DNA from: Spirochaetia bacterium | GTDB taxonomy: Bacteria; Spirochaetota; Spirochaetia; UBA9216 | DNA length: 64,000 bases | Direction of reading: 5' to 3' | Assembly (NCBI GenBank): GCA_965140585.1 | Contig: OZ223269.1 | Location: 160,001 to 224,000, forward strand | In this document: in pieces, positions 1-64,000 of the stretch | Position numbering within the stretch: the first letter of the stretch is position 1 | How the letters are laid out: the number at the start of each line of letters is the position of its first letter | Position numbers and translations under genes: made by a program | The notes under the pieces: generated by a model | The model's input: only the letters and a program-made list of their open reading frames with translations | What the model was told of the DNA's origin: nothing | The model's database searches: none

Positions 1-218
1 TTATCTGCCTGGTCCACTCCTGTTAATGTTATAGTACTCCCGTCCAGGGTATAACTACCTGTACGTGTAGAGAAGACTGTTGTAGAATCCCAGGTTCCGG
101 TCATTTCAGCTGTGTAACTTTCTTCATCAGTAAAAGTAAGTTCATAATCAACATTGACTACTGTGGTTCCTGCAGCATATGCCTCGTACATCTCCGCACT
201 TTTCCATGACTCTGCCAT
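1..218 (-). CDS. Hypothetical protein, partial (runs off window edge); Thr-rich and beta-rich, possibly lipocalin-like
   Basis: Manual translation from ATG at 218: MAESWKSAEMYEAYAAGTTVVNVDYELTFTDEESYTAEMTGTWDSTTVFSTRTGSYTLDGSTITLTGVDQAD..., open to position 1. Confidence 0.5.
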   Translation of the reverse strand, partial: MAESWKSAEMYEAYAAGTTVVNVDYELTFTDEESYTAEMTGTWDSTTVFSTRTGSYTLDGSTITLTGVDQAD

Positions 219-289
219 AGACTGTAATATAAACTGTTTATTTTATCAAAAAAAAAATCGATTATATTTATCTATTCGCACAGATATCT

Positions 290-318
290 TTGACTGCTGC
301 ATTTTTTGGATGTATAAG
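290..318 (+). promoter_or_regulatory. Putative sigma70 promoter of proS
   Basis: TTGACT-N17-TATAAG with TG immediately 5' of the -10; RBS AAGGAG before ATG 429. Confidence 0.5.
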
Positions 319-428
319 AGGTATTGCCATTAAGTTGAATTAATTCAGAAAATATGCGAATATTCCCTCAAAATAATGATTTACATCTAAGCTTTAATAC
401 GGCTTACGGATTCATAAGGAGACTTTAA

Positions 429-2201
429 ATGCGATTCTCACAGATATTCGGACATACACTTAAGGAAGCGCCTTCAGATGCTCAGGCGGTCTCTCATCAG
501 TATTTAATCCGCGGAGGCTACATACACCAGGTTGCCGCCGGACTATTTTCATATCTGCCTCTCGCAAGAAGAGTTCTCAATAAAATTGAAAGAATAATGC
601 ATGATGAAATGGCAAAGATCGGCGGGCAGGAGATAACAATGCCTGTTGTTCTTCCTGCAGATATGTGGAAGGATTCAGGCCGATGGTATCAGATCGGCTC
701 GGAGATGACCCGCCTTAAGGACAGAAAAGACCATGATATGGTGCTCGCAATGACTCACGAGGAAGCCCTCTGTGATCTTGCTAAAAAATATATACGTTCA
801 TACAAGGAAATGCCGTCACTTGTTTATCACATCCAGACCAAATGGCGTGATGACCCCAGACCCCGTGCCGGACTTATTCGTGTGCGTGAGTTCAAGATGA
901 AGGACTCCTACAGTATGGATACCAGCTGGGAAGGTCTTGATAAGCAGTACAGAGCCCACTACCAGGCTTATTTTGATATTTTCCGCCGATGCGGGCTTGA
1001 TGCCATTGCGGTTAAATCTGATACCGGAATGATGGGCGGAAAGATTGCCCACGAGTTTATGTATCTTACCCCTATTGGTGAGGATACAATTATCTACTGT
1101 GACAGCTGCGGCTATAATTCAAACCGCCAGGTTGCCGAGTTTGCAAAAGATAAACCTGAACAGGAAGCTTTGGCTGAAACAGAAAAGGTTGAAACTCCGG
1201 ACTGTAAGACCATCGCGGATCTTGCAGCTTTTCTGAAAATCCCCGAGTCAAAGACCGCAAAGGCCGTGTTTATGGTTGCGACCGTGATGGAAGACAATGA
1301 GGAAAAGGAACAGTTTGTTCTGGCGGTTCTCCGCGGTGACATGGAACTCAACGAAACAAAGCTTGCCAATGCCGTACAGGCAAAAGACCTCAGGCCTGCC
1401 CATGAGGATGAAATTAAGCAGCGAGGTTCAGTTCCCGGATACGGCTCACCAATCGGCGTGAAAGACGCTCTGGTCGTCGTTGACGATCTTGTAGCTGAGT
1501 CTCCTAACCTTGTTGCGGGCGCTAATGAGGAAGGATATCATCTTCTCAATGTGAATTGCGGACGCGACTATAAGGCTGACATTGTTACTGATATAGCTGC
1601 TGCAGATAAGGGCCATAAGTGTATCGAATGCGGTGCGGTCCTCAAAGCCGAGAAAGCTGTAGAGGTTGGAAATATCTTTAAGCTCGGAACAAGGTATTCC
1701 GAATCAATGGGATGTCTCTACCAGGACCAGAATGGAGAACTGCAGCCGATAATAATGGGTTCCTACGGAATAGGAGTAGGGCGGCTTCTAAGCTGTGTGG
1801 TTGAGCAGCATCATGATGATCACGGAATCATCTGGCCGGTAAGTATTGCCCCCTTCCAGGTGCATGTAGTTCTTCTTCATGACAGAAAGGGAACCGAAGC
1901 TCAGGATGTTGCAGAAAAACTTTATGAAGATCTGCAAGCCGCCGGAATTGAGGTTCTGTTTGATGACAGACAGGAAAGCCCCGGGAGCAAGTTTAATGAT
2001 GCTGATCTTATCGGTATTCCGCTTAGAATTACTGTAGGCCGCAGAGCTCTTGAAAAAGGCGGACTGGAGTTTAAATACAGACAGGGCGGAGATGCCGAGA
2101 TAGTTCCCCTGGCGGATATCATTACAAAATGCAAATCTGCAGTTGCCGAACTTGAAAACGGAATCAAAGACTCTATTATCAAGGTAGAATATAAGGACTG
2201 A
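429..2201 (+). CDS. proS: Proline--tRNA ligase (bacterial type with INS editing domain)
   Basis: Motifs MTHEE, KWRDDPRPRAGLIRVREF, EVGNIFKLG, MGSYGIGVGR; C-terminal DADLIGIP anticodon domain. Confidence 0.97.
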   Translation: MRFSQIFGHTLKEAPSDAQAVSHQYLIRGGYIHQVAAGLFSYLPLARRVLNKIERIMHDEMAKIGGQEITMPVVLPADMWKDSGRWYQIGSEMTRLKDRKDHDMVLAMTHEEALCDLAKKYIRSYKEMPSLVYHIQTKWRDDPRPRAGLIRVREFKMKDSYSMDTSWEGLDKQYRAHYQAYFDIFRRCGLDAIAVKSDTGMMGGKIAHEFMYLTPIGEDTIIYCDSCGYNSNRQVAEFAKDKPEQEALAETEKVETPDCKTIADLAAFLKIPESKTAKAVFMVATVMEDNEEKEQFVLAVLRGDMELNETKLANAVQAKDLRPAHEDEIKQRGSVPGYGSPIGVKDALVVVDDLVAESPNLVAGANEEGYHLLNVNCGRDYKADIVTDIAAADKGHKCIECGAVLKAEKAVEVGNIFKLGTRYSESMGCLYQDQNGELQPIIMGSYGIGVGRLLSCVVEQHHDDHGIIWPVSIAPFQVHVVLLHDRKGTEAQDVAEKLYEDLQAAGIEVLFDDRQESPGSKFNDADLIGIPLRITVGRRALEKGGLEFKYRQGGDAEIVPLADIITKCKSAVAELENGIKDSIIKVEYKD

Positions 2202-2229
2202 CCGGACTAATCAGAAAGGTGACCGACGG

Positions 2230-3357
2230 TCAGAATAAATCATCCCAGATGATGCCCTGACCGTTGCCGACACCTCTTTTAACCTTCTTTCCGATAAGCA
2301 TATCGTAATATTCAGGCCCGAGTCCGGGTCTGAGAACTTTTTCTGTTCTAAGAATAACCATATTATCAGGTCCCAGAACCTCACCGCGTTTCAACTTTCT
2401 ACCAGCGTGGATGGAGCGGTTTGTTGTTGTATAGTTTGCTTCTTCAGAGGGGGCAAGATGCTTTATACCGTCGCCGCTGACTTCTTCAACCAGATCTTTT
2501 CCAAACCGGTCACATAGAAAAGTGTACGCCGCATCAGATTCCGGCATGAGATTTTCAACTTCCCTGACTGCATCAGTCATCTGCCGGAACGTTTCAGGAA
2601 CCAGAGCTATTGGATCATCGAGACCTTTTCCCTCTTTTGAAAGGGTGAAATGCTTTTCTATTGCAACCGCTCCGAAATAAGTCGCTATGGACGGCACTAT
2701 TAAAGGATTAGTGCTGTGATCCGAGATCCCCACCGGAATGCCGAGTATTGCATTGAGATTTTTTATGAGCCTAACGTTGTATTCAATTTCAGGTGCTGGG
2801 TAGGATGTTATGCAGTGAAGAAGTATTGTCCTTTCAATACCGCTGATAAGCAGAGCTTTTTCAATATCTCCGAGTGTCGAAACACCCGAGGAAAGAAGCA
2901 TCAGTTCGTCGCCTGCTGCGGCTTCCCTTATGAGTGGAAAGTGATTAAGCTCGGGTGAGGCTATCTTGATAATACTGCAGCCGATTTCACGCATCAGTGC
3001 AAGGCTTCTTGTCCCGAAAGGCGAGGCACAGAACAGAAGGCCCTTTTTCTCGGCTCTTTCTTTCATCTTTAAAAAGAAATCTTTTCCCTGTTCAAGGCTC
3101 CGGAATACATCAAAAAGGGGTGTACTTCCTCCGGGGAGGGGCACATAGCCAGTATCCGGATGTATTATCTCATCAGCAAATATTATCTGTGTTTTAAGGC
3201 AGTCAGCACCAGATTCAGCTGCTGCATCTACAAGCTCCAGAGCTTTGGACAGATCACCGTTATGTGCTGATCCTGTTTCGGCAATTATGAGAACATTATC
3301 CGGCAGCGCGGCCGGTATTTCTGATTTAGTTTCCGCCGTTGTTTTCTGTTTTTTCAT
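2230..3357 (-). CDS. N-acetylneuraminate synthase family protein (NeuB/SpsE-like) with C-terminal SAF domain
   Basis: IIAETGSAHNG, KIASPE, LLHCITSYP, GISDHS, IEKHFT; C-terminal antifreeze-like domain. Confidence 0.88.
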   Translation of the reverse strand: MKKQKTTAETKSEIPAALPDNVLIIAETGSAHNGDLSKALELVDAAAESGADCLKTQIIFADEIIHPDTGYVPLPGGSTPLFDVFRSLEQGKDFFLKMKERAEKKGLLFCASPFGTRSLALMREIGCSIIKIASPELNHFPLIREAAAGDELMLLSSGVSTLGDIEKALLISGIERTILLHCITSYPAPEIEYNVRLIKNLNAILGIPVGISDHSTNPLIVPSIATYFGAVAIEKHFTLSKEGKGLDDPIALVPETFRQMTDAVREVENLMPESDAAYTFLCDRFGKDLVEEVSGDGIKHLAPSEEANYTTTNRSIHAGRKLKRGEVLGPDNMVILRTEKVLRPGLGPEYYDMLIGKKVKRGVGNGQGIIWDDLF

Positions 3358-4765
3358 CCATTAACCTGAACTTAAGCTCAGCTAGATTATCGGACAAAGA
3401 TACCTTATAAATGTGCGGATTTATTAATCTTTTGAAAGTTCTGTCCAGAAATTTAAGATCTTTTATCACTTTTTCCCGAATTTCAGGAAGTTCGGGATTT
3501 TTCAGGCATACTCTGCCGTTTTCAAGCCGCTTTTTGAGCATTGGCACAATTGACCCGTAATCAGCCACAGTCATCGATTTATACCGGTACATAGGGTGGT
3601 TAAAACGGTATTTTCTGTCATCCGAGATATCCTCTTCATGCAGACTTATCAGGTCGGCAATGGGGACATTTCGTTTATCATAAAACCGGTAAAGCTGTTT
3701 TATTCCGGGATTTGTCGTTTTTTCAGGATTATTTGAAAGCTTGATCGTCGGGATAAGTTCTCCATGCTGTTCTCTGGCAACAAGTTTATAGACACCGGTT
3801 AGAGATGAATCTTCGCCTCCGGTTACTAGCTGGGTTCCGACTCCCCATGAATTGATGGGGGCACCGTTTGTTACAAGTTCACGGACTATGTGTTCATTAA
3901 GATCATTTGAAACTGCGATTATTGCATCCTTCAGTCCGGCAGCATCAAGTTTTTCACGGACACGTTCACTAAGGTACTGAAGGTCTCCGCTGTCCAGGCG
4001 GACTCCGAAGTTTTTACCCTGATCCTGAAGTTCTTTTCCGACAATGATTGCGTTTTCTATACCGCTTCCTAAAGTGTCATAGGTATCAATCAGAAGAATT
4101 ACCTTATTAGGATACAGCTCAGCGTAGGCCCTGAAGGCTTCAAGTTCAGATTCGAATGCCATTACCCAGGAATGAGCCATGGTGCCGGTTACTGGAATTC
4201 CGTACTGTCTGCCGGCGAAGGTGTTTGATGTAGCAGTTGCTCCGCCTATAAAAGCCGCCCTTGCCGCTGATAATGAACCGTCCACACCCTGAGCGCGTCT
4301 GAGTCCGAATTCCATTATATTCCCTCCGCCGCTGGCGTTGTAAATCCTGGAACTCTTTGTTGCGATAAGGGTTTGAAAATTAACCGTGTTGAGAAGCATG
4401 CTTTCAATAAGCTGGGCCTCTATAAGGTTTGCCCGTACCGATATAAGCGGTTCATTGGGAAATACTATGGAGCCTTCATCAACTGCTGAAAGCTCACCTG
4501 TGAATCTGAAGTCCTTCAGAAAGTACAGAAAATCCTCGCCGAAGGTTCCCAGGGTTCTGAGGTATTCGATATCGTGTTTTGAGAATTGAAGTGAAGCAAG
4601 CCTGTCAACCAGATTACCAAGTCCGGCAAAAACCGAATACCCGCCCTGAAAAGGATTTTTTCTGAAAAACATCTCGAAGGCGACCTGCGGATTTCTATCC
4701 TGCAGGAAGTACCCCTGCATCATTGTCAGCTCATAAAGGTCGGTTAACAGGGCTGATTTATACAT
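3326..4765 (-). CDS. pncB: Nicotinate phosphoribosyltransferase
   Basis: LLTDLYELTM, EFGLRRAQG, GTMAHSW, LIDTYD, GVRLDSGD, GVYKL. Confidence 0.95.
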   Translation of the reverse strand: MYKSALLTDLYELTMMQGYFLQDRNPQVAFEMFFRKNPFQGGYSVFAGLGNLVDRLASLQFSKHDIEYLRTLGTFGEDFLYFLKDFRFTGELSAVDEGSIVFPNEPLISVRANLIEAQLIESMLLNTVNFQTLIATKSSRIYNASGGGNIMEFGLRRAQGVDGSLSAARAAFIGGATATSNTFAGRQYGIPVTGTMAHSWVMAFESELEAFRAYAELYPNKVILLIDTYDTLGSGIENAIIVGKELQDQGKNFGVRLDSGDLQYLSERVREKLDAAGLKDAIIAVSNDLNEHIVRELVTNGAPINSWGVGTQLVTGGEDSSLTGVYKLVAREQHGELIPTIKLSNNPEKTTNPGIKQLYRFYDKRNVPIADLISLHEEDISDDRKYRFNHPMYRYKSMTVADYGSIVPMLKKRLENGRVCLKNPELPEIREKVIKDLKFLDRTFKRLINPHIYKVSLSDNLAELKFRLMDEKTENNGGN

Positions 4766-6039
4766 TATTTCCTGCTTATCTTATCAAAACCGGTATAAGG
4801 CACAAGTTTTTCAGGAATTCTGATTGAACCGTCTTCCTGCTGGAAGTTTTCAAGGATGGCTACTATGGCTCTTGAGACGGCAATAGCTGTTCCGTTGAGC
4901 ATATGAACATGTTTGTTTTTGTCTCCGTCCCTGTAGCGTATACCGAGCCTTCTTGCCTGGTAATCGGTACAGTTTGAAGTACTTGTAACCTCTCCCCATT
5001 CTCCGTCTTCACCACGGCCGGGCATCCATGCTTCAAGGTCGTATTTCCTGTAGGCAGGTGCTCCAAGGTCTCCGGTACATGTATCTACAACCCGGAATGG
5101 AATCTCAAGGCTGCTGAATATTTCTTCTTCAATGGCTCGCAGTTCCTGATGGTACTGTTCTGATTCTTCAGGTTTACAGAAGATGAACATCTCAACCTTT
5201 GAAAACTGGTGTACCCTGTACAGTCCCTTTGAATACTGTCCGGCACCGCCTGCTTCACGTCTGAAACAGTGCGATAAACCCGCCATTTTAATGGGCATTT
5301 TTTCAGTATCGAGGATTTCGTTGGAGTAGTATCCTCCGAGTGTAATTTCGGCTGTACCGACAAGACAGGTCCCTGTTCCTTCAAGGTTATATATATTTGA
5401 TTCTGCACCTCTGGGGTTGAATCCGATACCTTCAAGGACTTCCTCTTTGGCTATATCCGGAGTGATAGTAGGTGTAAATCCTTTTTTAACAAGGATATCG
5501 AGTGCATACCTGCTGAGGGCAAGTTCAAGCATTACTGCTTCATTCTTAAGGTAGTAGAATTTAGGTCCGGTTACCTTGGCTGCAGTATCGAAATCGATAA
5601 GATCAAGTTCCGCACCTATTTCAACATGATCTTTCGGTTTGAAACTGAATTGCGGAACAGTTCCAACACGCTTGATTTCAAGGTTGTCCTTATCTTCCTT
5701 ACCAACCGGAGCATCAGGATGAGCCATGTTCGGAACTTTGGCTGCTTCAGTGTTAAGTTCAGTTTCAACAGAACCAAGCTCGCCTTCAACAGATGCAATC
5801 TGTTCCTTAAGCTTCTTACCTTCTTCAATAAGGGTATTCCGCTCATTCTGCTCAAGTTTGCCCTTCATCTTTTTAGCGTTTTCATTACGCTGCTGTCTGA
5901 GGGTGTCTGCCTCAATGATCAGCTGATTCCGGCGGTCATATAATTCAATAACGCGGTCAACATCCACTTCCATAAAGCGGTTTTTTACGTTCGCCTTTAC
6001 CGCGTCGGCGTTTTCTTTGATAAATCGTAAGTCCAGCAT
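4765..6039 (-). CDS. serS: Serine--tRNA ligase
   Basis: N-terminal coiled coil, GTAEIT, FRREAG, YRVHQFSKVE, SNCTDYQARR, LNGTAIA. Confidence 0.97.
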   Translation of the reverse strand: MLDLRFIKENADAVKANVKNRFMEVDVDRVIELYDRRNQLIIEADTLRQQRNENAKKMKGKLEQNERNTLIEEGKKLKEQIASVEGELGSVETELNTEAAKVPNMAHPDAPVGKEDKDNLEIKRVGTVPQFSFKPKDHVEIGAELDLIDFDTAAKVTGPKFYYLKNEAVMLELALSRYALDILVKKGFTPTITPDIAKEEVLEGIGFNPRGAESNIYNLEGTGTCLVGTAEITLGGYYSNEILDTEKMPIKMAGLSHCFRREAGGAGQYSKGLYRVHQFSKVEMFIFCKPEESEQYHQELRAIEEEIFSSLEIPFRVVDTCTGDLGAPAYRKYDLEAWMPGRGEDGEWGEVTSTSNCTDYQARRLGIRYRDGDKNKHVHMLNGTAIAVSRAIVAILENFQQEDGSIRIPEKLVPYTGFDKISRK

Positions 6040-6046
6040 GCATAAG

Positions 6047-6075
6047 AGGATACAGATCTAATGTCTGACAGTCAA
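6047..6075 (-). promoter_or_regulatory. Putative sigma70 promoter of serS (apparently leaderless)
   Basis: Minus strand TTGACT-N17-TATCCT, 7 nt before ATG, no SD. Confidence 0.55.
6059..6071. repeat. 13-bp direct repeat copy 1 (TAATGTCTGACAG)
   Basis: Identical to 8441-8453; contains palindrome TGTC-T-GACA. Confidence 0.6.
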
Positions 6076-6113
6076 GATAGCATGATTGCATATTATCAAG
6101 TCTGCAGGCTTGA

Positions 6114-6146
6114 TGTTGATAAAAGCAACAGTTGACAATAGCAACT
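6114..6146. promoter_or_regulatory. Tandem palindromic operator (WGTTG-N7-CAACW x2) overlapping a TTGACA -35 upstream of marR-hgcAB
   Basis: TGTTGATAAAAGCAACA (6114-6130) and AGTTGACAATAGCAACT (6130-6146); TTGACA at 6132-6137. Confidence 0.7.
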
Positions 6147-6167
6147 AAAAGTGCATATATGAAATCC

Positions 6168-6632
6168 ATGGAATCAAATTATGATATCAGAGCTTTCAGA
6201 CACGATTTGAGACGTCTTGAACGTTTTCTTGTAACAAATCTGAAGAGTAATTCAAGCTGCTGCGGTGTAACTTTCAACGAATGCCATATTCTTCTAAGGG
6301 TTGAAGAGGCAGGTGACATTACAATTTCGGATATTGTTGATTATCTTGGAGTAGATAAATCGGTGGTTTCAAGAACTGTTGATGCGCTTGTAAAGAAAAA
6401 CTGGCTTTTAAGAAATGAATCCATCTCTGACAGAAGAACAAGCACCGTTTCTCTTAGTGATGATGGAAAGATTTTTCTGAAAGGATTGAACAGTCAGTGT
6501 GACGATTTTTACATGCCGGTACTTGAAAATATCTCATCTGATAAATTAATTACTGTTATCGATGCCGTAGCAGCACTTTGTGATGCCTTTGAGTCTGCTG
6601 AAATCGACAGGAGCTGCACATGCCGGAAGTAA
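6168..6632 (+). CDS. MarR-family transcriptional regulator, Cys-rich (CCG...C, C-terminal CxC)
   Basis: wHTH ISDIVDYLGVDKSVVSRTVDALVKKNWLLR...SDRR..VSLSDDG; the ORF-track TTG start at 6132 is the -35 hexamer, so ATG 6168 (or 6159) is more likely. Confidence 0.88.
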   Translation: MESNYDIRAFRHDLRRLERFLVTNLKSNSSCCGVTFNECHILLRVEEAGDITISDIVDYLGVDKSVVSRTVDALVKKNWLLRNESISDRRTSTVSLSDDGKIFLKGLNSQCDDFYMPVLENISSDKLITVIDAVAALCDAFESAEIDRSCTCRK

Positions 6633-7615
6633 TACAAATCAGCAGTGATATAACTGCTGGAGATATCATCGACAGAATCAGATACCGTCTTGGCATCGGA
6701 AGAATGAAACTGAAGGTTGAGCCCGGGCTGTATTCTCTTAACAAGCCGGATGAGACCTCTCCTGTACTTGTGACTGCCAATCTTAAAGTTCCCCTTGATA
6801 TTCTACGGAAAAACTTAAAAGAGAGGGCTGCATGGATTCTTGTTCTTGATACGATGGGAGTCAACGTCTGGTGTGCTGCAGGAAAGGGCACCTTCGGAAC
6901 CGAAGAATTGATTCACAGGGTTCAGACAGCAGGATTGAAAGAGTTTGTGAAACATAAAAAACTTATAGTGCCTCAGCTCGGTGCACCTGGGGTGAAGGCT
7001 GTTGCCGTTCAGCGTACTACAGGCTTTCGGGTTTTCTTCGGGCCGGTTGCAGCAGCGGATCTGCCGGCTTACCTTGATAATAGTTTAAAGTGTGACGCGG
7101 ATATGCGCCTTAAAAAGTTCCCCTTATCAGAACGGGCTGAACTGGTACCGCTTCAGCTGATTCAGAGCTGGAAGATATTTCTCGGCGTTGCAGCACTTGT
7201 GCTGCTAAGAGAAGCTGCGTCAAAGGGGATTACAGGCATTAATCCTTCGGCAGTGATCATACCGGCACTGATAACAGTAATCTCAGGTGCCGTTCTTACT
7301 CCACTGCTGCTGCCTATTCTGCCCGGAAGAGCATTTTCTGTAAAAGGGGCAGTATCCGGATTTGTAGTCTCTCTGGCTGTTTTCGGTTTCCTTCCTTCAG
7401 AGCTGAGCATTCCTGCGATTATGCAGAATATTGTACTGGCTGCAGCCGGTTCATCGTTTATCGGGATGTGGTTTACAGGCTCATCAACCTTCACATCATT
7501 GTCAGGGGTTAAAAAGGAAATGAAAATTGCTGTGCCTGTTCAAATTACTTTTGCCGGACTGTCCCTGGTTCTGGGGATACTTCCGTCAATACTGCAGAAG
7601 GCGGGTATTTTATGA
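6620..7615 (+). CDS. hgcA: Mercury methylation corrinoid protein HgcA
   Basis: Cap-helix motif NVWCAAGK, plus PGLY, SPVLVTAN, PQLGAPGV, a C-terminal multi-TM region and FTGSSTFTSLSGVKKEM; RBS AGGAG; followed by hgcB. Confidence 0.97.
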   Translation: MPEVIQISSDITAGDIIDRIRYRLGIGRMKLKVEPGLYSLNKPDETSPVLVTANLKVPLDILRKNLKERAAWILVLDTMGVNVWCAAGKGTFGTEELIHRVQTAGLKEFVKHKKLIVPQLGAPGVKAVAVQRTTGFRVFFGPVAAADLPAYLDNSLKCDADMRLKKFPLSERAELVPLQLIQSWKIFLGVAALVLLREAASKGITGINPSAVIIPALITVISGAVLTPLLLPILPGRAFSVKGAVSGFVVSLAVFGFLPSELSIPAIMQNIVLAAAGSSFIGMWFTGSSTFTSLSGVKKEMKIAVPVQITFAGLSLVLGILPSILQKAGIL

Positions 7616-7920
7616 AATATTTAAGAAATACAGCAACTATCAAAATCGATTTGCAGAAGTGCACCGGATGTTTAATGTGCATAGAGGTTTGTCCTCATGC
7701 TGTTTTTACAGAGGATGGAAGAAAGGTACGTATCAATGATTCAGATTCCTGTATGGAATGCGGAGCCTGTGTTCTCAACTGTTCGTTCAAGGCTCTTTCG
7801 GTCGATAAGGGGGTCGGATGTGCCGAAGCAGTGTTAAACAGCATGATTAAAGGCGGCGAACCATCATGTGACTGCGGGCCATCCTGCAGCGGTGAAGGTG
7901 GAAAATCTTCCTGCTGCTGA
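7612..7920 (+). CDS. hgcB: Mercury methylation ferredoxin HgcB
   Basis: Two CX2CX2CX3C motifs (CTGCLMCIEVC, CMECGACVLNC), GVGCA, C-terminal CC; ATGA overlap with hgcA. Confidence 0.96.
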   Translation: MKYLRNTATIKIDLQKCTGCLMCIEVCPHAVFTEDGRKVRINDSDSCMECGACVLNCSFKALSVDKGVGCAEAVLNSMIKGGEPSCDCGPSCSGEGGKSSCC

Positions 7921-7922
7921 TA

Positions 7923-8363
7923 TTATTCAGCTGCAGGAAGGCTGCCTGGAAGCTGTTCGATCCAGGCCTTTATTTCATCTCTTACCCTTCGGTAATGTGA
8001 GATGGCTTCTTCTTCGGTTTTGGCAGTTTTAGCCAGGGCAGGCGGATCGTCAAAGCCTGCATGAACACGGGTTGTTTTTCCGGGAAAGTATGGGCAGGTC
8101 TCGGCTGCATGTCCGCAGACTGTTACAACATAGTCGAAACTCTGACCGGCTTCTATCATCTCATTAACATTCTTGCTTTTGTGGCCTGATATGTCGATTC
8201 CTGCCTCACCCATCACCTTTACAGCATTGGGGTTTAATCCGTGTGTTTCTATTCCGGCTGAATAGACTTCAAAAATATCTCCCTTAAGAGCTTTGCACCA
8301 GCCTTCGGCCATCTGGCTCCTGCAGGAATTTCCTGTACATAGAAAAAGGATGCTTTTCTTCAT
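7923..8363 (-). CDS. arsC: Arsenate reductase, thioredoxin-coupled (LMW-PTP fold)
   Basis: [14 protein letters not shown]-loop, resolving pair [15 protein letters not shown]. Confidence 0.9.
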
Positions 8364-8440
8364 AATTTACTCCGTACCAAACATAACTTTATCTGAGCGT
8401 AAAAGTCAATTATTGAGATGTTAGAACTGTGTTAGGATTT

Positions 8441-8453
8441 TAATGTCTGACAG
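8441..8453. repeat. 13-bp direct repeat copy 2 (TAATGTCTGACAG)
   Basis: Identical to 6059-6071. Confidence 0.6.
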
Positions 8454-8481
8454 ATAGAAGTTAATATGATAATCTTTGTAT

Positions 8482-8955
8482 ATGTCTGATTCAGATAACA
8501 ACAGACCAAGCCTGAATGCTGTAATAGAAAGCCTCGGGCTTGAACCACTGCCTGTTGAAGGCGGGTACTTCAGAAGTACCTACCTGACACAGAACTCTTC
8601 GGCAATTTATTACCTCATTACACCCGATTCCTGGTCGGCCTTTCACAGGCTCAGCTCGGATGAGGTGTGGCATTTTTATGCAGGAGACCCTGCAAGGCAG
8701 CTGCAGATATTTCCGGATAGAAGTCATAAAATATTCAGAATCGGGCGGAATTTCAGTGAAGGCGAGGTTCCCCAGCTGCTCAGTCCTGCAGGAGTATGGC
8801 AGTCAACACGTCTGGAAGCTGAGGGTAAATGGGCTCTTTTCGGTACGACAATGGCGCCTCCCTATTCGAATGAACAATACGATCACGGTGAACAGAATAC
8901 TCTTTCATCGATGTACCCGGAGCTATCTGATATTATCCGTGAATTTTTGGAATAA
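8482..8955 (+). CDS. Cupin domain protein (DUF985/YML079w-like)
   Basis: LEPLPVEGGYF, AIYYL, FHRLSSDEVWHFYAG, GVWQS, MAPPY. Confidence 0.85.
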   Translation: MSDSDNNRPSLNAVIESLGLEPLPVEGGYFRSTYLTQNSSAIYYLITPDSWSAFHRLSSDEVWHFYAGDPARQLQIFPDRSHKIFRIGRNFSEGEVPQLLSPAGVWQSTRLEAEGKWALFGTTMAPPYSNEQYDHGEQNTLSSMYPELSDIIREFLE

Positions 8956-8981
8956 GCAGCGGTAAAAACTTGGAGTTAACC

Positions 8982-9788
8982 ATGTCGGAAAAAATGCACA
9001 GTCTCAAAGGCAGAATTGCTGTAGTCACAGGAGGTGCGGTTAACATCGGCAGAGCCGTAAGCAGTAAGCTTGCATATTCCGGAGCATCCGTGGCTGTGGT
9101 ATATAATTCGAGTGCACAGTCTGCTGATAAGCTGGTATCCGAACTGAAGGCCGGAGGCTGTACTGCAGAAGCTTTTAAAGCCGATATAAGCAATGAAGTT
9201 CAGGTGGTAAAGCTGTTTGAAAAGATAAGCGATGATCCTGATTTCGGCAGCGTTGATATACTTGTGAATAATTCCGGGGTTCTGAGTGTTTTGCCCCAGG
9301 AAGAATTAAGTGCAGAGGAGTGGGACAGGGTTTTTGCGGTAAATACACGGGGGTTGTTTCTATGCTCACGTGAAGCTGCCAGGCTTATGAAAATCAATAA
9401 CAGAACAAACTCTCCTCAGAGAGGTTCAATTATTAATATTGCGAGTATCAACGCGCTTCATCCCGGATTCGGTAATACTGCTCATTATGATGCCGCAAAG
9501 GGCGCTGTAGCTGCTTACACAGCATCTCTGGCTGCCGAGCTGGGCCCTTTCGGTATCAGGGTTAATGCTGTGGCTCCGGGGCTTGTTGAATCGGAGACTC
9601 TGAGAGCGGGGGCTCCGGAACTCGCAGAAATGGTTGAAGTCCGTAATCCTCTCAAATGTGCTGACGAAAGTTCCCGGCTGGTGACCGGCGAAGATATTGC
9701 CTCAACAGTGCTGTTTCTGGCCTCCGAAGCTTCTGCAAGCATTACAGGAGGCATTATTACAGTTGACCGGGGTTATCTGCTAAGTTGA
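8982..9788 (+). CDS. Short-chain dehydrogenase/reductase (FabG-like)
   Basis: VTGGAVNIG, LVNNSG, catalytic YDAAK, NAVAPG; GGAG RBS before ATG 8982. Confidence 0.9.
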   Translation: MSEKMHSLKGRIAVVTGGAVNIGRAVSSKLAYSGASVAVVYNSSAQSADKLVSELKAGGCTAEAFKADISNEVQVVKLFEKISDDPDFGSVDILVNNSGVLSVLPQEELSAEEWDRVFAVNTRGLFLCSREAARLMKINNRTNSPQRGSIINIASINALHPGFGNTAHYDAAKGAVAAYTASLAAELGPFGIRVNAVAPGLVESETLRAGAPELAEMVEVRNPLKCADESSRLVTGEDIASTVLFLASEASASITGGIITVDRGYLLS

Positions 9789-10831
9789 GCAGTATGTCTT
9801 TTCATATGATCAATCAGGACCAGAGCGGCCATTGACTCAACAACCGGAACGATTCGCGGGGTAAGGCAGGGGTCATGTCTTCCTGTTGTGATAATTTCAG
9901 TCTCCTCGCCGTCAAGTCCGATGGTCTGCTGCGGATGTTCGATTGATGATGTCGGCTTAACTGCAATCCTGAAAATAATATCATTACCTGTTGTAATGCC
10001 GCCGAGTATTCCCCCGGCATTATTGGTTTTAAACCCTTCTTTATCCATCCAGTCGTTATGTTCGCTGCCGAGCATCTTTGCAGCGGCAAAACCCGCCCCG
10101 AACTCGATACCCTTAACACCGCCTAGGGACATCACCGCCTTTGAAAGTTCGGCGTCAATTTTGTCAAAAACAGGCTCTCCCAGTCCGGCGGGAACTCCTG
10201 TAATTACACATTCAACAATACCTCCGGTACTGTCTCCCTTCTCGGCAAGTTCAGTTATCTTCTGGGTCATCTTCCAGGCAGCGGCCGCATCTGCAGCTCT
10301 TACCGGGTTCTCTTCAATAATGGACAGGTCAATGCTTTCGCACCTTATGCCGGCAACCTCAAGTGTGTAGGCTGTAATTTTAATACCATGTTCGGCCAGC
10401 ATTTTCTTTGCTACGGCACCTGCTGCAACGCGGCCTGCGGTCTCCCTCCCCGAGGCGCGCCCGCTCCCCCTGAAGTCGCGGATTCCATATTTCTGCTGGT
10501 ATGTATAGTCGGCATGACCCGGGCGGTAGAAATCCTTGATGTTGGAATAAGCCTCGGGGTTTGCGTCCTTGTTATAGAGAATAACTGTAAGCGGTGTTCC
10601 GGTTGTTTTGCCTTCAAACATTCCGGATACAATGGCCACCGTGTCGCTTTCCTTTCGGGGAGTGGTTACCGCTGACTGTCCGGGCTTCCGGCGATCCATT
10701 TCCTTCTGGATGTCCGCCTCGGTCAGTTCAATACCGGGAGTCACCCCGTCAATTATCACGCCTACGGCAATTCCGTGAGACTCTCCGAAAGTTGTTATTC
10801 TGAAATTCTGACCAAAACTGCTACCTGGCAT
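9773..10831 (-). CDS. aroC: Chorismate synthase
   Basis: FGESHG, RPGHAD, GRASGRETA, NNAGGILGG, GRHDPC; AGGAG spacing favours ATG 10831. Confidence 0.96.
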   Translation of the reverse strand: MPGSSFGQNFRITTFGESHGIAVGVIIDGVTPGIELTEADIQKEMDRRKPGQSAVTTPRKESDTVAIVSGMFEGKTTGTPLTVILYNKDANPEAYSNIKDFYRPGHADYTYQQKYGIRDFRGSGRASGRETAGRVAAGAVAKKMLAEHGIKITAYTLEVAGIRCESIDLSIIEENPVRAADAAAAWKMTQKITELAEKGDSTGGIVECVITGVPAGLGEPVFDKIDAELSKAVMSLGGVKGIEFGAGFAAAKMLGSEHNDWMDKEGFKTNNAGGILGGITTGNDIIFRIAVKPTSSIEHPQQTIGLDGEETEIITTGRHDPCLTPRIVPVVESMAALVLIDHMKRHTAQLSR

Positions 10832-11372
10832 ATCCATGCTCCTTTAAACTCTCAATAATATCATCGGCTATATCTTCCGGATGCCGTTCTTCCGCATTGA
10901 TTCTTATCTGACACAGGCTGTGATAAACAGCCGTTCGCTCATCATACAGTTTGCTGAAATGATCTTCCGGATTCTCCGGATCCAGAAACGCTGGAATACC
11001 GCCTGCGAGTATTCTCTGTAGAAGAACTTCTTTCTTTTCATCTATGCAGATAAAGACAAATTCATCTTTAAATATTTTTACTGCTTCTTCATTTGCGCAT
11101 AATCCGCCGCCGGCAGCGGCTATAAGGACTTGTTTCCTGTTTACAAGAAACTCTGCTGCACCGGCTTCATGTTTCTTGAAGTTTTCCGGAGCCTCTCTGT
11201 ATATCTCACGGAAGGTTTTGCGGTTTCCGGTGTTTTCGAAATAAAGTTCCTCAATGAGATCATCGATATCGAGAAACCTGATTCCTGTCATCCTGGACAG
11301 TGTTTTTCCGATTGTTGTTTTTCCGCTGTGCTTCATTCCTGTAATCAGCAGCGGTTTGAATAGCTTCAGCAT
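10821..11372 (-). CDS. aroK: Shikimate kinase
   Basis: GMKHSGKTT P-loop, LDID, AAGGG; directly upstream of aroC. Confidence 0.88.
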   Translation of the reverse strand: MLKLFKPLLITGMKHSGKTTIGKTLSRMTGIRFLDIDDLIEELYFENTGNRKTFREIYREAPENFKKHEAGAAEFLVNRKQVLIAAAGGGLCANEEAVKIFKDEFVFICIDEKKEVLLQRILAGGIPAFLDPENPEDHFSKLYDERTAVYHSLCQIRINAEERHPEDIADDIIESLKEHGYAR

Positions 11373-11493
11373 CTACCTACAATAAACAAAGCAACCTTAC
11401 CGGTCAAGGCATCCCTGAGCAGAAATTATGTTTGTAATTAACAGCTGAAGCGCCCGCTCCCGGGTGTTGAAAAACCTGTCCAAAAAGTAAATA

Positions 11494-12885
11494 ATGCAGC
11501 TTATGAATGAAGGATTCAGAATAGAAAAAGACTCCATGGGAGAAGTAAGAATAAAATCCGACAGGTGGTGGGGAGCTCAGACTCAACGTGCAGTTGAAAA
11601 TTTTACAGTCTCCGAATACCGTATTCCGGAATCTTATCTTTCGGCTCTTGCGCTTATAAAAAGGGCTGCGGCATCTGTAAACTGCAGTCTTGGACTGGTT
11701 AACGAGGAAGTTAGAGATCTTATTATGAGGGCAGCCTCAAGAATAGAGAAGGGCGAGTTCAGCTCTGAATTTCCTCTTGATGTATTTCAGACCGGCTCGG
11801 GTACCTCCTGGAACATGAATATAAATGAGGTTATAGCTAATATCTCCAATGCAGAGGCCGGTACGGGAATCGGAAGTAAGGCTCCTGTTCATCCCAATGA
11901 TCACGTGAACCGCGGACAGTCGTCGAATGATGTAATTCCTACTGCTATGAATATTGCTGCCCGGCTTGCAGCCTCCAATCTTGAAAAATCACTTATAATA
12001 CTTGCATCCGCTTTGGAAGCAAAGGCTGAGGAGTTTGCAGCAGTTCCGAAACTCGGGAGAACTCATCTTCAGGATGCCGTCCCTATGACTCTCGGGCAGG
12101 AATTTTCAGCCTATGCGGTTCAGGTTCGAAAGGGTTCTGCCAGACTCAGAAATACGTTCAGCAATCTTGAAGAGCTTGCGGTCGGCGGAACGGCGCTGGG
12201 TACTGGTATTAACACCCACCCCGATTTCGGAAAGAATGTTGCAGCCTTTGCAGAAGCAGAAACTGGTGTGCCGTTCAGACAGGCTGAAAACCTGTTTGAA
12301 GCAATAGCCGCCCGTGATTCAATGCTTGAGCTTATGGGTGCTGTAAACAGTATCGGTGTAAGTTTGATGAAAATAGCTCAGGATTTGCGTATTCTTGCAA
12401 GCGGGCCCAGGGGAGCGCTAGGGGAGATTGTTCTTCCGTCATTACAGCCCGGGTCTTCGATAATGCCCGGGAAAGTTAATCCGGTAATTCCCGAGATGGT
12501 AATTCAGGCTGCGGCTCATATAAGCGGCAAATACACATCAGTCACTCTTGCCTGCCAGAATTCACCGCTTGAACTTAATATCATGCAGCCGCTGCTGGTT
12601 CATGAAATACTTTCTTCAATTGATCTTCTTGACCGGGTCAGCGTTAGCTTTGCAGAAAAATGCATCAGCGGAATAGAAGCTGATGAGCAGCGCTGCCGTG
12701 ATTTTATCGAGTGGAGCCTTGCTGTGGTCACTCCGCTTGCTATAGAAATAGGCTACGATAAAGCTGCCGCAATTGCCTACCGCGCGTACAAGGAAAAACG
12801 CAAGGTTAAGGATGTCGCAGCAGAAGAAGGGATTCTAAGTCCCGAAAAGCTTGAGAGTGTGTTCGATATCGATTCGATGATCTGA
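11494..12885 (+). CDS. fumC: Class II fumarate hydratase
   Basis: FQTGSGTSWNMN, HPNDHVN, QSSND, GRTHLQDA, GSSIMPGKVNP. Confidence 0.9.
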   Translation: MQLMNEGFRIEKDSMGEVRIKSDRWWGAQTQRAVENFTVSEYRIPESYLSALALIKRAAASVNCSLGLVNEEVRDLIMRAASRIEKGEFSSEFPLDVFQTGSGTSWNMNINEVIANISNAEAGTGIGSKAPVHPNDHVNRGQSSNDVIPTAMNIAARLAASNLEKSLIILASALEAKAEEFAAVPKLGRTHLQDAVPMTLGQEFSAYAVQVRKGSARLRNTFSNLEELAVGGTALGTGINTHPDFGKNVAAFAEAETGVPFRQAENLFEAIAARDSMLELMGAVNSIGVSLMKIAQDLRILASGPRGALGEIVLPSLQPGSSIMPGKVNPVIPEMVIQAAAHISGKYTSVTLACQNSPLELNIMQPLLVHEILSSIDLLDRVSVSFAEKCISGIEADEQRCRDFIEWSLAVVTPLAIEIGYDKAAAIAYRAYKEKRKVKDVAAEEGILSPEKLESVFDIDSMI

Positions 12886-12889
12886 GGCC

Positions 12890-13993
12890 TTATTCCTTCC
12901 TGTAGGGGTGGGGGTATACAGGACCCACCCTGAGGGCCGGAAGTTCAAGCGGATCTGAGGGTTTGATTTTAATATGATCCGTTTTTCGGGGCGGACAGCA
13001 TGATTTTCGTACTACCAGATCAGTATCCATCATAATCTTTTCTTTAGCCCTTGTAGGATCCTCAATTACCTTAACCAGCAGTTCAACAGCCATGTTTCCG
13101 ATCTCTTCAAGCGGCTGTTTCATGGTTGTAAGCGGAGGTGTAAGAAATTCCGAGTAGGTAATATTATTGTATCCGAAGACTGAAAGATCCTGAGGTATAC
13201 GGAGCCCGGCTTCAAATGCCGCATTCATCAGGCCCAGAGCCATATGGTCATTGGCACAGAATACGGCAGTAGGCTGGTGTTCCAGGCCCATGAAGTATTT
13301 AAAGGCTTTTTTACCGCTCTCCGGCTGCCAGTCTCCATAATAAATAAGCCTTTTATCAACAGGCAGAGTATTCTTCTCAATGGCTTCAAGGTAGCCGCTT
13401 ATTCGATCACGTCCGCAAATCAGAGTAGTGCTTCCGGTTACCATCCCTATTCGCTTATGGCCCAGGCTTATCAGATAGTCAATTGCAGAAAGCGCACCCT
13501 TATGATTGTTGGCGTCAATGTAGTTAATATCAAGCTCGTCATCACGTCCGTATACAACTACAGATGGTACATTATCAGTAACAAGTTTCCTCAATAGCCA
13601 CTGGTCAACTGACGGCGCAAGAACAATAACTCCGTCAACCTTTCTCTCCAGGTAAAGCTGTGAATAATCTGATGCTGTCTTTATGGCACTTGGAAGTTTG
13701 AATACCAGATGGTATCCCATTCTGTCGATATTTCTTTCCAGGCTTGTAATAAGATCAAGAAAATAGGGAGCAACAGTCATAAACTCGGCGTGAGGTATAA
13801 TGATACCTATTCCGTCAGTCTTGTTGTTGTTAAGAGCTCTTGCCGCTGCGTTGGGATAGTAACCAAGCTCTTCAATGGCTTTAAGGACCCTGCGTCGGGT
13901 ATCTTCCTTAACATTGTCCTTACCGTTAATGACTCTTGATACAGTCATGAAGGAGACATTTGCAAGTTTTGCTACATCGGATTGCGAAGGCAT
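12890..13993 (-). CDS. LacI-family transcriptional regulator
   Basis: HTH DVAKLANVSFMTVSRVIN, YYPNAAARAL hinge, PBP-like effector domain. Confidence 0.93.
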   Translation of the reverse strand: MPSQSDVAKLANVSFMTVSRVINGKDNVKEDTRRRVLKAIEELGYYPNAAARALNNNKTDGIGIIIPHAEFMTVAPYFLDLITSLERNIDRMGYHLVFKLPSAIKTASDYSQLYLERKVDGVIVLAPSVDQWLLRKLVTDNVPSVVVYGRDDELDINYIDANNHKGALSAIDYLISLGHKRIGMVTGSTTLICGRDRISGYLEAIEKNTLPVDKRLIYYGDWQPESGKKAFKYFMGLEHQPTAVFCANDHMALGLMNAAFEAGLRIPQDLSVFGYNNITYSEFLTPPLTTMKQPLEEIGNMAVELLVKVIEDPTRAKEKIMMDTDLVVRKSCCPPRKTDHIKIKPSDPLELPALRVGPVYPHPYRKE

Positions 13994-14057
13994 TATGTCT
14001 GATCTACCCTTTTCATTTTATTTTAATTTAATGTATTATACTTGAAAAGGTGGTTAA

Positions 14058-15332
14058 ATGAAAGATAATCTAATCAAGGCCGAAAAAATTTTATCAAAAC
14101 ACGGACTCTCCACAGAGTTTTATGACTTTGATAAATGTACGGATGATTTTCTTGCAGAGATGGAAAAGGGCTTAAGCAGTTCATCCTCCCTTCCCATGAT
14201 TCCGACTTATATAGAATCCTCAGGGGAACTTCCCCTTGATAAAAGTGTGCTTGTCCTTGATGCGGGAGGAACAAATTTCAGAGCCGCCCTGGTTAAATTC
14301 GATTCCGGTAAAAATGCTGTAATAAGTGATTTCAAAAAGAGAAGCATGCCCGGAATAGAGCGAGAGCTTTCAAAGTCTGATTTTTTCGGTGAAATAGCTG
14401 ATTTTATACTGGATCTTGCTCCAAAAGCTGCCAAGATCGGCTTCTGCTTCAGTTATGCCATGGAAAAAACTCCGGAAAGGGATGGAAGACTTCTTAAATT
14501 CAGTAAAGAAATCAAAGCACCTGAAGTTGAAGGCTGCCTTGTGGGCAGAGGCATTCTTGAAGCGTTAGCGGAACGCGGTGTAACAAATATTGAAAAGATT
14601 ATCCTTTTAAATGATACAGTAGCCACAATGCTGGCTGGGAAATCGGCAGCAGGTTCAGAAAACTATAATTCATTTATAGGTCTGATAGTTGGAACCGGAA
14701 TAAATGCCTGTTATCAGGAGAAGAATTCCAACATTTTAAAGGTGCCGGGTTTGCCGCAGGCTGAAAAGCAGATTATTAATATGGAATCAGGCTCATATCA
14801 TGAAGCGCCTTCAACAGATATTGATGCAGCATTCAGAGCTACTACAGTAGACCCGGCCATCTATCACTATGAAAAGATGATCTCCGGTGCCTATCTTGGA
14901 CCTCTATGCAGTTTTACCCTTAAAGCAGCAGCGGCAGAAGGCGTGTTTGAGGCTGAAATTAAAAATATGGACGGAGCCGATTTGAGCAGGTTTATGGACG
15001 GTGATGATTCAGCGGCAATTGAAGCTGGTTCTGCTGATAGTTCAGCGGCTGAAGCTTCAAGATTAGTATGTAATTCGATAATTGAAAGGGCTGCTCTTTT
15101 AACTGCTGTAAAGCTGACCGCAGTTGCTGTGAAATCTGAAAGCGGGCTCAGTCCCGAGCATCCCGTCTGTATATGCCCGGACGGCTCTACTTTCTGGATG
15201 CTCAGCGGTTTCAGGGGAAGGGTAGAGAAATACCTTAAAGCGGAATTTTCAAAACGCGGACTTCATTTTGTGATTAAAAAGGTTGATAATGCCCCGGTAA
15301 TAGGTGCTGCCGTAGCCGGACTTACTAATTAA
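14058..15332 (+). CDS. Hexokinase (eukaryote-type Hexokinase_1/2 family)
   Basis: LPMIPTY, LDAGGTNFR, GFCFSY, FSKE, LNDTVATM, GTGINACY, INMESG, YEKMISGAYLG. Confidence 0.88.
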   Translation: MKDNLIKAEKILSKHGLSTEFYDFDKCTDDFLAEMEKGLSSSSSLPMIPTYIESSGELPLDKSVLVLDAGGTNFRAALVKFDSGKNAVISDFKKRSMPGIERELSKSDFFGEIADFILDLAPKAAKIGFCFSYAMEKTPERDGRLLKFSKEIKAPEVEGCLVGRGILEALAERGVTNIEKIILLNDTVATMLAGKSAAGSENYNSFIGLIVGTGINACYQEKNSNILKVPGLPQAEKQIINMESGSYHEAPSTDIDAAFRATTVDPAIYHYEKMISGAYLGPLCSFTLKAAAAEGVFEAEIKNMDGADLSRFMDGDDSAAIEAGSADSSAAEASRLVCNSIIERAALLTAVKLTAVAVKSESGLSPEHPVCICPDGSTFWMLSGFRGRVEKYLKAEFSKRGLHFVIKKVDNAPVIGAAVAGLTN

Positions 15333-15347
15333 TCCGCTTAGTTCCTG

Positions 15348-17429
15348 TTACGTCCAGTTTTTGGATTCAAGAGGTATGGGTTTTGATATCTCGTAACCCT
15401 GGGCGTAGTCTACCTTCAATTCACTAAGCATGTTGATTATTGTTGAATTGCTTACGAATTCGGCGATTGTTTTCTTTCCCATGATATGGCCCATAGTGTT
15501 AATAGCCTCAACCATCGCTTTGTTTACACTGTCCTCATGCATATTCCGTACAAATACACCGTCAATTTTAAGATAATCGACCGGAAGGTTTTTAAGGTAA
15601 TTAAACGAAGAGAAACCGCTGCCGAAATCATCGAGGGCGAACGAACAGCCTGTCTGCTTTAAATCGTTTATGAACTCATGGGCTGAAGACATGTTGCTGA
15701 TGGTGGCTGTTTCGGTTATTTCGAAACAGAAATGCTTCGGAGAAATTCCTGAATCCCTGAACTGTTCCTTAATAAAACCAAGTATGCTGTCGTCAGTCAT
15801 GGACTGTGCTGAAAGGTTTACAGAAAACTGCTGAATATGTTTCAGCCTTCCATGCTTCATGTTTTCACGGAACAGGCGAATAGATTCGGAAATTACCCAT
15901 CTGTCAATCTGGGCCATCATGTTATAACGTTCCGCAGCAGGAATAAAATCAGCCGGCATTACAATCTGGCCTTCCTCATTTCTCATTCTGATAAGAATTT
16001 CACCCTTGCTGGGGGTATCTGGACTGCTGTTAAGAGGTCTGATTTCCTGGATGTACAGTTCAAATCTGTTCTTATCAAGAGCCCTTGAGAGTTTAGATAC
16101 CCATTCCATTTCTCCACGGCGCTTCTGAAACTGGTTCTCCATCTCGTTATAGATTTTGATCCTGTTTCCGCCTTCTTCCTTGGCTACAAAACAGGCATCG
16201 TCCACTTCCGCGAGCAGTACTGAGACTGATTTTTCCGTACCTTCAAGAAAAGCTATTCCAATGCTTGTGTCATACGGAAAAACCTTTTCTTCCCATTCGA
16301 GTCTAAGAGTGTGAAATTGATTATGAAGCATCGTTGCTTTTGCGACAATGTCATCTCTATCGGAACCGTTAAGGATAAGTCCGAACTGGTCTCCTCCAAG
16401 TCTTGCGCTATGCTCAGAGGTTTCAGAATGTTCTTTTATGATGTTGGCAACATTGACCAGCATGGTATCAGCGGTAGTATGTCCGCAGGTATCATTGATT
16501 ATTTTAAACCTGTCCATGTCAATGAAAAGAAGGGCATTTGCCTCCTGCATTGATTCACTTTCGGTGAGCAATGATTCCAGTTTAAGTGAAAAACTGTCTC
16601 TGTTGGAAAGCCCTGTCAGGTTGTCATGACTTGTGTGATAGGCTATGGCCTCGGAAAGCTTCTTTACTGTAGTCATATCCCTGATCGCAAGTACCAGCCC
16701 TTCAAAATTGCCGGGTTTGTCCATGATTGCTGCAAGGCTGCCTTCCACCTGAAGTTTTTCACCGTGATTGTTTGAAAGATAGCAGTTTTTAAAGGTAAAG
16801 GGTCGTCTGCGGATGATCATCTCGTCACTTTCTGGAAGGTTTACAACAGGACTGTCCGACTGATTCATATCCTCAAGCAGAATGATCTCATTCAGGCTTT
16901 TTCCGATAACATACTTCTCTTCCCATCCGGTAATCTTCTCGGCCACAGGGTTGATAAGTATGATGCTGTTTTCCTTGTCGGTCGCGATGATCCCATCGGC
17001 TATTGAATGAAGAATGGCTGTAGACCATCTCTGCTGCTTTTTAAGTTCCTGATCGACACGGTACTTGTATAGAGCAATATCGATGGTTGTGTAAAGTTCT
17101 TTATCCTTAAAAGGCTTAAGTATATAGCCCGAGGGTTCTGCAATTTTTGCACGCTCTATAATCTCCTGATTGGAAAACGCTGTAAGAAAAATTACAGGAA
17201 TAGCAAACCGGGTTTTTATGATCTTTGCAGTTTCAATACCGTCAATATCTCCAATAATATGAATATCCATCAGGATGATATCAGGAGAATGACGTTCGAC
17301 CATATCTATGGCATGATCAGCTGTTGCGGAAATGGCAACAACGGTATAACCATAACGTTCCAGTCGGCGCTGCAAATCAATAGCAATTATTCTTTCGTCT
17401 TCGACGATGAGTATCTTCTCACCTTTCAT
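15348..17429 (-). CDS. REC-PAS-GGDEF-EAL c-di-GMP signalling protein
   Basis: REC (IVEDE, LMDI, KPF), PAS, GGDQF, EAL domain with EIL, FEITET, LDDFGSG, KIDG, QGY. Confidence 0.9.
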   Translation of the reverse strand: MKGEKILIVEDERIIAIDLQRRLERYGYTVVAISATADHAIDMVERHSPDIILMDIHIIGDIDGIETAKIIKTRFAIPVIFLTAFSNQEIIERAKIAEPSGYILKPFKDKELYTTIDIALYKYRVDQELKKQQRWSTAILHSIADGIIATDKENSIILINPVAEKITGWEEKYVIGKSLNEIILLEDMNQSDSPVVNLPESDEMIIRRRPFTFKNCYLSNNHGEKLQVEGSLAAIMDKPGNFEGLVLAIRDMTTVKKLSEAIAYHTSHDNLTGLSNRDSFSLKLESLLTESESMQEANALLFIDMDRFKIINDTCGHTTADTMLVNVANIIKEHSETSEHSARLGGDQFGLILNGSDRDDIVAKATMLHNQFHTLRLEWEEKVFPYDTSIGIAFLEGTEKSVSVLLAEVDDACFVAKEEGGNRIKIYNEMENQFQKRRGEMEWVSKLSRALDKNRFELYIQEIRPLNSSPDTPSKGEILIRMRNEEGQIVMPADFIPAAERYNMMAQIDRWVISESIRLFRENMKHGRLKHIQQFSVNLSAQSMTDDSILGFIKEQFRDSGISPKHFCFEITETATISNMSSAHEFINDLKQTGCSFALDDFGSGFSSFNYLKNLPVDYLKIDGVFVRNMHEDSVNKAMVEAINTMGHIMGKKTIAEFVSNSTIINMLSELKVDYAQGYEISKPIPLESKNWT

Positions 17430-17497
17430 AAGTTGACCATACCAATAACAATGATATAAACTTTATGTTGAAAATGCAATGATTTTTTGGAATTCTT

Positions 17498-18640
17498 ATG
17501 GCCAGTCTATTTTTTGAAAACCCTATTCCCCAAACCGACCTTACAAAGCGTCTTCATGCCAGAGATCGAGATCTTCGATCGGCATATTTCCGTGATACCA
17601 CGGCAATTATTCACAGTTATCCATTCAGAAGGCTGAAGCACAAAACCCAGGTATTCTTTTCTCCCCATAACGATCATATATGTACCCGAATAGAGCATGT
17701 GATGCATGTAGCCTCGGTTGCTGCAACAATCTGCAGAGCTCTGGATCTTGATGCTGATCTTGCCTGGGCAATCGGTCTTGGGCATGATCTTGGACATACT
17801 CCCTTCGGGCATGTCGGAGAGACCATTCTTTCAGATCTGATGAAGGAGAAAGGCGGATTCAAGCATGAGATATATTCACTGCGGGTTGTAGACCATCTTG
17901 CAGGTTATGGAAAGGGCCTGAACCTTACCTACGCGGTCAGAGACGGCATTTTAAACCACTGCGGTGAAAAATTCGAGCAGTCAATGGTTCCTGATTTTAC
18001 TGTCAAAAATCTGTCAGAGATTAAAACCCGTGAGAATTATCCTGCATCCTGGGAAGGCGTTGTGGTGCGTATGTCGGATAAGATAGCCTATATGGGCCGT
18101 GATCTTGAAGATGCAATGCACCTGAAGATTATTAGCCAGGAAGATATTCCTGAAGATGTTACAAGGGTGCTCGGCAACAGCAACAGCGAGATTATCAACT
18201 CGATGGTAAATGATCTTATTGCTACTTCTCTGGAAACCGGCCGGATCGGCTTTTCTGATGACATTTTCAAGGCAATGCTTGTTCTTGTCGAGTTCAACTA
18301 CCGCAGAATCTATAAGAATCCTCTGCTTTCCACATATCACGGTTACTTTGAAAGGATGCTGAAGGTCCTGTTTGAATATCTGACTGACCTGTTCGAGAAC
18401 GGCGGTGAGAATACAGGGCATTACCGTTCTGAAAATAATTTTCTGGCAGCCCGATTCGGAGATTACTACCGGAAGATGAAAGACTTCTATCAGGAAGTCG
18501 ATGGTAATATGGATATGATTGTCTATGATTATATAGCCGGAATGTCAGATGATTATGCCATCAGCTGTGTGAATGAAATAATGGTGCCCAGGAAGTTTGA
18601 ATATCAGTTCACAGAGTTTCTTCTGCAGGAAGACTATTAG
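17498..18640 (+). CDS. dgt: Deoxyguanosinetriphosphate triphosphohydrolase-like HD protein
   Basis: FRRLKHKTQV, TRIEH, GHDLGHTPFGHVGE, SDKIAY, DYIAGMSD. Confidence 0.88.
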   Translation: MASLFFENPIPQTDLTKRLHARDRDLRSAYFRDTTAIIHSYPFRRLKHKTQVFFSPHNDHICTRIEHVMHVASVAATICRALDLDADLAWAIGLGHDLGHTPFGHVGETILSDLMKEKGGFKHEIYSLRVVDHLAGYGKGLNLTYAVRDGILNHCGEKFEQSMVPDFTVKNLSEIKTRENYPASWEGVVVRMSDKIAYMGRDLEDAMHLKIISQEDIPEDVTRVLGNSNSEIINSMVNDLIATSLETGRIGFSDDIFKAMLVLVEFNYRRIYKNPLLSTYHGYFERMLKVLFEYLTDLFENGGENTGHYRSENNFLAARFGDYYRKMKDFYQEVDGNMDMIVYDYIAGMSDDYAISCVNEIMVPRKFEYQFTEFLLQEDY

Positions 18641-19338
18641 TTGTTGTATTTTACCATGCAGTTGATTCCTGCCTCTTCTACGATAGTTTTCAGCCGGTCA
18701 AGATATACAGCATCTGCAGCATTCAGCCTGGAATAGTCCGGATCAAGAGTGTTCCCGGGTCTGAACCCCTGAATTACAAAATTCTCCTCACCGTTAAGAA
18801 GTTTTACAATTTCTCTGATATCGTCTGAAGTGACAAGCTCCGGTACTGCTGTGGTTCTGAAGTGATGGGCAATTCCGGAGTTTTTGATTATTCCGATTGA
18901 TTCAAGAATCCTGTCCTTGATCTCATTCCTGCTGCCCGTATAGCCCATAACAGCATAGCGTGACGGGGCTGTTTTGATATCCATGGCAATGTAGTCGGCC
19001 TTAAGTGTTTTAAGCTTGTCAGGAAGTGCCCCGTTTGTATCCACTTTAACCTTGTAGCCGAGGGAATGCAGTTCCTCTATCATTTCATCAAGATCGCTGT
19101 GAATCATCGGTTCCCCGCCTGATATACAGACGCCTCCGAGAAGTCCCTGGCGTTTTTTAAGGTATTCGATTATTTCAGACCAGGTAAGAAGGCCTTCTCT
19201 GTCATCTCCGCAGACAAGGCCCGGATTATGACAGTAGGGGCATCTCATATTGCATCCCCGGGTAAAGACTGTTGCTGCAACCTTTCCCGGGTAATCAAGA
19301 AGTGTAGTCCGGGTAAGCCCGAACAGTTTTTCCTGCAT
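18637..19338 (-). CDS. nrdG: Anaerobic ribonucleotide reductase activating enzyme (radical SAM)
   Basis: LLDYPG, GCNMRCPYCHN, SGGEP, KVDTNG; last gene of the nrd operon. Confidence 0.93.
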   Translation of the reverse strand: MQEKLFGLTRTTLLDYPGKVAATVFTRGCNMRCPYCHNPGLVCGDDREGLLTWSEIIEYLKKRQGLLGGVCISGGEPMIHSDLDEMIEELHSLGYKVKVDTNGALPDKLKTLKADYIAMDIKTAPSRYAVMGYTGSRNEIKDRILESIGIIKNSGIAHHFRTTAVPELVTSDDIREIVKLLNGEENFVIQGFRPGNTLDPDYSRLNAADAVYLDRLKTIVEEAGINCMVKYNN

Positions 19339-19341
19339 TTT

Positions 19342-19869
19342 TTAAACTAAAACTTCAGTAAAAAGTGACTTCAGTGAATCAACACTTGTGGCTCTGTAGA
19401 GCTCATTTCCGGATTCATCGATGAAGACAACAGTAGGTGATACAAAAATTCTGTATTTTCCTGCCAGTTCAAATCCTGATTTTTCATCTACATTAACTGT
19501 TTTTCCATTCATGTAGAAACCCTCAAGCCAGTTCTTTACGGGCGGACAGTTGGGACATGTAGTCCTGTAAAAGTAAATATATGAAGAAGGCTGAACTGAT
19601 GTTTCCTGCTGAAGGAAAGATGCGGGGCTCTGATCAGTGTATGTAGCAGTGCTGATAGCGGTTCCGGCGGCTTCTCTCACAGAAGGCTTGTCGGGCTGGG
19701 AAAAAAGTGTTCTGTGGTTGTACTCGTCTCTTTTACCCTTGTTCCAGTTCCTTACAGACCGGTAGTACCCTACAATCCTGGTATACACTTCGGTTTCGGT
19801 TCCCTTAACGGTCTGAAGCTTGTCCTTCAGTGTTCTGATTTCTTTTTCAATAGTCTCAATAGTTTTCAT
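19342..19869 (-). CDS. Stand-alone NrdD glycyl-radical domain fused to a thioredoxin/glutaredoxin-like domain (CPNC), 175 aa
   Basis: TEVYTRIVGYYRSVRNWNKGKRDEY glycyl-radical motif; C-terminal YFYRTTCPNC...VSPTVVF Trx fold; own RBS GGGAG before ATG 19869. Confidence 0.9.
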   Translation of the reverse strand: MKTIETIEKEIRTLKDKLQTVKGTETEVYTRIVGYYRSVRNWNKGKRDEYNHRTLFSQPDKPSVREAAGTAISTATYTDQSPASFLQQETSVQPSSYIYFYRTTCPNCPPVKNWLEGFYMNGKTVNVDEKSGFELAGKYRIFVSPTVVFIDESGNELYRATSVDSLKSLFTEVLV

Positions 19870-19882
19870 AATGTTCTCCCAG

Positions 19883-21997
19883 TTATCTGTTTTCTGCTCC
19901 CAAGAGCGATGATTTTTCTTTCTCAAGCTGTTCAATATTCTTTGCAATTTCCGCTTTTTCCTCATCAGCGCATTTCGGACAGTTGAAATGTTCGCCGTTA
20001 AGGTAGCCGTGCTTCGGACATACCGAAAATGTCGGTGATATTGTGAAGTAGGGCAGGTGGTAGTTGCTTGCGATACCTCTCACAAGGTTCATGCATGATT
20101 CCCAGTCATCAATTGCTTCACCGAGGAATCCGTGGAAAACCGTTCCTCCGGTATACTTAATCTGAAGTTCATCTTGCAGATCGAGTGCTTCAAAGATGTC
20201 GGTTGTAAAATCGACCGGAAGCTGTGAAGAATTGGTGTAGTATGGGTCGTCTGTACCTGCAGTGATGATATCCGGGTATCTCTGCTTGTCATGTTTTGCA
20301 AGACGGTAGCTTGTACTTTCAGCCGGTGTAGCTTCGAGGTTGTAGAGATCGCCTGTTTTTTCCTGATAATCAGCAAGTCTGTCTCTCATGAAATCAAGGA
20401 CCTCAAGTGCAAACTCTTTGCCCTCGGTATCAAGAATATCCTTCCCCATGAAGTTAAGCAGACACTCGTTCATTCCGCAGATACCGATTGTTGAGAAATG
20501 GTTGTTAAGATGTGACAGATAACGCTTTGTATAGGGAAAGAGTCCCGAATCCATCAGTCTGTTTACAACTTTTCTTTTCATTGAAAGCGATTCCGCGGCA
20601 AGATCCATAAGGTGGGCAAGTCTGCTGAAGAAATCGTTTCTTGAATTGGAGAGATATCCTATTTTCGGCAGGTTAATAGTGACAACACCTATCGATCCTG
20701 TGAACTCGTCTGAGCCGAAAAGGCCGCCGCCTCTTTTTCGAAGTTCTCTCTTGTCAAGCTGAAGTCTGCAGCACATTGAACGTACATCACCGGGGTTGAG
20801 ATCTGAATTGATAAAATTCTGAAAGTAGGGCGTACCGTATTTTGCAGTCATTTCAAACAGAAGTTTGGCATTAGGTGATGTCCAGTTGAAATTCTTTGTT
20901 ATGTTGTACGTAGGAATGGGGTATTGGAATCCGCGTCCGTTTGCATCACCGGTAATCATAAGCTCAATGAATGCCTTGTTGATTATATCCATTTCATCCT
21001 GACAGTCGCCGTAGGTGAAATCCATTTCCTTTCCGCCTACGATTGCAGGTTTATCCTTCAGATCGTCGGGTACTATCCAGTCGAGTGTGATGTTTGTAAA
21101 AGGTGCCTGACTTCCCCATCTTGAAGGTGTATTAACTCCGAAGATAAAGCTCTGAAGACCCTGTTTTACTTCCTTGTGTGACAGCTCATCAGCCTTTACA
21201 AAGGGCGCAAGATATGTGTCGAAGCTTGAAAGTGCCTGAGCTCCGGCCCATTCGTTCTGCATGATTCCGAGGAAATTTACTATCTGCTGAATCAGTGTTG
21301 AAAGGTGGGCTGCCGGCAGCGATGTGATCTTGTCCGGTACTCCGCCGAGTCCTTCCTGTATAAGCTGTCTGAGCGACCATCCGGCACAGTAGCCTGAAAA
21401 CATGGATAAATCATGAATATGAAAATCCGCGTTTCTGTGTGCTTCGGCTACTTCTTCCCTGTAGATATTTTTCAGCCAGTAGTTTGCTGTAATTGTACCG
21501 GAGTTATGCAGAATCAGGCCTCCCAGTGAGAAGTTGACGTTTGCGTTTTCATTTACACGCCAGTCAGACTGCTGCAGGTAGCCGTCCATGGTGTTGTTGA
21601 TGTCGAGCATGAGTTTCCTGGTGTCACGGATAACTTCATGTCTGGCACGATAGATTATGTATGCCTTTGCAATATCAACCTGTCCTGATTCAACAAGAAT
21701 GTGCTCTACTATATCCTGAATCTCTTCGATTGCAGGCGCAGAATTTGGGTGTCGTCCCTTCATGAATGATTTTAGCGCTGTTTCAACCCGGCAGGTCAGA
21801 TCTTCCACCAACTCAGGATTTTCAGATTCCTGAGCTGCAGAGACAGCCCTTCCGATTGCGCTTGCGATTTTCCATCTGTCATACTGTTCAATTTTTCCGT
21901 CGCGTTTGACTATTCGCCTTATTACCGCTTCAATTGCAGGCTTGTGTTCAACGCCAAGGAAATCTTTCCAGTCGTTTTCATTTTTACTGAAATCCAA
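19883..21997 (-). CDS. nrdD: Class III ribonucleoside-triphosphate reductase catalytic subunit (ATP cone, barrel, Zn site; lacks C-terminal glycyl-radical motif)
   Basis: IVKRDG ATP cone, HIHDL, GYCAGW, RSMCCRL, EATPAES, YTGGT, CPKH...CPKC; TTG start with G-rich RBS. Confidence 0.95.
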   Translation of the reverse strand: MDFSKNENDWKDFLGVEHKPAIEAVIRRIVKRDGKIEQYDRWKIASAIGRAVSAAQESENPELVEDLTCRVETALKSFMKGRHPNSAPAIEEIQDIVEHILVESGQVDIAKAYIIYRARHEVIRDTRKLMLDINNTMDGYLQQSDWRVNENANVNFSLGGLILHNSGTITANYWLKNIYREEVAEAHRNADFHIHDLSMFSGYCAGWSLRQLIQEGLGGVPDKITSLPAAHLSTLIQQIVNFLGIMQNEWAGAQALSSFDTYLAPFVKADELSHKEVKQGLQSFIFGVNTPSRWGSQAPFTNITLDWIVPDDLKDKPAIVGGKEMDFTYGDCQDEMDIINKAFIELMITGDANGRGFQYPIPTYNITKNFNWTSPNAKLLFEMTAKYGTPYFQNFINSDLNPGDVRSMCCRLQLDKRELRKRGGGLFGSDEFTGSIGVVTINLPKIGYLSNSRNDFFSRLAHLMDLAAESLSMKRKVVNRLMDSGLFPYTKRYLSHLNNHFSTIGICGMNECLLNFMGKDILDTEGKEFALEVLDFMRDRLADYQEKTGDLYNLEATPAESTSYRLAKHDKQRYPDIITAGTDDPYYTNSSQLPVDFTTDIFEALDLQDELQIKYTGGTVFHGFLGEAIDDWESCMNLVRGIASNYHLPYFTISPTFSVCPKHGYLNGEHFNCPKCADEEKAEIAKNIEQLEKEKSSLLGAENR

Positions 21998-22012
21998 TTC
22001 TCCCCCCCGAGT

Positions 22013-22468
22013 TTAGAATTTTAACTTTTTAATTTCATCGACAAACTGCTGAACATCGGCATATTTCCGGTACACTGATGCAAACCTTACATAGGCAACG
22101 CTGTCTATATTGTAGAGTTTTTCCAGTGCAAGTTCTCCGAGTGCTTCAGCTGAAACCTCATGGCTGCTTTTACCCAGCATATAGGCTTCGTCTTCTATCG
22201 ATGTCAGTATTTCTGCAACAGTTTCTGCAGGAACAGGACGTTTTTCCAGAGAGCGTTCCAGACCTCTTGCTATCTTGCTGATATCAAAGGGTTCCCTGAC
22301 TCCGCTCCTTTTAATAACCATCAGCGGCTGTTCCTCGATCCGTTCGTAGGAGGTGAACCTGTATGAACATGACAGACACTCGCGCCTTCTTCGGATTGAA
22401 TTGGCCGTTGCTGACTGTCTTGATTCCAGAACTCTGTCGTTATCTTCTCCGCATCGCGGACATCTCAT
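22013..22468 (-). CDS. nrdR: Transcriptional repressor NrdR
   Basis: MRCPRC, IRRRRECLSCSYRFTSYE, ATP cone, VAYVRFASVY. Confidence 0.96.
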   Translation of the reverse strand: MRCPRCGEDNDRVLESRQSATANSIRRRRECLSCSYRFTSYERIEEQPLMVIKRSGVREPFDISKIARGLERSLEKRPVPAETVAEILTSIEDEAYMLGKSSHEVSAEALGELALEKLYNIDSVAYVRFASVYRKYADVQQFVDEIKKLKF

Positions 22469-22521
22469 TTAAAAATCCTGATCTTTAATAGTACTGTCTG
22501 TTATTATTATCGGAATTTTGT

Positions 22522-22580
22522 CCACTATATATAGTGCGTTATCCAATAGTCTGCCAATTTTATCACGCTATATATTGGGT
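22522..22580. promoter_or_regulatory. Two NrdR boxes
   Basis: CCACTATATATAGTGC (22522-22537) and ACGCTATATATTGGGT (22565-22580) match acaCwAtATaTwGtgt. Confidence 0.85.
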
Positions 22581-22647
22581 GGCAATAGAAATTGTTAAGA
22601 AAATATTAATATATTGTTTGAATTTTAAGAGGGTGTATAAACACTTG

Positions 22648-23355
22648 TTAGTCTGTAAAATCAGAGTCGGAAACAGCGATGGTTCCGGTTGTTGTGAGGT
22701 TGCCGAATATATGAACTATACCTTCGAATACTGTAGTGTATGATACGGATCCGCTGTCCTCGGCTGTTACAGTTGCAGAAAGCCTGTAGTCTGTACCGCT
22801 GTCCCCGGTATAAGTCATTGTGTAGGGAGCAGTTATTATCGATCCCTCTATAAGGGTTGTCGGGCTTGTAAGGCCCTTGTATAGGCTCCAGCTTACACTG
22901 CTTATGCTTAGTGCTGAAGTAACTGCTGATGTATCAAGGCTGATGCTGATATCGCCGATCGTGCTTAGCAGGTCAAGCGTTATGCTTTGCTCGGATGTGG
23001 TCCCGGCGACAACATCCACAGATATCTCCGCAGATTCGGCTACTATTGTATCATCTTCAAGTTCAGCACTTACCTGAATCACCCAGGTACCGTGGCTCAG
23101 AAGAAGCGCTCCTGATGTTCCGGTAAATATCTGATCCTCTTCGGAGACGGCTTCTCCGTTGAAAGAAATAAATGAAACCCTGTACTGCGATATTGCAAGC
23201 TCAGGAGAAATAGTAGCAAATCGGGAAGTCTCACCTGTGTCAACTATGAAATCAAGGCCTATGCCTCCGGGCAGGGCGGATTCACCGCCCATGCATGAGG
23301 CTGAAATAAATATCGTCAATATAATTAGTACTGTGGCCGCAGTTCGTTTAATCAT
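22648..23355 (-). CDS. Hypothetical Ser/Thr-rich beta-sandwich lipoprotein
   Basis: Signal MIKRTAATVLIILTIFISAS-C; acidic, S/T-rich; similar to neighbour. Confidence 0.75.
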   Translation of the reverse strand: MIKRTAATVLIILTIFISASCMGGESALPGGIGLDFIVDTGETSRFATISPELAISQYRVSFISFNGEAVSEEDQIFTGTSGALLLSHGTWVIQVSAELEDDTIVAESAEISVDVVAGTTSEQSITLDLLSTIGDISISLDTSAVTSALSISSVSWSLYKGLTSPTTLIEGSIITAPYTMTYTGDSGTDYRLSATVTAEDSGSVSYTTVFEGIVHIFGNLTTTGTIAVSDSDFTD

Positions 23356-23385
23356 AGCTAAAACAGTTTCTCTAATTACGCTCTG

Positions 23386-24426
23386 CTAGTCAACCACAAT
23401 AAACCTTAGAGTGTCAGAATAGTAGCTGCCGTCGCTCTGTACGTAGACTGTTAGATGATATACGCCGGGAGTCAGTGCTGTAGTATCGATAGTAGTATTG
23501 TTAGTGCCGTCGCTTGCTGACAGATCAAAACCGGTCAGTGACCATATATAATCAGTATATCCACTCTGAACATATGCATTGAAAGTATCAGTGTCGTTAT
23601 CGTAGATCTCATCATCTGGAAGTGCGGTGCTTCCATCTGAGGTGAAGTTTATAGTCTCATCAGCCGGGGTAATAACAGTTAGTGTGATTTCCACGGTGCC
23701 TGTTGTGTCTCCGATGAAGTCTTCATAATCATAGGTTATTGTGCCTGAAGTTACAATATTGTCACGTACCTGGACAGAGACCGGAACAGATAGAACCCCT
23801 GCAGAATGGGTAAGATTGACGGTGAACTGGTAATCACCCGAGGTTATACCGTTTGAATCTAAACCCAGATTGGTATAGGTTACACTTCCGGAACCAATTC
23901 CGGATGTGATAAGTGTTCCGTTTGTTTCTTCTGTACCGGTTGACGTATAGATGAGTGAAGCGGTGGCTGTAATAACTGTTATTCCTGAACTCGCCCAGCT
24001 TACAGTAAGTGAATCAATAAAGCCGGTACTGGATGAGGTTGCAGCAAGTGTTGCAGAAGCTGATGTTGTACTGCCGGTGGTTATGGTGAATGATGCAATT
24101 GTTCCGGAGACTATTGCAACTCCGGCAGCAGTGGGATCCGCATCATAACCTGTCACTGTAGCAGCGTATGAGCCTGGCAGCATTTCTATTCCTGAAGCCG
24201 CTTCAGCTGTTGTGTAGGTGTGAGTGAAATCTTCAGTTCCGGTAAAGACAATAGTTAAATAGGCAACATCTCCCTCAGTAAGTCCATATAAAAGAGTTGT
24301 GCCGCGACTGTTTGAATAATCAAGGTTAAGTTCTAATGTGCCAAGCACTGAAGCCGGCGCTTCAAGAAAACAGGACGAAAGGAATACTATTGTAATAACA
24401 ACGATGATAGATAGTTTTTTTAACAT
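23386..24426 (-). CDS. Hypothetical Ser/Thr-rich beta-sandwich lipoprotein
   Basis: Signal MLKKLSIIVVITIVFLSS-C from ATG 24426 (G-rich RBS); S/T-rich, almost no basic residues in mature part. Confidence 0.75.
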   Translation of the reverse strand: MLKKLSIIVVITIVFLSSCFLEAPASVLGTLELNLDYSNSRGTTLLYGLTEGDVAYLTIVFTGTEDFTHTYTTAEAASGIEMLPGSYAATVTGYDADPTAAGVAIVSGTIASFTITTGSTTSASATLAATSSSTGFIDSLTVSWASSGITVITATASLIYTSTGTEETNGTLITSGIGSGSVTYTNLGLDSNGITSGDYQFTVNLTHSAGVLSVPVSVQVRDNIVTSGTITYDYEDFIGDTTGTVEITLTVITPADETINFTSDGSTALPDDEIYDNDTDTFNAYVQSGYTDYIWSLTGFDLSASDGTNNTTIDTTALTPGVYHLTVYVQSDGSYYSDTLRFIVVD

Positions 24427-24529
24427 GATAAGCCCCCCCTGACTTAGTTTTGATAACAAATAGTATATACCCGGGCAGTGGAGATCAGAAGTATGAGAAT
24501 GAAAGTTTAGATTAAAATACTACTAAAGT

Positions 24530-26161
24530 TTATGCCAATCTAGTAGCAGCCTTCTCAAAGGCTGATGATGCCGGCCGGAAGGGGAATCCCACAATAACTC
24601 CGAGACCGCTGTTTACTGTATTATGAAGAAAGGTTGAGAGCAGTTTCAGGTAAACATCCTTCTTTATACCGCTGCTGTCTCTGAATAGAAGGCCTGCAGT
24701 TCCGAAAGTTTCGACAATGGCTGCTGTCTGTTTGAGAATAACCGGAAACAGGGTATTAAGCAGTTTGATGTATGAGCTTTTATAGCTTTTCTCTTCGTTT
24801 ATAAGCTGAAGAATCTGGCTGTGTTTGTCACGGACGGTTTCGCCTCTGGAATTTTTGCGGTTCGGAATAAAACCGGTGATGATTCCGGCAACTGTTGGTG
24901 ATGAGAGCAGTTTCAGAAGTGAAAAATCAAAGAGCAGAAGGCCTGCTGTGTTTACTATATATGCGCTGTGATTATTCCGCTCATCGTGGAGCCTGGCAAG
25001 CAGTATACTTATTCTTCGATCCACGGCTTTCAGTGCCGAGCTGCTGTTTCCGCTGTAAAACAGACGGTTTTCATTACCCAGACCATCCATGGTCTTCCTC
25101 ACCAGCCCTGCAGTGTTGACCAGGTCGGACATCAGCCCGTCTTCAGAAGTGCGTTTTAGCAGATCTGTCACCGCAGCCCGTTCTCCTTCGGTGAATAGAT
25201 TTATTCCGCCTTCACGGACTGAATTCATGTAGTCACCGGCCGCGGAGCTGAGAACCTTTGTTTCAAGGATTACGTATATATATTCCGAAAGCTTTGCATA
25301 GTATTTCTCTATATCGCTGATGTATGGATTCAGATGGATGAAATGCTTTATAAGTGAACCCGCCTGTGCCGGGAGTTCTGCCGAATAACTAATCTCGTTG
25401 ATTCTTTCCTCCATCAGAAAATCGATCCTTTCACTCATCTGAGCCAGGATGTTTACTGTCAGGGAGGGAGTACTCTGCAGAAGATCCATTGCAGGGTCAT
25501 TCGGGATGAACGCTATATCATTCATTGTAACAGAGTCAAAATCAAAACGATCCTCTTCTGCAACATTGCGGTTATAGTTGCCCGGCAAATCCCCCGGGTC
25601 AAATCCTGCGGTTGTTATACCGCTGTACTTGTTGTGCCAGAGCAGATACTCAATCTCTATACCGCTTTCAACAGCCTTTTTAATATAAGCGCCTGATGCA
25701 GCATGAGATGTCGGTTCATCATTGGTTACGACAATGAGCTTTCTGCTGTGCTTAAGGAAAACAAGGTTTTCCTCATAGAGACTTCCAGCGGGAAGGTCCA
25801 GAATAAGTCTGTCGTATTTGCGTTCAAGAGTTTCTGTGATTTCAAGAAAATTATTATAGAATTCACCGCCGGCTTTTTCGGCTTTACTGTCCGGAAAGAT
25901 AAGATCCAGATTTGGAAGGACATTTATACTGATTCGATCTGAACCGGATTTCTTAAGTACTGCCTCTGATTCATGAATATCCAGCAGGGTGGCTATATCA
26001 GAAAGCGGATCAAGATCAAGCAGTGCGGTCTTCTTTCCGGAACGGGCAAAAAAGACGGCCAGGTTTACACAGGTGGTTGTTTTTCCGACCCCGCCCTTAC
26101 CTGAAGCTACAGCAATTGTTTTTTCTTTAAGTATATCCGCATCTGTTTTTATCTTTTCCAT
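24530..26161 (-). CDS. MinD/FlhG/ParA-family P-loop ATPase with long C-terminal extension
   Basis: Deviant Walker [20 protein letters not shown]; about 300 extra helical residues. Confidence 0.75.
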
Positions 26162-26224
26162 AATTCTTTATCGGAAAAGAAAACCGCTTTTTAGAGTGCG
26201 GGTTTTGGATTATAATAACAAAAT

Positions 26225-27391
26225 ATGAAATCATTACCCGGAAAGATCCTTCTGATGTTAATTTTCCCTTCTGCGCTGCTGTTTGCGGCTCCTGATTATG
26301 TTTCTGTGTACAAATCAGCCTCCGAGGCGATGCTTGGGCGGGCTTCTTCAAGAGCCTCCGTTATAAGCGTACCCCTGAATGATTTCGACAGGTCTGAAAC
26401 CCTGCCTGTAAATGGTGAAGATGGTATCAGCACATGTGTCATGATAGATGCCTCTGTAAAGGATGCTGTGGAAGTACTGCTTGAAAAGCGTGATTTTATT
26501 CTTATCGAAGGTTCAGTCATTTCCAGAGAGGCTTCAGGTGATGACTACATATATACCTTTACCTGGGATCAATACGGATTCTCTGTAAAGTTCGGCTTTG
26601 AGCATAATCTCGAAATAATTGAACCGGTGATTAATACCGCATACCCGGATAACTCATATCTTTCCGGGGCTGTTCTCCGGGACTTTTCAGATAACTACAG
26701 TCTGAAAATTTATGAGGCTGAGGATGTTCTGAAACCCTATGACGGCAAGCCGGATTTTATCGAAGCAATGCTTTCGGCAACCGTAATAGGAAGCACCTTC
26801 CAGCCCATGCTTGGTGTGCGTGACGGTCTTGGGGTGCTTAACCAGCTTGGACTTGCGGTATCCAGTTCAGGTGTTCTTGAACATCCTGAACTTTACGAGT
26901 ACAGGAAGTTCCGTCAGGCGGGTGATGAAATATATTCCTTTATTTATCGTATTATGGGCATGGAGGGTGATTTTATAACCAATCTTTTCAATACTGTAAC
27001 CGGAATATCTCTGAAAGAACCCGACGATGGTATTGTAATGCTTCCGGAAGACTTCTATGTTCTCCGTAAGGGGGACAATACTGATTATTCAATGTTTTTC
27101 TATGATATTTTAAAACGTGCCGGTTATGAAGTTAAATTTATAGTCATTGACCCGGGTGAAGAGTCCGGAGCCTTGTACAGCACTGTTTTCTTCCTGGAAG
27201 AGGGGGGGGAGCAATGGGGCCGGATAGACAGCTATAGTCTTGACCGGTATTTCGCTGAACGCTGGAAAAGGCTTCCCGCACTTGTCTTCAGTTCAACAGT
27301 CCGCTATTTTGAGCCTGATACGGATAGAATTTTCCAAAGCGGTATGATTGAGCTTCCTCCCCCGTCCCAGTGGCATACAGCCCTTTACTGA
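26225..27391 (+). CDS. Exported hypothetical protein with C-terminal transglutaminase-like segment
   Basis: Signal peptide; PEDFYVLRKGDNTDYSMFFYDILKRAGY resembles TGase/BTLCP GDCEDYA core without Cys. Confidence 0.55.
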   Translation: MKSLPGKILLMLIFPSALLFAAPDYVSVYKSASEAMLGRASSRASVISVPLNDFDRSETLPVNGEDGISTCVMIDASVKDAVEVLLEKRDFILIEGSVISREASGDDYIYTFTWDQYGFSVKFGFEHNLEIIEPVINTAYPDNSYLSGAVLRDFSDNYSLKIYEAEDVLKPYDGKPDFIEAMLSATVIGSTFQPMLGVRDGLGVLNQLGLAVSSSGVLEHPELYEYRKFRQAGDEIYSFIYRIMGMEGDFITNLFNTVTGISLKEPDDGIVMLPEDFYVLRKGDNTDYSMFFYDILKRAGYEVKFIVIDPGEESGALYSTVFFLEEGGEQWGRIDSYSLDRYFAERWKRLPALVFSSTVRYFEPDTDRIFQSGMIELPPPSQWHTALY

Positions 27392-27399
27392 GGCAGTTC

Positions 27400-28284
27400 A
27401 TGGATCAGTATTCTCTTAACCTGTTTTTAACACTTGCAGAAACCCTCCATTTCGGAAGGACAAGCCAGATCTGCAATATAAGCCGATCGGCGCTCAGCCG
27501 CCAGATTCAGCGGATTGAAGATGAACTGGGACAGCAGCTTTTTGAACGTGACAACCGTGCTGTAACCATGACGCCTGCAGGACGCCGCTTCGCGGAATAT
27601 GCTGCCGGGGTCACAGGAATGTGGCGGGAGCTGAAAGAAGATCTTCTTGAGGAAAAGACCGTACTTAAAGGAGAGCTTAGTCTCTACTGCTCAGTAACTG
27701 CATGCTACAGCATTCTTCCTGATGTTCTTGCCGTTCTTCGCAGAAGATATCCTGAAATTCATATCCGGGTAAAGACCGGAGAAGCTTCTATGGCTGTTCA
27801 GAACGTGATGGACGGAAGGGCCGATATTGCAATTGCCGCAAAACCTGACAGACTGTCGCAGAATATCGGCTTTACGGAAATACGTAAAACGCCTCTCGTG
27901 TTTATAGTCCCTGCTGAGAACTGGACTTACAGCGGTATGACCTTTGAAGACATTCCCTGGGAAGATGTCCCGATGATTCTGCCCGAAAGAGAACTTGCAA
28001 GAACGAGGGTTGAAAAATGGTTTCGCAGCAGAGGCATAAAACCCAATATTTACGCTCAGGTTTCGGGTAATGAGGCCATCCTGGCTATGGTCAGTCTGGG
28101 ATATGGTGCCGGGGTTGTTCCAGAGCTTGTTGTGGAAAAACGGCCGTTTGAAGTAAATGTAGACACAATAGAAATAAAACCGCCGCTGGAACCCTATTCT
28201 GTAGGAATATGTGTTCTGCAGCGGCGGCTTGGTTCACCCCTTCTCAGGGCGTTCTGGGACTGTTTCAGTCCTTTTTCAGAGTAA
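27400..28284 (+). CDS. ilvY: LysR-family regulator, IlvY-like
   Basis: LAETLHFGRT..SALSRQIQRIE, GELSLYCSVTACYS, KTGEA, IYAQVSGNEAILAMVSLG, RAFW closely follow IlvY. Confidence 0.8.
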   Translation: MDQYSLNLFLTLAETLHFGRTSQICNISRSALSRQIQRIEDELGQQLFERDNRAVTMTPAGRRFAEYAAGVTGMWRELKEDLLEEKTVLKGELSLYCSVTACYSILPDVLAVLRRRYPEIHIRVKTGEASMAVQNVMDGRADIAIAAKPDRLSQNIGFTEIRKTPLVFIVPAENWTYSGMTFEDIPWEDVPMILPERELARTRVEKWFRSRGIKPNIYAQVSGNEAILAMVSLGYGAGVVPELVVEKRPFEVNVDTIEIKPPLEPYSVGICVLQRRLGSPLLRAFWDCFSPFSE

Positions 28285-30256
28285 CTCCTGCCAATTCATG
28301 GAACTCTTTTGATGAAATAGTCTCAACGTCAAGAAGCCTTACTGAAATCTTTTCCAGTACATCCTTTTTCTCCTGAAGCAAATTCAGGATTTTCTTATAG
28401 CGACCATTGATAATCTTTGCAATCTCATCATCAACATACTGCTGAGTAGTCTCGGAATATTCCCGCTGATTCATCATTGATTCCTGACCAAGGAAGGTAG
28501 CCCCCCTCTTGGTCAGAACAACGTTTTCAAAGCGGTCGCTCATCCCGTATTCGGTAATAAGGCTGCGGGCAATATCAGTTGCCCTTGTAATATCGTTGGC
28601 TGCGCCTGTAGAGACCTCACCGAAGGTTATCTGTTCGGCTGCTCGTCCGCCCAGAAGAACATCAATCTTTCCAAGAAGCTCTTCCTTAGTCATAAGAAAG
28701 CGATCTTCAGTAGGCGTCTGAAGGGTGTAGCCCAAAGCTCCAATTCCGCGAGGAATGATGGTAATCTTCTGCACCGGGTCGGAACCGGGTGTAAATGCCG
28801 CTGTAAGGGCGTGCCCGGTCTCATGATAGGCTACAATTTTACGCTCATGCGGATTTATCCTCTTGCTCTTCTTCTGCAGCCCGGCAATTGTTTTCTCGAT
28901 AGCCTCTTCAAGGTCTTTCTGACCTACTTTCTTTCTTCCTGCTCTGACTGCAAGAAGTGCGCTTTCATTTATGATATTTGCAAGGTCGGCTCCTACAAAA
29001 CCGGAGGTAGACTTTGCTATCTCGTGAAGGTCGACGTCCTTGTCCATCTTTACATCTTTTGCGTGTATATTGAGGATTGCCTCACGTCCGGTTAAATCAG
29101 GTTTGTCAACTACAACCTGCCGGTCAAAGCGGCCCGGACGCAGAAGGGCTGCATCAAGTACTTCGGGTCTGTTGGTCGCTCCGAGAATTATTACTCCCGA
29201 TTTTGCACTGAATCCGTCCATTTCAACCAGCAGCTGGTTGAGTGTCTGTTCCCGCTCATCGTTTCCGGAGGCGACATTCAGTCGGCTTTTTCCGATTGCA
29301 TCAAGTTCGTCAATAAAAATTATACAGGGAGCTTTCTCCCTTGCCTGCTTGAACAGGTCACGCACGCGTGCAGCACCCACACCTACGAACATTTCAACAA
29401 AGTCGGCTCCGCTTATCCTGAAGAAGGGGACTTCAGCCGCACCGGCAACAGCCCTTGCAAGAAGAGTTTTACCGGTACCCGGAGAACCTACCAGCAGAAC
29501 TCCCTTGGGAATTTTTCCGCCGATATCAGTATACTTCTTCGGATTTTTCAGGAAATCTACGATCTCCTCCAGCTCTTCCTTTGCTTCATCGGCTCCGGCG
29601 ACATCATCAAATGTTGTTCCGGTGTCGCCTTCCGCAATAAGCTTTGCGTTATTCTTCCCGAAACTCATGACTCCCGAGCCGGGATTCCCTATCTTGCTGA
29701 ACATTGCCCGCCAGATAATGATTATAAATACGAATGGGATTATCCAGCTGAAAAGCATGCTGATAATATTGCCGGTCCTTTCAGAGTTTGCGCTGTAGCT
29801 CACTCCCTTGCTGTCCAGCAGTTCTATAAATCCGGGATCATCGACAGGTACGGTCTTGTAAATTCCAGTATTTGCTCCTCCTGTGAGGCTGTTGTACATG
29901 GAATTCGTTGTTGCAGGCGTTGTATCTGTGCTGGTATAGCCTGTGTAGTAATCGGTACCCATTGTCACACGGGTGATTTCATTGGATTCAATTTTGCTTT
30001 TAAATTCGCTGAAGGTTATTACCTCCGAGGTATTGCTTGTGAAAAATGAATTTATGAGCATCATCAGCACTATTGCTGCAACAAAATACCAGATTGAAAA
30101 ATGAAACTGGCCCTTGGTAAATTTAAAAAATGAAGGTTCGTGATGCGGACCGCCTTTCTTGTCGCAGTCGTCGTTCCAGCATCCTTTTTCCTTGTCCTTA
30201 TCTTTTTTTTTATCGGACATATTTATCCTGTCCTCTTTTTCTTCTTCTGAACTCAT
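28265..30256 (-). CDS. ftsH: ATP-dependent zinc metalloprotease FtsH
   Basis: Two TMs, [42 protein letters not shown]. Confidence 0.96.
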
Positions 30257-30317
30257 TTACTGCTCCTATATAGTAAAAATATACATGAACAGTTCCAAAG
30301 TAAAGGAAAGAAGGGGA

Positions 30318-31568
30318 TCAGGATTGAAAAAAATCGGCTGCCTGGCTCATTGTCTGTTGAAAACTGAAGTTTACTGCCTCTTTATCATCCATGGTAAGCG
30401 GAAAAGGGTCTTCATGCCTGTACTCAAACGGGAAATCTGTTTGAATGAAATTTATTCCTATATCGGCGTTTTCTCCGTTGAGAGTCTGTGCAGTAATATC
30501 CGGCGGAAAAACCCTGTCTTTCAGCAGGCAGAGGCCTTTTATCTGTTTTGAAACCTTTTTAAGGGCTTCTTCCCTGAAACTCTGCATTCGATCAAAGAAG
30601 AGAAAGCTCTTGAAACATCTGGTCTCCTGATTATCCAGTGAGAAAATATTCTGCTGCTGTCTGCTGAAATCGAAAACAGAGGAGAAAAGTGTTTTAAGCC
30701 ATCTGAACAGTTCCCGGTATGCTTCTCCGTCAATTATAGTTTTGGATACCGGATTGGCAGTATCAAGTGCAGCTCCTCCGCAGAACATAAACAGTTTTGA
30801 TTCGTCAAAAAAATTTCTGCTGTTTCCGGTAATCAGTACCTCCGAAAGTGATGCGCCTATTGAATATGAGAAAATATCGGGCACCGCGTTTCTGTTAATA
30901 AAGGGGTAGGCTCCCTGTCTGATATCATCAATGAGTTCTATAATGTCATAGTATGTGTTCATCCCTGCAGAGAAGAAGCGGTGAGGGGCAAACTGAATTC
31001 TGTGGCTGAGAGCGGCATTTATGAAGCTTGTTTCATTTTCGAGCGGTACTATCTTCTTTCTTTCGTCGGCGACATGGTGCATCTCCCTCGGTTTTGCCCA
31101 CACTTCGGGTGCTCTGTCCATATGGAAGGCTATCGGGAACATCAGTACCGGATGTCCGGTCTGCTCTGCCAGGCTAAAGGCCCAGGGGAGGTATTTTGTC
31201 CACATTTTTTCATTTAAACCATGAAGCAGAATTATAAATCTGCTTCCGTCGCATTTCTCGGGTTTAAAGACGGGAATCCTGAACCTGCTGTTTTCCTCTA
31301 TGGCTGAATCAGGTTTTTCAAGATTGTTGAATATCAGTTCATTGCTGTAGCGGTTATTGCTGCAATAGTAGCGGAGAAGGGAATTAAATGAACTGTTGTT
31401 CTCTGTGTAATCATTATTTTCAGGGTAAACCCAGGTTGCAGAACTTTTAAAGGGGAGACTGAGAAATTCCATGGGGATATGTCCGTCAAGTTTTATGTGT
31501 GACTTTCCTGAATTTACAGAAAAGTTTTTTGTGAGGCTGATAAAATCATTATTATAATCAGTTTTCAT
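30318..31568 (-). CDS. Alpha/beta-hydrolase-like protein (DUF6051-like)
   Basis: LLHGLNEK, FPIAFHM, nucleophile-elbow-like SYSIGA, FCGG, HEDPFP. Confidence 0.65.
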   Translation of the reverse strand: MKTDYNNDFISLTKNFSVNSGKSHIKLDGHIPMEFLSLPFKSSATWVYPENNDYTENNSSFNSLLRYYCSNNRYSNELIFNNLEKPDSAIEENSRFRIPVFKPEKCDGSRFIILLHGLNEKMWTKYLPWAFSLAEQTGHPVLMFPIAFHMDRAPEVWAKPREMHHVADERKKIVPLENETSFINAALSHRIQFAPHRFFSAGMNTYYDIIELIDDIRQGAYPFINRNAVPDIFSYSIGASLSEVLITGNSRNFFDESKLFMFCGGAALDTANPVSKTIIDGEAYRELFRWLKTLFSSVFDFSRQQQNIFSLDNQETRCFKSFLFFDRMQSFREEALKKVSKQIKGLCLLKDRVFPPDITAQTLNGENADIGINFIQTDFPFEYRHEDPFPLTMDDKEAVNFSFQQTMSQAADFFQS

Positions 31569-32307
31569 TGTTTTCCTCTGATTTATTTTTTTTTACGGTA
31601 CTGTTTTTGAGCAGAGTAATCTGTTTTGATTTTTTGCGTAGTAGATCCTCCCAGCGCTTTATTCCTTTTTTAAGTTCATCAGTCTTTATAAAGAGTCTGC
31701 TTATTTCCTCTTCCATCAATAAAAGTCGCTCATTCTTTTCGTTAGAGCTGTACGAATCTGTTCCGTTTTCTATCGCAATAAAATCTCTGAAGTAGTCGGA
31801 TATATCTTTGATTTCATCCAGACTGTAGCCGAAGAGCTGAAGATCCCGGATAAGACTGCACAGGAAAACATAATAATCCCTGTACATTCGAAAACCGCCG
31901 CGGCTTCTTAGATCGGGTGCTATTATCCCCTTTTCCTCCCAGTGCTTCAGGGTCCGGGGACTTATTCCGGTTTTTTCTGATAATGTTCCGACAGTGAGAT
32001 ATTTTGTATTTTTCCGGTTTTTTTCAGTGTCTTTAGGTGAACTACCCGGAAAGCCAATTTTCTTTATTATTTTTTTGAGTTCGATTTTATCATAACCAAG
32101 TTCCGTCATTTTTTTCAAATGAACAGCTGCGTTAAGACTCTCTGAAGAATAGAGGGCTTCACCTTCTTCGGTATATCCTTCAGCCTCTATGAACCCTTCG
32201 CCGGTCCATGTCTCGAGCTGTGGAATTGTGCTTCCCGATTCTTCACAGACTTCCTCTGCAGTGTAGAGTCCTGATATTTCTGTAATTTTGCTCAAACTGT
32301 ACCTCAA
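31558..32307 (-). CDS. MerR-family regulator with two MerR-like HTH modules
   Basis: YLTVGTLSEKTGISPRTLKHWEEKGII..RSRGGFRMY plus a degenerate N-terminal copy (YTAEEVCEESG..LETWTGEGFI..LYS); C-terminal coiled coil. Confidence 0.8.
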   Translation of the reverse strand: MRYSLSKITEISGLYTAEEVCEESGSTIPQLETWTGEGFIEAEGYTEEGEALYSSESLNAAVHLKKMTELGYDKIELKKIIKKIGFPGSSPKDTEKNRKNTKYLTVGTLSEKTGISPRTLKHWEEKGIIAPDLRSRGGFRMYRDYYVFLCSLIRDLQLFGYSLDEIKDISDYFRDFIAIENGTDSYSSNEKNERLLLMEEEISRLFIKTDELKKGIKRWEDLLRKKSKQITLLKNSTVKKNKSEENNEN

Positions 32308-32344
32308 CGTATATGTTGTATGTAAAATACATAAACGTATACGT
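32305..32344. promoter_or_regulatory. Two ACGT-AT-A(C/T)GT palindromic boxes at the merR-like start
   Basis: CAACGTATATGTTG (32305-32318) and ACGTATACGT (32335-32344). Confidence 0.5.
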
Positions 32345-32353
32345 ATGGTAATA

Positions 32354-33091
32354 TTAATGCTTTATGAAGTCAATTAAAAAAGATGAGCTGGAAATTATTA
32401 CACATATCAGTATAAATCCTGTCAGATAGATATGCGTACCTGGAGAGTTCACGTTGCTTCGATATCTGCGCTTCTCGGTGTAGCATCGGCTGTAATATGC
32501 ATCAGACATTTCTTCAGATTTTCGAAGAAGACTGATAATCAAAGGAAGCGCTGTCAGTTTGATGTATCTAATAAATCCTGCCCTTGGGGTAAAGCCGCGA
32601 GCTTTACCGGCTTCACTGAGTTCGGCTGAAATACGGAATATCATCGGCAGAAATCCTGCGGCTGCCGAAATTATCCCGGCTGCCCTTCCCCCATTAATAA
32701 ACGGCAGAGGGTTAAGCAGGGTATGAACTCCGGCTGCAAGTTCAGAAGTCCCGGTTGTTGTATAGAAAACGACCGCAGCTGCTGCCATCACGCTTAGCCT
32801 TACAAAAAAAGCAGCAGCTTCCTCGGGCTTTTCTCCGTTAAAATAACGTATCAGCGCAAAAACGGCAAAAAAGAGTAGAATCTTCCAGAGGACCGGTATC
32901 TGCCTCAAGGTGTTTCTTCCTGCAGCAATCAGTACCGGGACAAGTAGCAGGAAAGCAGCAGGAACAATATACCAGTTAACGGTTCCGCACATTATGCTGT
33001 AGGTTAAAAGGGCAATGAGTTTTCCCGATGGGTGAAGCTTTGATACTGCAGATGTTCTGTTTGTGTATTCAAAAAGCAGAGCCTCTTTCAA
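32354..33091 (-). CDS. ECF transporter transmembrane T component (BioN/CbiQ-like)
   Basis: LHPSGKL, hydrophobic segments, coupling motifs ARG and SRC. Confidence 0.85.
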   Translation of the reverse strand: MKEALLFEYTNRTSAVSKLHPSGKLIALLTYSIMCGTVNWYIVPAAFLLLVPVLIAAGRNTLRQIPVLWKILLFFAVFALIRYFNGEKPEEAAAFFVRLSVMAAAAVVFYTTTGTSELAAGVHTLLNPLPFINGGRAAGIISAAAGFLPMIFRISAELSEAGKARGFTPRAGFIRYIKLTALPLIISLLRKSEEMSDAYYSRCYTEKRRYRSNVNSPGTHIYLTGFILICVIISSSSFLIDFIKH

Positions 33092-33846
33092 ATTACCGCT
33101 TCCTTAAGCCAGGACATTCCGCTGATTTCCCCGGAAGGTCTCCTGATATCAAACTCTTCCAGTCTGCCGATTATATCAGCCGGCGAACCCTCAGCAGCCT
33201 TTCTTCCCTCTGAAATGATAATAAGCCTGTCTGTATGGGCAAGAATCTTTTCAAGATCATGTGAAATAAGAATGATGGTATGCCCCGTATCCTTCAGTTT
33301 TAAAATTTCTTCAAGCAGCAGGCGGACGCCCCTGTAATCAAGACCGGCAAAGGGTTCATCAAAAACAATAATCTCGGCACCCATGACTATGACGCCTGCT
33401 GCTGCTACCTTTTTCAGACTGCCGCCTGACAGTCTGTGCGGACTTTCATCAAGGAGCTCTGTAATCGACAGCTTTTTTGCAATTTCTTTCACCAGCATGT
33501 CTACTTCTGAGTGTGGTTTTCCCAGATTTTCCGGTCCGAAGGCTATATCCTCAGAAACCGTCTGTCCAATAATCTGTGTTTCGGAATTCTGGAATACGAG
33601 GCCTACTTTAGTTCTTGCATGCTTAGGGTCGTCGGCCGTACTTATGCCGTTTATCAGAACTTCCCCTTCCGTCGGTTTAAGCAGACCGTTAAGATGCTTC
33701 ATCAGAACGGTCTTTCCGCTGCCGTTGGGGCCGGCAATAACTGTAAGGCTGCCGCGCTCAATACTGAGATCAATGCCTTTCAGAGCCTCCCTGCCGCCGG
33801 GAAATTTGTGTCTGACTGACCTTACTTCAACAGCAGACGTATTCAT
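33088..33846 (-). CDS. ECF transporter ATPase (BioM/CbiO-like)
   Basis: GPNGSGKT, VFQN, AFGPEN, LSGG, FDEP, SHD. Confidence 0.9.
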   Translation of the reverse strand: MNTSAVEVRSVRHKFPGGREALKGIDLSIERGSLTVIAGPNGSGKTVLMKHLNGLLKPTEGEVLINGISTADDPKHARTKVGLVFQNSETQIIGQTVSEDIAFGPENLGKPHSEVDMLVKEIAKKLSITELLDESPHRLSGGSLKKVAAAGVIVMGAEIIVFDEPFAGLDYRGVRLLLEEILKLKDTGHTIILISHDLEKILAHTDRLIIISEGRKAAEGSPADIIGRLEEFDIRRPSGEISGMSWLKEAVI

Positions 33847-34403
33847 GCTCTGCGTGGCAGCAGTTCCGGGGCGGTTTTATTCAGGGCTGCAGCAAGACTT
33901 ACGGCTGCAGCAGCCTTAAGAGCATCACCGAAAAGGAAGGGGAGCATTCCGGCGGACAAGGCTTTAACCCATGTAAAATCAAGCCTCCACTTGAGCCATG
34001 GTACCCCGACTGCATAAATAATCAGGCTGGCCATAACAACCGATACGATATCCCGCCACAGACTGCGGTTTTTCCCGCTGTTTTTTGACGTTTTTGAGAC
34101 AGCTGCGCAGACAAGTACTGCCGGAATGTAAGATACCAGGTATCCGCCTGTCGGTCCTGCAAAAACCGCAGGACCGCTTCCTCCGGCAAAAACAGGAAGC
34201 CCGGCAACTCCGATAATAAGGTAGACAGCCGCAGAGAGTACTGCTCCTGAAACCGGAAGAAGCAGACCGGAAGTAAGCAGGAAGAATGTTGTCAGGGTAA
34301 TTGGAACCGGCCCGACCGGTACTCTTATAAAGGCTCCGGAGGCAATAAGCGCCGCAAAAAGAGCTATAAGCATATTGGTTTTAATTTGATGTCTTTCAGT
34401 CAT
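33843..34403 (-). CDS. bioY: Biotin ECF substrate component BioY
   Basis: VPITL, GLPVFAGG, GPTGGYL, PFLFGDALK. Confidence 0.93.
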   Translation of the reverse strand: MTERHQIKTNMLIALFAALIASGAFIRVPVGPVPITLTTFFLLTSGLLLPVSGAVLSAAVYLIIGVAGLPVFAGGSGPAVFAGPTGGYLVSYIPAVLVCAAVSKTSKNSGKNRSLWRDIVSVVMASLIIYAVGVPWLKWRLDFTWVKALSAGMLPFLFGDALKAAAAVSLAAALNKTAPELLPRRA

Positions 34404-34409
34404 TTTGAT

Positions 34410-35192
34410 CTATTTCTCCTGTTTGTCTGTGTTATGTATAAATGATTTTTCTATCTGCTCAAGATTTAAAAGAATCTCAGACATGAGTTCTTTAGTAGAA
34501 ATGGTCTTTCCTGTAACCGATTCAATGCTTGAGATTCCTTCAGGAAGTTCTGAAGCAGGAGTACTGATATACAATCCTGTACCTGTATGAAATTCTGATG
34601 TGTAAAAAAGTTCACCCCTGAAGCTGGTGAGAATGCCACCTACTTTTTTATTGTTGATCATCATACTGTTAGGCCATTTCATACAGCACTCTGTTCCGCA
34701 GGTTCTGCTTACTGCGCTGCATATGGAAAGAGCTGATGCTTCTGTGAAAGATGCAATCTTGCTGCTGTGAAGCGGATGCCTGAATATTCTGGTAAAATAA
34801 AGTCCGCCCTCAGGCGATTTCCATTCTGAGTTTTCAATTCCCATACCGCGATTCTGGGTAGCGGCAATAACGGTTGCTGAACTGTTATCCTCATGAAACA
34901 GACTGTATTTCTGTGCCTCATGCATTGTCGAATCAGTCTTCTTCAGATATACAATATCTCCCAGCTTATTTTCCAATTCCCACGGAAGAGGCTGATCCGT
35001 GCTCCTCTCCAGCTTGTATCCGCTTCTTGAAGATTCAATGGCATATCCGTCATCCTTGAGTTTTTGTATAATTTTCCAAACCCCGACCCTTGAAATCTTT
35101 AATTTTTCGGCCAGTTCTTCTCCGGAAACAGGGCAGGGAGAGTTTTTAAGGATTTGTATCACACCGTATCGGCTGTCGGCTTTGTTAACCAT
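34410..35192 (-). CDS. birA: BirA-like biotin operon repressor (HTH plus degenerate ligase domain)
   Basis: SGEELAEKLKISRVGVWKII HTH, DSTM, W.SPEGGLYF, KWPN, KVGGIL; GRGR motif altered. Confidence 0.8.
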   Translation of the reverse strand: MVNKADSRYGVIQILKNSPCPVSGEELAEKLKISRVGVWKIIQKLKDDGYAIESSRSGYKLERSTDQPLPWELENKLGDIVYLKKTDSTMHEAQKYSLFHEDNSSATVIAATQNRGMGIENSEWKSPEGGLYFTRIFRHPLHSSKIASFTEASALSICSAVSRTCGTECCMKWPNSMMINNKKVGGILTSFRGELFYTSEFHTGTGLYISTPASELPEGISSIESVTGKTISTKELMSEILLNLEQIEKSFIHNTDKQEK

Positions 35193-35215
35193 AGATGTTT
35201 GTGTAGGTTAACGAA
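35181..35215. promoter_or_regulatory. BirA operator overlapping the birA start codon
   Basis: TTTGTTAACC-N15-GGTTAACGAA matches BirA box TGTwAACC-N14/15-GGTTwACA. Confidence 0.8.
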
Positions 35216-35254
35216 ATGTGTAAATAAAATCAACGTCCTTCTGTTCTGAATCTT

Positions 35255-35773
35255 CTATTTTAACTCAAATTCTTTCATGATTAAATCTGCTGCCTTTTTT
35301 ACGTCGGACAGTTTCAGAAATACAGCACCGCAATCAGAACAGTACTGACCAAGTTTTGGGTTATCAGACAGCACGATATCCGCCTCGGAAAGCGGGTTTT
35401 TAAGTTCGCCCTCATCACCGATAACTCCGGCCACCTCAATTCTGAATGCATTCCTGCTTTTGTAGCCCTCCGATATTATGATATCACAATCGGGAAACAT
35501 TTCACCAAGTTCGGATTCACTGCTTAAGGGACTGCTGTAGAACACAGTTCTGCCTCCCGGAGCAGACAGACAGACGGCTTTGGCGCCTGCAGAATAAAAG
35601 CGGTCTGTATCACTGCCGGGTCGGTCGGCGATGATATCATGGTGAGTACTCTTCAACGCAGAAACCTGCAGGCCGCGTGAAATGAGTTCCCTGATAAGCT
35701 GTTCACTGAAAGTTGTTTTTCCTGAATCCGACCAGCCGGTAACAGATACTACCGGCGGATTGTCTTTTTCCAT
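35255..35773 (-). CDS. mobB: Molybdopterin-guanine dinucleotide biosynthesis protein B
   Basis: GWSDSGKTT, LKSTHH, DRPGSDTDRF, ISEGYK. Confidence 0.85.
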   Translation of the reverse strand: MEKDNPPVVSVTGWSDSGKTTFSEQLIRELISRGLQVSALKSTHHDIIADRPGSDTDRFYSAGAKAVCLSAPGGRTVFYSSPLSSESELGEMFPDCDIIISEGYKSRNAFRIEVAGVIGDEGELKNPLSEADIVLSDNPKLGQYCSDCGAVFLKLSDVKKAADLIMKEFELK

Positions 35774-35778
35774 ATTTT

Positions 35779-35790
35779 AATTATATAATT
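35779..35790. promoter_or_regulatory. Symmetric bidirectional -10 element
   Basis: Perfect palindrome AATTATATAATT gives TATAAT on both strands, each 6 nt from a divergent ATG. Confidence 0.65.
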
Positions 35791-35795
35791 TTCAA

Positions 35796-36284
35796 ATGGC
35801 AGAAGTAAAGCTAATTACAGGAAAAATAAACAGCGGTAAAAGTACTTTCGCCGCAGCCTATATAACCGCTAAACAGCAGACTGGAGTAGCTACAGCAGGA
35901 TTTCTAAGTGATGCTGAATATGTCCATGGAAAAAAAAATCGATATTTCCTGAGAAATATAAAAACAGATGAGAGCTCTCTTGCAGTATCTGCGGTGAAAG
36001 AATCGGATGATATGAAGACCTTCGGCTTCAGCAGATTCTATTTTTCTGAGTCTGCATACAGAAATGCCTGTTATGTCCTGAAGGGGGCGGTGTCCTCCTC
36101 CATCATATTAATAGATGAAATCGGACCGCTTGAACTTAACGGATACGGATTCACACCGGCAGTGACGTTTCTATTAAAGTCGTTTAAAGGAGAGCTGATT
36201 CTCGTTATACGCAAAGATGCTGTAGAAAAAGCCCTGAGCTATTATGCTGTTTCTGAAAATGAATATGAAATTCTAAGGGACTGA
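35796..36284 (+). CDS. Nucleoside-triphosphatase (NTPase_1/THEP1-like)
   Basis: ITGKINSGKST, AGF, ILIDEIGPLE. Confidence 0.8.
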   Translation: MAEVKLITGKINSGKSTFAAAYITAKQQTGVATAGFLSDAEYVHGKKNRYFLRNIKTDESSLAVSAVKESDDMKTFGFSRFYFSESAYRNACYVLKGAVSSSIILIDEIGPLELNGYGFTPAVTFLLKSFKGELILVIRKDAVEKALSYYAVSENEYEILRD

Positions 36285-36302
36285 ATTTAATTCCTGTACT
36301 TT

Positions 36303-36545
36303 TCAGGCCCAGTAGGTTGCCTTTCTTTTGCTGGTCCTCATTCTGAAAGAGCATCCGGCTATTGAACAGGCCATCTTGACTTCAGCTTCTGGATCCTTTT
36401 CGGAGGTCACTTCGATGACTCCGGCATTCAGTTTGATCGACACATCAAATATTCTGGGATTGACGAGCAGTGCTTTCCGGAGTTTATCGGCCTTCGGGGC
36501 ATCGAGTAAATCAATTACATAAATAAAAATAGTTGCTTTGGGCAT
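36303..36545 (-). CDS. Small hypothetical protein, possible HMA/ferredoxin-like fold without the canonical CxxC
   Basis: 80 aa beta-alpha-beta-beta-alpha-beta pattern; TTGACA promoter upstream. Confidence 0.55.
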   Translation of the reverse strand: MPKATIFIYVIDLLDAPKADKLRKALLVNPRIFDVSIKLNAGVIEVTSEKDPEAEVKMACSIAGCSFRMRTSKRKATYWA

Positions 36546-36669
36546 ATCAGAATATAATAATAAATAGCCTTTTTTTTGTCAAAATGTTTTTTTTGTTTCG
36601 GTAAAACTTGAAAAGATCCGATACAAGAGTTAAATTTAAAGCATTCGAATAAATATGTAGGAGAAAATA

Positions 36670-37215
36670 ATGAAAAAAATTAGAATTATTGTACTTGCTG
36701 TTCTTGCAGCACTTCTCGTTTTTTCCTGTGCCTCAAACAAGGTTGCAGGTGTTCCCGATTTTGTACTTAACCCGCCGATGGCTGATGATGTAATCTACGG
36801 AGTAGGCTACGGAAATCAGTCAAAGCTTTCACTTTCAAAGACAGTTGCTGAAACTAACGCAAGAGCTGACATTGCCAGACAGATTGAAACAACAATCCAG
36901 GCTTCTGTAACTGATTATGCTCAGGAAGCTGGTGTTGATGACAACACACAGCTTATCAGCTTCGTAGAGTCAATCACGAGAGAAATTACCGACAAGAAAT
37001 TAAGCGGTGCAAAACCTGTAAGATTTGAGCAGGATGATGACGGCGGAATCTGGGTTCTTATGCAGCTCGACAAGGCTGAAATGGTAGCTGCTGCTTCTGA
37101 AGCTTTCCAGAGAAATGAAGATGCCGCTTTCGCAGAGTTTAAGGCTGCTCAGGCTCTTGAAAAACTTGACTACCAGCTTCAGAACAATCCTACTGTATCA
37201 GAACCGGTTAAATAA
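36670..37215 (+). CDS. LPP20-family lipoprotein
   Basis: Lipobox LVFS-C, PDFV, YGVG, ARADIARQI; RBS AGGAG; biased codon use suggests high expression. Confidence 0.8.
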   Translation: MKKIRIIVLAVLAALLVFSCASNKVAGVPDFVLNPPMADDVIYGVGYGNQSKLSLSKTVAETNARADIARQIETTIQASVTDYAQEAGVDDNTQLISFVESITREITDKKLSGAKPVRFEQDDDGGIWVLMQLDKAEMVAAASEAFQRNEDAAFAEFKAAQALEKLDYQLQNNPTVSEPVK

Positions 37216-37266
37216 GACTTTTTCTGAATCTATGAATAATAATGCATGTAGATAACATGCAGACAC

Positions 37267-37303
37267 ATAAAGCTGATCATGGTATGATCAGCTTTATTTT
37301 TTT
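37267..37303 (+). terminator. Rho-independent terminator
   Basis: ATAAAGCTGATCAT-ggt-ATGATCAGCTTTAT followed by T-run. Confidence 0.8.
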
Positions 37304-37319
37304 AATTACGGGGGAAAAA

Positions 37320-38693
37320 ATGTCCATCTGCAAAATCAATAGAGAATACTTAAAGAAACTTTCTATAATAACAGTTACCTCAGTTCTGCTTACTGTCCTT
37401 CTAATTTCCTGTGCTTCCGTACCTAAGAAGCCTGACTGGGTCACTAATTATCCGGCAAATCCCGCCTTTTATACCGGAATCGGCTCTTCGAATACCGGAA
37501 ATGAGGCTGAGGACAGTGAAATAGCCCGAAAGAGGGCTCAGTCGAATCTTGCCGCAGAAATATCAGCAGTTATTATGAGTGAGGTTAATTACCGGCAGAT
37601 GGAAGACAGCCGCGGGAATGCTGAAAGCCAGGCTGTTGAGGAGATTACCCAGCTTGTTGAACAGAATCTTAAGGCTGTCGAGACTGTTGATTCCTGGTAC
37701 TCTCCCGATTCGGGATACTGGTACTACATGAGACTGAACAAGTCTGAGTGGCTTCGTATTCAGCAGAAGGAAATGGCGGATATCGACCGCCGGGTTAAGA
37801 ACCTGGTAGAACCTGTAATGTCTAATAATTCAAGGACCATAGCCGAAATTCTACCGGTTCTTGCCGACGGATGGGATATAGTAGCAGAATCAGCCTATGC
37901 AGGAATGATAGAATCCGAGCTTGGAGGCGAGCAGGGGGTTCTTCTTGATCTTCTTGAAAAACAGATAGCAATGTACATTGGCTCGCTAACCATCAGCTTT
38001 AATAATGAAAACGTATCAGCTCAGTCAGGACGGCCTGTAAGTCTTGATTTTGCAGTCAGTAGTCAGAAACCGAATCCACCCGGACAGCTGCAGATTGACC
38101 TCGTATCAAGGAATGATTCAAAGCTTATGATGAGCTGTACAACTCCTTCAAACGGCAGATACGGTGATGCAGTGGATATTTCCGGTCTCGGTGTAGGTAA
38201 AAATTATCTTACTGCTGTACTTAATACTGACGCTCTCGGCCTTGCAGGCGGACGCTTCCAGCTTAATCCGCCGAAGCGCGATTTCCTTGTTGATGTACAG
38301 AAGATTAAGTCGCTGCTTAATATAAGCTATACAGGCGATATTGCCGACATGGAGAACACAAACTCGGTATACGGAACAGTGAAGGCTGCAGTTTCAGATA
38401 CCCTTCCTCTTGAAATTATATCTTCCGGCAGTCCGGAATTTGTTGTTAATTTTACTCTGAATTACCGGAATGCGCCTCCCAACAATTACGGTTTTACCAT
38501 CATTTATGTAAAGGCAAATATTTCCATCAACAGACGCGGAAATAATATATTCACCTACGAAACTGCTGAGGTTAAGGGTGCCGGGCTTGACTGGGAACAG
38601 GCGAATACAAAGGCGCTTGATAAGCTTTTTGAAGAGCTTGAATCCGACAGCGACTACAGCTCAAAGGCCGCCGGGGCATTCACGGTTGATTAA
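37320..38693 (+). CDS. LPP20-family lipoprotein with C-terminal extension
   Basis: Lipobox LLIS-C, KPDWV, YTGIG, ARKRAQSNLA; start placed downstream of the terminator. Confidence 0.75.
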   Translation: MSICKINREYLKKLSIITVTSVLLTVLLISCASVPKKPDWVTNYPANPAFYTGIGSSNTGNEAEDSEIARKRAQSNLAAEISAVIMSEVNYRQMEDSRGNAESQAVEEITQLVEQNLKAVETVDSWYSPDSGYWYYMRLNKSEWLRIQQKEMADIDRRVKNLVEPVMSNNSRTIAEILPVLADGWDIVAESAYAGMIESELGGEQGVLLDLLEKQIAMYIGSLTISFNNENVSAQSGRPVSLDFAVSSQKPNPPGQLQIDLVSRNDSKLMMSCTTPSNGRYGDAVDISGLGVGKNYLTAVLNTDALGLAGGRFQLNPPKRDFLVDVQKIKSLLNISYTGDIADMENTNSVYGTVKAAVSDTLPLEIISSGSPEFVVNFTLNYRNAPPNNYGFTIIYVKANISINRRGNNIFTYETAEVKGAGLDWEQANTKALDKLFEELESDSDYSSKAAGAFTVD

Positions 38694-38714
38694 ATAGACC
38701 TGATTAGGTATATT
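38686..38714 (+). promoter_or_regulatory. Putative sigma70 promoter of the riboswitch/yhhQ transcript
   Basis: TTGATT-N17-TATATT about 11 nt before riboswitch P1. Confidence 0.6.
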
Positions 38715-38725
38715 ATCTGCCACAC

Positions 38726-38763
38726 GGCGGTCGCAGTTCCCCGCCTTAAAAAAACAACGGAGG
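38726..38763 (+). ncRNA. PreQ1 class I riboswitch (translational)
   Basis: GGCGG-TCGCAGTTCC-CCGCC-TTAAAAAAACAACGGAGG: 5-bp P1, UCGCAG loop, A-rich tail running into the SD; upstream of a queuosine-precursor transporter. Confidence 0.88.
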
Positions 38764-38770
38764 CCTTTAA

Positions 38771-39454
38771 TTGAATACTCTTCTCTGGTTTATAATGCTC
38801 ATTATAAACTTCGCAGCAATCATGCTGGCGTACCGGCTTTTTGGAAAGCTTGGTCTTTTTATCTGGATTCCAATTTCTGTAATCGTCGCAAATATTCAGG
38901 TTATCAAAACGGTAGAACTCTTCGGGCTTACTGCAACCCTGGGCAATATTGTATATGCCACGTCCTTCCTTGTTACTGATATCCTGAATGAAAACTACGG
39001 CAGAAAGGATGCCGGAAAGGCTGTGGGGATCGGTTTTTTCGCGCTTATTTCGATGACAGTTCTGATGAACCTTGCCATTCACTTCGTTCCCGACCCAAGC
39101 GATTTTGCACAGGAAAGCCTGTCGACAATCTTCGGTCTTATGCCGCGCCTTGCTCTGGCAAGTCTTACTGCATACGCGCTCTCACAGCTGCACGATGTCT
39201 GGGCCTACAATAAAATGAAGGACCGGAAACCGGGACGCAAATACATCTGGCTGCGGAATAATGTGTCAACCATGGTTAGTCAGCTGATAGACAGCCTCGC
39301 TTTTACGTTAATAGCCTTCTGGGGCGAATTCGAAATCCCGGTACTGATAGAAATACTGATTACAACCTATCTGTTTAAGTGGCTTGTAGCCGTGGCCGAT
39401 ACACCTTTTATCTACCTGGCAAGCAGCTGGAAGGAAAAAGGTAAAGTAGAATAA
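38771..39454 (+). CDS. yhhQ: Queuosine precursor transporter (YhhQ/Vut_1)
   Basis: ANIQVIK, LGNIVY, TDILNENYG, ASLTAY..SQLHDV, LRNNVSTMVSQLIDS, DTPF. Confidence 0.9.
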   Translation: MNTLLWFIMLIINFAAIMLAYRLFGKLGLFIWIPISVIVANIQVIKTVELFGLTATLGNIVYATSFLVTDILNENYGRKDAGKAVGIGFFALISMTVLMNLAIHFVPDPSDFAQESLSTIFGLMPRLALASLTAYALSQLHDVWAYNKMKDRKPGRKYIWLRNNVSTMVSQLIDSLAFTLIAFWGEFEIPVLIEILITTYLFKWLVAVADTPFIYLASSWKEKGKVE

Positions 39455-39482
39455 AAAAAGGCGGGTTGATTCCCGCCTTTTT
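39453..39482. terminator. Bidirectional rho-independent terminator
   Basis: AAAAAGGCGGG-ttgatt-CCCGCCTTTTT between convergent genes. Confidence 0.85.
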
Positions 39483-39503
39483 GTTTATAAATGAAATGGA
39501 TTG

Positions 39504-40136
39504 TTAGTTATCATAAATATATATATTCCCGTTGCTATCGGTAGTTGTATAAACATCTACGGCATTGTCATATTGATAATAAATATAATATTGAGATGAA
39601 GTCAAATAGACGTAATTGTAATCATCAGGATACAGAGTAAATCCTGACCAGGTCTGATAGTTAGCAGGATCGGGTTCTATATATACATTATAGGATGAAT
39701 AGTTAACAAATTTGAAACTATATTCATCATAAGTTGAATTATAGTATCCGTATGCATAATTTGTAGCAGTGCTTGATGAATCCCCTGAAGTATTGAAAAC
39801 AATATAACCATCGGTATCATTGCTTTCAGTCACATAAGCAGCATTATTATATGAATAATCAATATATAAACTGTAGCTGTAGAGGGTGTAGGTTCCATAG
39901 GCGTCAAGGGTAAAAGAGTACCAGTCTTGATAGTCATCAGGTGTTATCTCTATATCGTATGATGTATTATTTGTGAAATAATAATAATAGGAATAATAAT
40001 ATGAAGAATACAATCCATTTGCTGATGTTGATACAGTATCAGTACTGTCTCCGAACAGCAGCATATTTATATCCTTACAGCTGAACGTAAATATAAGTAA
40101 AACCGATATAATTAATAATAAAAGTATTCTCTTCAT
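39504..40136 (-). CDS. Tyr-rich lipoprotein with an internally duplicated domain
   Basis: MKRILLLLIISVLLIFTFS-C; RBS AGGAGG; two copies of F.N.(T/S)SY...I.PD..YQ.W..FTL. Confidence 0.75.
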   Translation of the reverse strand: MKRILLLLIISVLLIFTFSCKDINMLLFGDSTDTVSTSANGLYSSYYYSYYYYFTNNTSYDIEITPDDYQDWYSFTLDAYGTYTLYSYSLYIDYSYNNAAYVTESNDTDGYIVFNTSGDSSSTATNYAYGYYNSTYDEYSFKFVNYSSYNVYIEPDPANYQTWSGFTLYPDDYNYVYLTSSQYYIYYQYDNAVDVYTTTDSNGNIYIYDN

Positions 40137-40241
40137 GGCTGTTTTTCCTCCTGTATACACTTCTAATTATACATCATCTTAAGCCTGCTGTTGACCATTA
40201 TGCTAAGAATTTTTATATTAATTCATCAGGAGTGAATCAAT

Positions 40242-41240
40242 ATGAGTGAACTGCAGAATACTTCCATCGAAATGATTCAGGAATTACCTGTTGAGCTTGA
40301 AAAAATAAAAGCAATAGAACAGGAGATTAGAAAGGTCCTTGTCGGGCAGGATTATCTGGTAAAAAAGCTGCTGACCGGACTTATATGCAATCAGCATGTG
40401 CTTATAGAGGGAGTTCCTGGGCTTGCGAAGACGCTGAGCGTTAATACTCTTTCTTCAACCCTCGGACTTGGGTTTAAAAGAATCCAGTTTACACCCGATC
40501 TGCTGCCTTCAGATATTCTTGGAACTCTTATCTATAACCCGAAAACTGGTGAGTTTTCACCCAGAAAGGGTCCCATATTCAGCAATATCATTCTTGCCGA
40601 TGAAATTAATCGTGCACCTGCCAAAGTGCAGTCGGCACTCCTTGAGGCCATGCAGGAGCGTCAGGTAACTATAGGTGATGAAACATATAAACTCGATACC
40701 CCCTTTATGGTCATGGCTACCCAGAACCCGATAGAGCAGGAAGGTACCTACCAGCTGCCGGAAGCCCAGGTGGACCGTTTCATGTTCAAAGTGAAGATAA
40801 GCTATCCTGATAAGACAGAGGAACTTGAAATACTCCGCTCAATGTCCCGGACAGCGCCTCCTGCCAGGGCGGAAACGGTTGCCTCTGCAGAGGATATTCT
40901 TTCACTCAGAAACTTTCTCGACAGGATTCACATAGAACCTTCCGTTGAGGAGTATATTGTTGATCTTGTTCAGGCTGGACGTGAGCCTTCAGCCTATGGT
41001 ATTGATGCAGGGCATCTGATTAAATACGGGGCATCTCCAAGAGCTACCATTTTTCTTACTATGGCGGCAAAGGCTTCTGCACTGCTTAACCGCCGATTGT
41101 ATGTTATTCCTGAGGATGTAACTGAATCGGCATATGACGTGCTTCGACACCGGCTTATTCCAAGCTATGAAGCGGAAGCTGAGGGCATGAGTTCTGATGA
41201 TATCATCAGTATGATTCTTGCAAAAATACCAAGACCATAA
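40242..41240 (+). CDS. moxR: MoxR-family AAA+ ATPase
   Basis: GVPGLAKT, RIQFTPDLLPSD, LADEINRAPAKVQSALLEAM, ATQNPIEQEGTY. Confidence 0.95.
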   Translation: MSELQNTSIEMIQELPVELEKIKAIEQEIRKVLVGQDYLVKKLLTGLICNQHVLIEGVPGLAKTLSVNTLSSTLGLGFKRIQFTPDLLPSDILGTLIYNPKTGEFSPRKGPIFSNIILADEINRAPAKVQSALLEAMQERQVTIGDETYKLDTPFMVMATQNPIEQEGTYQLPEAQVDRFMFKVKISYPDKTEELEILRSMSRTAPPARAETVASAEDILSLRNFLDRIHIEPSVEEYIVDLVQAGREPSAYGIDAGHLIKYGASPRATIFLTMAAKASALLNRRLYVIPEDVTESAYDVLRHRLIPSYEAEAEGMSSDDIISMILAKIPRP

Positions 41241-41243
41241 ATT

Positions 41244-42128
41244 ATGTCTGCATCGATAGATAAGGAAATTCTCAAAAAGGTAGAACTCATCAGGATTTTA
41301 ACACGGCAGTCTGTTACCTCACTGTTTGCAGGTGAATTCGAGAGTGCCTTCAAAGGTGAGGGCCTTGAGTTTGAAGAGGTAAGAGAGTACCAGCCGGGAG
41401 ATGAAATCAGAGCAATAGACTGGAATGTGACGGCACGGACAGGATTTCCTCATATCAAACGTTACCGTGAGGAACGGGAACTTTCGGTTTATTTTCTTGT
41501 AGATATTTCATCTTCTTCTGACTTCGGTAGCCGTTATAAAAGCCGTGCTGAGGTCGCTGCAGAAATTGTTTCAATACTGTCTTTTTCCGCTTCTCAGAAC
41601 AATGACCGTACCGCTCTGCTTCTTTTCAGTGATCAGCCTGAACTGTTTATTCCGCCTTCGAAAGGCATGACGCATACAATGCACATGGTTAGAGAAATGC
41701 TGGGACATGAGCCGCAGAACCGCGGTACTTCCATAAAAGCAGCCCTCGATTATCTGGGCAGAGTTGCACACCGCAGAAGCGTGGTTTTTATCCTCTCTGA
41801 TTATTATGATGACGGTTTTCTTGATCAGCTGAAAGTAGCAGCACTCAGGCATGATATTGTAAGCCTCTACCTATATGATCCGCTGGAGCGGGAACTTCCG
41901 TCCTGCGGTCTGCTTGAAATGTCGGACCTTGAGACAGGAAGAATGATAACCGTGGATACATCAAGCGTGCGGGTCCGCAAGGCCTATGCTGAAAAGTTTA
42001 ATAAGCGTATGGCAGGGCTGCGTGAGAGCTTCAGAAAATACGGCTGCGATTTTCTTGAGATTGATCTTTCAAAAGAATACATTCATAGCCTTTCAAAGTT
42101 TTTTCTGCAGAGGGAGGCCCGTCGATGA
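41244..42128 (+). CDS. DUF58 domain protein
   Basis: GLEFEEVREYQPGDEIRAIDWNVTAR, VDISSS, LSDY. Confidence 0.92.
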   Translation: MSASIDKEILKKVELIRILTRQSVTSLFAGEFESAFKGEGLEFEEVREYQPGDEIRAIDWNVTARTGFPHIKRYREERELSVYFLVDISSSSDFGSRYKSRAEVAAEIVSILSFSASQNNDRTALLLFSDQPELFIPPSKGMTHTMHMVREMLGHEPQNRGTSIKAALDYLGRVAHRRSVVFILSDYYDDGFLDQLKVAALRHDIVSLYLYDPLERELPSCGLLEMSDLETGRMITVDTSSVRVRKAYAEKFNKRMAGLRESFRKYGCDFLEIDLSKEYIHSLSKFFLQREARR

Positions 42129-43012
42129 ATCTCCGAAGACTGATATTCATGTTTGTCAATGCTGCTATAGTTGCCGCTGTCCTTATTTCATGCTCTAACC
42201 CCTCAGACGACTCGGAATCGGCATCTATTTCTTCTGAAATATATAAAAGCGGCAGCTGTACTGTTGAAATGTTCCTTCCCACTGAAAACCTTTTGTTTGG
42301 AGATACCGCAGAAATAAGACTTGAACTTAGTTACCCGGAAGATGAACACTACATACTGCTTCCGGGTAGGTCTGATGATTCCGGCGGTTCTAACATAATA
42401 CTCAGAGAAGTAATTGAGTCGGAGCCGGTGTATAACGGCGAAGGGCAGGTTCAAAGTACAATTCTTTTTTCACTCGAAGCTCAGTTTCCGGGGGCTGCAG
42501 TCTTCCCCTCAATGACTGTGCGTTTCAGCAAAGATATTACTACTGATCCTGTCAGTATTGATTTTAAATCTGCATTCAGCGGTGATGAAAGCCGGGACAG
42601 CCTGGCTCCGGTTTATATCCCTGAAGATAGCGGCAGAAGAAAAAGCATGATATTGCTTGTTTTCCCTGCTGTTGTCGTTCTTCTGTCTGCCTCCGTAATA
42701 ATTTTTATGAAAGTAAGAAAAAACAGACAGTGGAAAGAACCTTCTGTACCAACTTTTAAACAGCAAATCGAAGAGTTTAAAAAACTGTATATTTCAAAGG
42801 AATTGATATCGGAACCAAAAGAAGCTCTTGTTTTATTGAGGAAACTTATTGAAAAAGCGGACCTCAGAACTTCAGATCTGATCAGGGAAAAATTCGGTGA
42901 TGAATTGTATGCTGCATCTTTTTCCAGGAACGGAGTGCCCGCAGGCAGTGCAGACGCATTAATAAGAGAAATATTTGAACTGCTTGAAGGAGATGTGATA
43001 GATGAACTTTGA
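42125..43012 (+). CDS. Bat-operon hypothetical membrane/lipoprotein
   Basis: Lipobox-like LIS-C, BatD-like beta domain, one internal TM; conserved position between DUF58 and batA. Confidence 0.65.
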   Translation: MNLRRLIFMFVNAAIVAAVLISCSNPSDDSESASISSEIYKSGSCTVEMFLPTENLLFGDTAEIRLELSYPEDEHYILLPGRSDDSGGSNIILREVIESEPVYNGEGQVQSTILFSLEAQFPGAAVFPSMTVRFSKDITTDPVSIDFKSAFSGDESRDSLAPVYIPEDSGRRKSMILLVFPAVVVLLSASVIIFMKVRKNRQWKEPSVPTFKQQIEEFKKLYISKELISEPKEALVLLRKLIEKADLRTSDLIREKFGDELYAASFSRNGVPAGSADALIREIFELLEGDVIDEL

Positions 43013-44084
43013 ATCTCCCCAGGCTCTTTTTCTGCTGGCATTTCCCGTACTGGCATTGTTTCTAAAAATATTAAGTAGTATGAAGCTGCGGCGTGAGGGC
43101 CGTCGACATAATGCCCGGCAGAGTAGGCTAGGCCTGCCTTTCCCGGATACAGGTATTATTGACAGTTCAATGATTACATTGCGGCAGGCATTGTTGTGGC
43201 TGCCGGTTTTTCTTGCGGTTGCAGGGAGTATTCTGCTGATTATAGCTCTTGCAAGGCCGCGGGAAAGACTCGATGAAAGCCGCAAGGTAACAAGCGGCAT
43301 AGCGGCAGAGCTTGTGATTGACCGCAGCGGAAGTATGGCTGCTGAAGTAGAGAAGAGCGGTGCCTATGTCAGAAGAATTGATATTGTTAAGCAGAATATT
43401 CTTGATTTTATTCAGGGAGACGGCAAAACCCTTTCCGGCAGACCTGATGACATGCTCGGGCTGGTAGCCTTCGCCAAATATGCTGATACACTGTCTCCTC
43501 TTTCCCTTTCTCATGATGTTATTTCAGATTTTATAAAAAATCTTGATACTGTAACCACAAAGGAGGAGGACGGTACTTCAATTGGTGATGCCATAGCTCT
43601 AGCTGCTGCAAGACTTAAAACTGTAAACAGCAACAATGATTCATCTAAGGGATATGAAATTAGAAGCAGGATAATAGTGCTTCTTACCGATGGGGAAAAC
43701 AACGGAGGCAAATACTCTCCACGTGAAGCTGCAGAGCTTGCAGCCGGCTGGGGTATTAAAATTTATGCAATTGGTTTCGGAGGTGATGCCTACTATCAGA
43801 TGAGCAGCCTCTTCGGCTCACGGCGTGTACCTGTCGGTTCTGCTGTCGATTCCGCTACCTTAAAAAAAATTGCTGAAATTTCCGGAGGCGCTTACTTTGA
43901 GGCAGACACACCCGAGGATCTTAAAGCCGTCTATGAAGAAATAGACAGCATGGAAAAGTCCGAAATAATTTCAGTTTCAGAATACCGTTACCGTGAACTT
44001 TTCTATCTCTTTGCGATTGCAGGAATAATATTTCTTGCTGCCGGCGCTGTGCTGGATAATACCGTATTCAGGAGGCTTTCCTGA
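43002..44084 (+). CDS. batA: VWA domain protein BatA
   Basis: N-terminal FESP TM, ALARP, MIDAS DRSGSM, GTSIGDA, LLTDGENN. Confidence 0.85.
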   Translation: MNFESPQALFLLAFPVLALFLKILSSMKLRREGRRHNARQSRLGLPFPDTGIIDSSMITLRQALLWLPVFLAVAGSILLIIALARPRERLDESRKVTSGIAAELVIDRSGSMAAEVEKSGAYVRRIDIVKQNILDFIQGDGKTLSGRPDDMLGLVAFAKYADTLSPLSLSHDVISDFIKNLDTVTTKEEDGTSIGDAIALAAARLKTVNSNNDSSKGYEIRSRIIVLLTDGENNGGKYSPREAAELAAGWGIKIYAIGFGGDAYYQMSSLFGSRRVPVGSAVDSATLKKIAEISGGAYFEADTPEDLKAVYEEIDSMEKSEIISVSEYRYRELFYLFAIAGIIFLAAGAVLDNTVFRRLS

Positions 44085-45112
44085 TGCCAGAAAATTTCCA
44101 GTTCCTTGCTCCTGAATCGCTTTTCTATATCTGGCTTCCGCTTGCCTCCGCCGCTGCTGCCGTCTGGGGATTTCTAAGAAACGGGAAGCTTATAAAAACT
44201 GTTTTCCCCCGATACGGTAGCCTTTTGTCAACCCGGCGCAGAACCCGTTTCAGCCTTGTGATAATCCTAAGCTTTGGACTTGTGCTTGCCGTTCTGGCAA
44301 TTGCGCGGCCAAGCTGGAACCAGAAAGAAGTCACGGTATCACGTAAAGGCCGTGACGTTGTCTTTGTTGTTGATGTATCAAGAAGTATGCTTGCCGAAGA
44401 TCTCTACCCGAACCGGCTTGCCAGGGCAAGACTTGCAATGCTTGATGCTCTTGCGGTGATAGACGGTGACAGAGTGGGCCTAGTCGCTTTTGCCGGCAGT
44501 TCGGTAATAAAATGTCCGCTTACACTTGATTACAGTTTTTTCAGACAGGCTGTTGATGAACTGTCGCCTGATTCCGTCTCAGTGGGGGGGAGCATGATAG
44601 GTGATGCCCTCCGTAAAACCATGGATGAAGTTTTAACTGACAGCAATGGAGGATACCGCGATATAATCCTTATTACAGACGGCGAGGATCAGGAGAGCTA
44701 CCCTGTAAAGGCTGCCGAAATGCTTGGAGAAAACAACATCCGGCTTATTGCCATAGGACTTGGTGATGAAAACACTGGAAAGCGTATTCCTGTTACAGAT
44801 GAGAACGGTGAGCAGGTTTTTATGACATATGATGGACGTGAAATATGGAGCCGTCTTGATGCTGATATGCTTCGGACTATGGTTTCCAGAACAGCCGGCG
44901 GACGGTATCTTAATGTGTCTACCGGAAACTTTGATCTTGGAGAGATTTATTCTTCTTTGATTAATTCGCAGGAAAAGCGATTTATTGAAGATGAAACCTC
45001 TATTGTTCATGATGAGGATTTTCAATACTTTCTGCTGCCGGCTGTTATTCTGGTTCTTGTCTATCTTTTCGGCCGTTTAATTCAGGTCCGGGGCAGGGAG
45101 AGAAAGTCATGA
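44084..45112 (+). CDS. batB: VWA domain protein BatB
   Basis: AIARP, DVSRSMLAEDLYPNRL, FAG...CPLTLD, ITDGED. Confidence 0.85.
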   Translation: MPENFQFLAPESLFYIWLPLASAAAAVWGFLRNGKLIKTVFPRYGSLLSTRRRTRFSLVIILSFGLVLAVLAIARPSWNQKEVTVSRKGRDVVFVVDVSRSMLAEDLYPNRLARARLAMLDALAVIDGDRVGLVAFAGSSVIKCPLTLDYSFFRQAVDELSPDSVSVGGSMIGDALRKTMDEVLTDSNGGYRDIILITDGEDQESYPVKAAEMLGENNIRLIAIGLGDENTGKRIPVTDENGEQVFMTYDGREIWSRLDADMLRTMVSRTAGGRYLNVSTGNFDLGEIYSSLINSQEKRFIEDETSIVHDEDFQYFLLPAVILVLVYLFGRLIQVRGRERKS

Positions 45113-46017
45113 GAAACTTTTATCTGCTTTTTGCATGCATTTTTTTCATTGTTCTTCCGCTTTCCGCCGGTGGTTCGCAGGAGCCGGCAAATCCTGAGGC
45201 TCAGGATGTTCAGAGCATGGTGGAGGCGTTCCGGAATTCAGCCGCTTCTGAAGATCCGGGCATCAGCGCTGCAGGCTACTATAATCTTGGTACAAGCCAG
45301 GCAATACTTGCAGATCAGGCTCAGGATGCCCAGGAGAAAGAAAAGATGCTTGAGGATGCACACAGCTCACTTAAAAGGGCTGTTGAGCTTGGTTCACTGC
45401 CGCAGGATGTTCAGTCCAACGCAAGAAAAAATCTTGAAGTTGTTAACAGCCGGTTGAAGCAGCTGCAGGAGCAGATGCAGCAAGAGAACCAACAGCAGAA
45501 CCAGTCCGAAGGCAATGATCAGCAGCCCGGAGAAAACCAGCAGCAGGAACAGACCGGTCAGCAGAGTCCGGGACAGCAGTCTGCCGGTAATCAGGATGCC
45601 GGATCGGGGCAGTCTTCTGAAGGAGGCAGTTCAGATCCGGGGGAACTGCTCCAACGTCAGCAGGATATTACCAGACAGACCGAAAAGGGTGAGGGTACCG
45701 ACAGCAGCCTCTCTCAACAGCAGAACGATCTTCAGAATCAAACCGAAGGCGCGGCCGGGAGCGACGGTGAAACTTCGGAACAGCTTAAAAAAGCAGCATC
45801 TGAACAGGACGCTGCTGCAAAGGCTCTGGCTCAGGGGGACAGAGAAGAGGCTATAGAGCATCAGAAGGCTGCGGAAGAGGCTCTGGCTCAGGTTGTCGCA
45901 ATTAATGAGCAGCAGGGGGAGGCTGAGGACATCCTTGATATGGAATCGGAGTATGAGGCAATGAAGAACAGACTTGATAAAACCGGGGGCATACGAAATG
46001 CAGATAAAGACTGGTAA
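45109..46017 (+). CDS. BatC-like TPR protein with Gln-rich linker
   Basis: YYNLG, ARKNLE, Q/E/G-rich region, C-terminal KDW. Confidence 0.7.
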   Translation: MRNFYLLFACIFFIVLPLSAGGSQEPANPEAQDVQSMVEAFRNSAASEDPGISAAGYYNLGTSQAILADQAQDAQEKEKMLEDAHSSLKRAVELGSLPQDVQSNARKNLEVVNSRLKQLQEQMQQENQQQNQSEGNDQQPGENQQQEQTGQQSPGQQSAGNQDAGSGQSSEGGSSDPGELLQRQQDITRQTEKGEGTDSSLSQQQNDLQNQTEGAAGSDGETSEQLKKAASEQDAAAKALAQGDREEAIEHQKAAEEALAQVVAINEQQGEAEDILDMESEYEAMKNRLDKTGGIRNADKDW

Positions 46018-47743
46018 CATATTTAAATACGCAGTTTTATTGATTTTCTTCTTTGCCCCGGCTTCTCTTTTTGCACAGAATCTTTCATTAACTGCGGAAC
46101 TTGAAGAAACTGAAATATGGCTTGGTGATTCTGTCAGGCTTAATCTTTATCTGCAGGGAAGTGAAGAGCAGATTGCACCTGATTTGGCTATTCAGGGAAT
46201 TACTATTACCCCGCTTGGCGGAACTGTCAGAAGCAGCAGGTCCGTAACCAGCATTAACGGGAAGGTAACACAGAATGTAAAGCTTGCTTATGTTTATTCA
46301 TATAAGCTTACACCTGCAAAGATTGGAACTTTCACGATACCTTCTATCAAAATTAATGTAGAGGGCCAGATTCTTTCTTCAAATCAGGTATTCTTAACTG
46401 TCAAAGAACCTGAAAAATCCGATGATTTTGCCCTTCAGCTGGATGCTGACAGAGGTATAGTTTATCTCAATGAAGAGGTTTCTTTAAAAGTACATTTCCG
46501 TTATGAGTCGAGTCTGCGATCGCTTTCGATTAGAATCCCTGAACTCAATGAGATGGAATACCGGGTACTTGAGCCTGCCGGAAACAATGAAATGTATGAA
46601 CTCAATATTAATGACAGTCCGGTTGTCTTTGAACGGGATGACCGGGGGGACGTAGCCGGCCTAACCGCAGAACTGTTGATTCGCCCGAGGCAGACAGGGG
46701 CTATCAATTTTGATAATTCTACTGCAGCCTTTGAGGCTGTTACCGGATATCAGAATGTCCGTGACTTTTTCGGAAGAGTACAGAGGCAGGAAGTTTACGG
46801 GAAGTTTGTAATACAGGGAGATTCTGCAGTCCTGAATGTTCTTCCTTTTCCGGAAAATGGAAAACCGGTCGATTTTTTCGGATTATCAGGAGATATCAGG
46901 CTTAATCTAAGCGCAGAACCACTTTCTGTTCATCTTGGAGATCCTATAACTCTCAGTCTAACAGTAACCGGAATGAATAATACAGATATAGATATTCCTC
47001 CTCTGGCGGGTTACCTGGGCAGCGGCATTGATATACCTGACACAAGAGCGGCGGGGAAAACCGGAGAACGAAGCAGGACTATCACTCAGACGATAAGGAT
47101 TGATGATCCGGAACTTAAATATATACCTAAGATACGTTTCAGCTATTTTGATACTTATTCAGGTATATACCGATATGCGGAGACCGAGGCTCTGCCTCTG
47201 GACGTTCTTGAAACCAGAACAGTCACCGCCGGAGATCTTGAAGGTGATTCAGACAATATTGAAAACAGTAAGGTTGTAACTGATAAAAAGAAAGAGGGCA
47301 TTTACTATAATTACACGGGCGTTGAACTGCTTGAAAACAGCAATTCATTTTTATCAGAACGATCTTCAATAATTATTATCATTCTTCTGCTTTTAATTCC
47401 TCCGGCTGTTTTTACAGCTGTTTTGATAGTTACGGTTTTTGTGCCCCAGCTTAGGCAGAATGCTGTAAATAATCTTGACCGCAGAAAGGCTCTTAATAAA
47501 ATGAAAAAGGCTGCGAAAAAGATGGAAATAATGGAGCCGACATTATATCTGAAGAGTTTTATCAGGAATCTCGATTGTTTTCTAATGGATTATGGTGATT
47601 CTGATGATGAGCAGAATATTGCGGATGAATTAGCTGTTATTCAAGCTGCGCTTTACGGCGGCAGACAGATTACATCTACTGAAGCAGGGAATGCAGTGCT
47701 CTCTCTAATTGAAAAACTGGAAAGGGCAGGAGTGAAATCATGA
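45998..47743 (+). CDS. batD: BatD family protein
   Basis: Signal peptide, SING, P.KIGTFTIPS, LGDPITLSL, FSYFD...Y; C-terminal TM. Confidence 0.82.
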   Translation: MQIKTGNIFKYAVLLIFFFAPASLFAQNLSLTAELEETEIWLGDSVRLNLYLQGSEEQIAPDLAIQGITITPLGGTVRSSRSVTSINGKVTQNVKLAYVYSYKLTPAKIGTFTIPSIKINVEGQILSSNQVFLTVKEPEKSDDFALQLDADRGIVYLNEEVSLKVHFRYESSLRSLSIRIPELNEMEYRVLEPAGNNEMYELNINDSPVVFERDDRGDVAGLTAELLIRPRQTGAINFDNSTAAFEAVTGYQNVRDFFGRVQRQEVYGKFVIQGDSAVLNVLPFPENGKPVDFFGLSGDIRLNLSAEPLSVHLGDPITLSLTVTGMNNTDIDIPPLAGYLGSGIDIPDTRAAGKTGERSRTITQTIRIDDPELKYIPKIRFSYFDTYSGIYRYAETEALPLDVLETRTVTAGDLEGDSDNIENSKVVTDKKKEGIYYNYTGVELLENSNSFLSERSSIIIIILLLLIPPAVFTAVLIVTVFVPQLRQNAVNNLDRRKALNKMKKAAKKMEIMEPTLYLKSFIRNLDCFLMDYGDSDDEQNIADELAVIQAALYGGRQITSTEAGNAVLSLIEKLERAGVKS

Positions 47744-48552
47744 AAAAAACTATTAACCTGATATTTTATATACTTCTTTTCACTGCTGTGATTACAGGAA
47801 CTCTTTCTGCTTCTGAGCGTGTTGATACTCAGGTTCTCTTGGAAAGGGCTGAAACAGCCTTTGCTGATGGTAACTCTCTGAAAGAATCAGATCCGGAGCT
47901 TGCGAAAGAAAAATATTCAGAGGCAGTTTTGAACTATAACTCAATTACTGAGATGGGCATTAGAAATTCAGGAATTTACTATAATATCGGCAATACCTGG
48001 TTCAGACTCGGATTGATCGGGAAGGCTGTTCTCAATTATAGAAGGGCACTGCTGTTTTCTCCGACAGACAGCCAGATTCGTTCAAATCTGGAATATGCAA
48101 GAAGCCTGCAGAAAAACAAGTTCATTTCCGATAACGAAAATAAGCTGACTAAGGTGATATTTTTCTGGCATTTTAATCTGTCTCTCGTCGTAAAAATTAT
48201 TATCTTAATAATTGCTAACCTGACCATATGGCTGCTTTTGGGACTTAGACTTTTTGGACGAAGACTTCCTGCCCTTACTGCTGCCGCAGTATTTATATTT
48301 GTTGTATTCGGAATTTCAGCATATCTTGATTTTAAAGAAAGCAGAAAAAGTCACGGTGTTATTACTGTAGAGTCAACAGAAGGCCGTCTGGGTGACAGCC
48401 GGAGCTATGAATCGGTTTTTGATACGCCTCTCTACGAAGGCGCGGAATTCACAGTAGATCAGAAAAGGCCCGGCTGGATTCTTGCGCAATTTGGTAACGG
48501 CGAAAAGGCATGGATTGAAGAGAATACATGCGAACTTATTGAAGAGCTGTAA
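47740..48552 (+). CDS. batE: BatE-like TPR/SH3 protein
   Basis: YYNIGNTWFRLG..GKAVLNYRRA, TM pair, LYEGAEF...W...GEKAWI. Confidence 0.8.
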   Translation: MKKTINLIFYILLFTAVITGTLSASERVDTQVLLERAETAFADGNSLKESDPELAKEKYSEAVLNYNSITEMGIRNSGIYYNIGNTWFRLGLIGKAVLNYRRALLFSPTDSQIRSNLEYARSLQKNKFISDNENKLTKVIFFWHFNLSLVVKIIILIIANLTIWLLLGLRLFGRRLPALTAAAVFIFVVFGISAYLDFKESRKSHGVITVESTEGRLGDSRSYESVFDTPLYEGAEFTVDQKRPGWILAQFGNGEKAWIEENTCELIEEL

Positions 48553-48562
48553 TTCGGCTGAT

Positions 48563-48590
48563 AAAAAAAGCCGGCAGAAAAACTGCCGGC
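48563..48590 (-). terminator. Rho-independent terminator of the fab operon
   Basis: GCCGGCAG-aaaaa-CTGCCGGC preceded by an A7 run on + (U-run on -). Confidence 0.75.
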
Positions 48591-48633
48591 GATAAAATTT
48601 TCATATACTGCTTAAAAATATGCAGATACCTTC

Positions 48634-49809
48634 CTAAAGGTTGTCAACCTCTCTTGTGTAGTCAACACCAGGAACTTCAAATCCATGCATCTGCATGAAG
48701 TCTGAATGATATCCACTGATATCGCTTAAATCCTCAATATTATCATCGCTGACAATTTCCCAGCGGCGTTTTACTTCGTTCTGGATCTCAGCACGCATTT
48801 CAAGATCATCAATCCTGATTCTGCCTTCATTGTCAACAGCAATCGAACCATCGCTGCTGTAAAGGCGGTCACGGAAAAGTCGACCGGCCTGTTCAATACA
48901 GCCTTCATGAAGATTCTTCTCTTTCATTACTTTAAACAGAATGGCTATATACAGTGAAATAGCCGGAATAACAGCTGCAGCTCTGGTAACAAGAGCCTTA
49001 TTTACAGATGTCCATGCCCTGCCTCCGAGCTTCTCTGATAAAAGACTGTCGATAACTCCGGCGGTCTTTTCGAGATCCTTTTTAGCAAGTCCTATGGTTC
49101 CGTTTCTGTAAATAGGCTGGGTCATTTCAGGCCCTATATATGAAAAAGCTACGGTCTTTGCACCCTCCGAGAGAACATCTGCATCCAGGAGTGCATCAAT
49201 CCAAAGCTTCCAATCTTCTCCGCCCATCACTTTAACAGTGCTAGAGGCTTCATCGGCATTTGCCGGTTCAATTTCCATCGAGGTGATACGGCCGCTCATA
49301 GTATCAAGTGCACGAGATCGGTAAGTCTCGGTTAGAGGTTTCAGTGCGGAACGGTACATCACTCCGTCGGCAGGATCAACCCTGACACCCGAAGCAAGGC
49401 TGTAAATAACAAGGTCCACCTTTCCCGGCCCCTGTTTAATTGCGTCAATGGTGGTCTGTTTGAGTTCATCTGAAAAAGCGTCGCCGTTTATGCTTACCGA
49501 AAAGAGACTCTCTTTTGAGGCTTCCTCATCAAAGCTTCTCATATTGTAGTACCCCGGGGTTCCGGGCCGTGTTTCGGTTCCTTCCTTTTCAAAGAAGACA
49601 CCGACAGTACCGGCTCCATACCCGAAAGCTGCTGCAATACGGCAGGCCAGACCGTAGCCTGTCGAAGAGCCGATTACCAGTACGTTTGACGGACCTTTTT
49701 CGAGATTAAGACTCTTAATGTATTCTATCTGGCGCCTTACCTCAGCGGCGCATCCATCCGGATGCGCGGTGAGGCAGACATTGTTTCTGATTCTGGGTGT
49801 AATAATCAA
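48634..49809 (-). CDS. fabV: Enoyl-ACP/trans-2-enoyl-CoA reductase FabV
   Basis: AHPDGC, GSSTGYG, GDAFS, YSLAS, VMGGEDW, SYIGP, GTIG.AK, HEGCIEQ. Confidence 0.94.
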   Translation of the reverse strand: MIITPRIRNNVCLTAHPDGCAAEVRRQIEYIKSLNLEKGPSNVLVIGSSTGYGLACRIAAAFGYGAGTVGVFFEKEGTETRPGTPGYYNMRSFDEEASKESLFSVSINGDAFSDELKQTTIDAIKQGPGKVDLVIYSLASGVRVDPADGVMYRSALKPLTETYRSRALDTMSGRITSMEIEPANADEASSTVKVMGGEDWKLWIDALLDADVLSEGAKTVAFSYIGPEMTQPIYRNGTIGLAKKDLEKTAGVIDSLLSEKLGGRAWTSVNKALVTRAAAVIPAISLYIAILFKVMKEKNLHEGCIEQAGRLFRDRLYSSDGSIAVDNEGRIRIDDLEMRAEIQNEVKRRWEIVSDDNIEDLSDISGYHSDFMQMHGFEVPGVDYTREVDNL

Positions 49810-49822
49810 TGCTTCTCAGTCC

Positions 49823-50254
49823 CTATAAATTATCAGCACTTCCAACAAGGCACATCCATGATGCTTCAGCTGCAAGCTCATCGCCTACATAGGCCTTGCC
49901 TGACTGCTTGATCATTGCGCCGGAAATTCTGACGTTCTCGATTTCAAGTCTTACCGTTTCGTTTGGTCTGACCTGTCTTCGGAATTTTGTTTTATCTACG
50001 GTGGCCAGAAAGAAGAGTTTGCCTTCTCCAAGCTGACCTGATTTACCCACTCCGGCACCGCCGGCCTGAGCCATGGTTTCCACAAGGATAACCCCCGGTA
50101 CTACAGCGTACTGGGGGAAGTGTCCCTTGAAGAAAAATTCTTTATCTGTAAAAGTCCTGTACCCGATGATCTTTCCATCTTCTGTGATATCTACTGAATC
50201 AACAAAAAGGAAGGGATCACGGTGCGGAAGCAGTTTTTCAATTTCTGCAGACAT
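49823..50254 (-). CDS. fabZ: 3-hydroxyacyl-ACP dehydratase
   Basis: LPHRDPFLFVD, FFKGHFP, PGVILVETMAQ. Confidence 0.93.
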   Translation of the reverse strand: MSAEIEKLLPHRDPFLFVDSVDITEDGKIIGYRTFTDKEFFFKGHFPQYAVVPGVILVETMAQAGGAGVGKSGQLGEGKLFFLATVDKTKFRRQVRPNETVRLEIENVRISGAMIKQSGKAYVGDELAAEASWMCLVGSADNL

Positions 50255-50265
50255 TGCAACTCCTG

Positions 50266-51510
50266 TTATTCTGAATACTTCTTAAGTATAATTATAGCGT
50301 TATGTCCGCCGAATCCAAGCGAATTGGACATTACTGCGTTAATATTTCCCTTAACGCCCTTATTCGGAACATAATCCAGGTCACAGGCAGGGTCCGGCTC
50401 ATCAAGGTTGATAGTAGCAGGGTAAAATCCCTCGGTAATTGCCTTAACTCCAATGATAGCTTCAACTGCACCGGCAGCACCAATCATATGTCCTGTCATT
50501 CCCTTTGTCGATGAAACCTTCACCTTCTTGGCATGATCACCGAATGCTGTCTTGATAGCAAGAGTTTCGATCGGATCGTTGGTAGGAGTTGAAGTTCCGT
50601 GAGCATTGATGTAGTCAATGTCCTCGGGCTTCATTCCAGCATCTTTCAATGCAATCTTCATAGCCTTGATAGCGCCTGTTCCTTCTGAATCCGGTGCTGT
50701 AAGGTGATATGCGTCACATGTATTGCCGTATCCGACAAGCTCTGCATAGATTTTTGCACCGCGCGCCTTAGCATGCTCAAGTTCTTCAAGAATGAGGACA
50801 CCTGCGCCTTCTGCAAGTACGAATCCGTCTCTGTCGTTGTCGAAAGGTCGGCTTGCTTTCTGCGGATCATCGTTTCTCTTTGTACTTAAAGCACCGATTA
50901 CGTTGAATCCGGAAACACCAAGCTGAGTGATGCTGGCTTCTGAACCGCCTGCTACAACAATATCAGCCCTGTCAGCCTGAATGGTCATATAAGCATTACC
51001 GATAGCGTCGGTACCAGATGCACATGCCGTAGTTACAACCCAGCATGGGCCTTTAAGTCCGTATGTAATTGCTATGTTGCCGGGAACTTCATTGCTGATG
51101 AGCTTGGGAATGGTCATTGGAGGTGTTCTTCCCGGACCCTTTTCAAAAATTGCTTTGTGTCCGGCTTCTGTAACCTCGAAACCTCCGATACCGTTACCTA
51201 TAATGGTACCTGTTCTGTCCGGATCAAATTTGCCTTCAGTAAGACCTGCATCTCTAAGAGCCTCTCCTGCAGCTGCAACGGCAAACTGGGTACAGAGTGC
51301 CATCTTTCTGGCATCCTTGCTGTCCATGAAATCTCCGGCTTTAAAATCTTTTACTTCACCGGCTATCTTTGTTGCAAACTCGGTTGCATCGATTCTTGTA
51401 AGCGGACCGATTCCGCACTTTTCATGTGTTATTCCATCCCATAATTCAGCTACGTTATGGCCTAAGGGGTTTACTGTTCCAAGTCCTGTAATTACTACTC
51501 TTCGTGACAT
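50266..51510 (-). CDS. fabF: Beta-ketoacyl-ACP synthase II
   Basis: TACASG, DAYHLTAP, NAHGTST, GHMIGAAG, GFGGHN. Confidence 0.95.
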   Translation of the reverse strand: MSRRVVITGLGTVNPLGHNVAELWDGITHEKCGIGPLTRIDATEFATKIAGEVKDFKAGDFMDSKDARKMALCTQFAVAAAGEALRDAGLTEGKFDPDRTGTIIGNGIGGFEVTEAGHKAIFEKGPGRTPPMTIPKLISNEVPGNIAITYGLKGPCWVVTTACASGTDAIGNAYMTIQADRADIVVAGGSEASITQLGVSGFNVIGALSTKRNDDPQKASRPFDNDRDGFVLAEGAGVLILEELEHAKARGAKIYAELVGYGNTCDAYHLTAPDSEGTGAIKAMKIALKDAGMKPEDIDYINAHGTSTPTNDPIETLAIKTAFGDHAKKVKVSSTKGMTGHMIGAAGAVEAIIGVKAITEGFYPATINLDEPDPACDLDYVPNKGVKGNINAVMSNSLGFGGHNAIIILKKYSE

Positions 51511-51531
51511 AATTATTCTCCTTAATGTGGA

Positions 51532-52275
51532 TTACATTCCCATTCCGCCGTCAATTCCGAGAACCTGACCTGTGATATAGGTGGACATCTCGGAGGCGAG
51601 AAAAACAACAACTGATGCGACTTCTTCGGGATCACCGATTCGGCCGAACGGAATCTTCTTCATAAACTCTTCTTTAGCAGCTTCAGGAATTGCTTCAGTC
51701 ATATCTGATTTAATGAATCCCGGAGCGATGGCGTTTACTCTTACGCCTCTGCCTGCAATTTCGCGTGCAAGACTTTTGGTAAATCCGATAATACCTGCCT
51801 TTGATGCTGCATAGTTTGTCTGACCGCCGTTGCCGATTACTCCGACTACGGATGATACGTTGATTATTGACCCGGATCGTTTCTTGGCCATAGCACGGCC
51901 GAAAGACTTACTGAGGTAGAAACAGCTTGAAAGGTTTGTTGCCAGAACATCATTCCAGGCTTCATCTTTCATCATGAAAACAAGACCATCTTTAGTGATG
52001 CCTGCATTATTCACAAGAATATCAATCTGTTCGGCTTCTTTTAGAATTTCTGCTGAAACGGCAGCCATTTCCGCAGAGTCGGAAACAGAACCCTTTTTCC
52101 AGGCTACGCTGACTCCGTTTTCTTCTGCGAGTTTCTGAAGTTCATCTGCCTGAGCACATTCACTTCTGCTGATGTACCATACTGAAGCGCCTTCCTTGAG
52201 GAATGCTTCAACTATAGTCTTACCGATGCCCTTTGAGCCTCCGGTTACAACTGCTTTTTTACCCTTTAATAACAT
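51532..52275 (-). CDS. fabG: 3-oxoacyl-ACP reductase
   Basis: TGGSKGIG, NNAGITKD, GQTNYAASKAG; within fab operon. Confidence 0.93.
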   Translation of the reverse strand: MLLKGKKAVVTGGSKGIGKTIVEAFLKEGASVWYISRSECAQADELQKLAEENGVSVAWKKGSVSDSAEMAAVSAEILKEAEQIDILVNNAGITKDGLVFMMKDEAWNDVLATNLSSCFYLSKSFGRAMAKKRSGSIINVSSVVGVIGNGGQTNYAASKAGIIGFTKSLAREIAGRGVRVNAIAPGFIKSDMTEAIPEAAKEEFMKKIPFGRIGDPEEVASVVVFLASEMSTYITGQVLGIDGGMGM

Positions 52276-52288
52276 ATATACTCCTGAT

Positions 52289-53215
52289 TTAACCTTTAAT
52301 TTCTTCTATCTGTTCAACAGTGCCGCATGGGATGGCGGGAATTTCTGTTGCTATGTTCTTCCATAAACCGCAGAGGATTTTTCCCGGACCTGTTTCCAGA
52401 CATCTCTCATATCCGTCTGCTGCAATATTATTCTCTTCATCGACCCATAAAACAGAAGAAACAATCTGTTTTACTGCCAGATCCTTTGCTTCAGCACCGT
52501 CATTAACAATCCTTCCGGTAACATTGGAATATATTGCTTTTACCGGGTCTTTAAAATCAAGACCGTTGAGGTATTCGCTGAACTTGTCACGGGCTTCATT
52601 AAGAAGAGGTGAGTGACAGGGGGCAGAAACTTTAAGCCTTAATACTCTTCTGGCTCCCGCTTCCTTTAAAATACTCTCAGCATCTGCAAGACCATTCTGG
52701 GTTCCTGAAATTACTATTTGCTTGTCGGCATTCCAGTTGGCCATATATACACCTTCAAGACTTTCAATGGCGGCATTAACCTGAGTAAGATCAAGTCCGA
52801 TTACTGCTGCCATGCTTGAGTCCGCACCTTCTCCGGAAGCATTCTCACCGGCCTCATGCATGTATTTCCCGCGAAGAGCTACAGCCTTCATTACCTCAAG
52901 ATCGGAAAGGATTCCGGCATCGGCATATGCTGCCCATTCTCCGAGACTATGTCCCGCACATCCGTCAGATTCGAGTCCCAGCTCTTTCAGTGTATTTTTT
53001 ACAGCCAGATTAACAAGTGTAACTGCGGGCTGTGTATTATCAGTTCGTCCAAGTGTCTGTACATCACCTTCAAACAGAAGTTTTTCACAATCAAGTCCGG
53101 TAATATCAGAAGCCGCTGTAAAAAGCTCTTTTACTCCGGAATGTTTTTCCCAGAGATCCTTTCCCATTTCCGGGTACTGAGCACCCTGGCCCGGATAAAG
53201 AAAACAAGTTTTCAT
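52289..53215 (-). CDS. fabD: Malonyl-CoA:ACP transacylase
   Basis: PGQGAQ, TQPA, GHSLGE, VSAPCHS. Confidence 0.94.
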   Translation of the reverse strand: MKTCFLYPGQGAQYPEMGKDLWEKHSGVKELFTAASDITGLDCEKLLFEGDVQTLGRTDNTQPAVTLVNLAVKNTLKELGLESDGCAGHSLGEWAAYADAGILSDLEVMKAVALRGKYMHEAGENASGEGADSSMAAVIGLDLTQVNAAIESLEGVYMANWNADKQIVISGTQNGLADAESILKEAGARRVLRLKVSAPCHSPLLNEARDKFSEYLNGLDFKDPVKAIYSNVTGRIVNDGAEAKDLAVKQIVSSVLWVDEENNIAADGYERCLETGPGKILCGLWKNIATEIPAIPCGTVEQIEEIKG

Positions 53216-53268
53216 AATATCTCCCTGAATTCGAATTAGTTATGGATAAATTAATATCATACTTGCTG

Positions 53269-53325
53269 TTATCGGTCAACGGCCGATAAAGTGATTTAAG
53301 TAAAATATCGGTCATTGGCCGAAAA
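53269..53325. promoter_or_regulatory. Two palindromic operator boxes (TATCGG-N7-CCGAWA) upstream of fabD
   Basis: TTATCGGTCAACGGCCGATAA (53269-53289) and ATATCGGTCATTGGCCGAAAA (53305-53325); third copy upstream of fabH. Confidence 0.7.
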
Positions 53326-53401
53326 AAAACTGTTAAATACCATCCCTCTATGTTAAACTTCGTTCTTAGACCAAAATAAAACAATATAAGCAGAGGGAAT
53401 T

Positions 53402-53974
53402 ATGGTTTATAACGAAAAATTAGGTGAAAAAATAAGGATGTTTCGAGAGAAACATTCAATTACAACTGATGAGCTTGCCGCAAGGGCGGGTATAGATGCA
53501 GGACTCATCGAAAAAATAGAAAAGGGTGAACTGGTACCTTATTTAAGTCCGCTCATTAAACTTTCAAGGGCTCTCGGGGTTCGTCTTGGGACTTTTCTTG
53601 ATGATCAGGCTTCTGAGGGCCCGGTTGTCAGTAAAGCCGGTGACATGGCGGAATCCAAAAGAGTCCGTGGTGTTGATAACGATACTGATGCCGACCGGAC
53701 ATTTTATTCTCTTGCGGTAAATAAGGCTTCAAGGCATATGGAGCCGCTTATTGTTGAACTTACTTATTCTGAAGGCGAGAAAACTCCGCTTTCATCACAT
53801 GAAGGCGAAGAATTTGTTTACGTCCTTGAGGGAGAAATTGAAGTTATATATGGAAAGGAAACGCATCTGCTGGGAAAAGGTGAAAGCATTTATTATGATT
53901 CAGTAGTTGAACATGATGTACGTGCCGCAGGCGGCAATGCAAAGATTCTTGCTGTCATTCACGAACCATCCTGA
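53402..53974 (+). CDS. XRE-family HTH plus cupin regulator
   Basis: [39 protein letters not shown]. Confidence 0.9.
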
Positions 53975-53988
53975 TATCCGGAGATTGT

Positions 53989-55632
53989 ATGAAACTAATA
54001 AATAAAACAATAGGACAGGTATTCGAGGAGCAGGTTGCAGCTTTTCCTGATAAGGATTTCATGGTCTATTCAGATCGGAATCTTCGTTTTACGTATTCAC
54101 AGTTTGACCAGCGTATAAACAGACTGGCTCTGGGCCTGATGAAAATCGGAATTACAAAGGGTTCTCATGTAGGTATATGGGCAACCAATGTCCCTGACTG
54201 GCTTACCTTCTTTTTTGCAACAGCCAAGATTGGCGCAGTGCTTGTTACCGTAAATACCGAGTACAAGGAACATGAGCTTGCCTACCTTGTTGAACAGGCT
54301 GATCTTGATATGCTTTGTATAATAGACAGTCACAAGGATAGCGACTATGTCCAGATGGTATACAGTCTTGTTCCTGAGCTGAAAACCTCTCAGAGGGGCA
54401 CTCTCAAATCAGAGAAATTTCCCTTTCTTAAAAACGTTGTTTTTATAGGTCAGCAGAAACACCGCGGAATGTACAATACTGAAGAACTGCTTCTTCTGGG
54501 GGCTCATGAGGATGATACCGAACTCAGGGAACTCTTTGACAGCTGTGATACTCATGATGTTATAAACATGCAGTATACTTCCGGTACAACTGGCTTTCCA
54601 AAGGGTGTCATGCTTACCCATCATAATATTCTTAACAACGGGTTTTATATCGGTGAGTGTCAGAAGTTTACCGACAGGGATATTCTCTGCCTTGCTCCTC
54701 CGCTGTTTCACTGTTTCGGTATTGTTCTCGGCGTTATGGCTATAATAACTCATGGAGCCGGTCTTGTAATGATTGAAAAATTCGATCCTCTGGTCACGCT
54801 TGCTTCTGTCCAGAAAGAAAAGTGTACAGCGCTTTACGGCGTTCCTACCATGTTCATTGCCGAGCTCAATCACCCGATGTTCGACATGTTCGATCTCAGC
54901 AGTCTGCGAACCGGAATAATGGCCGGTTCACCATGTCCGATGGAGACCATGAAGCAGGTCGTTGAAAAGATGAATATGAGCGAGGTTACCATAGCCTACG
55001 GGCTTACCGAGGGGTCTCCGGTAATGACCCAGACGAGAACCGACGATCCTCTTGAAAAGAGGGTTGCTACTGTCGGGCAGGAACTTCCGGGAATTGAAGT
55101 AAAGGTTTTTGACCCTGAAACCGGTGAGGAATGTCCGGTGGAAGTTCAGGGTGAACTTTGCTGCCGCGGTTACAACATTATGAAGGGATATTACAAGATG
55201 CCAGAAGCCACTGCGGCCTGTATCGACAAAGACGGCTGGCTTCACTCAGGCGACCTCGGAATAAAGGACGAGGACGGCTTTTTCAGGGTAACCGGCCGAA
55301 TCAAGGACATGATTATCAGGGGAGGTGAGAATATCTACCCCAGAGAGATTGAAGAATTCCTGTATGGTATGCCTGAAATAAAGGATGTACAGGTTGCCGG
55401 CGTACCTGATGAAAAATACGGAGAGCAGGTAGGTGCTTTTATTATTCTGCATGATGGTAAGAAGATAAAGGAAGAAGATGTTCGTGATTTCTGCCGCGGG
55501 CAGATTGCAAGGCATAAAATCCCTAAATATGTATTTTTTGTTGATTCATATCCGCTGACTGCAAGCGGAAAGATTCAGAAGTACAAGATGGGTGAAATGG
55601 CTGTTGAAATGGTAAAAGAGGGACGGGGCTGA
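53989..55632 (+). CDS. AMP-dependent acyl-CoA synthetase
   Basis: [51 protein letters not shown]. Confidence 0.92.
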
Positions 55633-55665
55633 TGTCCTGAGCCCGGTTAAGTATACTTACAACTG

Positions 55666-55707
55666 AAAAAAAAGGGAGCCGTACTCATACCGGCTCCCTT
55701 TTTTTTT
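55666..55707. terminator. Bidirectional rho-independent terminator
   Basis: A8-GGGAGCCG-loop-CGGCTCCC-T9 between convergent genes. Confidence 0.88.
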
Positions 55708-55723
55708 GTCCATATTTGTCTTT

Positions 55724-56710
55724 TTACCAGCGAATCAGATTCCCGCCGTAGGTAAGGCCGGCACCGAATCCTGTAGTAATTATAAGGTCACCCTTCTTGA
55801 GCTGTCCTTTTGCAAGCATATCATTAAGTGCGATTGGTATAGAGGCTGCTGAAGTGTTGGCATATTCTTCGATGTTGATGAAGAATTTTTCCTCAGGAAG
55901 TTCAAGTCTCTTCGCAGCAGCCTGTATAATTCTTATATTTGCCTGATGCGGGACAATTCTGCTGACATCGTCTACAGAAAGATTATTATTTTTAAGAAGT
56001 GAATTAATTATCGTCTCATTGACCTTAACAGCAAAGCCGTAAACCCTTCGGCCGTTCATGCTGACATAGAGATCTTCCTCTTCATACTCGCCGATATGAA
56101 AGGGATGCTTGGCTCCGCCGGCCTTCCTCATTAGGTGTTCAAAACCGTCGCCTTCTGCACCCAGAAATGAATCAATGATTCCGCTGCCGTTATCATCTTC
56201 ACTCAGTCCAAGAACTGCAGCTCCTGCTCCGTCGCCGAATAGTACGCATGTATTACGGTCTTTCCAGTTTACAATTCTTGAAAGTGATTCAACGCCGATA
56301 ACCAGAACTCTTTTGGCCCCTCCTGCAAGCAGCAGACTGCGCCCCATTTCAAGTCCGTAAACAAAACCGGTACATCCTGCGCCAATATCCACAGCAGCAG
56401 TATTTCTGATTCCTAGTTTGTGTTGCACAACACAGGCCGTAGAAGGAAATCCTGCATAATCACCTGATGCTGTTGCAAGTATTATAAAATCTATATCCTG
56501 TACATCTATTCCTGCACGTTCAATTGCTATCTTTGCAGCCTTTACAGCTGTATCAGAGGTTGTTTCATCATCTGCAATGATATGTCTTTTACCTATTCCG
56601 GTGTGTGATCTAATCCATTCGTCAGTGGTATCGACGGTCTTAGAAAGTTCTTCGTTGGTAATTGCTTTTTCGGGTGCATAAGCACCTAAGCCAAGAATTT
56701 CCGCAATCAT
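55724..56710 (-). CDS. fabH: Beta-ketoacyl-ACP synthase III
   Basis: AGCTGF, FGDGAGA, PHQAN, NTSAAS, GFGAGLT. Confidence 0.95.
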   Translation of the reverse strand: MIAEILGLGAYAPEKAITNEELSKTVDTTDEWIRSHTGIGKRHIIADDETTSDTAVKAAKIAIERAGIDVQDIDFIILATASGDYAGFPSTACVVQHKLGIRNTAAVDIGAGCTGFVYGLEMGRSLLLAGGAKRVLVIGVESLSRIVNWKDRNTCVLFGDGAGAAVLGLSEDDNGSGIIDSFLGAEGDGFEHLMRKAGGAKHPFHIGEYEEEDLYVSMNGRRVYGFAVKVNETIINSLLKNNNLSVDDVSRIVPHQANIRIIQAAAKRLELPEEKFFINIEEYANTSAASIPIALNDMLAKGQLKKGDLIITTGFGAGLTYGGNLIRW

Positions 56711-56737
56711 AGTGTCCTCCTCGAGTGCGTTAAATCA

Positions 56738-56766
56738 TATTATATCGGTTGACGACCGATAATCAA
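56738..56766 (-). promoter_or_regulatory. fabH promoter with operator filling the -35/-10 spacer
   Basis: Minus strand TTGATT-atcggtcgtcaaccga-TATAAT; palindrome ATATCGGTTGACGACCGATAA at 56742-56762. Confidence 0.7.
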
Positions 56767-56769
56767 GCT

Positions 56770-56818
56770 GAAAAAACCGGGTTTATAAGTCTTTTCTTAC
56801 TTAAAAGCCCGGTTTTAG
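56770..56818 (-). terminator. Probable terminator after the gamma-CA gene
   Basis: Imperfect inverted repeat AAAACCGGG...CCCGGTTTT with U-run on - strand. Confidence 0.55.
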
Positions 56819-56819
56819 T

Positions 56820-57332
56820 CTATTTTCTTGAATCTGCTGTTTCTTTTGAATGCAGAATGTATCTTTCCGCAGATTTATCTATCGAGGCTACTTCCTCGTC
56901 CGTAAGCTCACGAACAACCTTGGCCGGTGAGCCGAGTATCATAGAGCGGGGAGGGAACTTCTTGCCTTTCGTTACTAAGCTTCCTGCTCCTACAATACTG
57001 TACTCTCCAATTTCCGCATTATCGAGTACAATGGCCCCCATTCCTATCAGGCAGTGGTCTGAAATCTTACAGGAATGAAGGGTTACCTGGTGACCCACTG
57101 TAACGTATTTACCGATTATGAGCGGAACATCAGTGCTGATATGGCAGGTTGAATTATCCTGGATATTTGAACCATCACCTACCCGAATCGGTGCTATGTC
57201 GCCTCGAAGCGTTGCGCTGAACCAGATGGAAGATTCTTTTCCCAGCACAACGTCCCCGGAAACATCTGCATTCCAGGCAATAAAATTGGCTTTATCGGTA
57301 TCGGGCGTTTTATTTAAGAATTTGCTGATCAT
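56820..57332 (-). CDS. Gamma carbonic anhydrase family (hexapeptide repeat) protein
   Basis: LRGD, SNIQDNSTCH, TVGH..TLHSC, LIGMGA, GSPAK. Confidence 0.9.
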   Translation of the reverse strand: MISKFLNKTPDTDKANFIAWNADVSGDVVLGKESSIWFSATLRGDIAPIRVGDGSNIQDNSTCHISTDVPLIIGKYVTVGHQVTLHSCKISDHCLIGMGAIVLDNAEIGEYSIVGAGSLVTKGKKFPPRSMILGSPAKVVRELTDEEVASIDKSAERYILHSKETADSRK

Positions 57333-57396
57333 TCGGCTTCTCCATGCATGATAAATTCACTATACTGGATACTATCACCAACGGGAATAAAAAACT

Positions 57397-58548
57397 ATGG
57401 ATAATCAGAAAACTATTTCTGTATTTTTGGGCCTTATAACTATTTTCGCCCTGATTGCTGTACTCAAACTTGCATCTTCTGTAATGATGCCTATAGTTTT
57501 TTCCATTCTCGTAACATTTACCCTATCTCCTATTGTTGATACTCTGACAAAGATAAAGGTGCCCAGAAACGGCGCAATCATACTTGCCGTACTTATTGTT
57601 TTTGGAATAGCCTATCTTGTCGGCTTGTTTTTCATGTCCAGCATCAATTCTTTTATCGAAGAGGCGCCGAAATACTATAACCGCTTTGAATCCATTCTAA
57701 CCCAGATTTCTGCAACTCTGAATCAGAATTTCTCAATGGATCTGCCGGTTAACCCCATGGCTGAAATTGATTATACCGCCACTTTTATGAATTCCCTTAC
57801 CCCGATAACCCAGAATGTAATGGATTTCTTCAGCGCAATAGTAATTATTGTGCTCTCAATGATATTTCTGCTTATTGAAGCACCCTTTCTTCCTGTAACA
57901 ATTTCGAAGGCTTTTCCCAGAAGAACAGGAAAAAGAATAATAATCATAATAAGACACACCACCAGGCAGATTGGCCGGTACCTGTCAATAAAGTTTTTTG
58001 TGAGTGCAATAACCGGCGTGCTTGTCTGGTTCTGCCTGCAGGTTATCGGGATGGATTTCGCACTTATCTGGGGTGTTATGGCCTTTATTCTAAACTTCAT
58101 ACCTAACATCGGTTCATTTATACTGATGGCTGTAACTATACTGATGGGATTTATCCAGTTTTTCCCTCAACCGGGGCCTATTATCTTTGTATTCATATCA
58201 ATGATTCTGATACAGGTTGTGGTCGGCAATTTTTTCGATCCGAGGCTTCAGGGCCGCAGACTGAATTTGAGTCCGGTCATTATATTGTTTTCACTCTTTC
58301 TATGGGGATGGATCTGGGGGCCGGTCGGTATGTTTATTGCTGTCCCTATTACTACCGTATTAAAGATAGTGTTTGAAAATATCCCAGGGCTTAAACCCAT
58401 TGCGGTTTTGATGGAATACGGTAAAAAAGTTGCAAAAAACAGGAATACCAAAAAATTCAAATCTGCCGCTACCATTCTGGGAGACACTCTTTTTACTTCT
58501 GAGGTTATCAATGAAGTTAAAAATGATTCTGTTTCTGAACAGGATTAA
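57397..58548 (+). CDS. AI-2E family transporter
   Basis: Multi-[37 protein letters not shown]. Confidence 0.9.
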
Positions 58549-58562
58549 AATCATTTCAGGTC

Positions 58563-59657
58563 TTGTCTAATTCAATAGCCGCAGATATAGTGAAATCTAT
58601 GGAAAGAAAACGAATACTTACAGGCGACAGGCCTACCGGAAAACTGCATCTCGGACATTATGTAGGGTCTCTTGCAAACCGAGTTAAACTTCAGGAGCAG
58701 TACGACTGCTTTTTTATAATAGCCGATCTTCATACTCTCACTACAAAGCCCGACAGTGATGCTATTGGGATGATTGCTGAGAACGCAAGGGATATGGTTC
58801 TTGACTACCTTGCGTGTGGAATTGATCCTTCAAAAGCTACTATCTATCTTCAATCAGCCGTTCATGAAGTCTTTGAAATGAACCTCATCTTTGAGATGCT
58901 GGTTACAGTACCCAGACTTCAGCGGATGCCGAGTCTGAAAGATATGGCAAAGGCTGCCAACTTTAATGAAATGCCTTTCGGGCTTCTGGGATACCCTGTT
59001 CTGCAGGCTGCAGATATTCTTATGCCCAGGGCGAATCTGGTTCCCGTCGGAAAAGATAATGAAGCACATGTTGAGCTTTCACGAGAAATTGCAAGACGTT
59101 TCAATAGTATGTACGGTGAAGTTTTTCCCATTCCCGACGTAATGATTGGCGATGTTCCCACGCTTGTCGGAACTGATGGTGATGCCAAGATGTCCAAGTC
59201 TCTTGGAAACGCTATAATGCTTTCAGATGACAAAAAATCTGTAGAAAAGAAAGTCAGAGGTATGTATACCGATCCAAACAGAATCCGGGCTGATATTCCC
59301 GGAAAGGTAGAGGGAAATCCGGTTTTTATATACCATGATATATTCAACAATAATAAAGCTGAGGTTGAAGATTTCAAGATACGCTACAGGGAAGGCAAAA
59401 TAGGAGATGTCGAAGTCAAAGACAGCCTTGCCAGAGCTATAAATGAATTCCTTGAGCCGATTCGTGAAAGACGTGCTTTTTATGCTGAAAAATCAGGTTT
59501 TGTTGATGAGGTTATTTTTGACGGAACCATGGTTATGCGTGAAGAGGCAAGGCAGACTGTAACAGCTATGAAAAAGGCCATGGGGCTCACTGGTGTATGG
59601 AACAGTATCAGCCGGAAAGCCGAGAAGGTAAAGAAAAACAGAGAAAAAGATAAATAA
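58563..59657 (+). CDS. trpS: Tryptophan--tRNA ligase
   Basis: [33 protein letters not shown]; start may be ATG 58599. Confidence 0.95.
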
Positions 59658-59712
59658 ATCAATAAAAATGCGGTACGTTTAATATATTAGATAACAACAT
59701 GGAGGATAAAGT

Positions 59713-60702
59713 ATGAGAAAGTTAAAGGCGGTATTCATTTTCCTGATGTTGGTAATAGCTGTTTCCGGATCTTATGCCCAGGAGATATCAGAGGATGCCC
59801 TTGTTAATGCCGTCAGCGGAGATTTTGACAAATTCCTTACCGGTATCGGGAAGGATATTTCCCCAGTTCTTATTCAGAACGCTGTTTCAGGACAGAATAT
59901 CGGACAGGCAGAAATTGGAGAAGATAGATTCTATTTTAATATTATACCGGTCGCCGCAGTGTCGTCAGGTTCAGGATTTATGCCGCATAAGGATGTTACC
60001 GGTTACTATGAGGTTGTTAATCTGGATAACCTGATTGTAACAAATATAGGCAGCCTTATCCGTGATACATCAATAACAGACAGCCTGTTCGGTACAACTG
60101 CGTATTATCCTTCCTTCAGGCTTAATGCCGGTGTGAAAGTATTTTCAGATATTGAACTGCTGATAAATGGATTTTATCTCCCATCCAGCCTGGTGGGATT
60201 AGCTTCCGGCCTTTTGTCCGAACTGGAGCAGATTACACTGTCTGCACTCAACATAAGCGCCTTTGTGCGGTATCCGATACTTAAAGACACGGGAGTTCTT
60301 CCTGCAGTTTCTGTCGGTGTAGGCTATGTATTTGATAATTTTACTTTTGAACTTGCAGATCTTACAAGTTTTTCAACCTACTTTTCAGGTTTTGACAGTC
60401 TGGGCTTCGGACTTGAAACAGTTGTTCAGGCTTTTACTATTCAGGCTGGAATTTCGAAACAAATCGGCTTTTTTATTCCCTTTGCCAGAATGAGTGCCTG
60501 GTACGCCGACAGCAGTTATACTCCTTCGGCTACAGTCTCAAGTCCTCTGGTTATTGATCCGGTTGAATCAAATGATATCTATTTCATCGCAGAAGCCGGT
60601 TCAGATTTAAAGTTCGGCAAATATATTATAAATCTTGCAGGTAATTACAATCTTAGCAACGGGGTTTGGGGTGCTTCGATAGGTTCCAGATTCCAGTTCT
60701 GA
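59713..60702 (+). CDS. Putative outer-membrane beta-barrel protein
   Basis: Signal peptide (SYA-Q), amphipathic beta strands, C-terminal ...IGSRFQF. Confidence 0.6.
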   Translation: MRKLKAVFIFLMLVIAVSGSYAQEISEDALVNAVSGDFDKFLTGIGKDISPVLIQNAVSGQNIGQAEIGEDRFYFNIIPVAAVSSGSGFMPHKDVTGYYEVVNLDNLIVTNIGSLIRDTSITDSLFGTTAYYPSFRLNAGVKVFSDIELLINGFYLPSSLVGLASGLLSELEQITLSALNISAFVRYPILKDTGVLPAVSVGVGYVFDNFTFELADLTSFSTYFSGFDSLGFGLETVVQAFTIQAGISKQIGFFIPFARMSAWYADSSYTPSATVSSPLVIDPVESNDIYFIAEAGSDLKFGKYIINLAGNYNLSNGVWGASIGSRFQF

Positions 60703-60726
60703 ATCACTTCGATTTCAGCATTATCA

Positions 60727-60757
60727 AAAGCTCTGAAGTTTTCCGGAGCTTTTTTTA
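60727..60757 (+). terminator. Rho-independent terminator
   Basis: AAAAGCTCTGAA...TTCCGGAGCTTTT followed by T-run. Confidence 0.7.
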
Positions 60758-60790
60758 CTCATGCTGCTTTCGTTTTAACAATATTTAAAA

Positions 60791-60819
60791 TTGACAATAT
60801 TGATATATGATGAGATAAT
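60791..60819 (+). promoter_or_regulatory. Putative sigma70 promoter of the TRAP operon
   Basis: TTGACA-N17-GATAAT. Confidence 0.55.
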
Positions 60820-61068
60820 TTTATTGAACAGATTCGGTAAACGCGTTCAGTTAAATTTTGATTGATTCGTTATTTTTGCTTACAGGTTTAAGACAACCGC
60901 TTTTCTACTTTGTTATACATCACGCTTATCTCCTTTGCTTTTTTATTGTCAATCGATTGCTTTTACTAACCGGATTGGTTCTTCTAAAACGACAGGGGAA
61001 GGAGGCTGTTGCAAAATAATTAAAAAACAGACAGTAACAAATGTAAGGAATTTTATAGGAGGATTGTT

Positions 61069-62091
61069 ATGAAAAGGAAAGTATTTCTAGTTATCTTAGC
61101 AGTATTAATCAGTGTTTCATTTGCCTATGCAAATGGAGACCAGGAAGGCGGCGGACATGTAGTTTTCCACCTTAACCATTTTATGCCGGCCGTTCACCCG
61201 CTGAATGTAAATATGCTTGAACCGATGGCAGCAGAAGTAAAAGAGAAGACTGAAGGACGTGTTGAAATAGTTGTTCATCCAGGAAATGCTCTTGCGGCCC
61301 CCGGTGATACATATGATGCTGTTGTTAGCGGCGTAGCTGGAATGGGATTTGTACTTCCAGCATATACACCCGGACGTTTCCCAATGTCTCAAATTCTTGA
61401 ATATCCATTTATGTTCAATTCATCTCTTCAGGCAAACCTGACTGCAGCTGAAATGATACCGATGCTTCGTGAATATGAATATACTGACACCGAACTTCTC
61501 TGGTTCGGAGGTTCCGACCTGGGACATTTTCTGCTTAAGAAGGAAATCAAAACTCTTGATGATCTTAAAGGTGTAAAGCTTAGATCTCCCGGACCAATTT
61601 ATAATGACGTAATTGAAAAAATAGGCGGAGTAGAAGTAAGTCTTCCGGTAAGTGATCTTTATGACGCAATGGACAGAGGTATTGTTGATGGTACTGTAAT
61701 GGCTCCGAGTGCGCTGCTCTCTTTCAGACTCATGGAAGTTACCGATCAGATAGTAGAGCTTAATATGTACGCAACACCATTTATCTTTTTTGCAAACAAA
61801 GACCTTTGGGCAAAAGTTTCAGACGCCGACAAAAAAGTCATTATGGATATAGTTGCTACCTTCCCTGAAAGAATTGGAAAGCAGTACGATGAAGAAGTTG
61901 CACATGCAATGGGCCTGGCAAAAGAGAAGGGTAAGAATATTTATCAGCTCTCTGCAGCAGACATGGCTAAATTTCATTCAATCGTAGATCCGATGAAAGA
62001 AGGTTGGATCGAAGAGCTCGAAGCTGCCGGCAAACCCGGTAGAGAACTCTATAACCTCGCTGTTGAAGCAGCAAAAAAATACGAACAGTAG
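61069..62091 (+). CDS. dctP: TRAP transporter substrate-binding protein
   Basis: Signal peptide, TEGRV, YTPGRFP, DLKGVKLRS, LYDAMDRGIVDG. Confidence 0.9.
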   Translation: MKRKVFLVILAVLISVSFAYANGDQEGGGHVVFHLNHFMPAVHPLNVNMLEPMAAEVKEKTEGRVEIVVHPGNALAAPGDTYDAVVSGVAGMGFVLPAYTPGRFPMSQILEYPFMFNSSLQANLTAAEMIPMLREYEYTDTELLWFGGSDLGHFLLKKEIKTLDDLKGVKLRSPGPIYNDVIEKIGGVEVSLPVSDLYDAMDRGIVDGTVMAPSALLSFRLMEVTDQIVELNMYATPFIFFANKDLWAKVSDADKKVIMDIVATFPERIGKQYDEEVAHAMGLAKEKGKNIYQLSAADMAKFHSIVDPMKEGWIEELEAAGKPGRELYNLAVEAAKKYEQ

Positions 62092-62115
62092 AATATTAAT
62101 TCTAACAACTATTCC

Positions 62116-62145
62116 GGTTCCTGAAAAATTCTCTTTTCAGGGACC
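62116..62145 (+). terminator. Intercistronic stem-loop after dctP (partial terminator or mRNA stabiliser)
   Basis: GGTTCCTGAAAA-loop-TTTTCAGGGACC. Confidence 0.6.
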
Positions 62146-62168
62146 CTCATTTTTTGATTGAGGTGGTC

Positions 62169-62675
62169 ATGATGAATTTGATCAAGAAAATTGTGGACAT
62201 AATCTGTAACATTGCCAGCAAGCTCGGGATGGCGGCCATTTTCATTCTGCTGTTCCTTACTGTCGGCGATGTGGCAGGAAGGTTTTTATTTACACATCCA
62301 ATCCCGGGAACTTTTGAAATTACAAAGATCCTGTTTGCATTATCAGTGTTCTTCTCGTTCTCTGTTTCCCAGTATAATGGAGAGAATCTTGGAATTACCC
62401 TGATATATGACAAATTTCCGGTTAAAGTCCAGGGCATACTCGATTTTATCGGTTCCGCCCTGAGTATCGGTATGTTTTCAGTCGCTTTTGTTCAGACTAT
62501 TAAATACGCAGGACGTATGAAGGCTTCTCATACTATTACCAGTGTACTGCGCTGGCCGATGCACCCATGGATCTATATAGCTTCAATCGGGCTCATCGTA
62601 CTTGTAGTCGCCCTTGTCTGGGATTTGCTTGTGTCCATCAAAGAAATGAAGGGAGAGAAAACTAATGAGTCCTGA
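62169..62675 (+). CDS. dctQ: TRAP transporter small permease
   Basis: 4 TMs, DVAGRFLF..PIPGTFEI; RBS GAGGTGG. Confidence 0.88.
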   Translation: MMNLIKKIVDIICNIASKLGMAAIFILLFLTVGDVAGRFLFTHPIPGTFEITKILFALSVFFSFSVSQYNGENLGITLIYDKFPVKVQGILDFIGSALSIGMFSVAFVQTIKYAGRMKASHTITSVLRWPMHPWIYIASIGLIVLVVALVWDLLVSIKEMKGEKTNES

Positions 62676-63960
62676 AACACTTGGTTTGCTTGGAGTAATA
62701 GTTCTCCTTGTCCTAATTATGTTTAAAGTCCCCATCGGATTCTCAATGCTGCTTGTAGGCGTTGTAGGATACGGTGTCGTTATCGGTCCAACAGCCGCTC
62801 TGGCCAAACTGGGTACCGATCTGTTTAATAATGCGCACAATTACAGTCTGAGTGTAATTCCCATGTTTACTCTTATGGGTATGTTTATAGGCAGTGCAGG
62901 TCTAGGTAAAGAGATGTTTCAGGCTTTTAATGCCTGGTTCGGACATATCCGCGGAGGCCTTGCCATTGCTGCTATCATTACCTGTGCGGCTTTTGCTGCG
63001 GTTTCCGGATCAGTAATTGCAACTACTGCGACTATTGCCGTAATCGCTGTCCCTGAAATGCGCAGGATGAAATATGCGGATAGTCTTGCTGCCGGAAGCG
63101 TTGCTTCAGGAAGTACGCTTGGAATCCTTATTCCGCCCAGTTCAGTACTAATTATCTATGGTGTTTTGACAGAAGAATCTATTGGACAGCTGCTCATTGC
63201 GGGAGTTGTTCCCGGTATTATGACGGCAATATTGATGGCTATTACAGCTTACATCATGGTTCGGGTAAAACCGGAACTGGCTCCGGGCGCAGAAAAAACC
63301 CCGATGAAAGAGCGTTTCAAATCACTGCTTCCTATCTGGCCCATCCCTTTGATCTTTTTGTTCACAATGGGCGGTATCTATTTCGGCGTTTTTACACCAA
63401 CCGAAGGCGGTGCTATGGGAGCTTTTCTATCTCTTGTATTCAGCCTTTTGACACGTAAAATGAATATAAAGGCTTTTCTCTCAGCTCTTTATGATACCGT
63501 TAAGGTAAGCGGAATGCTTATGGTTATTGTTATCGGTGGAATAATTTTCGGTAACTTTATTTCCGTTTCAAGAATACCCGGTTATCTTGCAATACACATG
63601 GCTGAAATGCCGCCTGTTGCGCTGCTTGCAACAATCTTTGCCGCCTACTTTGTTTCCGGTTTCTTTATGGATGCTATGGCAACTCTTGTCATCTTTACAA
63701 GTCTGTTTTACCCGCTGATTATAAACGCCGGTTATGACGGTATCTGGTATGGAATTATAACCATTTTAATGATTCTTATCGGATTCCTGACTCCGCCTGT
63801 AGGTGTTGTCAGTGTTGTTACCTCGGGTATTACTAAAATTAAGCTGGAGACCGTTTTTAAAGGGACCATTCCGTTCTGGTTTGCCCTGATAGCTTCAACT
63901 GTTATACTGATGGTGTTTCCTAAAATTGCAACATTCCTGCCGAGTTTTATGGCCGGCTGA
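62665..63960 (+). CDS. dctM: TRAP transporter large permease
   Basis: IPMFTLMG, GGLA, FAAVSGS, LGILIPPS, FTPTEGG, LTPPVG. Confidence 0.93.
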   Translation: MSPETLGLLGVIVLLVLIMFKVPIGFSMLLVGVVGYGVVIGPTAALAKLGTDLFNNAHNYSLSVIPMFTLMGMFIGSAGLGKEMFQAFNAWFGHIRGGLAIAAIITCAAFAAVSGSVIATTATIAVIAVPEMRRMKYADSLAAGSVASGSTLGILIPPSSVLIIYGVLTEESIGQLLIAGVVPGIMTAILMAITAYIMVRVKPELAPGAEKTPMKERFKSLLPIWPIPLIFLFTMGGIYFGVFTPTEGGAMGAFLSLVFSLLTRKMNIKAFLSALYDTVKVSGMLMVIVIGGIIFGNFISVSRIPGYLAIHMAEMPPVALLATIFAAYFVSGFFMDAMATLVIFTSLFYPLIINAGYDGIWYGIITILMILIGFLTPPVGVVSVVTSGITKIKLETVFKGTIPFWFALIASTVILMVFPKIATFLPSFMAG

Positions 63961-64000
63961 TCGTACAAAGTATAATAAAAAACCCTTGATAATCAGTTTG

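Follow-up and report, generated by a model that had tools for sequence, protein, structure and literature searches.

The 154-residue protein encoded directly upstream of hgcA and hgcB in the window (the whole 64,000-nucleotide stretch of DNA analysed here) is best read as belonging to the arsenic-type MarR group (MarR_ars, broadly defined), as a member dedicated to hgcAB. We put at roughly 55% the probability that it acts as a MarR_ars-type repressor of its own operon, marR-hgcAB, and that trivalent metalloids release it; both its ligand and the inducibility are predictions. The sequence evidence suggests that arsenic-like metalloids switch hgcAB on. Both the control of hgcAB and the purpose of HgcAB are presented as open questions of mercury biogeochemistry in the available text of two recent reports (PMC10349881; bioRxiv 10.1101/2022.10.17.512643).

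Organization of the marR-hgcA-hgcB locus

The regulator gene, marR, occupies positions 6168–6632 of the forward strand and was assigned from its open reading frame, a Pfam match, an alignment, an AlphaFold2 model and a tree. Alternative in-frame starts are present at 6159 (ATG) and 6132 (TTG); the ATG at 6168 is common to an 86% identical relative, which has ATT at the position of 6159. The next gene on this strand, hgcA (6620–7615), encodes the corrinoid protein of mercury methylation (331 residues; 381.1 bits against NF040863, cut-off 275). Its translation contains NVWCAAGK, which fits what we take to be the cap-helix motif of HgcA, N(V/I)WCA(A/G)GK. It is followed, again on the forward strand, by hgcB (7612–7920), encoding a 2x[4Fe-4S] ferredoxin of 102 residues with a C-terminal Cys pair (112.2 bits against NF040864, cut-off 99).

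The three genes are tightly packed, as a preliminary description of this DNA had claimed. The ATG of hgcA at 6620 gives a 13-nt overlap with marR (6620–6632), the ribosome-binding site of hgcA, AGGAG, can be read directly within the marR coding sequence on the same strand (6609–6613, 6 nt 5' of the ATG), and the stop codon of hgcA and the start codon of hgcB overlap in ATGA (7612–7615). Through the 13-nt and 4-nt overlaps, hgcA and hgcB would each be translationally coupled to the preceding gene, and the three genes probably form one transcript.

Convergent with hgcB and only 2 nt from it lies a gene of the low-molecular-weight phosphatase family on the reverse strand (7923–8363), whose product resembles thioredoxin-type arsenate reductases. 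Since this product contains the LMWPc domain (PF01451, 73.4 bits) and its TIGR02691 score of 163.3 bits is under the equivalog cut-off of 174.3, we call the gene arsC-like. A convergent arsC-like gene is also found 3' of hgcB in the relatives L002 and L014. The gene headed by marR is hgcA and not an ars gene, the arsC-like gene with its sub-cut-off score being the nearest ars-like one. With the queries used, the genome yielded no Acr3 match and no more than a weak match (22% identity) with an arsenic-transporter query, so that a classical arsenic-resistance context is thin; this counts against the repressor reading.

A MarR protein with conserved cysteines

The regulator matches PF01047 with 49.7 bits (cut-off 24.6) and PF12802 (MarR_2) with 49.8 bits (cut-off 27), and the ArsR HTH_5 model (PF01022) gave no match at E ≤ 0.01. 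It is thus of the MarR type, as had been proposed, and an ArsR identity is ruled out. The best relatives among solved structures were all MarR proteins (top hit 3e6m, E 4e-14), generic ones with none of them carrying the Cys motif in the alignment, and the cluster names were 'MarR family transcriptional regulator' or absent. The AlphaFold2 monomer model (pLDDT 92.5) predicts the six-helix, two-strand MarR topology (helices 7–28, 36–48, 53–60, 64–76, 98–120 and 124–148; strands 80–84 and 92–96), in which the N- and C-terminal helices would be free for dimerisation.

The protein possesses cysteines in SSCCGVTFNEC (C31, C32 and C39), SQCDD (C111), ALCD (C139) and SCTC (C150 and C152). The codons of the residues discussed below are on the forward strand at 6258–6263 (C31/C32), 6282–6287 (C39-H40), 6615–6617 (C150) and 6621–6623 (C152). 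In the model, C31 and C32 are placed in the α1-α2 loop, C39 and H40 at the start of α2, and C150 and C152 just past the last helix. C31, C32, C39 and H40 are invariant in a seven-row alignment (A1), and C31, C39 and H40 are conserved at 90% or more across 150 representatives. In a sample centred on hgcA in Spirochaetota and blind to the motif, all 14 high-scoring upstream MarR proteins possess the CC pair, a C-[H/N] pair and a C-terminal Cys. The whole Cys set had been proposed to sense metal(loid)s; all of its members are present, with conservation limited to C31, C32, C39 and a C-terminal Cys. It does not extend to C111 and C139, since in alignment A1 C139 recurs solely in the 86% identical relative, and C111 solely there and in P0004, and these two are ruled out as sensor residues.

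Relatives among arsenic genes and the probable ligand

Motif-bearing relatives were found in many phyla. Among the matches listed, 76 such loci comprise 41 with the MarR gene before hgcAB, 24 before an arsM-like gene and 6 before a GNAT acetyltransferase gene; the 41:24 ratio pertains to loci chosen by the Cys motif itself, through a degenerate DNA pattern. The arsM-like product tested in one relative's locus scored 303 bits against NF008823 (cut-off 263), and ArsD or ArsR is encoded further downstream in the two GNAT-linked loci in which that open reading frame was scanned. For the closest relatives not linked to hgcAB, the gene that follows is arsM, an ArsN-like gene or another ars gene (among the matches listed), and plasmid relatives are situated in ars islands. 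The literature searched contained nothing relevant on a MarR protein with arsM or arsenite methyltransferase.

The founder of the MarR_ars subfamily is AdMarR_ars from Achromobacter deleyi As-55 (Yu et al. 2021, bioRxiv 10.1101/2021.08.12.456183); in the literature searched, the term MarRars occurred in this preprint alone. According to its available text, the protein requires Cys36, Cys37 and Cys157, and As(III) as well as Sb(III), in contrast to As(V) and Sb(V), release it from its own promoter and that of arsV. We compared the window MarR with an ortholog from Achromobacter marplatensis (L212; 163 residues with C36, C37, C45 and C157). In the alignment, C31/C32 correspond to C36/C37 with a shift of one column, C39 to C45 and C150 to C157, and in both proteins the CC pair lies 7–8 residues before a conserved (Q/E)C. 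The two systems have in common the MarR fold, the vicinal Cys pair in the α1-α2 loop and the Cys of the C-terminal tail (C31/C32/C150 versus Cys36/Cys37/Cys157), a GTTG-N7-CAAC dyad at an equal distance upstream, and a regulator gene directly upstream of its target, with relatives in ars islands. The claimed kinship to this Cys-containing subfamily is therefore supported by the common Cys pair, the C-terminal Cys and the upstream dyad.

There are also differences. Here hgcAB take the place of arsV, arsN or arsP as the target, the helix 2 pair is C-H (C39-H40) instead of C-Y, and the window MarR is one residue shorter between the CC pair and the helix 2 Cys. Against the repressor reading stands the near-invariant C39-H40, which lies outside the three residues tested by Yu et al. 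and gives a hint that the ligand is coordinated in another way or by further groups. Because the identity to the AdMarR_ars ortholog is 23% over 115 residues and the AdMarR clade forms a separate 100/100 branch, the ligand specificity may differ as well. Profile scores alone cannot separate that clade from other MarR proteins, since the A1 profile gave 39–63 bits with AdMarR-clade proteins and 50.5 bits with the best other MarR of genome G000.

Rooting on the paralogous MarR proteins of G000 as outgroup produced very long branches and put one long row in the wrong place, and the tree was therefore rebuilt without them. The resulting tree, which had been proposed as a check, brings together four hgcA-linked and two arsM-linked members in one 100/100 clade, whereas the AdMarR proteins stay apart on their own branch. 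The window MarR belongs to a set of 49 rows (98/92) inside a larger group that also includes members linked to arsM and ArsN-like genes; support for the root and the deep branches is weak.

We propose that As(III) or Sb(III), or possibly methylarsenite, would be bound by the thiolates of C31/C32 and C150/C152, perhaps together with C39/H40, and that the ligand-bound repressor would leave the DNA, raising hgcAB expression. The same cysteines could instead form a redox or thiol-stress switch operating through a disulfide, as in some other MarR proteins, or hold a metal or Fe-S centre with a structural or sensory role, so that hgcAB, which encode oxygen-sensitive corrinoid and Fe-S proteins, would be tuned to the redox state and not to a metalloid. 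Four or five conserved cysteines and one histidine would suit such a role, Cu(II)-driven oxidation of cysteine switches the MarR of E. coli (cited in the available text of bioRxiv 10.1101/2021.08.12.456183), and the host organisms, as carriers of hgcAB, are anaerobes by gene content. We nevertheless regard this explanation as unlikely: the same residue pattern occurs in regulators of ars genes, the characterised one of which answers the trivalent and not the pentavalent ions, and the neighbourhoods examined indicated no oxidative-stress genes.

Hg(II) is bound avidly by thiolate sites. The same repressor and operon could respond to Hg(II), to methylmercury or to some other soft metal ion, and not to arsenic or antimony, through a Cys/His cluster serving as a thiolate metal site, in which case hgcAB would answer their own substrate or product. 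The affinity of thiolates for Hg(II), target genes that act on mercury, and the additional conserved C39-H40 pair that sets this group apart from AdMarR_ars are all in keeping with this idea, which we consider quite unlikely, as the close relatives with the CCG..CH pattern lie ahead of ars genes (arsM, ArsN-like and others) and not of mer genes (among the matches listed), and the 100/100 clade in which hgcA-linked and arsM-linked members are mixed argues for one common signal.

Linkage to hgcAB and a putative tandem operator

A survey of hgcA neighbourhoods had been proposed in the preliminary description and was carried out as a full count for Spirochaetota, together with the 30 top-ranking loci from a single deltaproteobacterial phylum. 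A MarR profile search that was blind to hgcA found the family in 28 of 401 Spirochaetota genomes, adjoining hgcA in 27 of the 28. All 28 are among the 87 genomes with an hgcA match, and the family had no match in the 314 Spirochaetota genomes lacking one. The adjacency of marR and hgcA is far beyond chance. Relatives found by MarR peptides alone were followed by hgcA-hgcB in five out of five cases, as were 18 of the 21 loci with room downstream. Genome G000 has one family member (234.6 bits), its next MarR scoring 50.5 bits. Among the matches listed, the hgcAB-linked family also occurs in Bacillota, Acidobacteriota, Verrucomicrobiota, Bacteroidota and deltaproteobacterial lineages, and this adjacency, conserved across phyla, bears out the tie between the regulator and hgcAB that had been claimed.

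Upstream of marR are two operator-like dyads, GTTGATAAAAGCAAC (6115–6129, GTTG-N7-CAAC, 143 nt 5' of the C31 codon) and GTTGACAATAGCAAC (6131–6145), to which the MarR dimer would bind across 6115–6145. The second overlaps a −35-like hexamer, TTGACA (6132–6137), and 18 nt past this hexamer a candidate −10 hexamer, TATATG (6156–6161, forward strand), was picked out by eye; in the relative L002, TATATT stands at the corresponding position. Transcription would therefore start at or just 5' of the ATG at 6168, giving a leaderless or near-leaderless mRNA. Since the dyads cover the −35 region of the sole evident promoter, MarR would be expected to repress the marR-hgcA-hgcB transcript. The candidate −10 is weak, and a consensus scan made no call of the 6132–6161 promoter, which counts against the repressor reading; the scan rule demands T at position 6, and for this reason the hexamer was missed. 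The same scan found no sigma-70-like match on the forward strand inside marR, where a separate constitutive promoter for hgcA had been named as an observation that would speak against control by MarR.

The 4.85-Mb genome contains 56 GTTG-N7-CAAC sites, and the two dyads are the sole pair within 40 nt. Given that about 74 sites are expected by chance, single dyads are uninformative on a regulon, and a wider regulon was rejected as no second tandem dyad was found in the genome. The tandem layout recurs in the relatives L002 and L105, and in most positive loci the dyad lies 127–147 nt 5' of the CC codon. An exact dyad is present in the 200-nt upstream region of 16 of 30 ars-linked and 10 of 39 hgcA-linked loci (among the matches listed) and in none of the controls, and in 62 of 66 AdMarR-clade loci against one control. 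The restriction to 10 of the 39 hgcA-linked loci counts against the repressor reading.

That MarR only autoregulates or controls something else, with hgcAB constitutively expressed from their own signals and the adjacency reflecting a co-inherited cassette, would agree with the absence of a family MarR beside hgcA in 51 of 78 hgcA-positive Spirochaetota genomes (27, about one third, have it), from which it follows that hgcAB can work without MarR, and with the lack of hgcA transcripts in some otherwise transcriptionally active groups (McDaniel et al., available text of PMC7438021), but is highly improbable in view of the stop/start overlap, the ribosome-binding site within marR and the lack of a promoter-like site there, an hgcA start that overlaps the marR stop or lies no more than 30 nt from it in 37 of 41 hgcA-linked loci (among the matches listed), the confinement of the family, within the Spirochaetota genomes searched, to those with an hgcA match, and a tandem operator that is the only one in the genome.

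Comparison with regulators encoded before hgcAB in other genomes

Control of hgcAB by an arsenic-type regulator has a precedent in Pseudodesulfovibrio mercurii ND132, where ArsR2 is an ArsR/SmtB-type regulator of hgcAB and transcription of hgcAB reportedly responds to arsenic (Gionfriddo et al., bioRxiv 10.1101/2022.10.17.512643, available text). As with the putative one in the window, a Cys-bearing metalloregulator is encoded just upstream of hgcAB. ArsR2 belongs to PF01022, which the window MarR does not match, and its cysteines are C47, C49, C86 and C88; its homologues were found only in hgc+ Desulfovibrionaceae among the genomes searched in that study. As ArsR-type control in ND132 is already in print, the 'convergent coupling' of mercury methylation to arsenic sensing that had been suggested is a fair description of the MarR_ars-type repressor reading.

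hgcAB would thus have recruited a further regulator family of the arsenic-sensing type, unrelated to the first, and two independent arsenic-type sensors converging on these genes would be a strong pointer to their role. Methylmercury production may then depend on exposure to arsenic or antimony. It is conceivable, though we hold it doubtful, that HgcAB is natively a cobalamin-dependent module for the methylation or detoxification of metalloids (arsenic or antimony), a counterpart of ArsM, and that a system induced by arsenic methylates mercury only as a side reaction. This idea comes from the interchangeable occurrence of the same MarR and operator before arsM or hgcAB, and from the relatives in the 100/100 clade that differ only in the methylation module that follows. 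The 154-residue protein, the 31-bp operator and three to five cysteines offer a concrete handle on these questions.

MarR genes preceding hgcA have been touched on before. The sole mention in the literature searched is one sentence in the available text of Zhang et al. 2023 (PMC10349881), whose examples include Dethiobacter and Geobacter. The arrangement had been put forward as uncharacterised; it has this one mention and is not peculiar to the present genome. As a whole, the earlier interpretation retains the MarR type, the tie to hgcAB, the kinship to MarR_ars and the ars-linked relatives, and loses C111 and C139 as well as uniqueness to this genome. McDaniel et al. 2020 (PMC7438021, available text) described a conserved regulator, its family unnamed, before hgcAB in 112 genomes, which may be of the same MarR family. 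The available texts of these two studies name no Cys residues, operator or kinship to MarR_ars. The regulators that they report share the position before hgcAB and come from Acidobacteria, Verrucomicrobia (Opitutae) and Deltaproteobacteria, with permafrost MAGs among them; the loci found here likewise include Opitutales, Acidobacteriota and fen MAGs.

The marR-hgcA-hgcB locus

The 4.85-Mb Spirochaetia genome of the window carries hgcAB headed by a marR gene (6168–6632, + strand). Its 154-residue product contains cysteines at positions 31, 32, 39, 111, 139, 150, and 152, and it exceeds the cut-offs of Pfam MarR and MarR_2; no match to the ArsR model HTH_5 was found in the Pfam search. The last 13 nt of marR overlap hgcA (6620–7615, + strand; NF040863, 381.1 bits, cut-off 275), which is preceded by AGGAG (6609–6613, + strand) and overlaps hgcB (7612–7920, + strand; NF040864, 112.2 bits, cut-off 99) in an ATGA. 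Upstream of marR, serS (4765–6039) diverges, and 2 nt past hgcB an arsC-like gene lies on the opposite strand (7923–8363, − strand; PF01451; 163.3 bits on TIGR02691, under the cut-off of 174.3). Re-reading of the ORFs, cysteines, overlaps, and AGGAG showed that the preliminary description was correct in all its statements on the sequence.

Two alternative in-frame starts, TTG 6132 and ATG 6159, precede ATG 6168. The annotation of P0003, a database protein with 98% identity, begins with ATG 6159, where an 86% identical relative has ATT. Beyond the arsC-like gene lie a DUF985 cupin (8476–8955; PF06172) and a short-chain dehydrogenase (8970–9788), and the cupin beside arsC is also conserved in locus L002, a close relative.

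Linkage of the MarR to hgcAB

The MarR and hgcAB constitute a real, conserved, and probably regulatory module that is not confined to this genome. All five relatives retrieved from genome_contigs using only the MarR peptide (one 86% and four 35–37% identical) have hgcA-hgcB downstream, and a further scan of genome_contigs yielded 24 loci, with hgcA-hgcB present in 18 of the 21 having room downstream. For a test blind to hgcA, the HgcA model and the MarR profile were run separately on 401 Spirochaetota genomes. HgcA matches were found in 87 genomes (78 over the cut-off), and the MarR was found at E ≤ 1e-20 in at least 28, in the part of the candidates scored. All 28 fall within the 87 hgcA-matching genomes, and in the same part of the candidates the profile search found no such MarR in the other 314. 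The two matches adjoin on one contig in 27 of the 28; the exception (G228) has a MarR-family match (C18:172227–172649) and, on a different contig, an HgcA-like match of 176 bits, below the cut-off. The survey of hgcA neighbourhoods proposed in the preliminary description finds the MarR clade recurring before hgcA. The hgcA start overlaps the marR stop or lies no more than 30 nt from it in 37 of 41 hgcA-linked loci, and the genome of the window has a single family member (234.6 bits versus 50.5 for the next MarR).

Conserved residues and predicted structure

In a search of 1.84 billion representatives, a family profile built on seven members matched 135 clusters at E ≤ 1e-30, a number that rises to 2057 at E ≤ 1e-10. 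The motif CCG[VILMA][TS]xxxCH occurs in 96 of the best 149 matches, and conservation is 90% or more at C31, Q38, C39, and H40 across 150 aligned sequences, figures that are partly biased in that the profile itself includes these columns. In a motif-blind sample of 30 Spirochaetota hgcA loci, 17 have a MarR-like gene upstream; the CC, C-[H/N], and C-terminal Cys are present in all 14 high-scoring ones, and the remaining three are more distant Cys-bearing MarRs. Among the other 13 loci, three have ArsR and three an Acr3-like SBF transporter upstream (L299, L307, L311, L308, L310, and L313), so arsenic-type neighbours recur even without the MarR.

AlphaFold2 with a 150-row alignment gave a confident MarR fold (pLDDT 92.5). 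In the model, C31 and C32 lie in the loop joining helices 1 and 2, C39 and H40 in the first turn of helix 2, and C150 and C152 directly past the last helix. Since MarR proteins dimerise through their first and last helices, a sensor site composed of the helix 1–2 loop and the C-terminal tail is plausible in the predicted structure.

Target genes and phylogeny of the family

A back-translated motif scan of genome_contigs gave at least 120 matches, and 80 loci were fetched, comprising 76 MarR genes and four chance matches. Being selected by motif, the 76 are informative on neighbours and uninformative on motif conservation. Among the matches listed, the same-strand gene following the MarR is hgcA in 41 of the 76, an arsM-like methyltransferase in 24, and a GNAT acetyltransferase in six; an MFS transporter follows in one, and two have no room downstream. 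Of the other two listed, L051 has a 452-residue HgcA-like ORF and hgcB upstream, not downstream, of the MarR, and L095 has a 299-residue ORF that ends in the MarR and after which only an hgcB-like ferredoxin is encoded. One further downstream ORF scanned in three GNAT loci was ArsD, ArsR, and without a Pfam match, respectively. NF008823 (cut-off 263) matches the arsM-like ORF of L027 with 303 bits. In L018, from a Bacillota MAG, the order is a MarR_ars-like gene, a SAM methyltransferase with a Cys-rich tail, ArsR, and Acr3 (455.7 bits), with a P-type ATPase and a CsoR/RicR-like repressor upstream, forming a metal island at 1159–6264. Plasmid relatives (25–33% identity) reside in annotated ars islands beside ArsN1/ArsN2 or GNAT, ArsR, Acr3, ArsC, ArsD, and ArsA.

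The genome of the window has, outside it, a second pair (C7:348969–350047), in which a Cys-less MarR-like gene (135 residues) has an overlapping ArsM-like SAM methyltransferase gene downstream. The methyltransferase has Cys-rich N- and C-termini and shares 41% identity with the ArsM of L027 across 181 residues.

A tree of 105 rows was calculated, with identical sequences entered once and proteins shorter than 120 residues (L030, L041, and L070) left out; five paralogous MarRs of the window's genome were dropped as outgroup because of their very long branches, one of them inside the ingroup. The window's MarR falls in a 49-row set (UFBoot 98, SH-aLRT 92), of which 45 are hgcA-linked; L081 is arsM-linked, L095 has hgcB only, L022 is classed as other, and L008 has no room downstream. 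A second hgcA-linked group sits among Bacillota arsM-linked members; L054 (hgcA) is sister to L027 (arsM) at 99/86. The tree with ars-associated MarRs suggested earlier shows the two kinds intermixed, with one 100/100 clade comprising four hgcA-linked and two arsM-linked rows. The hgcA label needs 10 changes on the tree, at least eight of them forced by starred branches, and the hgcA-linked rows formed one group in none of 200 bootstrap trees; therefore, arsM and hgcAB have repeatedly replaced one another as the target. A separate 100/100 branch is formed by relatives of AdMarR_ars, the As(III)/Sb(III)-responsive MarR of Achromobacter deleyi As-55 (the AdMarR clade).

Putative operator and promoter

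Counting of inverted repeats upstream of the family genes led to GTTG-N7-CAAC, with a consensus near GTTGTAnnnTACAAC. The 200 nt ahead of the gene contain the exact dyad in 10 of 39 hgcA-linked and 16 of 30 ars-linked loci, and it is absent from twice the amount of control DNA of the same loci. In the AdMarR clade it occurs in 62 of 66 loci versus one in the control, counts that are not independent, as many come from related Pseudomonas genomes. The dyad is mostly located 127–147 nt ahead of the CC codon.

The only two such sites in the window (6115–6129 and 6131–6145, the second including TTGACA at 6132–6137) are the genome's only pair no more than 40 nt apart, among 56 sites in all versus about 74 expected by chance. 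Tandem dyads followed 17–18 nt on by a −10-like TATAT[GT] and about 7 nt later by ATG are also found in L002 and L105, which suggests that the marR message may be leaderless or nearly so in this spirochaete lineage; Bacillota members have a clear GGAGG instead. The consensus scan did not call the candidate marR promoter. A promoter of hgcA's own inside marR, raised earlier as an objection to control by the MarR, found no support, as the same scan gave no + strand candidate there.

These comparative results, several of them independent, make it likely (probability about 0.8) that the MarR acts on the tandem dyads to repress marR-hgcA-hgcB.

Comparison with AdMarR_ars and the probable ligand

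According to the available part of Yu et al. (10.1101/2021.08.12.456183), AdMarR_ars acts as a repressor of arsV and of its own gene until As(III)/Sb(III) releases it, requires Cys36, Cys37, and Cys157, and has relatives situated before arsV or arsN. Using a motif taken from the primers of that study, we found family members in 70 of 80 fetched AdMarR-clade loci. The Achromobacter marplatensis ortholog (L212; 163 residues, with C36, C37, C45, and C157) shares 23% identity with the window's MarR across 115 residues (E 4e-10). In an alignment that includes both, C45 and C157 correspond to C39 and C150, and the CC pair is one column apart from C31/C32.

We conclude that a sensor, probably of the MarR_ars type, has been recruited to hgcAB. 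On the basis of homology and neighbourhood, we lean towards trivalent As/Sb, possibly methylarsenite, as the ligand whose binding by the cysteines would release the MarR. This leaves room for sensing of Hg(II) or redox state instead, with which the conserved C39-H40 pair, the distance of the window's MarR from AdMarR_ars, and a genome without a classical ars operon (for the queries used) are consistent. The module bears on how mercury methylation is regulated and what its native role is. In the available parts of the respective reports, hgcAB is under ArsR-type control in Pseudodesulfovibrio mercurii ND132 (Gionfriddo et al., 10.1101/2022.10.17.512643), an unnamed regulator precedes hgcAB in 112 genomes (McDaniel et al. 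2020, PMC7438021), and a single sentence mentions MarR genes ahead of hgcA in two isolates (Zhang et al. 2023, PMC10349881). Our literature search on MarR with hgcAB and on MarR_ars found nothing joining hgcAB to MarR_ars.

In the phylum of G402, a MarR-like gene precedes hgcA in 12 of 30 loci, including three weak matches (L336, L343, and L320). A distant Cys-rich MarR clade precedes hgcA in L314, L315, L319, L323, L329, L331, L332, and L333 of this phylum and also in L302, with N-terminal RCC(C)QDEAFCEGVTF and a CSCC-like C-terminus. Its dyad, TTGTAT..TACAAC, abuts the ATG and reads L-Y-x-T-T in frame.

What the first reader, a model, noticed from the sequence alone, without database searches (positions are those of the whole stretch)
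19342..21997. Naturally split class III ribonucleotide reductase: glycyl radical on a separate small subunit
Seen: the 704-aa NrdD has the ATP cone, barrel, finger-loop cysteines and Zn site (CPKH...CPKC), then stops at 19883 without an RxxGY motif. After a 13-nt gap containing a good RBS (GGGAG), a 175-aa ORF in another frame carries TEVYTRIVGYYRSVRNWNKGK (Gly codon 19768-19770), followed by nrdG. Known: canonical NrdD carries this motif in cis, O2 cleaves glycyl-radical enzymes at that Gly, and pyruvate formate-lyase is repaired by the autonomous glycyl-radical protein YfiD/GrcA. Inference: this is an obligately two-chain RNR whose oxygen-labile radical sits on a cheap, replaceable cartridge. 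I am not aware of a characterised example.
Basis: partly seen in the sequence, partly recalled or inferred. Interest (0 to 1): 0.92.

Follow-up and report, generated by a model that had tools for sequence, protein, structure and literature searches.

The report
Two-chain anaerobic ribonucleotide reductase
This spirochaete makes its oxygen-sensitive DNA-precursor enzyme from two separate proteins, with the radical-bearing loop on a small protein that also carries a thioredoxin-like domain, an arrangement that is common in its phylum but that I could not find described.

Summary
On the minus strand lie nrdR, a 704-aa NrdD, a 13-nt spacer with GGGAG, a 175-aa ORF and nrdG. The 704-aa protein has the ATP-cone, barrel, MCCR finger loop and Zn ribbon but no glycyl-radical loop.

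The break is not an artefact.
- I read the same break directly in 25 related genomes. All three stop codons occur, 13 junctions are in frame and 12 are not, and spacing runs from an 8-nt overlap to 117 nt.
- 119 of the 120 closest large-subunit homologues lack the radical loop.
- Contigs from two other studies span the junction without an indel.
- In one complete genome the two halves lie about 600 kb apart.
- Two near-complete genomes have this enzyme and no class I/II RNR match.

- Both sides of the break carry conserved heptad helices. They are absent from single-chain relatives and are modelled as a coiled-coil clamp.
- The small chain ends in a thioredoxin-fold domain with an invariant CPxC.

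A second split form, with 52-71-aa radical-loop-only proteins and sometimes 3-4 copies per genome, occurs elsewhere in the phylum and in other phyla. Seven literature searches found no description. The "replaceable cartridge" idea is untested.

The parts
22522..22582 (-). Two AT-rich palindromic boxes upstream of nrdR, resembling NrdR operator boxes
   Evidence: Read. The resemblance to NrdR boxes is recalled and was not tested.
22013..22468 (-). nrdR, the transcriptional repressor of RNR genes (151 aa)
   Evidence: Zn_ribbon_NrdR plus ATP-cone. TIGR00244, 176 bits (cut-off 124.65).
19883..21997 (-). nrdD large subunit (alpha), 704 aa, TTG start. It has an ATP-cone, the barrel and a Zn ribbon but no glycyl-radical loop.
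   Evidence: NRDD 1-536 of 562; NF006126, 1105 bits, positions 3-662 of 684.
21635..21916 (-). ATP-cone (aa 28-121)
   Evidence: PF03477, E 9e-18.
20765..20776 (-). Finger-loop motif M408-C409-C410-R411 (double-cysteine type)
   Evidence: Invariant in 68 large subunits. Motif classes are described in PMC9669993, section 2.5.
19970..20020 (-). Zn-ribbon ligands C660-P-K-H663 ... C673-P-K-C676
   Evidence: C660, H663, C673 and C676 are invariant in 68 sequences.
19886..19969 (-). C-terminal amphipathic helix of alpha (aa 677-704), one half of the clamp
   Evidence: positions 684, 688, 691 and 698 are 96-100% hydrophobic and the rest are charged. It is absent from single-chain relatives. models contacts with small-chain residues 2-21.
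19870..19882 (-). 13-nt spacer with a GGGAG ribosome-binding site (19876-19880)
   Evidence: The same CTGGGAG spacer occurs in five relatives.
19342..19869 (-). Small subunit (beta), 175 aa: anchor helix, glycyl-radical loop, linker, thioredoxin-like domain
   Evidence: (1684 similar proteins of 96-307 aa).
19807..19866 (-). N-terminal heptad helix of beta (aa 2-21), the other half of the clamp
   Evidence: positions 4, 7, 11, 14, 18 and 21 are 84-100% hydrophobic; helix at 4-20; interface.
19696..19803 (-). Glycyl-radical domain segment (aa 23-58). Gly34 is at 19768-19770.
   Evidence: NRDD positions 532-562; 18 invariant residues, including R31, I32, V33, G34, Y35 and Y36; aa 24-30 pair with alpha 656-660 and 669-673, and aa 31-58 lie in the barrel.
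19585..19695 (-). Variable, probably disordered linker (aa 59-95)
   Evidence: no conservation and variable length; pLDDT below 50 for aa 69-90.
19345..19584 (-). Thioredoxin-fold domain (aa 96-175). C105-P-N-C108 is at 19546-19557.
   Evidence: beta-alpha-beta-alpha-beta-beta-alpha; thioredoxins are the top PDB folds. C105, P106, C108, P145 and T146 are invariant. Glutaredoxin Pfam hit in 53 of 62 members.
18637..19338 (-). nrdG, radical-SAM activase (233 aa). It starts 3 nt after the stop codon of beta.
   Evidence: TIGR02495 NrdG2, 178 bits (cut-off 131.15). Radical_SAM.

Best explanation
This is a working class III (anaerobic) ribonucleotide reductase built from two polypeptides, plus its activase.

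Composition:
- Alpha (704 aa) supplies the ATP-cone, the barrel, the active-site cysteines and the Zn ribbon.
- Beta (175 aa) supplies the glycyl-radical loop in trans.

How it most likely works:
1. Beta docks through an antiparallel coiled coil between its N-terminal helix and the C-terminal helix of alpha.
2. A short strand of beta pairs with the Zn ribbon, and the loop carrying Gly34 reaches into the barrel.
3. NrdG with SAM abstracts the Gly34 hydrogen. The radical passes to a finger-loop cysteine and then to the substrate, as in single-chain NrdD.
4. The thioredoxin-like CPNC domain, tethered to beta by a linker of about 35 residues, most likely re-reduces the active-site disulfide after each turnover.

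What is shown: gene structure, conservation, domain content, heptads and fold.

What is inferred, with my odds:
- assembly and radical transfer in trans, about 0.9;
- the redoxin as dedicated reductant, about 0.5;
- an adaptive gain from swapping or pre-activating beta, about 0.3.
For: The break is real and old.
- I read 25 genomes with both gene ends directly, and 2 more with only the small ORF at a contig edge. Stop codons are TAA, TAG and TGA. 13 junctions are in frame and 12 are not. Spacing runs from -8 to +117 nt and includes ATGA and TAATG overlaps. Each has an ATG start, and most have a purine-rich stretch upstream.
- 119 of the 120 best large-subunit homologues lack the Gly loop and end 21-36 aa after the Zn site.
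- There are 1684 small proteins with E<=1e-3 among 1718 candidates. At 50% identity there are 289 clusters at E<=1e-10, and 146 of the best 150 are under 300 aa.
- Contigs from two other studies cross the junction without an indel.

The two-chain form must function.
- G000 has one barrel and one Gly loop.
- G026 (99% complete) and G036 (98%) have the split NrdD and no PF02867 match.
- In G055, a single-contig genome, the barrel lies at 0.71 Mb and the loop gene plus a radical-SAM gene at 1.32 Mb.

The clamp.
- The heptad pattern is conserved on both chains.
- The helices are absent from the 31-32 single-chain NrdD-Trx relatives and from the canonical relatives, where the Gly loop follows the Zn site within 4-5 residues.

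Complex model.
- ipSAE is 0.75 (runs 0.76, 0.75, 0.72) against a best control of 0.00.
- That mark was reached by 58 of 80 solved complexes and 2 of 110 mismatched pairs.
- The runs agree in at least 66% of contacts, and partner pLDDT is at least 66.
- My own alignments were used, so the calibration counts hold only roughly.
- The interface is alpha 680-699 with beta 2-21, alpha 656-673 with beta 24-30, and beta 31-58 inside the barrel.
- Single-chain NrdD structures are solved, so part of this pass may be from memory.

The redoxin.
- It has the thioredoxin fold.
- CPxC and the P145-T146 pair are invariant in 62 of 62 sequences.
- Alpha has the double-cysteine MCCR loop, which is linked in print to thiol-based reduction, and the strand-A cysteine C204, aligned to T. 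maritima C125.
- A glutaredoxin fused to the radical-generating subunit of a class I RNR has been shown to act as its reductant (PMC6187632, passages).
Against: - No biochemistry exists: no radical, activity or complex has been measured.
- This genome also has a second RNR (PF02867 match), so the split enzyme need not be essential here.
- The complex score may reflect likeness to solved single-chain NrdD.
- The thioredoxin domain made no confident contact in the model.
- The thioredoxin domain is missing from the small subunits of G039 and of genus g36, so it is dispensable for the split itself.
- The finger loop keeps its Met, so formate could still be the reductant.
- P0001's own Thioredoxin_2 and Glutaredoxin Pfam scores are below the curated cut-offs.
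- No RNA or protein evidence is available.
Confidence: 0.82

Rival explanations
1. Radical cartridge or spare part: the main selected benefit of the split is that beta is exchanged. Free beta is activated by NrdG off the enzyme, and O2-cleaved beta is displaced by fresh beta, so the 80-kDa alpha subunit is spared.
For: - O2 cleaves glycyl-radical enzymes at the Gly, and YfiD rescues PFL (PMC13450708, passages).
- Other lineages carry 3 (G197) or 4 (G240) mini Gly-loop genes beside one barrel gene, and some of those copies are unlinked.
- Beta is small.
Against: - G000 has only one beta gene.
- ATGA and TAATG overlaps in relatives suggest roughly 1:1 synthesis.
- 162-173 confident modelled contacts plus a coiled coil suggest a tight complex.
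- Cleavage at Gly34 would leave the anchor helix and strand (aa 1-33) bound to alpha, blocking a new beta.
- Nothing has been measured.
Confidence: 0.28
2. Neutral fission: the gene broke at the tip of an inserted helical hairpin. The two chains always reassemble into the same enzyme, and the split itself gives no functional gain.
For: - The helices are exactly what would hold a nicked hairpin together.
- One natural protein, P0155, has the whole hairpin in one chain.
- Split class II RNR is a precedent (PMC9669993, passages).
Against: - The same position is split in two barrel clades separated by branches with 100% support, and in other phyla. Recurrence hints at an advantage.
- The split form far outnumbers the single-chain Trx form: 1684 against about 31 in the two searches. 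The length windows differed, so these are not strictly comparable.
Confidence: 0.35
3. Recoding: a frameshift or stop read-through yields one fused chain in the cell.
For: In this window the small ORF's frame is open back to 19965 and overlaps the end of nrdD.
Against: - Frames, stop codons and spacers differ among the 25 genomes, including extra stops in the spacers of G014 and G027.
- Each has its own ATG, and most have a purine-rich stretch before it.
- The halves are about 600 kb apart in G055.
Confidence: 0.02
4. Assembly error or decaying pseudogene.
For: None was found.
Against: - The junction is identical in a second genome of the genus.
- No indel appears in contigs of two other studies.
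- 119 of 120 homologues share the truncation.
- Catalytic residues are invariant in both chains.
Confidence: 0.01

Closest known systems
Single-chain class III RNR (NrdD with NrdG), e.g. phage T4, T. maritima and P. copri
   Same: - Same barrel family, ATP-cone, finger loop, strand-A cysteine, Zn ribbon and Gly-loop sequence.
- Same type of activase.
   Different: - The Gly loop is on another polypeptide.
- A pair of heptad helices flanks the break.
- A thioredoxin-fold domain follows the loop.
YfiD/GrcA, the autonomous glycyl-radical protein of pyruvate formate-lyase
   Same: A small stand-alone protein that carries a glycyl-radical loop and works with a large barrel protein (PMC13450708, passages).
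   Different: - YfiD backs up an enzyme that has its own loop. Here the barrel has none, so beta is obligatory.
- There is no sequence relation to the PFL loop (no Gly_radical Pfam hit).
- The review says such proteins are known only for formate lyases.
Split class II RNR NrdJa/NrdJb of Pseudomonas aeruginosa
   Same: A natural two-gene RNR broken near the C-terminus, with the C-terminal functional module on the second chain (PMC9669993, passages; PMC4520616, seen only in the search listing).
   Different: - It is a different class.
- Its second chain carries a Zn finger and cysteine pair for reduction, not the radical.
- PMC9669993 calls split domains possibly distinct to class II.
Grx::NrdB fusion of Facklamia ignava (class I)
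   Same: A redoxin fused to the radical-carrying subunit of an RNR, shown to reduce the holoenzyme (PMC6187632, passages).
   Different: - It is class I, with an N-terminal fusion to a ferritin-type subunit.
- That paper lists a single grx::nrdD fusion, in a Lachnospiraceae strain, in a table I could not open.
Thioredoxin-dependent NrdD of Neisseria bacilliformis (NrdD2)
   Same: - Double-cysteine finger loop.
- A Glu in the N-x-E motif, aligned to the T. maritima protein.
   Different: - That enzyme uses free thioredoxin, and its loop lacks the Met. Here the Met is kept and the redoxin is tethered.
- I could not read the primary paper, which is not held.

Membership tests
Class III RNR (NrdD/NrdG) | NrdD barrel domain above the curated cut-off | tested here: met
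   PF13597, 593 bits. NF006126, 1105 bits (cut-off 548).
Class III RNR (NrdD/NrdG) | Finger-loop cysteine motif (MGCR or MCCR) and the strand-A cysteine | tested here: met
   M408-C-C-R411 and C204 are invariant in 68 sequences. C204 aligns with T. maritima C125. Motifs are described in PMC9669993.
Class III RNR (NrdD/NrdG) | C-terminal glycyl-radical loop in the same chain as the barrel | tested here: not met
   The large protein stops at model position 536 of 562. The loop (positions 532-562) is on the 175-aa protein. The enzyme as a whole has it in trans.
Class III RNR (NrdD/NrdG) | Zn ribbon before the Gly loop | tested here: met
   CPKH...CPKC. The same CxxH...CxxC occurs in single-chain relatives. 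Metal binding itself was not tested.
Class III RNR (NrdD/NrdG) | Cognate radical-SAM activase | tested here: met
   TIGR02495 NrdG2, 178 bits (cut-off 131.15), 3 nt downstream of the stop codon of beta.
Class III RNR (NrdD/NrdG) | Glycyl radical formed; NTP reduction | not testable with these tools
   Needs EPR and activity assays.
YfiD/GrcA-type spare part | Stand-alone small protein carrying a glycyl-radical loop | tested here: met
YfiD/GrcA-type spare part | Partner enzyme has its own loop, which the small protein replaces after damage | tested here: not met
   There is one barrel without a loop and one loop in the genome.
YfiD/GrcA-type spare part | Homology to the PFL glycyl-radical domain | tested here: not met
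   No Gly_radical (PFL-type) hit appeared; only the NRDD C-terminus matched.
Thioredoxin-fold dithiol redoxin | Thioredoxin fold | tested here: met
   pLDDT 84-92 over aa 91-170; 184 PDB hits at E<=1e-3, with thioredoxins on top.
Thioredoxin-fold dithiol redoxin | CxxC at the start of helix 1, and the conserved Pro of the loop opposite it | tested here: met
   C105, P106, C108, P145 and T146 are invariant in 62 of 62 sequences. CxxC is present in 148 of the best 150 representatives. Reading P145 as the cis-Pro is recalled knowledge.
Thioredoxin-fold dithiol redoxin | Pfam family match above the curated cut-off | tested here: inconclusive
   P0001 scores 18.7 bits (cut-off 27) and 17.3 bits (cut-off 22.9). 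53 of 62 relatives hit Glutaredoxin at E<=0.01.
Thiol-dependent NrdD (NrdD2) | Extra finger-loop Cys plus an active-site Glu | tested here: inconclusive
   The CC pair is present. E555 in N-L-E aligns with the T. maritima N-I-E, whereas the formate-type P. copri enzyme has S-I-L at that position. That this is the defining Glu is recalled, and the primary paper is not held.

The most novel reading that the evidence does not exclude
Beta is a self-contained, exchangeable radical-plus-reductant module. NrdG charges free beta off the enzyme, and charged beta plugs into alpha. After O2 exposure the damaged module is swapped, so activity returns without remaking alpha. The mini Gly-loop genes of other lineages (3-4 per genome, some possibly on phages) would be true spare parts. 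This would be the first spare-part system for a glycyl-radical enzyme other than PFL, and it would have arisen at least twice.
Probability: 0.28. Interest if true: 0.92.

Novelty: new variant of a known kind. Interest (0 to 1): 0.78.

Why it matters
- Class III RNR is treated as a single catalytic chain whose C-terminus carries the radical.
- A 2026 review of glycyl-radical enzymes says spare-part proteins are known only for formate lyases, and that it is open whether others exist.
- A 2022 survey suggests that split domains may be distinct to class II RNRs.
- Here the radical loop is a separate gene product. By my hand count of the listed rows, about 117 of the 146 matching genomes, out of 301 Spirochaetota genomes sampled, have the loop in a small open frame.
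- The same architecture occurs in Thermodesulfobacteriota and Aquificales assemblies.
- This offers a natural system for four questions: whether the activase acts on a free radical domain, how the domain enters the barrel, whether damaged radical domains are exchanged, and whether a tethered redoxin feeds a class III active site.
- It also matters for annotation. The small proteins have no family model of their own in Pfam or NCBIfam. Surveys that drop proteins under 400 aa would miss them (PMC9531940, passage).

Tried and rejected
- Artefact, pseudogene and recoding readings were rejected (see the rival explanations).
- One search's open_frame_aa values of 850-918 for some relatives suggested single chains. 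Direct reading showed in-frame stops in each, so I did not use that column.
- My regex flagged P0203 as having a Gly loop. It had matched R-V-H-G-Y in the Zn site, so the count is 119 of 120, not 118.
- Alignment A4 was meant to give AlphaFold a single-chain hairpin model of P0155. It placed the small subunits on the ATP-cone, so I dropped it and did not use the second structure job.
- The first tree run was killed. The tree I report is a quick LG+G4 search of 50 rows and 520 barrel columns. Two rows (L046, L049) were left out because my ORF pattern missed them. Many forks are open, and the root is not inferred.
- Sequencing runs: no RNA holder is listed, so nothing can be said on expression. 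The best DNA holder, X1, is identical and may be the source, so I do not count it.
- Wei et al. 2014 (PMC4246965) is not held. What I say about it comes from other papers' passages and from recall.
- Supplements are closed. Table S1 of PMC6187632 may list redoxin-NrdD fusions that bear on novelty.
- The Atlas hits are leads only and were not followed: 131-142-aa NRDD+Glutaredoxin clusters in Bacillota, and 51-63-aa NRDD clusters in viruses. The viral ones could be the second exon of intron-split phage nrdD (PMC3653736, passages).
- "Not in print" rests on searches. Subscription journals are mostly outside that library.
- PF02867 might miss an unusual class II enzyme, so "only RNR found" for G026 and G036 holds for that model only.
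Full report
WHAT IS THERE.

On the minus strand of the window lies a tight operon:
- nrdR, 22013-22468.
- A 704-aa nrdD, 19883-21997, with a TTG start.
- A 13-nt spacer containing GGGAG.
- A 175-aa ORF, 19342-19869.
- nrdG, 18637-19338, which starts 3 nt after the small ORF's stop codon.

Pfam places NRDD model positions 1-536 of 562 and an ATP-cone on the large protein. Only positions 532-562 fall on the small one. NCBIfam gives the same picture with NF006126: 3-662 of 684 on the large protein and the last 35 positions (648-682) on the small one. It identifies nrdG as TIGR02495 and nrdR as TIGR00244.

IS THE BREAK REAL?

I read the junction directly in relatives of the same class.
- 25 genomes show both the end of the large gene and the start of the small one. 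Two more show the small ORF at a contig edge.
- The stop codon is TAA, TAG or TGA.
- The two genes are in the same frame in 13 genomes and in different frames in 12.
- Spacing runs from an 8-nt overlap, through ATGA and TAATG overlaps, to 117 nt with further stops in between.
- Each small gene has its own ATG, and most have a purine-rich stretch before it.

No single recoding device fits this variety.

Further evidence:
- Of the 120 best homologues of the large subunit, 119 lack the Gly loop and end 21-36 residues after the Zn site. The exception is P0155.
- The small protein has 1684 relatives of 96-307 aa at E<=1e-3, among 1718 candidates.
- In a library of 50%-identity representatives it has 289 relatives at E<=1e-10, and 146 of the best 150 are under 300 aa.
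- Contigs from two other studies, 46 and 63 substitutions away, span 19200-20300 with no indel at the junction. The identical run X1 may be the source and is not counted.

MUST THE TWO-CHAIN FORM WORK?

- The window's genome has one NrdD barrel and one Gly loop. It also has a second RNR of class I/II type, so essentiality cannot be argued here.
- Two near-complete relatives, G026 (99% complete) and G036 (98%), have the split NrdD and no PF02867 match.
- In G055, a single-contig genome, the barrel gene lies at 0.71 Mb. The loop gene lies at 1.32 Mb, followed by a radical-SAM gene. Assembly in trans is the only reading for that genome.

(a) A clamp.
- In single-chain relatives the Gly loop follows the second Zn-site CxxC within four or five residues.
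- In the split form, about 25 residues are added on each side of the break.
- Across 68 large subunits, positions 684, 688, 691 and 698 are 96-100% hydrophobic and the rest are charged.
- Across 62 small subunits, positions 4, 7, 11, 14, 18 and 21 are 84-100% hydrophobic.
- This is the pattern of two amphipathic helices that pack on each other. If joined, they would form a hairpin, and P0155 is a natural protein with that hairpin in one chain.

(b) A redoxin.
- Residues 96-175 fold as beta-alpha-beta-alpha-beta-beta-alpha with good confidence.
- Their best structural matches are thioredoxins: 184 PDB hits at E<=1e-3.
- By sequence profile, the nearest solved proteins are small glutaredoxin-like proteins and thioredoxins, with NrdH far down the list.
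- C105, P106, C108, P145 and T146 are invariant in 62 of 62 sequences.
- The linker, aa 59-95, is variable and modelled as disordered.

COMPLEX MODEL.

I folded alpha residues 140-704 with beta, each with my own alignment.
- ipSAE was 0.75 (three runs: 0.76, 0.75, 0.72) against a best control of 0.00.
- That mark was reached by 58 of 80 solved complexes and 2 of 110 mismatched pairs in the tool's calibration. These counts hold only roughly, because my own alignments were used.
- The runs agree in at least 66% of contacts, and partner pLDDT is at least 66.

The confident interface has three parts:
- Alpha 680-699 with beta 2-21, in an i, i+3/4 rhythm on both chains.
- Beta 24-30 against alpha 656-660 and 669-673, the Zn ribbon.
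- Beta 31-58 inside the barrel.

Beta 24-26 touch alpha 672-673, so the two helices must run antiparallel. The thioredoxin domain made no confident contact. Single-chain NrdD structures are solved, so the barrel part of this pass may be from memory. The helices have no counterpart in the matches.

REDUCTANT.

- Alpha has the MCCR finger loop. PMC9669993 (section 2.5) says double-cysteine loops go with thiol-based reduction, and that those keeping the Met could use either formate or thioredoxin.
- C204 aligns with T. maritima C125.
- The N-L-E motif at 553-555 aligns with the T. maritima N-I-E. The formate-type P. copri enzyme has S-I-L at that position. That this Glu is the one used to define the thiol-dependent subtype is my recollection.
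- A glutaredoxin fused to the radical-generating subunit of a class I RNR acts as its reductant (PMC6187632, passages).
- I therefore read the tethered domain as the likely reductant, at about even odds. It is absent from the small subunits of G039 and of genus g36, so the split does not depend on it.

WIDER PICTURE.

In 301 genomes sampled across the phylum, 146 matched the small protein. My hand count of the listed rows is:
- 40 genomes with the helix + loop + redoxin form.
- 9 genomes (one genus) with helix + loop only.
- 2 genomes with single-chain NrdD-Trx.
- 68 genomes with the loop alone in open frames under 130 aa.
- 11 genomes with the loop in frames over 700 aa.
- 2 unclear.
- 14 genomes whose rows were not listed.

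I opened 12 loci.
- In seven genomes of other classes the order is a 677-701-aa barrel gene with a different tail, then a 52-65-aa loop-only ORF, then nrdG. In G177, counting from its first ATG, the ORF is 92 aa. In G051 the barrel gene is itself in two pieces.
- G240 has four such mini genes and G197 has three, beside one barrel gene each.

A scan of one genome per species with the mini alignment kept 80 loci. They sort as follows:
- 69 have the loop in a long ORF, mostly in Clostridia.
- 8 have it in a short ORF.
- 2 lie at contig edges.
- 1 has no motif.

Five of the short ones belong to Aquificales, Thermodesulfobacteriota or unclassified assemblies and sit behind a truncated nrdD. Three of those five have nrdG next.

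A quick tree of the barrel region puts the two split types in clades separated by branches with 100% support. The same site has therefore probably been broken at least twice. Within the window's clade, single-chain NrdD-Trx forms branch near the base. This hints that the redoxin fusion came before the break, but support is weak and the root is not known.

IS IT KNOWN?

- Seven full-text searches found no description of a class III RNR with the radical loop on a separate chain.
- The 2026 review PMC13450708 (passages) states that spare-part proteins are known only for formate lyases, and that it is undetermined whether others exist.
- PMC9669993 (passages) discusses split class II RNRs and suggests that split domains may be distinct to class II.
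- PMC9531940 (passage) removed proteins under 400 aa from its data set.
- PMC3653736 (passages) lists phage nrdD genes split by introns and one fragmented case, which is a different matter.
- Public annotations call the small proteins "anaerobic ribonucleoside-triphosphate reductase", "glutaredoxin", "thioredoxin" or "hypothetical".
- I may have missed work in journals outside the library, or in RNRdb.

VERDICT.

The two-chain reading is strongly supported. The cartridge reading is open, and for this coiled-coil form somewhat disfavoured by the anchor. I rate the finding as a new variant of a known kind, of high interest to people who study RNRs and glycyl-radical enzymes.

Noticed in passing
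window 22522-22582 (-): Two AT-rich palindromic boxes about 30-45 nt apart lie upstream of nrdR. They look like NrdR operator boxes (recalled), which would make the operon self-regulated.
   Followed up: no
window 17498-18640 (+): An HD plus HD_assoc phosphohydrolase of the dGTPase-like type lies beside nrdG on the opposite strand, the two genes converging. A similar gene sits beside nrdG in at least four loci, which suggests linked dNTP supply and breakdown.
   Followed up: partly
window 15348-17429 (-): A 693-aa response regulator with receiver, PAS, GGDEF and EAL domains.
   Followed up: partly
window 22648-24459 (-): Two adjacent Ser/Thr-rich ORFs (235 and 357 aa) with hydrophobic N-termini. 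They may be surface proteins or lipoproteins.
   Followed up: no
L034-L044 (other classes of the phylum); L053, L064, L070, L102, L114 (other phyla): A second split NrdD type: a barrel gene with a different tail after the Zn site, then a 52-71-aa loop-only ORF, usually followed by nrdG.
   Followed up: partly
L037, L039 (G240); L040, L042 (G197): Extra mini Gly-loop genes lie away from nrdD. There are four copies in G240 and three in G197, beside one barrel gene each. The L040 copy lies among small ORFs that look phage-like.
   Followed up: partly
L045 (G055:C1, about 1.3156 Mb) and G055:C1:712268-713863: In a complete 2.8-Mb genome, the helix-plus-loop gene (95 aa, no redoxin) and a radical-SAM gene lie about 600 kb from the barrel gene.
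   Followed up: yes
L044 (G051): The barrel gene is itself in two ORFs (264 and 426 aa). This could be a frameshift, an assembly error or a further split.
   Followed up: no
column open_frame_aa: The family search of the genome search reported open frames of 850-918 aa for matches that the protein search reported as 160-200 aa. Direct reading showed in-frame stop codons between the genes.
   Followed up: yes
P0125-P0154, P0156: About 31 single-chain NrdD proteins of 800-920 aa carry the same thioredoxin-like domain after the Gly loop, without the helical insert. I did not find this NrdD-redoxin fusion described beyond one grx::nrdD mention.
   Followed up: partly

What the first reader, a model, noticed from the sequence alone, without database searches (positions are those of the whole stretch)
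19342..19620. Thioredoxin-fold CPNC domain fused to the radical cartridge matches a redoxin-type active site
Seen: after a ~40-aa Ala/Thr/Ser/Gln linker, the small protein ends in YFYRTTCPNC...VNVD...YRIFVSPTVVF (CxxC at 19546-19557 plus a cis-Pro loop). The large subunit has GYCAG, tandem SMCCRL (20768-20773) and TPAES. Known: class III RNRs with an extra Cys next to the thiyl Cys and an active-site Glu (e.g. the Neisseria bacilliformis type) use thioredoxin rather than formate. Inference: one small chain delivers both the radical and the reducing equivalents, and O2 cleavage at the Gly would also release the reductant domain.
Basis: partly seen in the sequence, partly recalled or inferred. 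Interest (0 to 1): 0.82.

Follow-up and report, generated by a model that had tools for sequence, protein, structure and literature searches.

The report
Redoxin tethered to split RNR's radical subunit
This spirochaete builds its oxygen-sensitive DNA-precursor enzyme from two proteins, and the small one carries both the radical-bearing glycine loop and, on a floppy tether, a thioredoxin-like domain that probably supplies the enzyme's electrons.

Summary
On the minus strand lies an operon: nrdR, a 704-aa NrdD barrel with no glycyl-radical tail, a 175-aa small gene, and nrdG.

The small protein has four parts:
- an amphipathic helix;
- the RIVGY glycyl-radical loop;
- a 39-aa disordered linker;
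- a confidently folded thioredoxin-fold domain with CPNC (19546-19557) and an invariant Pro145.

The architecture is a conserved family, not an artefact. There are 1684 database homologues, and CxxC is kept in 120 of the 120 examined. It occurs in 58 of 401 genomes sampled from the phylum.

The same redoxin occurs in three arrangements:
- fused to unsplit NrdD;
- fused to the split small subunit, as here;
- as a separate gene between nrdD and nrdG in DPANN archaea.

All 25 well-matched redoxin loci are nrd loci. This ties the domain to class III RNR.

The interpretation, a tethered reductant of an NbNrdD-like active site, is plausible but unproven.
- The cited TPAES Glu is not diagnostic. The right Glu is E555 (NLEAT), and it is present.
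- Met408 is retained, so formate is not excluded.
- One Treponema-like genus has lost the domain.
- No reductase gene sits in the operon.

My searches of the held literature found no paper describing the split or this fusion. I rate it a new variant of a known kind.

The parts
22013..22468 (-). nrdR (151 aa), first gene of the operon
   Evidence: Pfam Zn_ribbon_NrdR 9.9e-18 and ATP-cone 1.8e-18. The gene order nrdR-nrdD-small-nrdG recurs in 20 of the 22 related loci.
19883..21997 (-). Class III RNR large subunit (704 aa, TTG start). It holds the ATP-cone and the barrel and stops after the zinc site. It has no glycyl-radical loop.
   Evidence: Pfam NRDD positions 1-536 of 562, E 6e-178. ATP-cone at aa 28-121. 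NCBIfam NF006126 scores 1105 bits over profile positions 3-662 of 684. None of 119 close homologues carries a real Gly loop (the single regex hit, P0197, is the zinc-site RVHGY).
21380..21394 (-). GYCAG, with the beta-A cysteine C204
   Evidence: It aligns with the beta-A Cys region of T. maritima NrdD. Present in 117 of 119 homologues.
20762..20779 (-). Finger loop SMCCRL. C410 aligns with the thiyl Cys, C409 is the extra Cys, and M408 is retained.
   Evidence: MCCR against P. copri MGCR and T. maritima SCCR. Present in 118 of 119 homologues.
20333..20335 (-). E555 (in NLEATPAES), the position of T. maritima E495, the proposed proton-donor Glu of formate-independent enzymes
   Evidence: Alignment to 4coi_A. 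The definition of the column comes from the methods of PMC9669993. Invariant in alignment A2.
19970..20020 (-). Zinc site C660-x2-H663 ... C673-x2-C676, located on the large subunit
   Evidence: The CxxH...CxxC pattern is present in 119 of 119 homologues.
19886..19969 (-). 28-aa C-terminal tail of the large subunit (ADEEKAEIAKNIEQLEKEK...), absent from unsplit relatives
   Evidence: Unsplit forms have 8 residues between the last zinc Cys and RIVGY in 23 of 24 cases. The split form has 28 + 30. The tails are conserved in kind. That this tail is helical and pairs with the small subunit's helix is inferred from the heptad pattern; neither was tested.
19342..19869 (-). Small subunit (175 aa plus stop): helix, Gly-radical loop, linker and redoxin domain
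19810..19860 (-). N-terminal amphipathic helix (aa 4-20) of the small subunit
   Evidence: Model helix 4-20 at pLDDT about 84. Small forms have a median of 30 residues before the Gly motif (n=211).
19702..19803 (-). Glycyl-radical domain (aa 23-56), with Gly34 at 19768-19770 in RIVGYYR
   Evidence: Pfam NRDD positions 532-562 of 562, E 9.7e-8, above the cut-off. RIVGY is present in 120 of 120 homologues. G34 is invariant.
19585..19701 (-). Disordered linker (aa 57-95)
   Evidence: pLDDT 41-57. Family linker length has a median of 40 aa and ranges 8-141, rich in A/E/S/P/T (n=246 of 311).
19357..19584 (-). Thioredoxin-fold domain (aa 96-171) with topology b-a-b-a-b-b-a. CPNC lies at 19546-19557 and Pro145 at 19435-19437.
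   Evidence: pLDDT 86-94. Foldseek gives 80 PDB hits at E<=0.001. phmmer finds 2l57 at E 1.9e-4. Pfam Glutaredoxin matches 52 of 59 family members.
18637..19338 (-). nrdG activase (233 aa). Its ATG lies 3 nt after the small gene's stop.
   Evidence: TIGR02495 NrdG2, 178 bits against a cut-off of 131. Pfam Radical_SAM. Junction read.

Best explanation
This is a two-subunit class III ribonucleotide reductase.

- The 704-aa subunit is the ATP-cone plus catalytic barrel. It carries C204, the M408-C409-C410-R411 finger loop, E555 and a Cys3His zinc site.
- The 175-aa subunit supplies the glycyl-radical loop (Gly34) in trans. NrdG, encoded 3 nt downstream, activates it.
- The same small chain carries a minimal glutaredoxin/NrdH-like thioredoxin fold with an active CPNC dithiol, on a roughly 40-residue flexible tether.

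The most likely role of that domain is a dedicated, tethered disulfide reductant. After each turnover it would re-reduce the disulfide formed between C204 and C409 in the barrel, as free thioredoxin does for the Neisseria bacilliformis enzyme. It would itself be recharged by a cellular disulfide reductase; the genome's TrxB is the obvious candidate.

Shown:
- the anatomy;
- the fold;
- conservation of the redox motif;
- the exclusive genetic link of this redoxin family with nrdD and nrdG.

Inferred:
- that the electrons go to the active-site pair during turnover;
- the identity of the upstream reductase;
- the pairing of the two extra helices that would hold the subunits together.
For: 1. Redox competence.
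- CxxC is kept in 120 of 120 homologues.
- C105, P106, N107, C108 and the cis-Pro-position P145 are invariant in 59 sequences.
- The domain folds confidently as a thioredoxin fold.
- CxxC lies just before helix 108-116, as in redoxins.

2. Rosetta-stone link. The same redoxin occurs in three arrangements:
- 24 single-chain NrdD-linker-redoxin proteins of 807-923 aa;
- the split small subunit, with 1684 homologues;
- a separate 85-aa gene between an unsplit nrdD and nrdG in DPANN archaea (L056, L057, L136).

3. Specificity of the link.
- All 25 loci whose redoxin matched the stand-alone queries at E<=3e-17 are nrd loci.
- 24 of them show nrdD and nrdG genes within 4-5 kb. In L145 the contig end cuts nrdD. 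The other, L154, shows only the small gene.
- The 86 weaker matches (77 + 9) have no nrd genes.
- In a scan of 1.84 billion representatives the domain has only 261 relatives at E<=0.001. Of the best 150, 100 carry the Gly motif upstream.

4. The associated barrels carry what disulfide chemistry needs.
- CC finger loop in 118 of 119 homologues and GYCAG in 117 of 119.
- E555 aligns with T. maritima E495 and is invariant.

5. Precedents.
- The N. bacilliformis NrdD uses thioredoxin (as described in PMC9669993 and PMC4390871, passages read).
- A Grx fused to NrdB is a working RNR reductant (PMC6187632, passages read).

6. Own genome.
- It has one NrdD only, this one.
- It has a bona fide TrxB at 399 bits, above the cut-off.
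- It has no pyruvate formate-lyase above the TIGR01255 cut-off; the best match is 159 bits against 994.
Against: - Met408 is retained. By the published motif logic, formate chemistry is therefore not excluded.
- The fused domain is dispensable in evolution. One genus (9 of 9 genomes) has small subunits without it. Eight of those keep only a CxC pair in a short tail, and one has no Cys at all.
- Many other families of the phylum have split enzymes whose small subunit is the Gly loop alone.
- No reductase gene lies in the operon.
- All redoxin-linked NrdDs belong to one clade, so the 'always CC + Glu' association is not independent evidence.
- The window protein's redoxin domain is below the Pfam gathering scores and matches no NCBIfam redoxin model.
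- No biochemical data exist.
Confidence: 0.6

Rival explanations
1. Activation or maintenance helper. The tethered redoxin does not feed turnover. It keeps cysteines reduced so that NrdG can install the glycyl radical, or so that it can be re-installed after mild oxidation. The candidate cysteines are the zinc-site Cys, the finger-loop pair, or cysteines of NrdG. Turnover electrons would come from formate via Met408/C204.
For: - Thioredoxin is reported to have an activating role for the formate-dependent E. coli enzyme (statement in PMC4390871, passage read).
- Met408 is retained.
- The domain sits on the chain that NrdG must act on, and nrdG follows 3 nt downstream.
- The domain can be lost without loss of the enzyme.
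Against: - The genome has no canonical PFL as a formate source. This is weak evidence, because other routes to formate exist.
- E555 and C409, the features tied to formate-independent chemistry, are invariant.
- A stoichiometric, covalently tethered redoxin is more than an occasional repair job would seem to need. This is inference.
Confidence: 0.22
2. Both at once, or a shuttle. The domain acts like the C-terminal Cys tail of class I/II RNRs. It would be an intermediate carrier that takes electrons from free thioredoxin or TrxR and passes them to either active site of the dimer, and it would also protect the radical site.
For: - The long flexible tether has a median of 40 aa and ranges 8-141. 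This recalls the disordered Cys-bearing C-termini of class I/II enzymes (PMC9531940, passage read).
- In the genus that lost the fold, 8 of 9 tails keep a CxC pair at the corresponding place.
Against: - One of the 9 tails has no Cys.
- Nothing shows that a second redoxin is needed.
Confidence: 0.12
3. Redox-inactive structural or docking module, for example a handle for NrdG or for subunit assembly, or a decaying remnant.
For: - Pfam scores are sub-threshold.
- The domain has been lost in some lineages.
Against: - CxxC and the cis-Pro position are invariant across sequences only 41-66% identical.
- The domain is the best-folded part of the model.
- A remnant would not hold these residues.
Confidence: 0.04

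Closest known systems
Thioredoxin-dependent class III RNR of Neisseria bacilliformis / T. maritima type ('NrdD2' of Wei et al. 2014; that paper is not held here, so it is known through PMC9669993 and PMC4390871)
   Same: - Double-Cys finger loop, beta-A Cys, and Glu at the T. maritima E495 position.
- Presumed disulfide chemistry with a protein dithiol reductant.
   Different: - Here the loop is MCCR rather than SCCR, so Met is kept.
- The Gly-radical domain is on a separate polypeptide.
- The redoxin is covalently tethered to that polypeptide instead of being a free thioredoxin.
Grx::ATP-cone::NrdB fusion of Facklamia ignava (PMC6187632)
   Same: A redoxin fused to the radical-carrying subunit of an RNR. 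In that case it was shown to act as the enzyme's reductant.
   Different: - That enzyme is class I, with a ferritin-type radical subunit, an N-terminal Grx and a GSH-dependent CxxC.
- Here the enzyme is class III, with a glycyl-radical peptide and a C-terminal redoxin of an orphan subfamily.
- That paper's RefSeq survey, as described in its text, lists for NrdD only a grx::nrdD fusion in one Lachnospiraceae genome. Its Table S1 could not be read.
GrcA/YfiD and T4 Y06I, autonomous glycyl-radical 'spare parts' of pyruvate formate-lyase (PMC8683613)
   Same: A small stand-alone protein that carries a glycyl-radical loop and inserts it into a large barrel in trans.
   Different: - GrcA rescues an O2-cleaved, normally single-chain PFL.
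- Here the barrel never has its own loop, so the small protein is an obligate subunit.
- It is of NrdD type and not PFL type: the NCBIfam hits are NrdD models only.
- It also carries a redoxin.
NrdH redoxin of class Ib RNRs and the NrdH-like redoxin in the Methanosarcina barkeri nrdD operon (Wei et al. 2015; known only from reference lists and from recall)
   Same: A small (about 80 aa) glutaredoxin-topology CxxC protein dedicated to an RNR and encoded beside it. The DPANN stand-alone form (L056) has that layout.
   Different: - No sequence membership was found. The NCBIfam scan at E<=10 listed only GRX_euk, TsoB and thioredoxin, each far below its cut-off.
- The motif is CPNC.
- The domain is fused to the Gly-radical peptide.
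- No ferredoxin:disulfide reductase gene is in the operon.

Membership tests
Class III RNR catalytic subunit (NrdD) | Match to the NrdD barrel profile | tested here: met
   PF13597 at E 6e-178. NF006126 at 1105 bits against a cut-off of 548.
Class III RNR catalytic subunit (NrdD) | C-terminal glycyl-radical domain on the same chain | tested here: not met
   The barrel chain covers profile positions 1-536 and the small chain covers 532-562. The two are separated by a stop codon and lie in different frames. The same holds in 119 of 119 close large-subunit homologues.
Class III RNR catalytic subunit (NrdD) | Thiyl Cys on the finger loop and Cys on beta-A | tested here: met
   C410 and C204, by alignment to 8p23 and 4coi.
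Glycyl-radical domain with its activase | RVxGY-type loop and an adjacent radical-SAM activase | tested here: met
   RIVGY with an invariant Gly34. NrdG2 (TIGR02495) scores 178 bits, above its cut-off, and starts 3 nt downstream. Radical formation is not testable here.
Thioredoxin-only class III RNR subclade (Glu present, Met absent; Burnim 2022) | Double Cys in the finger loop | tested here: met
   C409-C410.
Thioredoxin-only class III RNR subclade (Glu present, Met absent; Burnim 2022) | Glu at the T. maritima E495 column | tested here: met
   E555 aligns with E495 of 4coi_A. P. copri, a formate-type enzyme, has Leu there.
Thioredoxin-only class III RNR subclade (Glu present, Met absent; Burnim 2022) | No Met at the start of the finger-loop motif | tested here: not met
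   M408 is present, and SMCCRL occurs in 118 of 119 homologues. The enzyme therefore belongs to the 'formate or thioredoxin' class.
Thioredoxin-fold dithiol oxidoreductase | Thioredoxin fold with CxxC at the start of helix 1 and a Pro at the cis-Pro position | tested here: met
   Model at pLDDT about 90 with topology b-a-b-a-b-b-a. C105-C108 lie before helix 108-116. P145 is invariant. There are 80 PDB fold matches at E<=0.001. The cis conformation and the activity are not testable here.
Thioredoxin-fold dithiol oxidoreductase | Score above a curated family cut-off (Pfam Thioredoxin, Glutaredoxin; NCBIfam thioredoxin, GRX) | tested here: not met
   18.7 bits against 27, and 17.3 against 22.9. 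NCBIfam best is 13.9 bits against 87. Of the 59 family members, 52 match Pfam Glutaredoxin at E<=0.01.
NrdH redoxin | Match to an NrdH model | tested here: not met
   No NrdH family appears among the NCBIfam hits at E<=10. Size and topology are alike.
GrcA/YfiD autonomous glycyl-radical cofactor | PFL-type Gly-radical domain in a small stand-alone protein that rescues O2-cleaved enzyme | tested here: not met
   It is stand-alone and small, but the only NCBIfam hits at E<=0.01 are four NrdD models. Rescue is not testable here.

The most novel reading that the evidence does not exclude
Spirochaetes run a class III RNR built like a class I enzyme: a long-lived catalytic barrel plus a small, replaceable subunit.

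That small subunit would be a complete consumable cartridge. It carries the O2-labile glycyl radical and, on a tether, the enzyme's own disulfide reductant. Under this reading:
- dNTP synthesis needs neither formate nor a free thioredoxin at the active site;
- O2 damage, which cleaves at Gly34, is repaired by swapping a 175-aa chain instead of remaking a roughly 900-aa enzyme.

It would be the first obligate trans-acting glycyl-radical subunit and the first 'spare part' logic outside PFL.
Probability: 0.4. Interest if true: 0.8.

Novelty: new variant of a known kind. Interest (0 to 1): 0.66.

Why it matters
Class III RNR is the only de novo route to DNA precursors in many strict anaerobes. That includes gut, rumen and oral Treponema, where this architecture is common. 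Two open questions become testable in a natural system.

1. How does a protein dithiol reach the buried Cys pair of formate-independent class III enzymes? A tethered redoxin can be trapped as a mixed disulfide and imaged.

2. Do glycyl-radical enzymes other than PFL use exchangeable radical-bearing parts? Andorfer et al. 2021 (PMC8683613) raise this explicitly: only two spare parts, both for PFL, are validated. Here the Gly loop is always a separate protein. In one genus its gene lies about 95 kb from the barrel gene.

The find also shows that automatic names hide a conserved two-subunit enzyme. The small protein is variously called 'glutaredoxin', 'thiol reductase thioredoxin' and 'anaerobic ribonucleoside-triphosphate reductase'.

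Tried and rejected
1. Docking test (complex prediction). I submitted barrel residues 135-704, small-subunit residues 1-60, and the redoxin domain 92-175 as the scored partner, using my own alignments. The verdict was 'no answer', with score 0.00 in two runs and the controls not folded. This says nothing for or against binding.

2. Context search with an alignment of 15 stand-alone redoxins. I replaced it with single-protein queries.

3. Bacillota lead.
- The protein Atlas lists clusters of 131-142 aa carrying NRDD and Glutaredoxin Pfam domains, mostly from Bacillota. Scores are 0.88, below 0.9, so this is only a lead.
- Locus searches with two such proteins found nothing (P0365) or only an unsplit 689-aa Bacillota NrdD without a redoxin (P0423 giving L176).
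- The lead remains open.

4. Order of events.
- A quick maximum-likelihood tree of 50 barrels puts 36 of 38 split forms in one weakly supported group (SH-aLRT 80). Unsplit+redoxin forms lie outside it.
- The careful search did not finish, the root is a midpoint, and P0168 is a very long branch.
- The tree fits 'fusion first, split later' but does not show it.

5. Frameshift or sequencing error as the cause of the split. Rejected, because:
- the small gene has a ribosome-binding site and its own ATG;
- 1684 homologues have the same length;
- none of 119 large subunits has a Gly loop;
- in one genus the two genes are unlinked.

6. Papers I wanted but which are not held: Wei 2014 and Wei 2015. 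Table S1 of PMC6187632 could not be read. It may list further redoxin-NrdD fusions.

7. Earlier notes of this scan: none for this place.
Full report
**What is there**

The finding lies in a four-gene minus-strand operon.
- nrdR: 22013-22468.
- A 704-aa NrdD: 19883-21997, with an ATP-cone at aa 28-121. It matches Pfam NRDD positions 1-536 of 562 (E 6e-178) and NF006126 at 1105 bits.
- A small gene: 19342-19869.
- nrdG: 18637-19338 (TIGR02495, 178 bits against a cut-off of 131).

The 704-aa protein ends just after its zinc site (C660-x2-H663 ... C673-x2-C676). It has no glycyl-radical loop.

The small protein matches the missing end of the NrdD profile, positions 532-562 (E 9.7e-8, above the cut-off). 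That stretch includes RIVGYYR with Gly34.

The two genes are separate.
- The large gene stops at TAA 19883-19885.
- GGGAGAA and an ATG at 19869 follow, 13 nt later and in another frame.
- nrdG starts 3 nt after the small gene's stop.
- The genome has no other NrdD.

**Check of the observation**

All quoted strings and coordinates are right.
- CPNC is encoded at 19546-19557.
- The CC of SMCCRL lies at 20768-20773.
- GYCAG lies at 21380-21394 and TPAES at 20315-20329.

An AlphaFold2 model built on a 59-sequence alignment gives this layout:
- helix 4-20;
- a beta-hairpin 29-38 with Gly34 at its tip;
- helix 39-51;
- a disordered stretch 57-95 (pLDDT about 42);
- a compact b-a-b-a-b-b-a domain 96-171 (pLDDT 86-94).

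Foldseek finds 80 PDB matches at E<=0.001, the top ones thioredoxins. The chain with the best target-normalised TM-score (0.71) is an 86-residue chain of the Bacillus subtilis RNR 'pre-reduction' complex, 9bxs_E. By sequence the best solved relative is a thioredoxin-like protein, 2l57, at E 1.9e-4.

The domain is an orphan within the superfamily.
- The window protein is below the Pfam cut-offs.
- It matches no NCBIfam redoxin model.
- 52 of 59 family members match Pfam Glutaredoxin at E<=0.01, 30 match Thioredoxin_2 and 16 match Thioredoxin.

**A conserved family, not an accident**

- The small protein has 1684 homologues at E<=0.001 among 1718 candidates of 96-307 aa. Those with a source name are nearly all spirochaetes: Treponema, Marispirochaeta, Spirochaeta.
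- In the best 120, RIVGY is kept 120 times. CxxC is kept 120 times: 117 CPNC, 2 CPKC, 1 CSNC.
- In the 59-sequence alignment, G34, C105, P106, N107, C108 and P145 are invariant.
- The linker is variable, with a median of 40 aa and a range of 8-141, and is rich in A/E/S/P/T (246 of 311 sequences measurable).
- The large subunit has equally consistent relatives. Of 119 close homologues, 118 have SMCCRL, 117 GYCAG, 119 the CxxH...CxxC site and none a real Gly loop. The one regex hit is the zinc-site RVHGY.

I searched 401 genomes sampled from the phylum with the small protein. The counts below come from the listed rows, which shows about 150 of 241 matches.
- 199 genomes have some match.
- 58 encode the full helix/Gly-loop/linker/redoxin protein in a frame of 160-245 aa. 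In 51 the match is one piece (one of these has an internal stop). In 7 it is two pieces in one frame.
- 5 encode an unsplit NrdD-redoxin chain of 821-846 aa.
- 9 of 9 genomes of one genus encode a small subunit without the redoxin.
- Many other families have Gly-loop-only minis of 55-90 aa.

**The redoxin belongs to the RNR**

It occurs in three genetic states.
1. Fused to the split small subunit, as here.
2. Fused through the same kind of linker to the C-terminus of an unsplit NrdD. There are 24 proteins of 807-923 aa. The Gly loop follows the zinc site after 8 residues in 23 of them and after 13 in one.
3. As a separate 85-aa gene between an unsplit nrdD and nrdG in DPANN (Woesearchaeota-type) archaea (L056, L057, L136).

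I took two stand-alone redoxins as queries against 185,579 species genomes.
- All 25 loci matched at E<=3e-17 are nrd loci.
- 24 of them show nrdD and nrdG genes within 4-5 kb. In L145 the contig end cuts nrdD. The other, L154, shows only the small gene.
- None of the 86 weaker matches has nrd genes.

I also scanned the domain alone against 1.84 billion representatives.
- It has only 261 relatives at E<=0.001.
- Of the best 150, 100 carry the Gly motif upstream and 25 are proteins of <=110 aa without it. The latter are stand-alone genes or fragments.

This is the strongest computational evidence that the domain works with class III RNR.

**What kind of active site it serves**

- C410 aligns with the thiyl Cys and C409 is the extra Cys: MCCR against MGCR in Prevotella copri and SCCR in T. 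maritima.
- The column that Burnim et al. define as the proton-donor Glu is T. maritima E495 (methods of PMC9669993). It aligns with E555 in NLEATPAES. E555 is present and invariant, and P. copri has Leu there.
- The Met of the motif is also present. [quoted passage not shown]

Genome context leans the same way, though weakly.
- TrxB is present at 399 bits, above its cut-off.
- Several thioredoxins are present.
- No pyruvate formate-lyase scores above the cut-off; the best match is 159 bits against 994.
- A second RNR catalytic gene (PF02867) exists elsewhere in the genome.

**Most likely mechanism (confidence about 0.6)**

1. The small chain docks its Gly hairpin into the barrel.
2. NrdG makes the radical on Gly34.
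3. The radical passes to C410.
4. Reduction of the nucleotide oxidises C204 and C409 to a disulfide.
5. The tethered CPNC domain reduces that disulfide and is itself recharged by a cellular reductase, probably TrxB.

Steps 1-3 follow from homology to solved NrdDs. Steps 4 and 5 are inferred from the motif logic, from the N. bacilliformis precedent, and from the precedent of a Grx fused to NrdB that works as the RNR reductant (PMC6187632).

The split form carries 28 extra residues after the zinc site and 30 before the Gly motif. Unsplit forms have 8 in total. Both segments have heptad-spaced hydrophobic residues; the small-subunit segment is a helix in the model, while the barrel tail was not modelled. 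They probably zip the two chains together. One natural in-frame protein, P0152, joins them through GGG. This pairing is inferred and was not tested.

**Rivals**

- The domain may keep cysteines reduced for activation, as thioredoxin is said to do for the E. coli enzyme (PMC4390871), while formate drives turnover. Confidence 0.22.
- It may be an intermediate shuttle like the Cys tails of class I/II enzymes. Confidence 0.12.
- It may be merely structural, which the invariant CxxC and Pro argue against. Confidence 0.04.

**Evidence that weakens the main reading**

- Met408 is retained.
- One genus has lost the fold. Eight of its 9 genomes keep only a CxC pair and one has no Cys in the tail.
- Split enzymes with no redoxin at all exist.
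- No reductase gene lies in the operon.
- All redoxin-linked enzymes form one clade, so their shared motifs count once.

**Novelty**

My six literature searches were:
- class III RNR, thioredoxin, NrdD and 'fused';
- NrdD, glycyl radical, Treponema and 'split';
- glycyl radical domain, separate polypeptide, spare part and GrcA;
- ferredoxin disulfide reductase, M. barkeri and NrdH;
- six phrasings of 'split NrdD';
- Treponema, nrdD and glutaredoxin.

In none of them did the titles and abstract openings of the listed papers, or the passages I opened, mention a split NrdD or a redoxin on the Gly-radical peptide.
- The 2018 survey of Grx-RNR fusions mentions for NrdD only one N-terminal grx::nrdD in a Lachnospiraceae genome (PMC6187632). 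Its Table S1 was not readable.
- The 2026 review of glycyl-radical enzymes sets class III RNRs aside (PMC13450708).
- Andorfer et al. state that spare-part proteins are validated only for PFL (PMC8683613).
- Databases already hold the proteins under automatic names.

I rate it a new variant of a known kind, with interest 0.66.

Noticed in passing
L041, L042, L045, L046, L049 (loci from G026, G016, G011, G316, G055); table: Many other families of the same phylum also split NrdD, in a different way. The large subunit ends in CPxHGY...CPYxHTEEELEKFG. It is followed by a 60-75 aa ORF that is only the Gly loop (VEVYSRVVGYFRPVNQWNKGK), then by nrdG. There are no extra helices and no redoxin. The split is therefore wider than the redoxin fusion.
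   Followed up: partly
G203: C4:225274-225366, C6:193072-193164, C40:1276-1362, C20:1182-1268; L040, L050: One genome has a split NrdD plus four Gly-loop mini-ORFs. Three of them lie away from nrdD; L040 has no nrd neighbour. They look like possible spare radical subunits.
   Followed up: no
L038, L039, L167-L173 (genus g2, 9 genomes); L051, L052: In one genus with complete genomes of 2.7-2.9 Mb, the small subunit (82-98 aa) has lost the redoxin fold. Eight of 9 keep a CxC(P)P pair (SGCDCPP) where CPNCPP would be, and one has no Cys. In the two genomes checked, small+nrdG lie about 95 kb (G065) and about 510 kb (G215) from the large nrdD gene.
   Followed up: partly
L056 2589-4955; L057, L136: DPANN archaeal NrdD (788 aa) carries an NrdR-type zinc ribbon fused in front of its ATP-cone. 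Its barrel is 52-54% identical to the spirochaete one (AMCCRL). A stand-alone CPKC redoxin gene and nrdG follow.
   Followed up: partly
P0152 (572 aa): This is a natural in-frame version of the split junction: zinc site, helix, GGG, helix, RIVGY in one chain, with no redoxin. It may be an intermediate between the unsplit and split forms, or a re-fusion.
   Followed up: no
window 17498-18640 (+): A 380-aa HD + HD_assoc phosphohydrolase converges on nrdG, and their ends overlap by 4 nt. Its domain pair is that of the dGTPase/dNTP triphosphohydrolase type (that name is recalled, not tested). It is a possible dNTP-pool partner of the RNR operon.
   Followed up: no
own genome: C7:351589-352851 and C2:20185-21372: Two open frames of 439-443 aa combine a thioredoxin domain with a thioredoxin-reductase-like domain (306-321 bits, just under the TrxB cut-off). 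They are possible alternative rechargers of the redoxin domain.
   Followed up: no
own genome: C1:751113, C1:899647, C6:336125, C7:292457, C9:322257, C9:301658: There are six PFL-like glycyl-radical enzyme matches of about 800 aa, one with an internal TAG. None reaches the pyruvate formate-lyase cut-off. The organism is rich in glycyl-radical enzymes of unassigned function.
   Followed up: no
window 15348-17429 (-): A 693-aa ORF begins like a response-regulator receiver domain and ends with a LDDFGSG (EAL-type) motif, read by eye from the translation. I did not scan it against any family library.
   Followed up: no
Atlas clusters: Clusters of 131-142 aa proteins carry NRDD and Glutaredoxin Pfam domains, with up to 460 members, and are mostly attributed to Bacillota. 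This suggests the Gly-loop+redoxin small subunit also exists outside spirochaetes. The scores are 0.88, so it is only a lead.
   Followed up: partly
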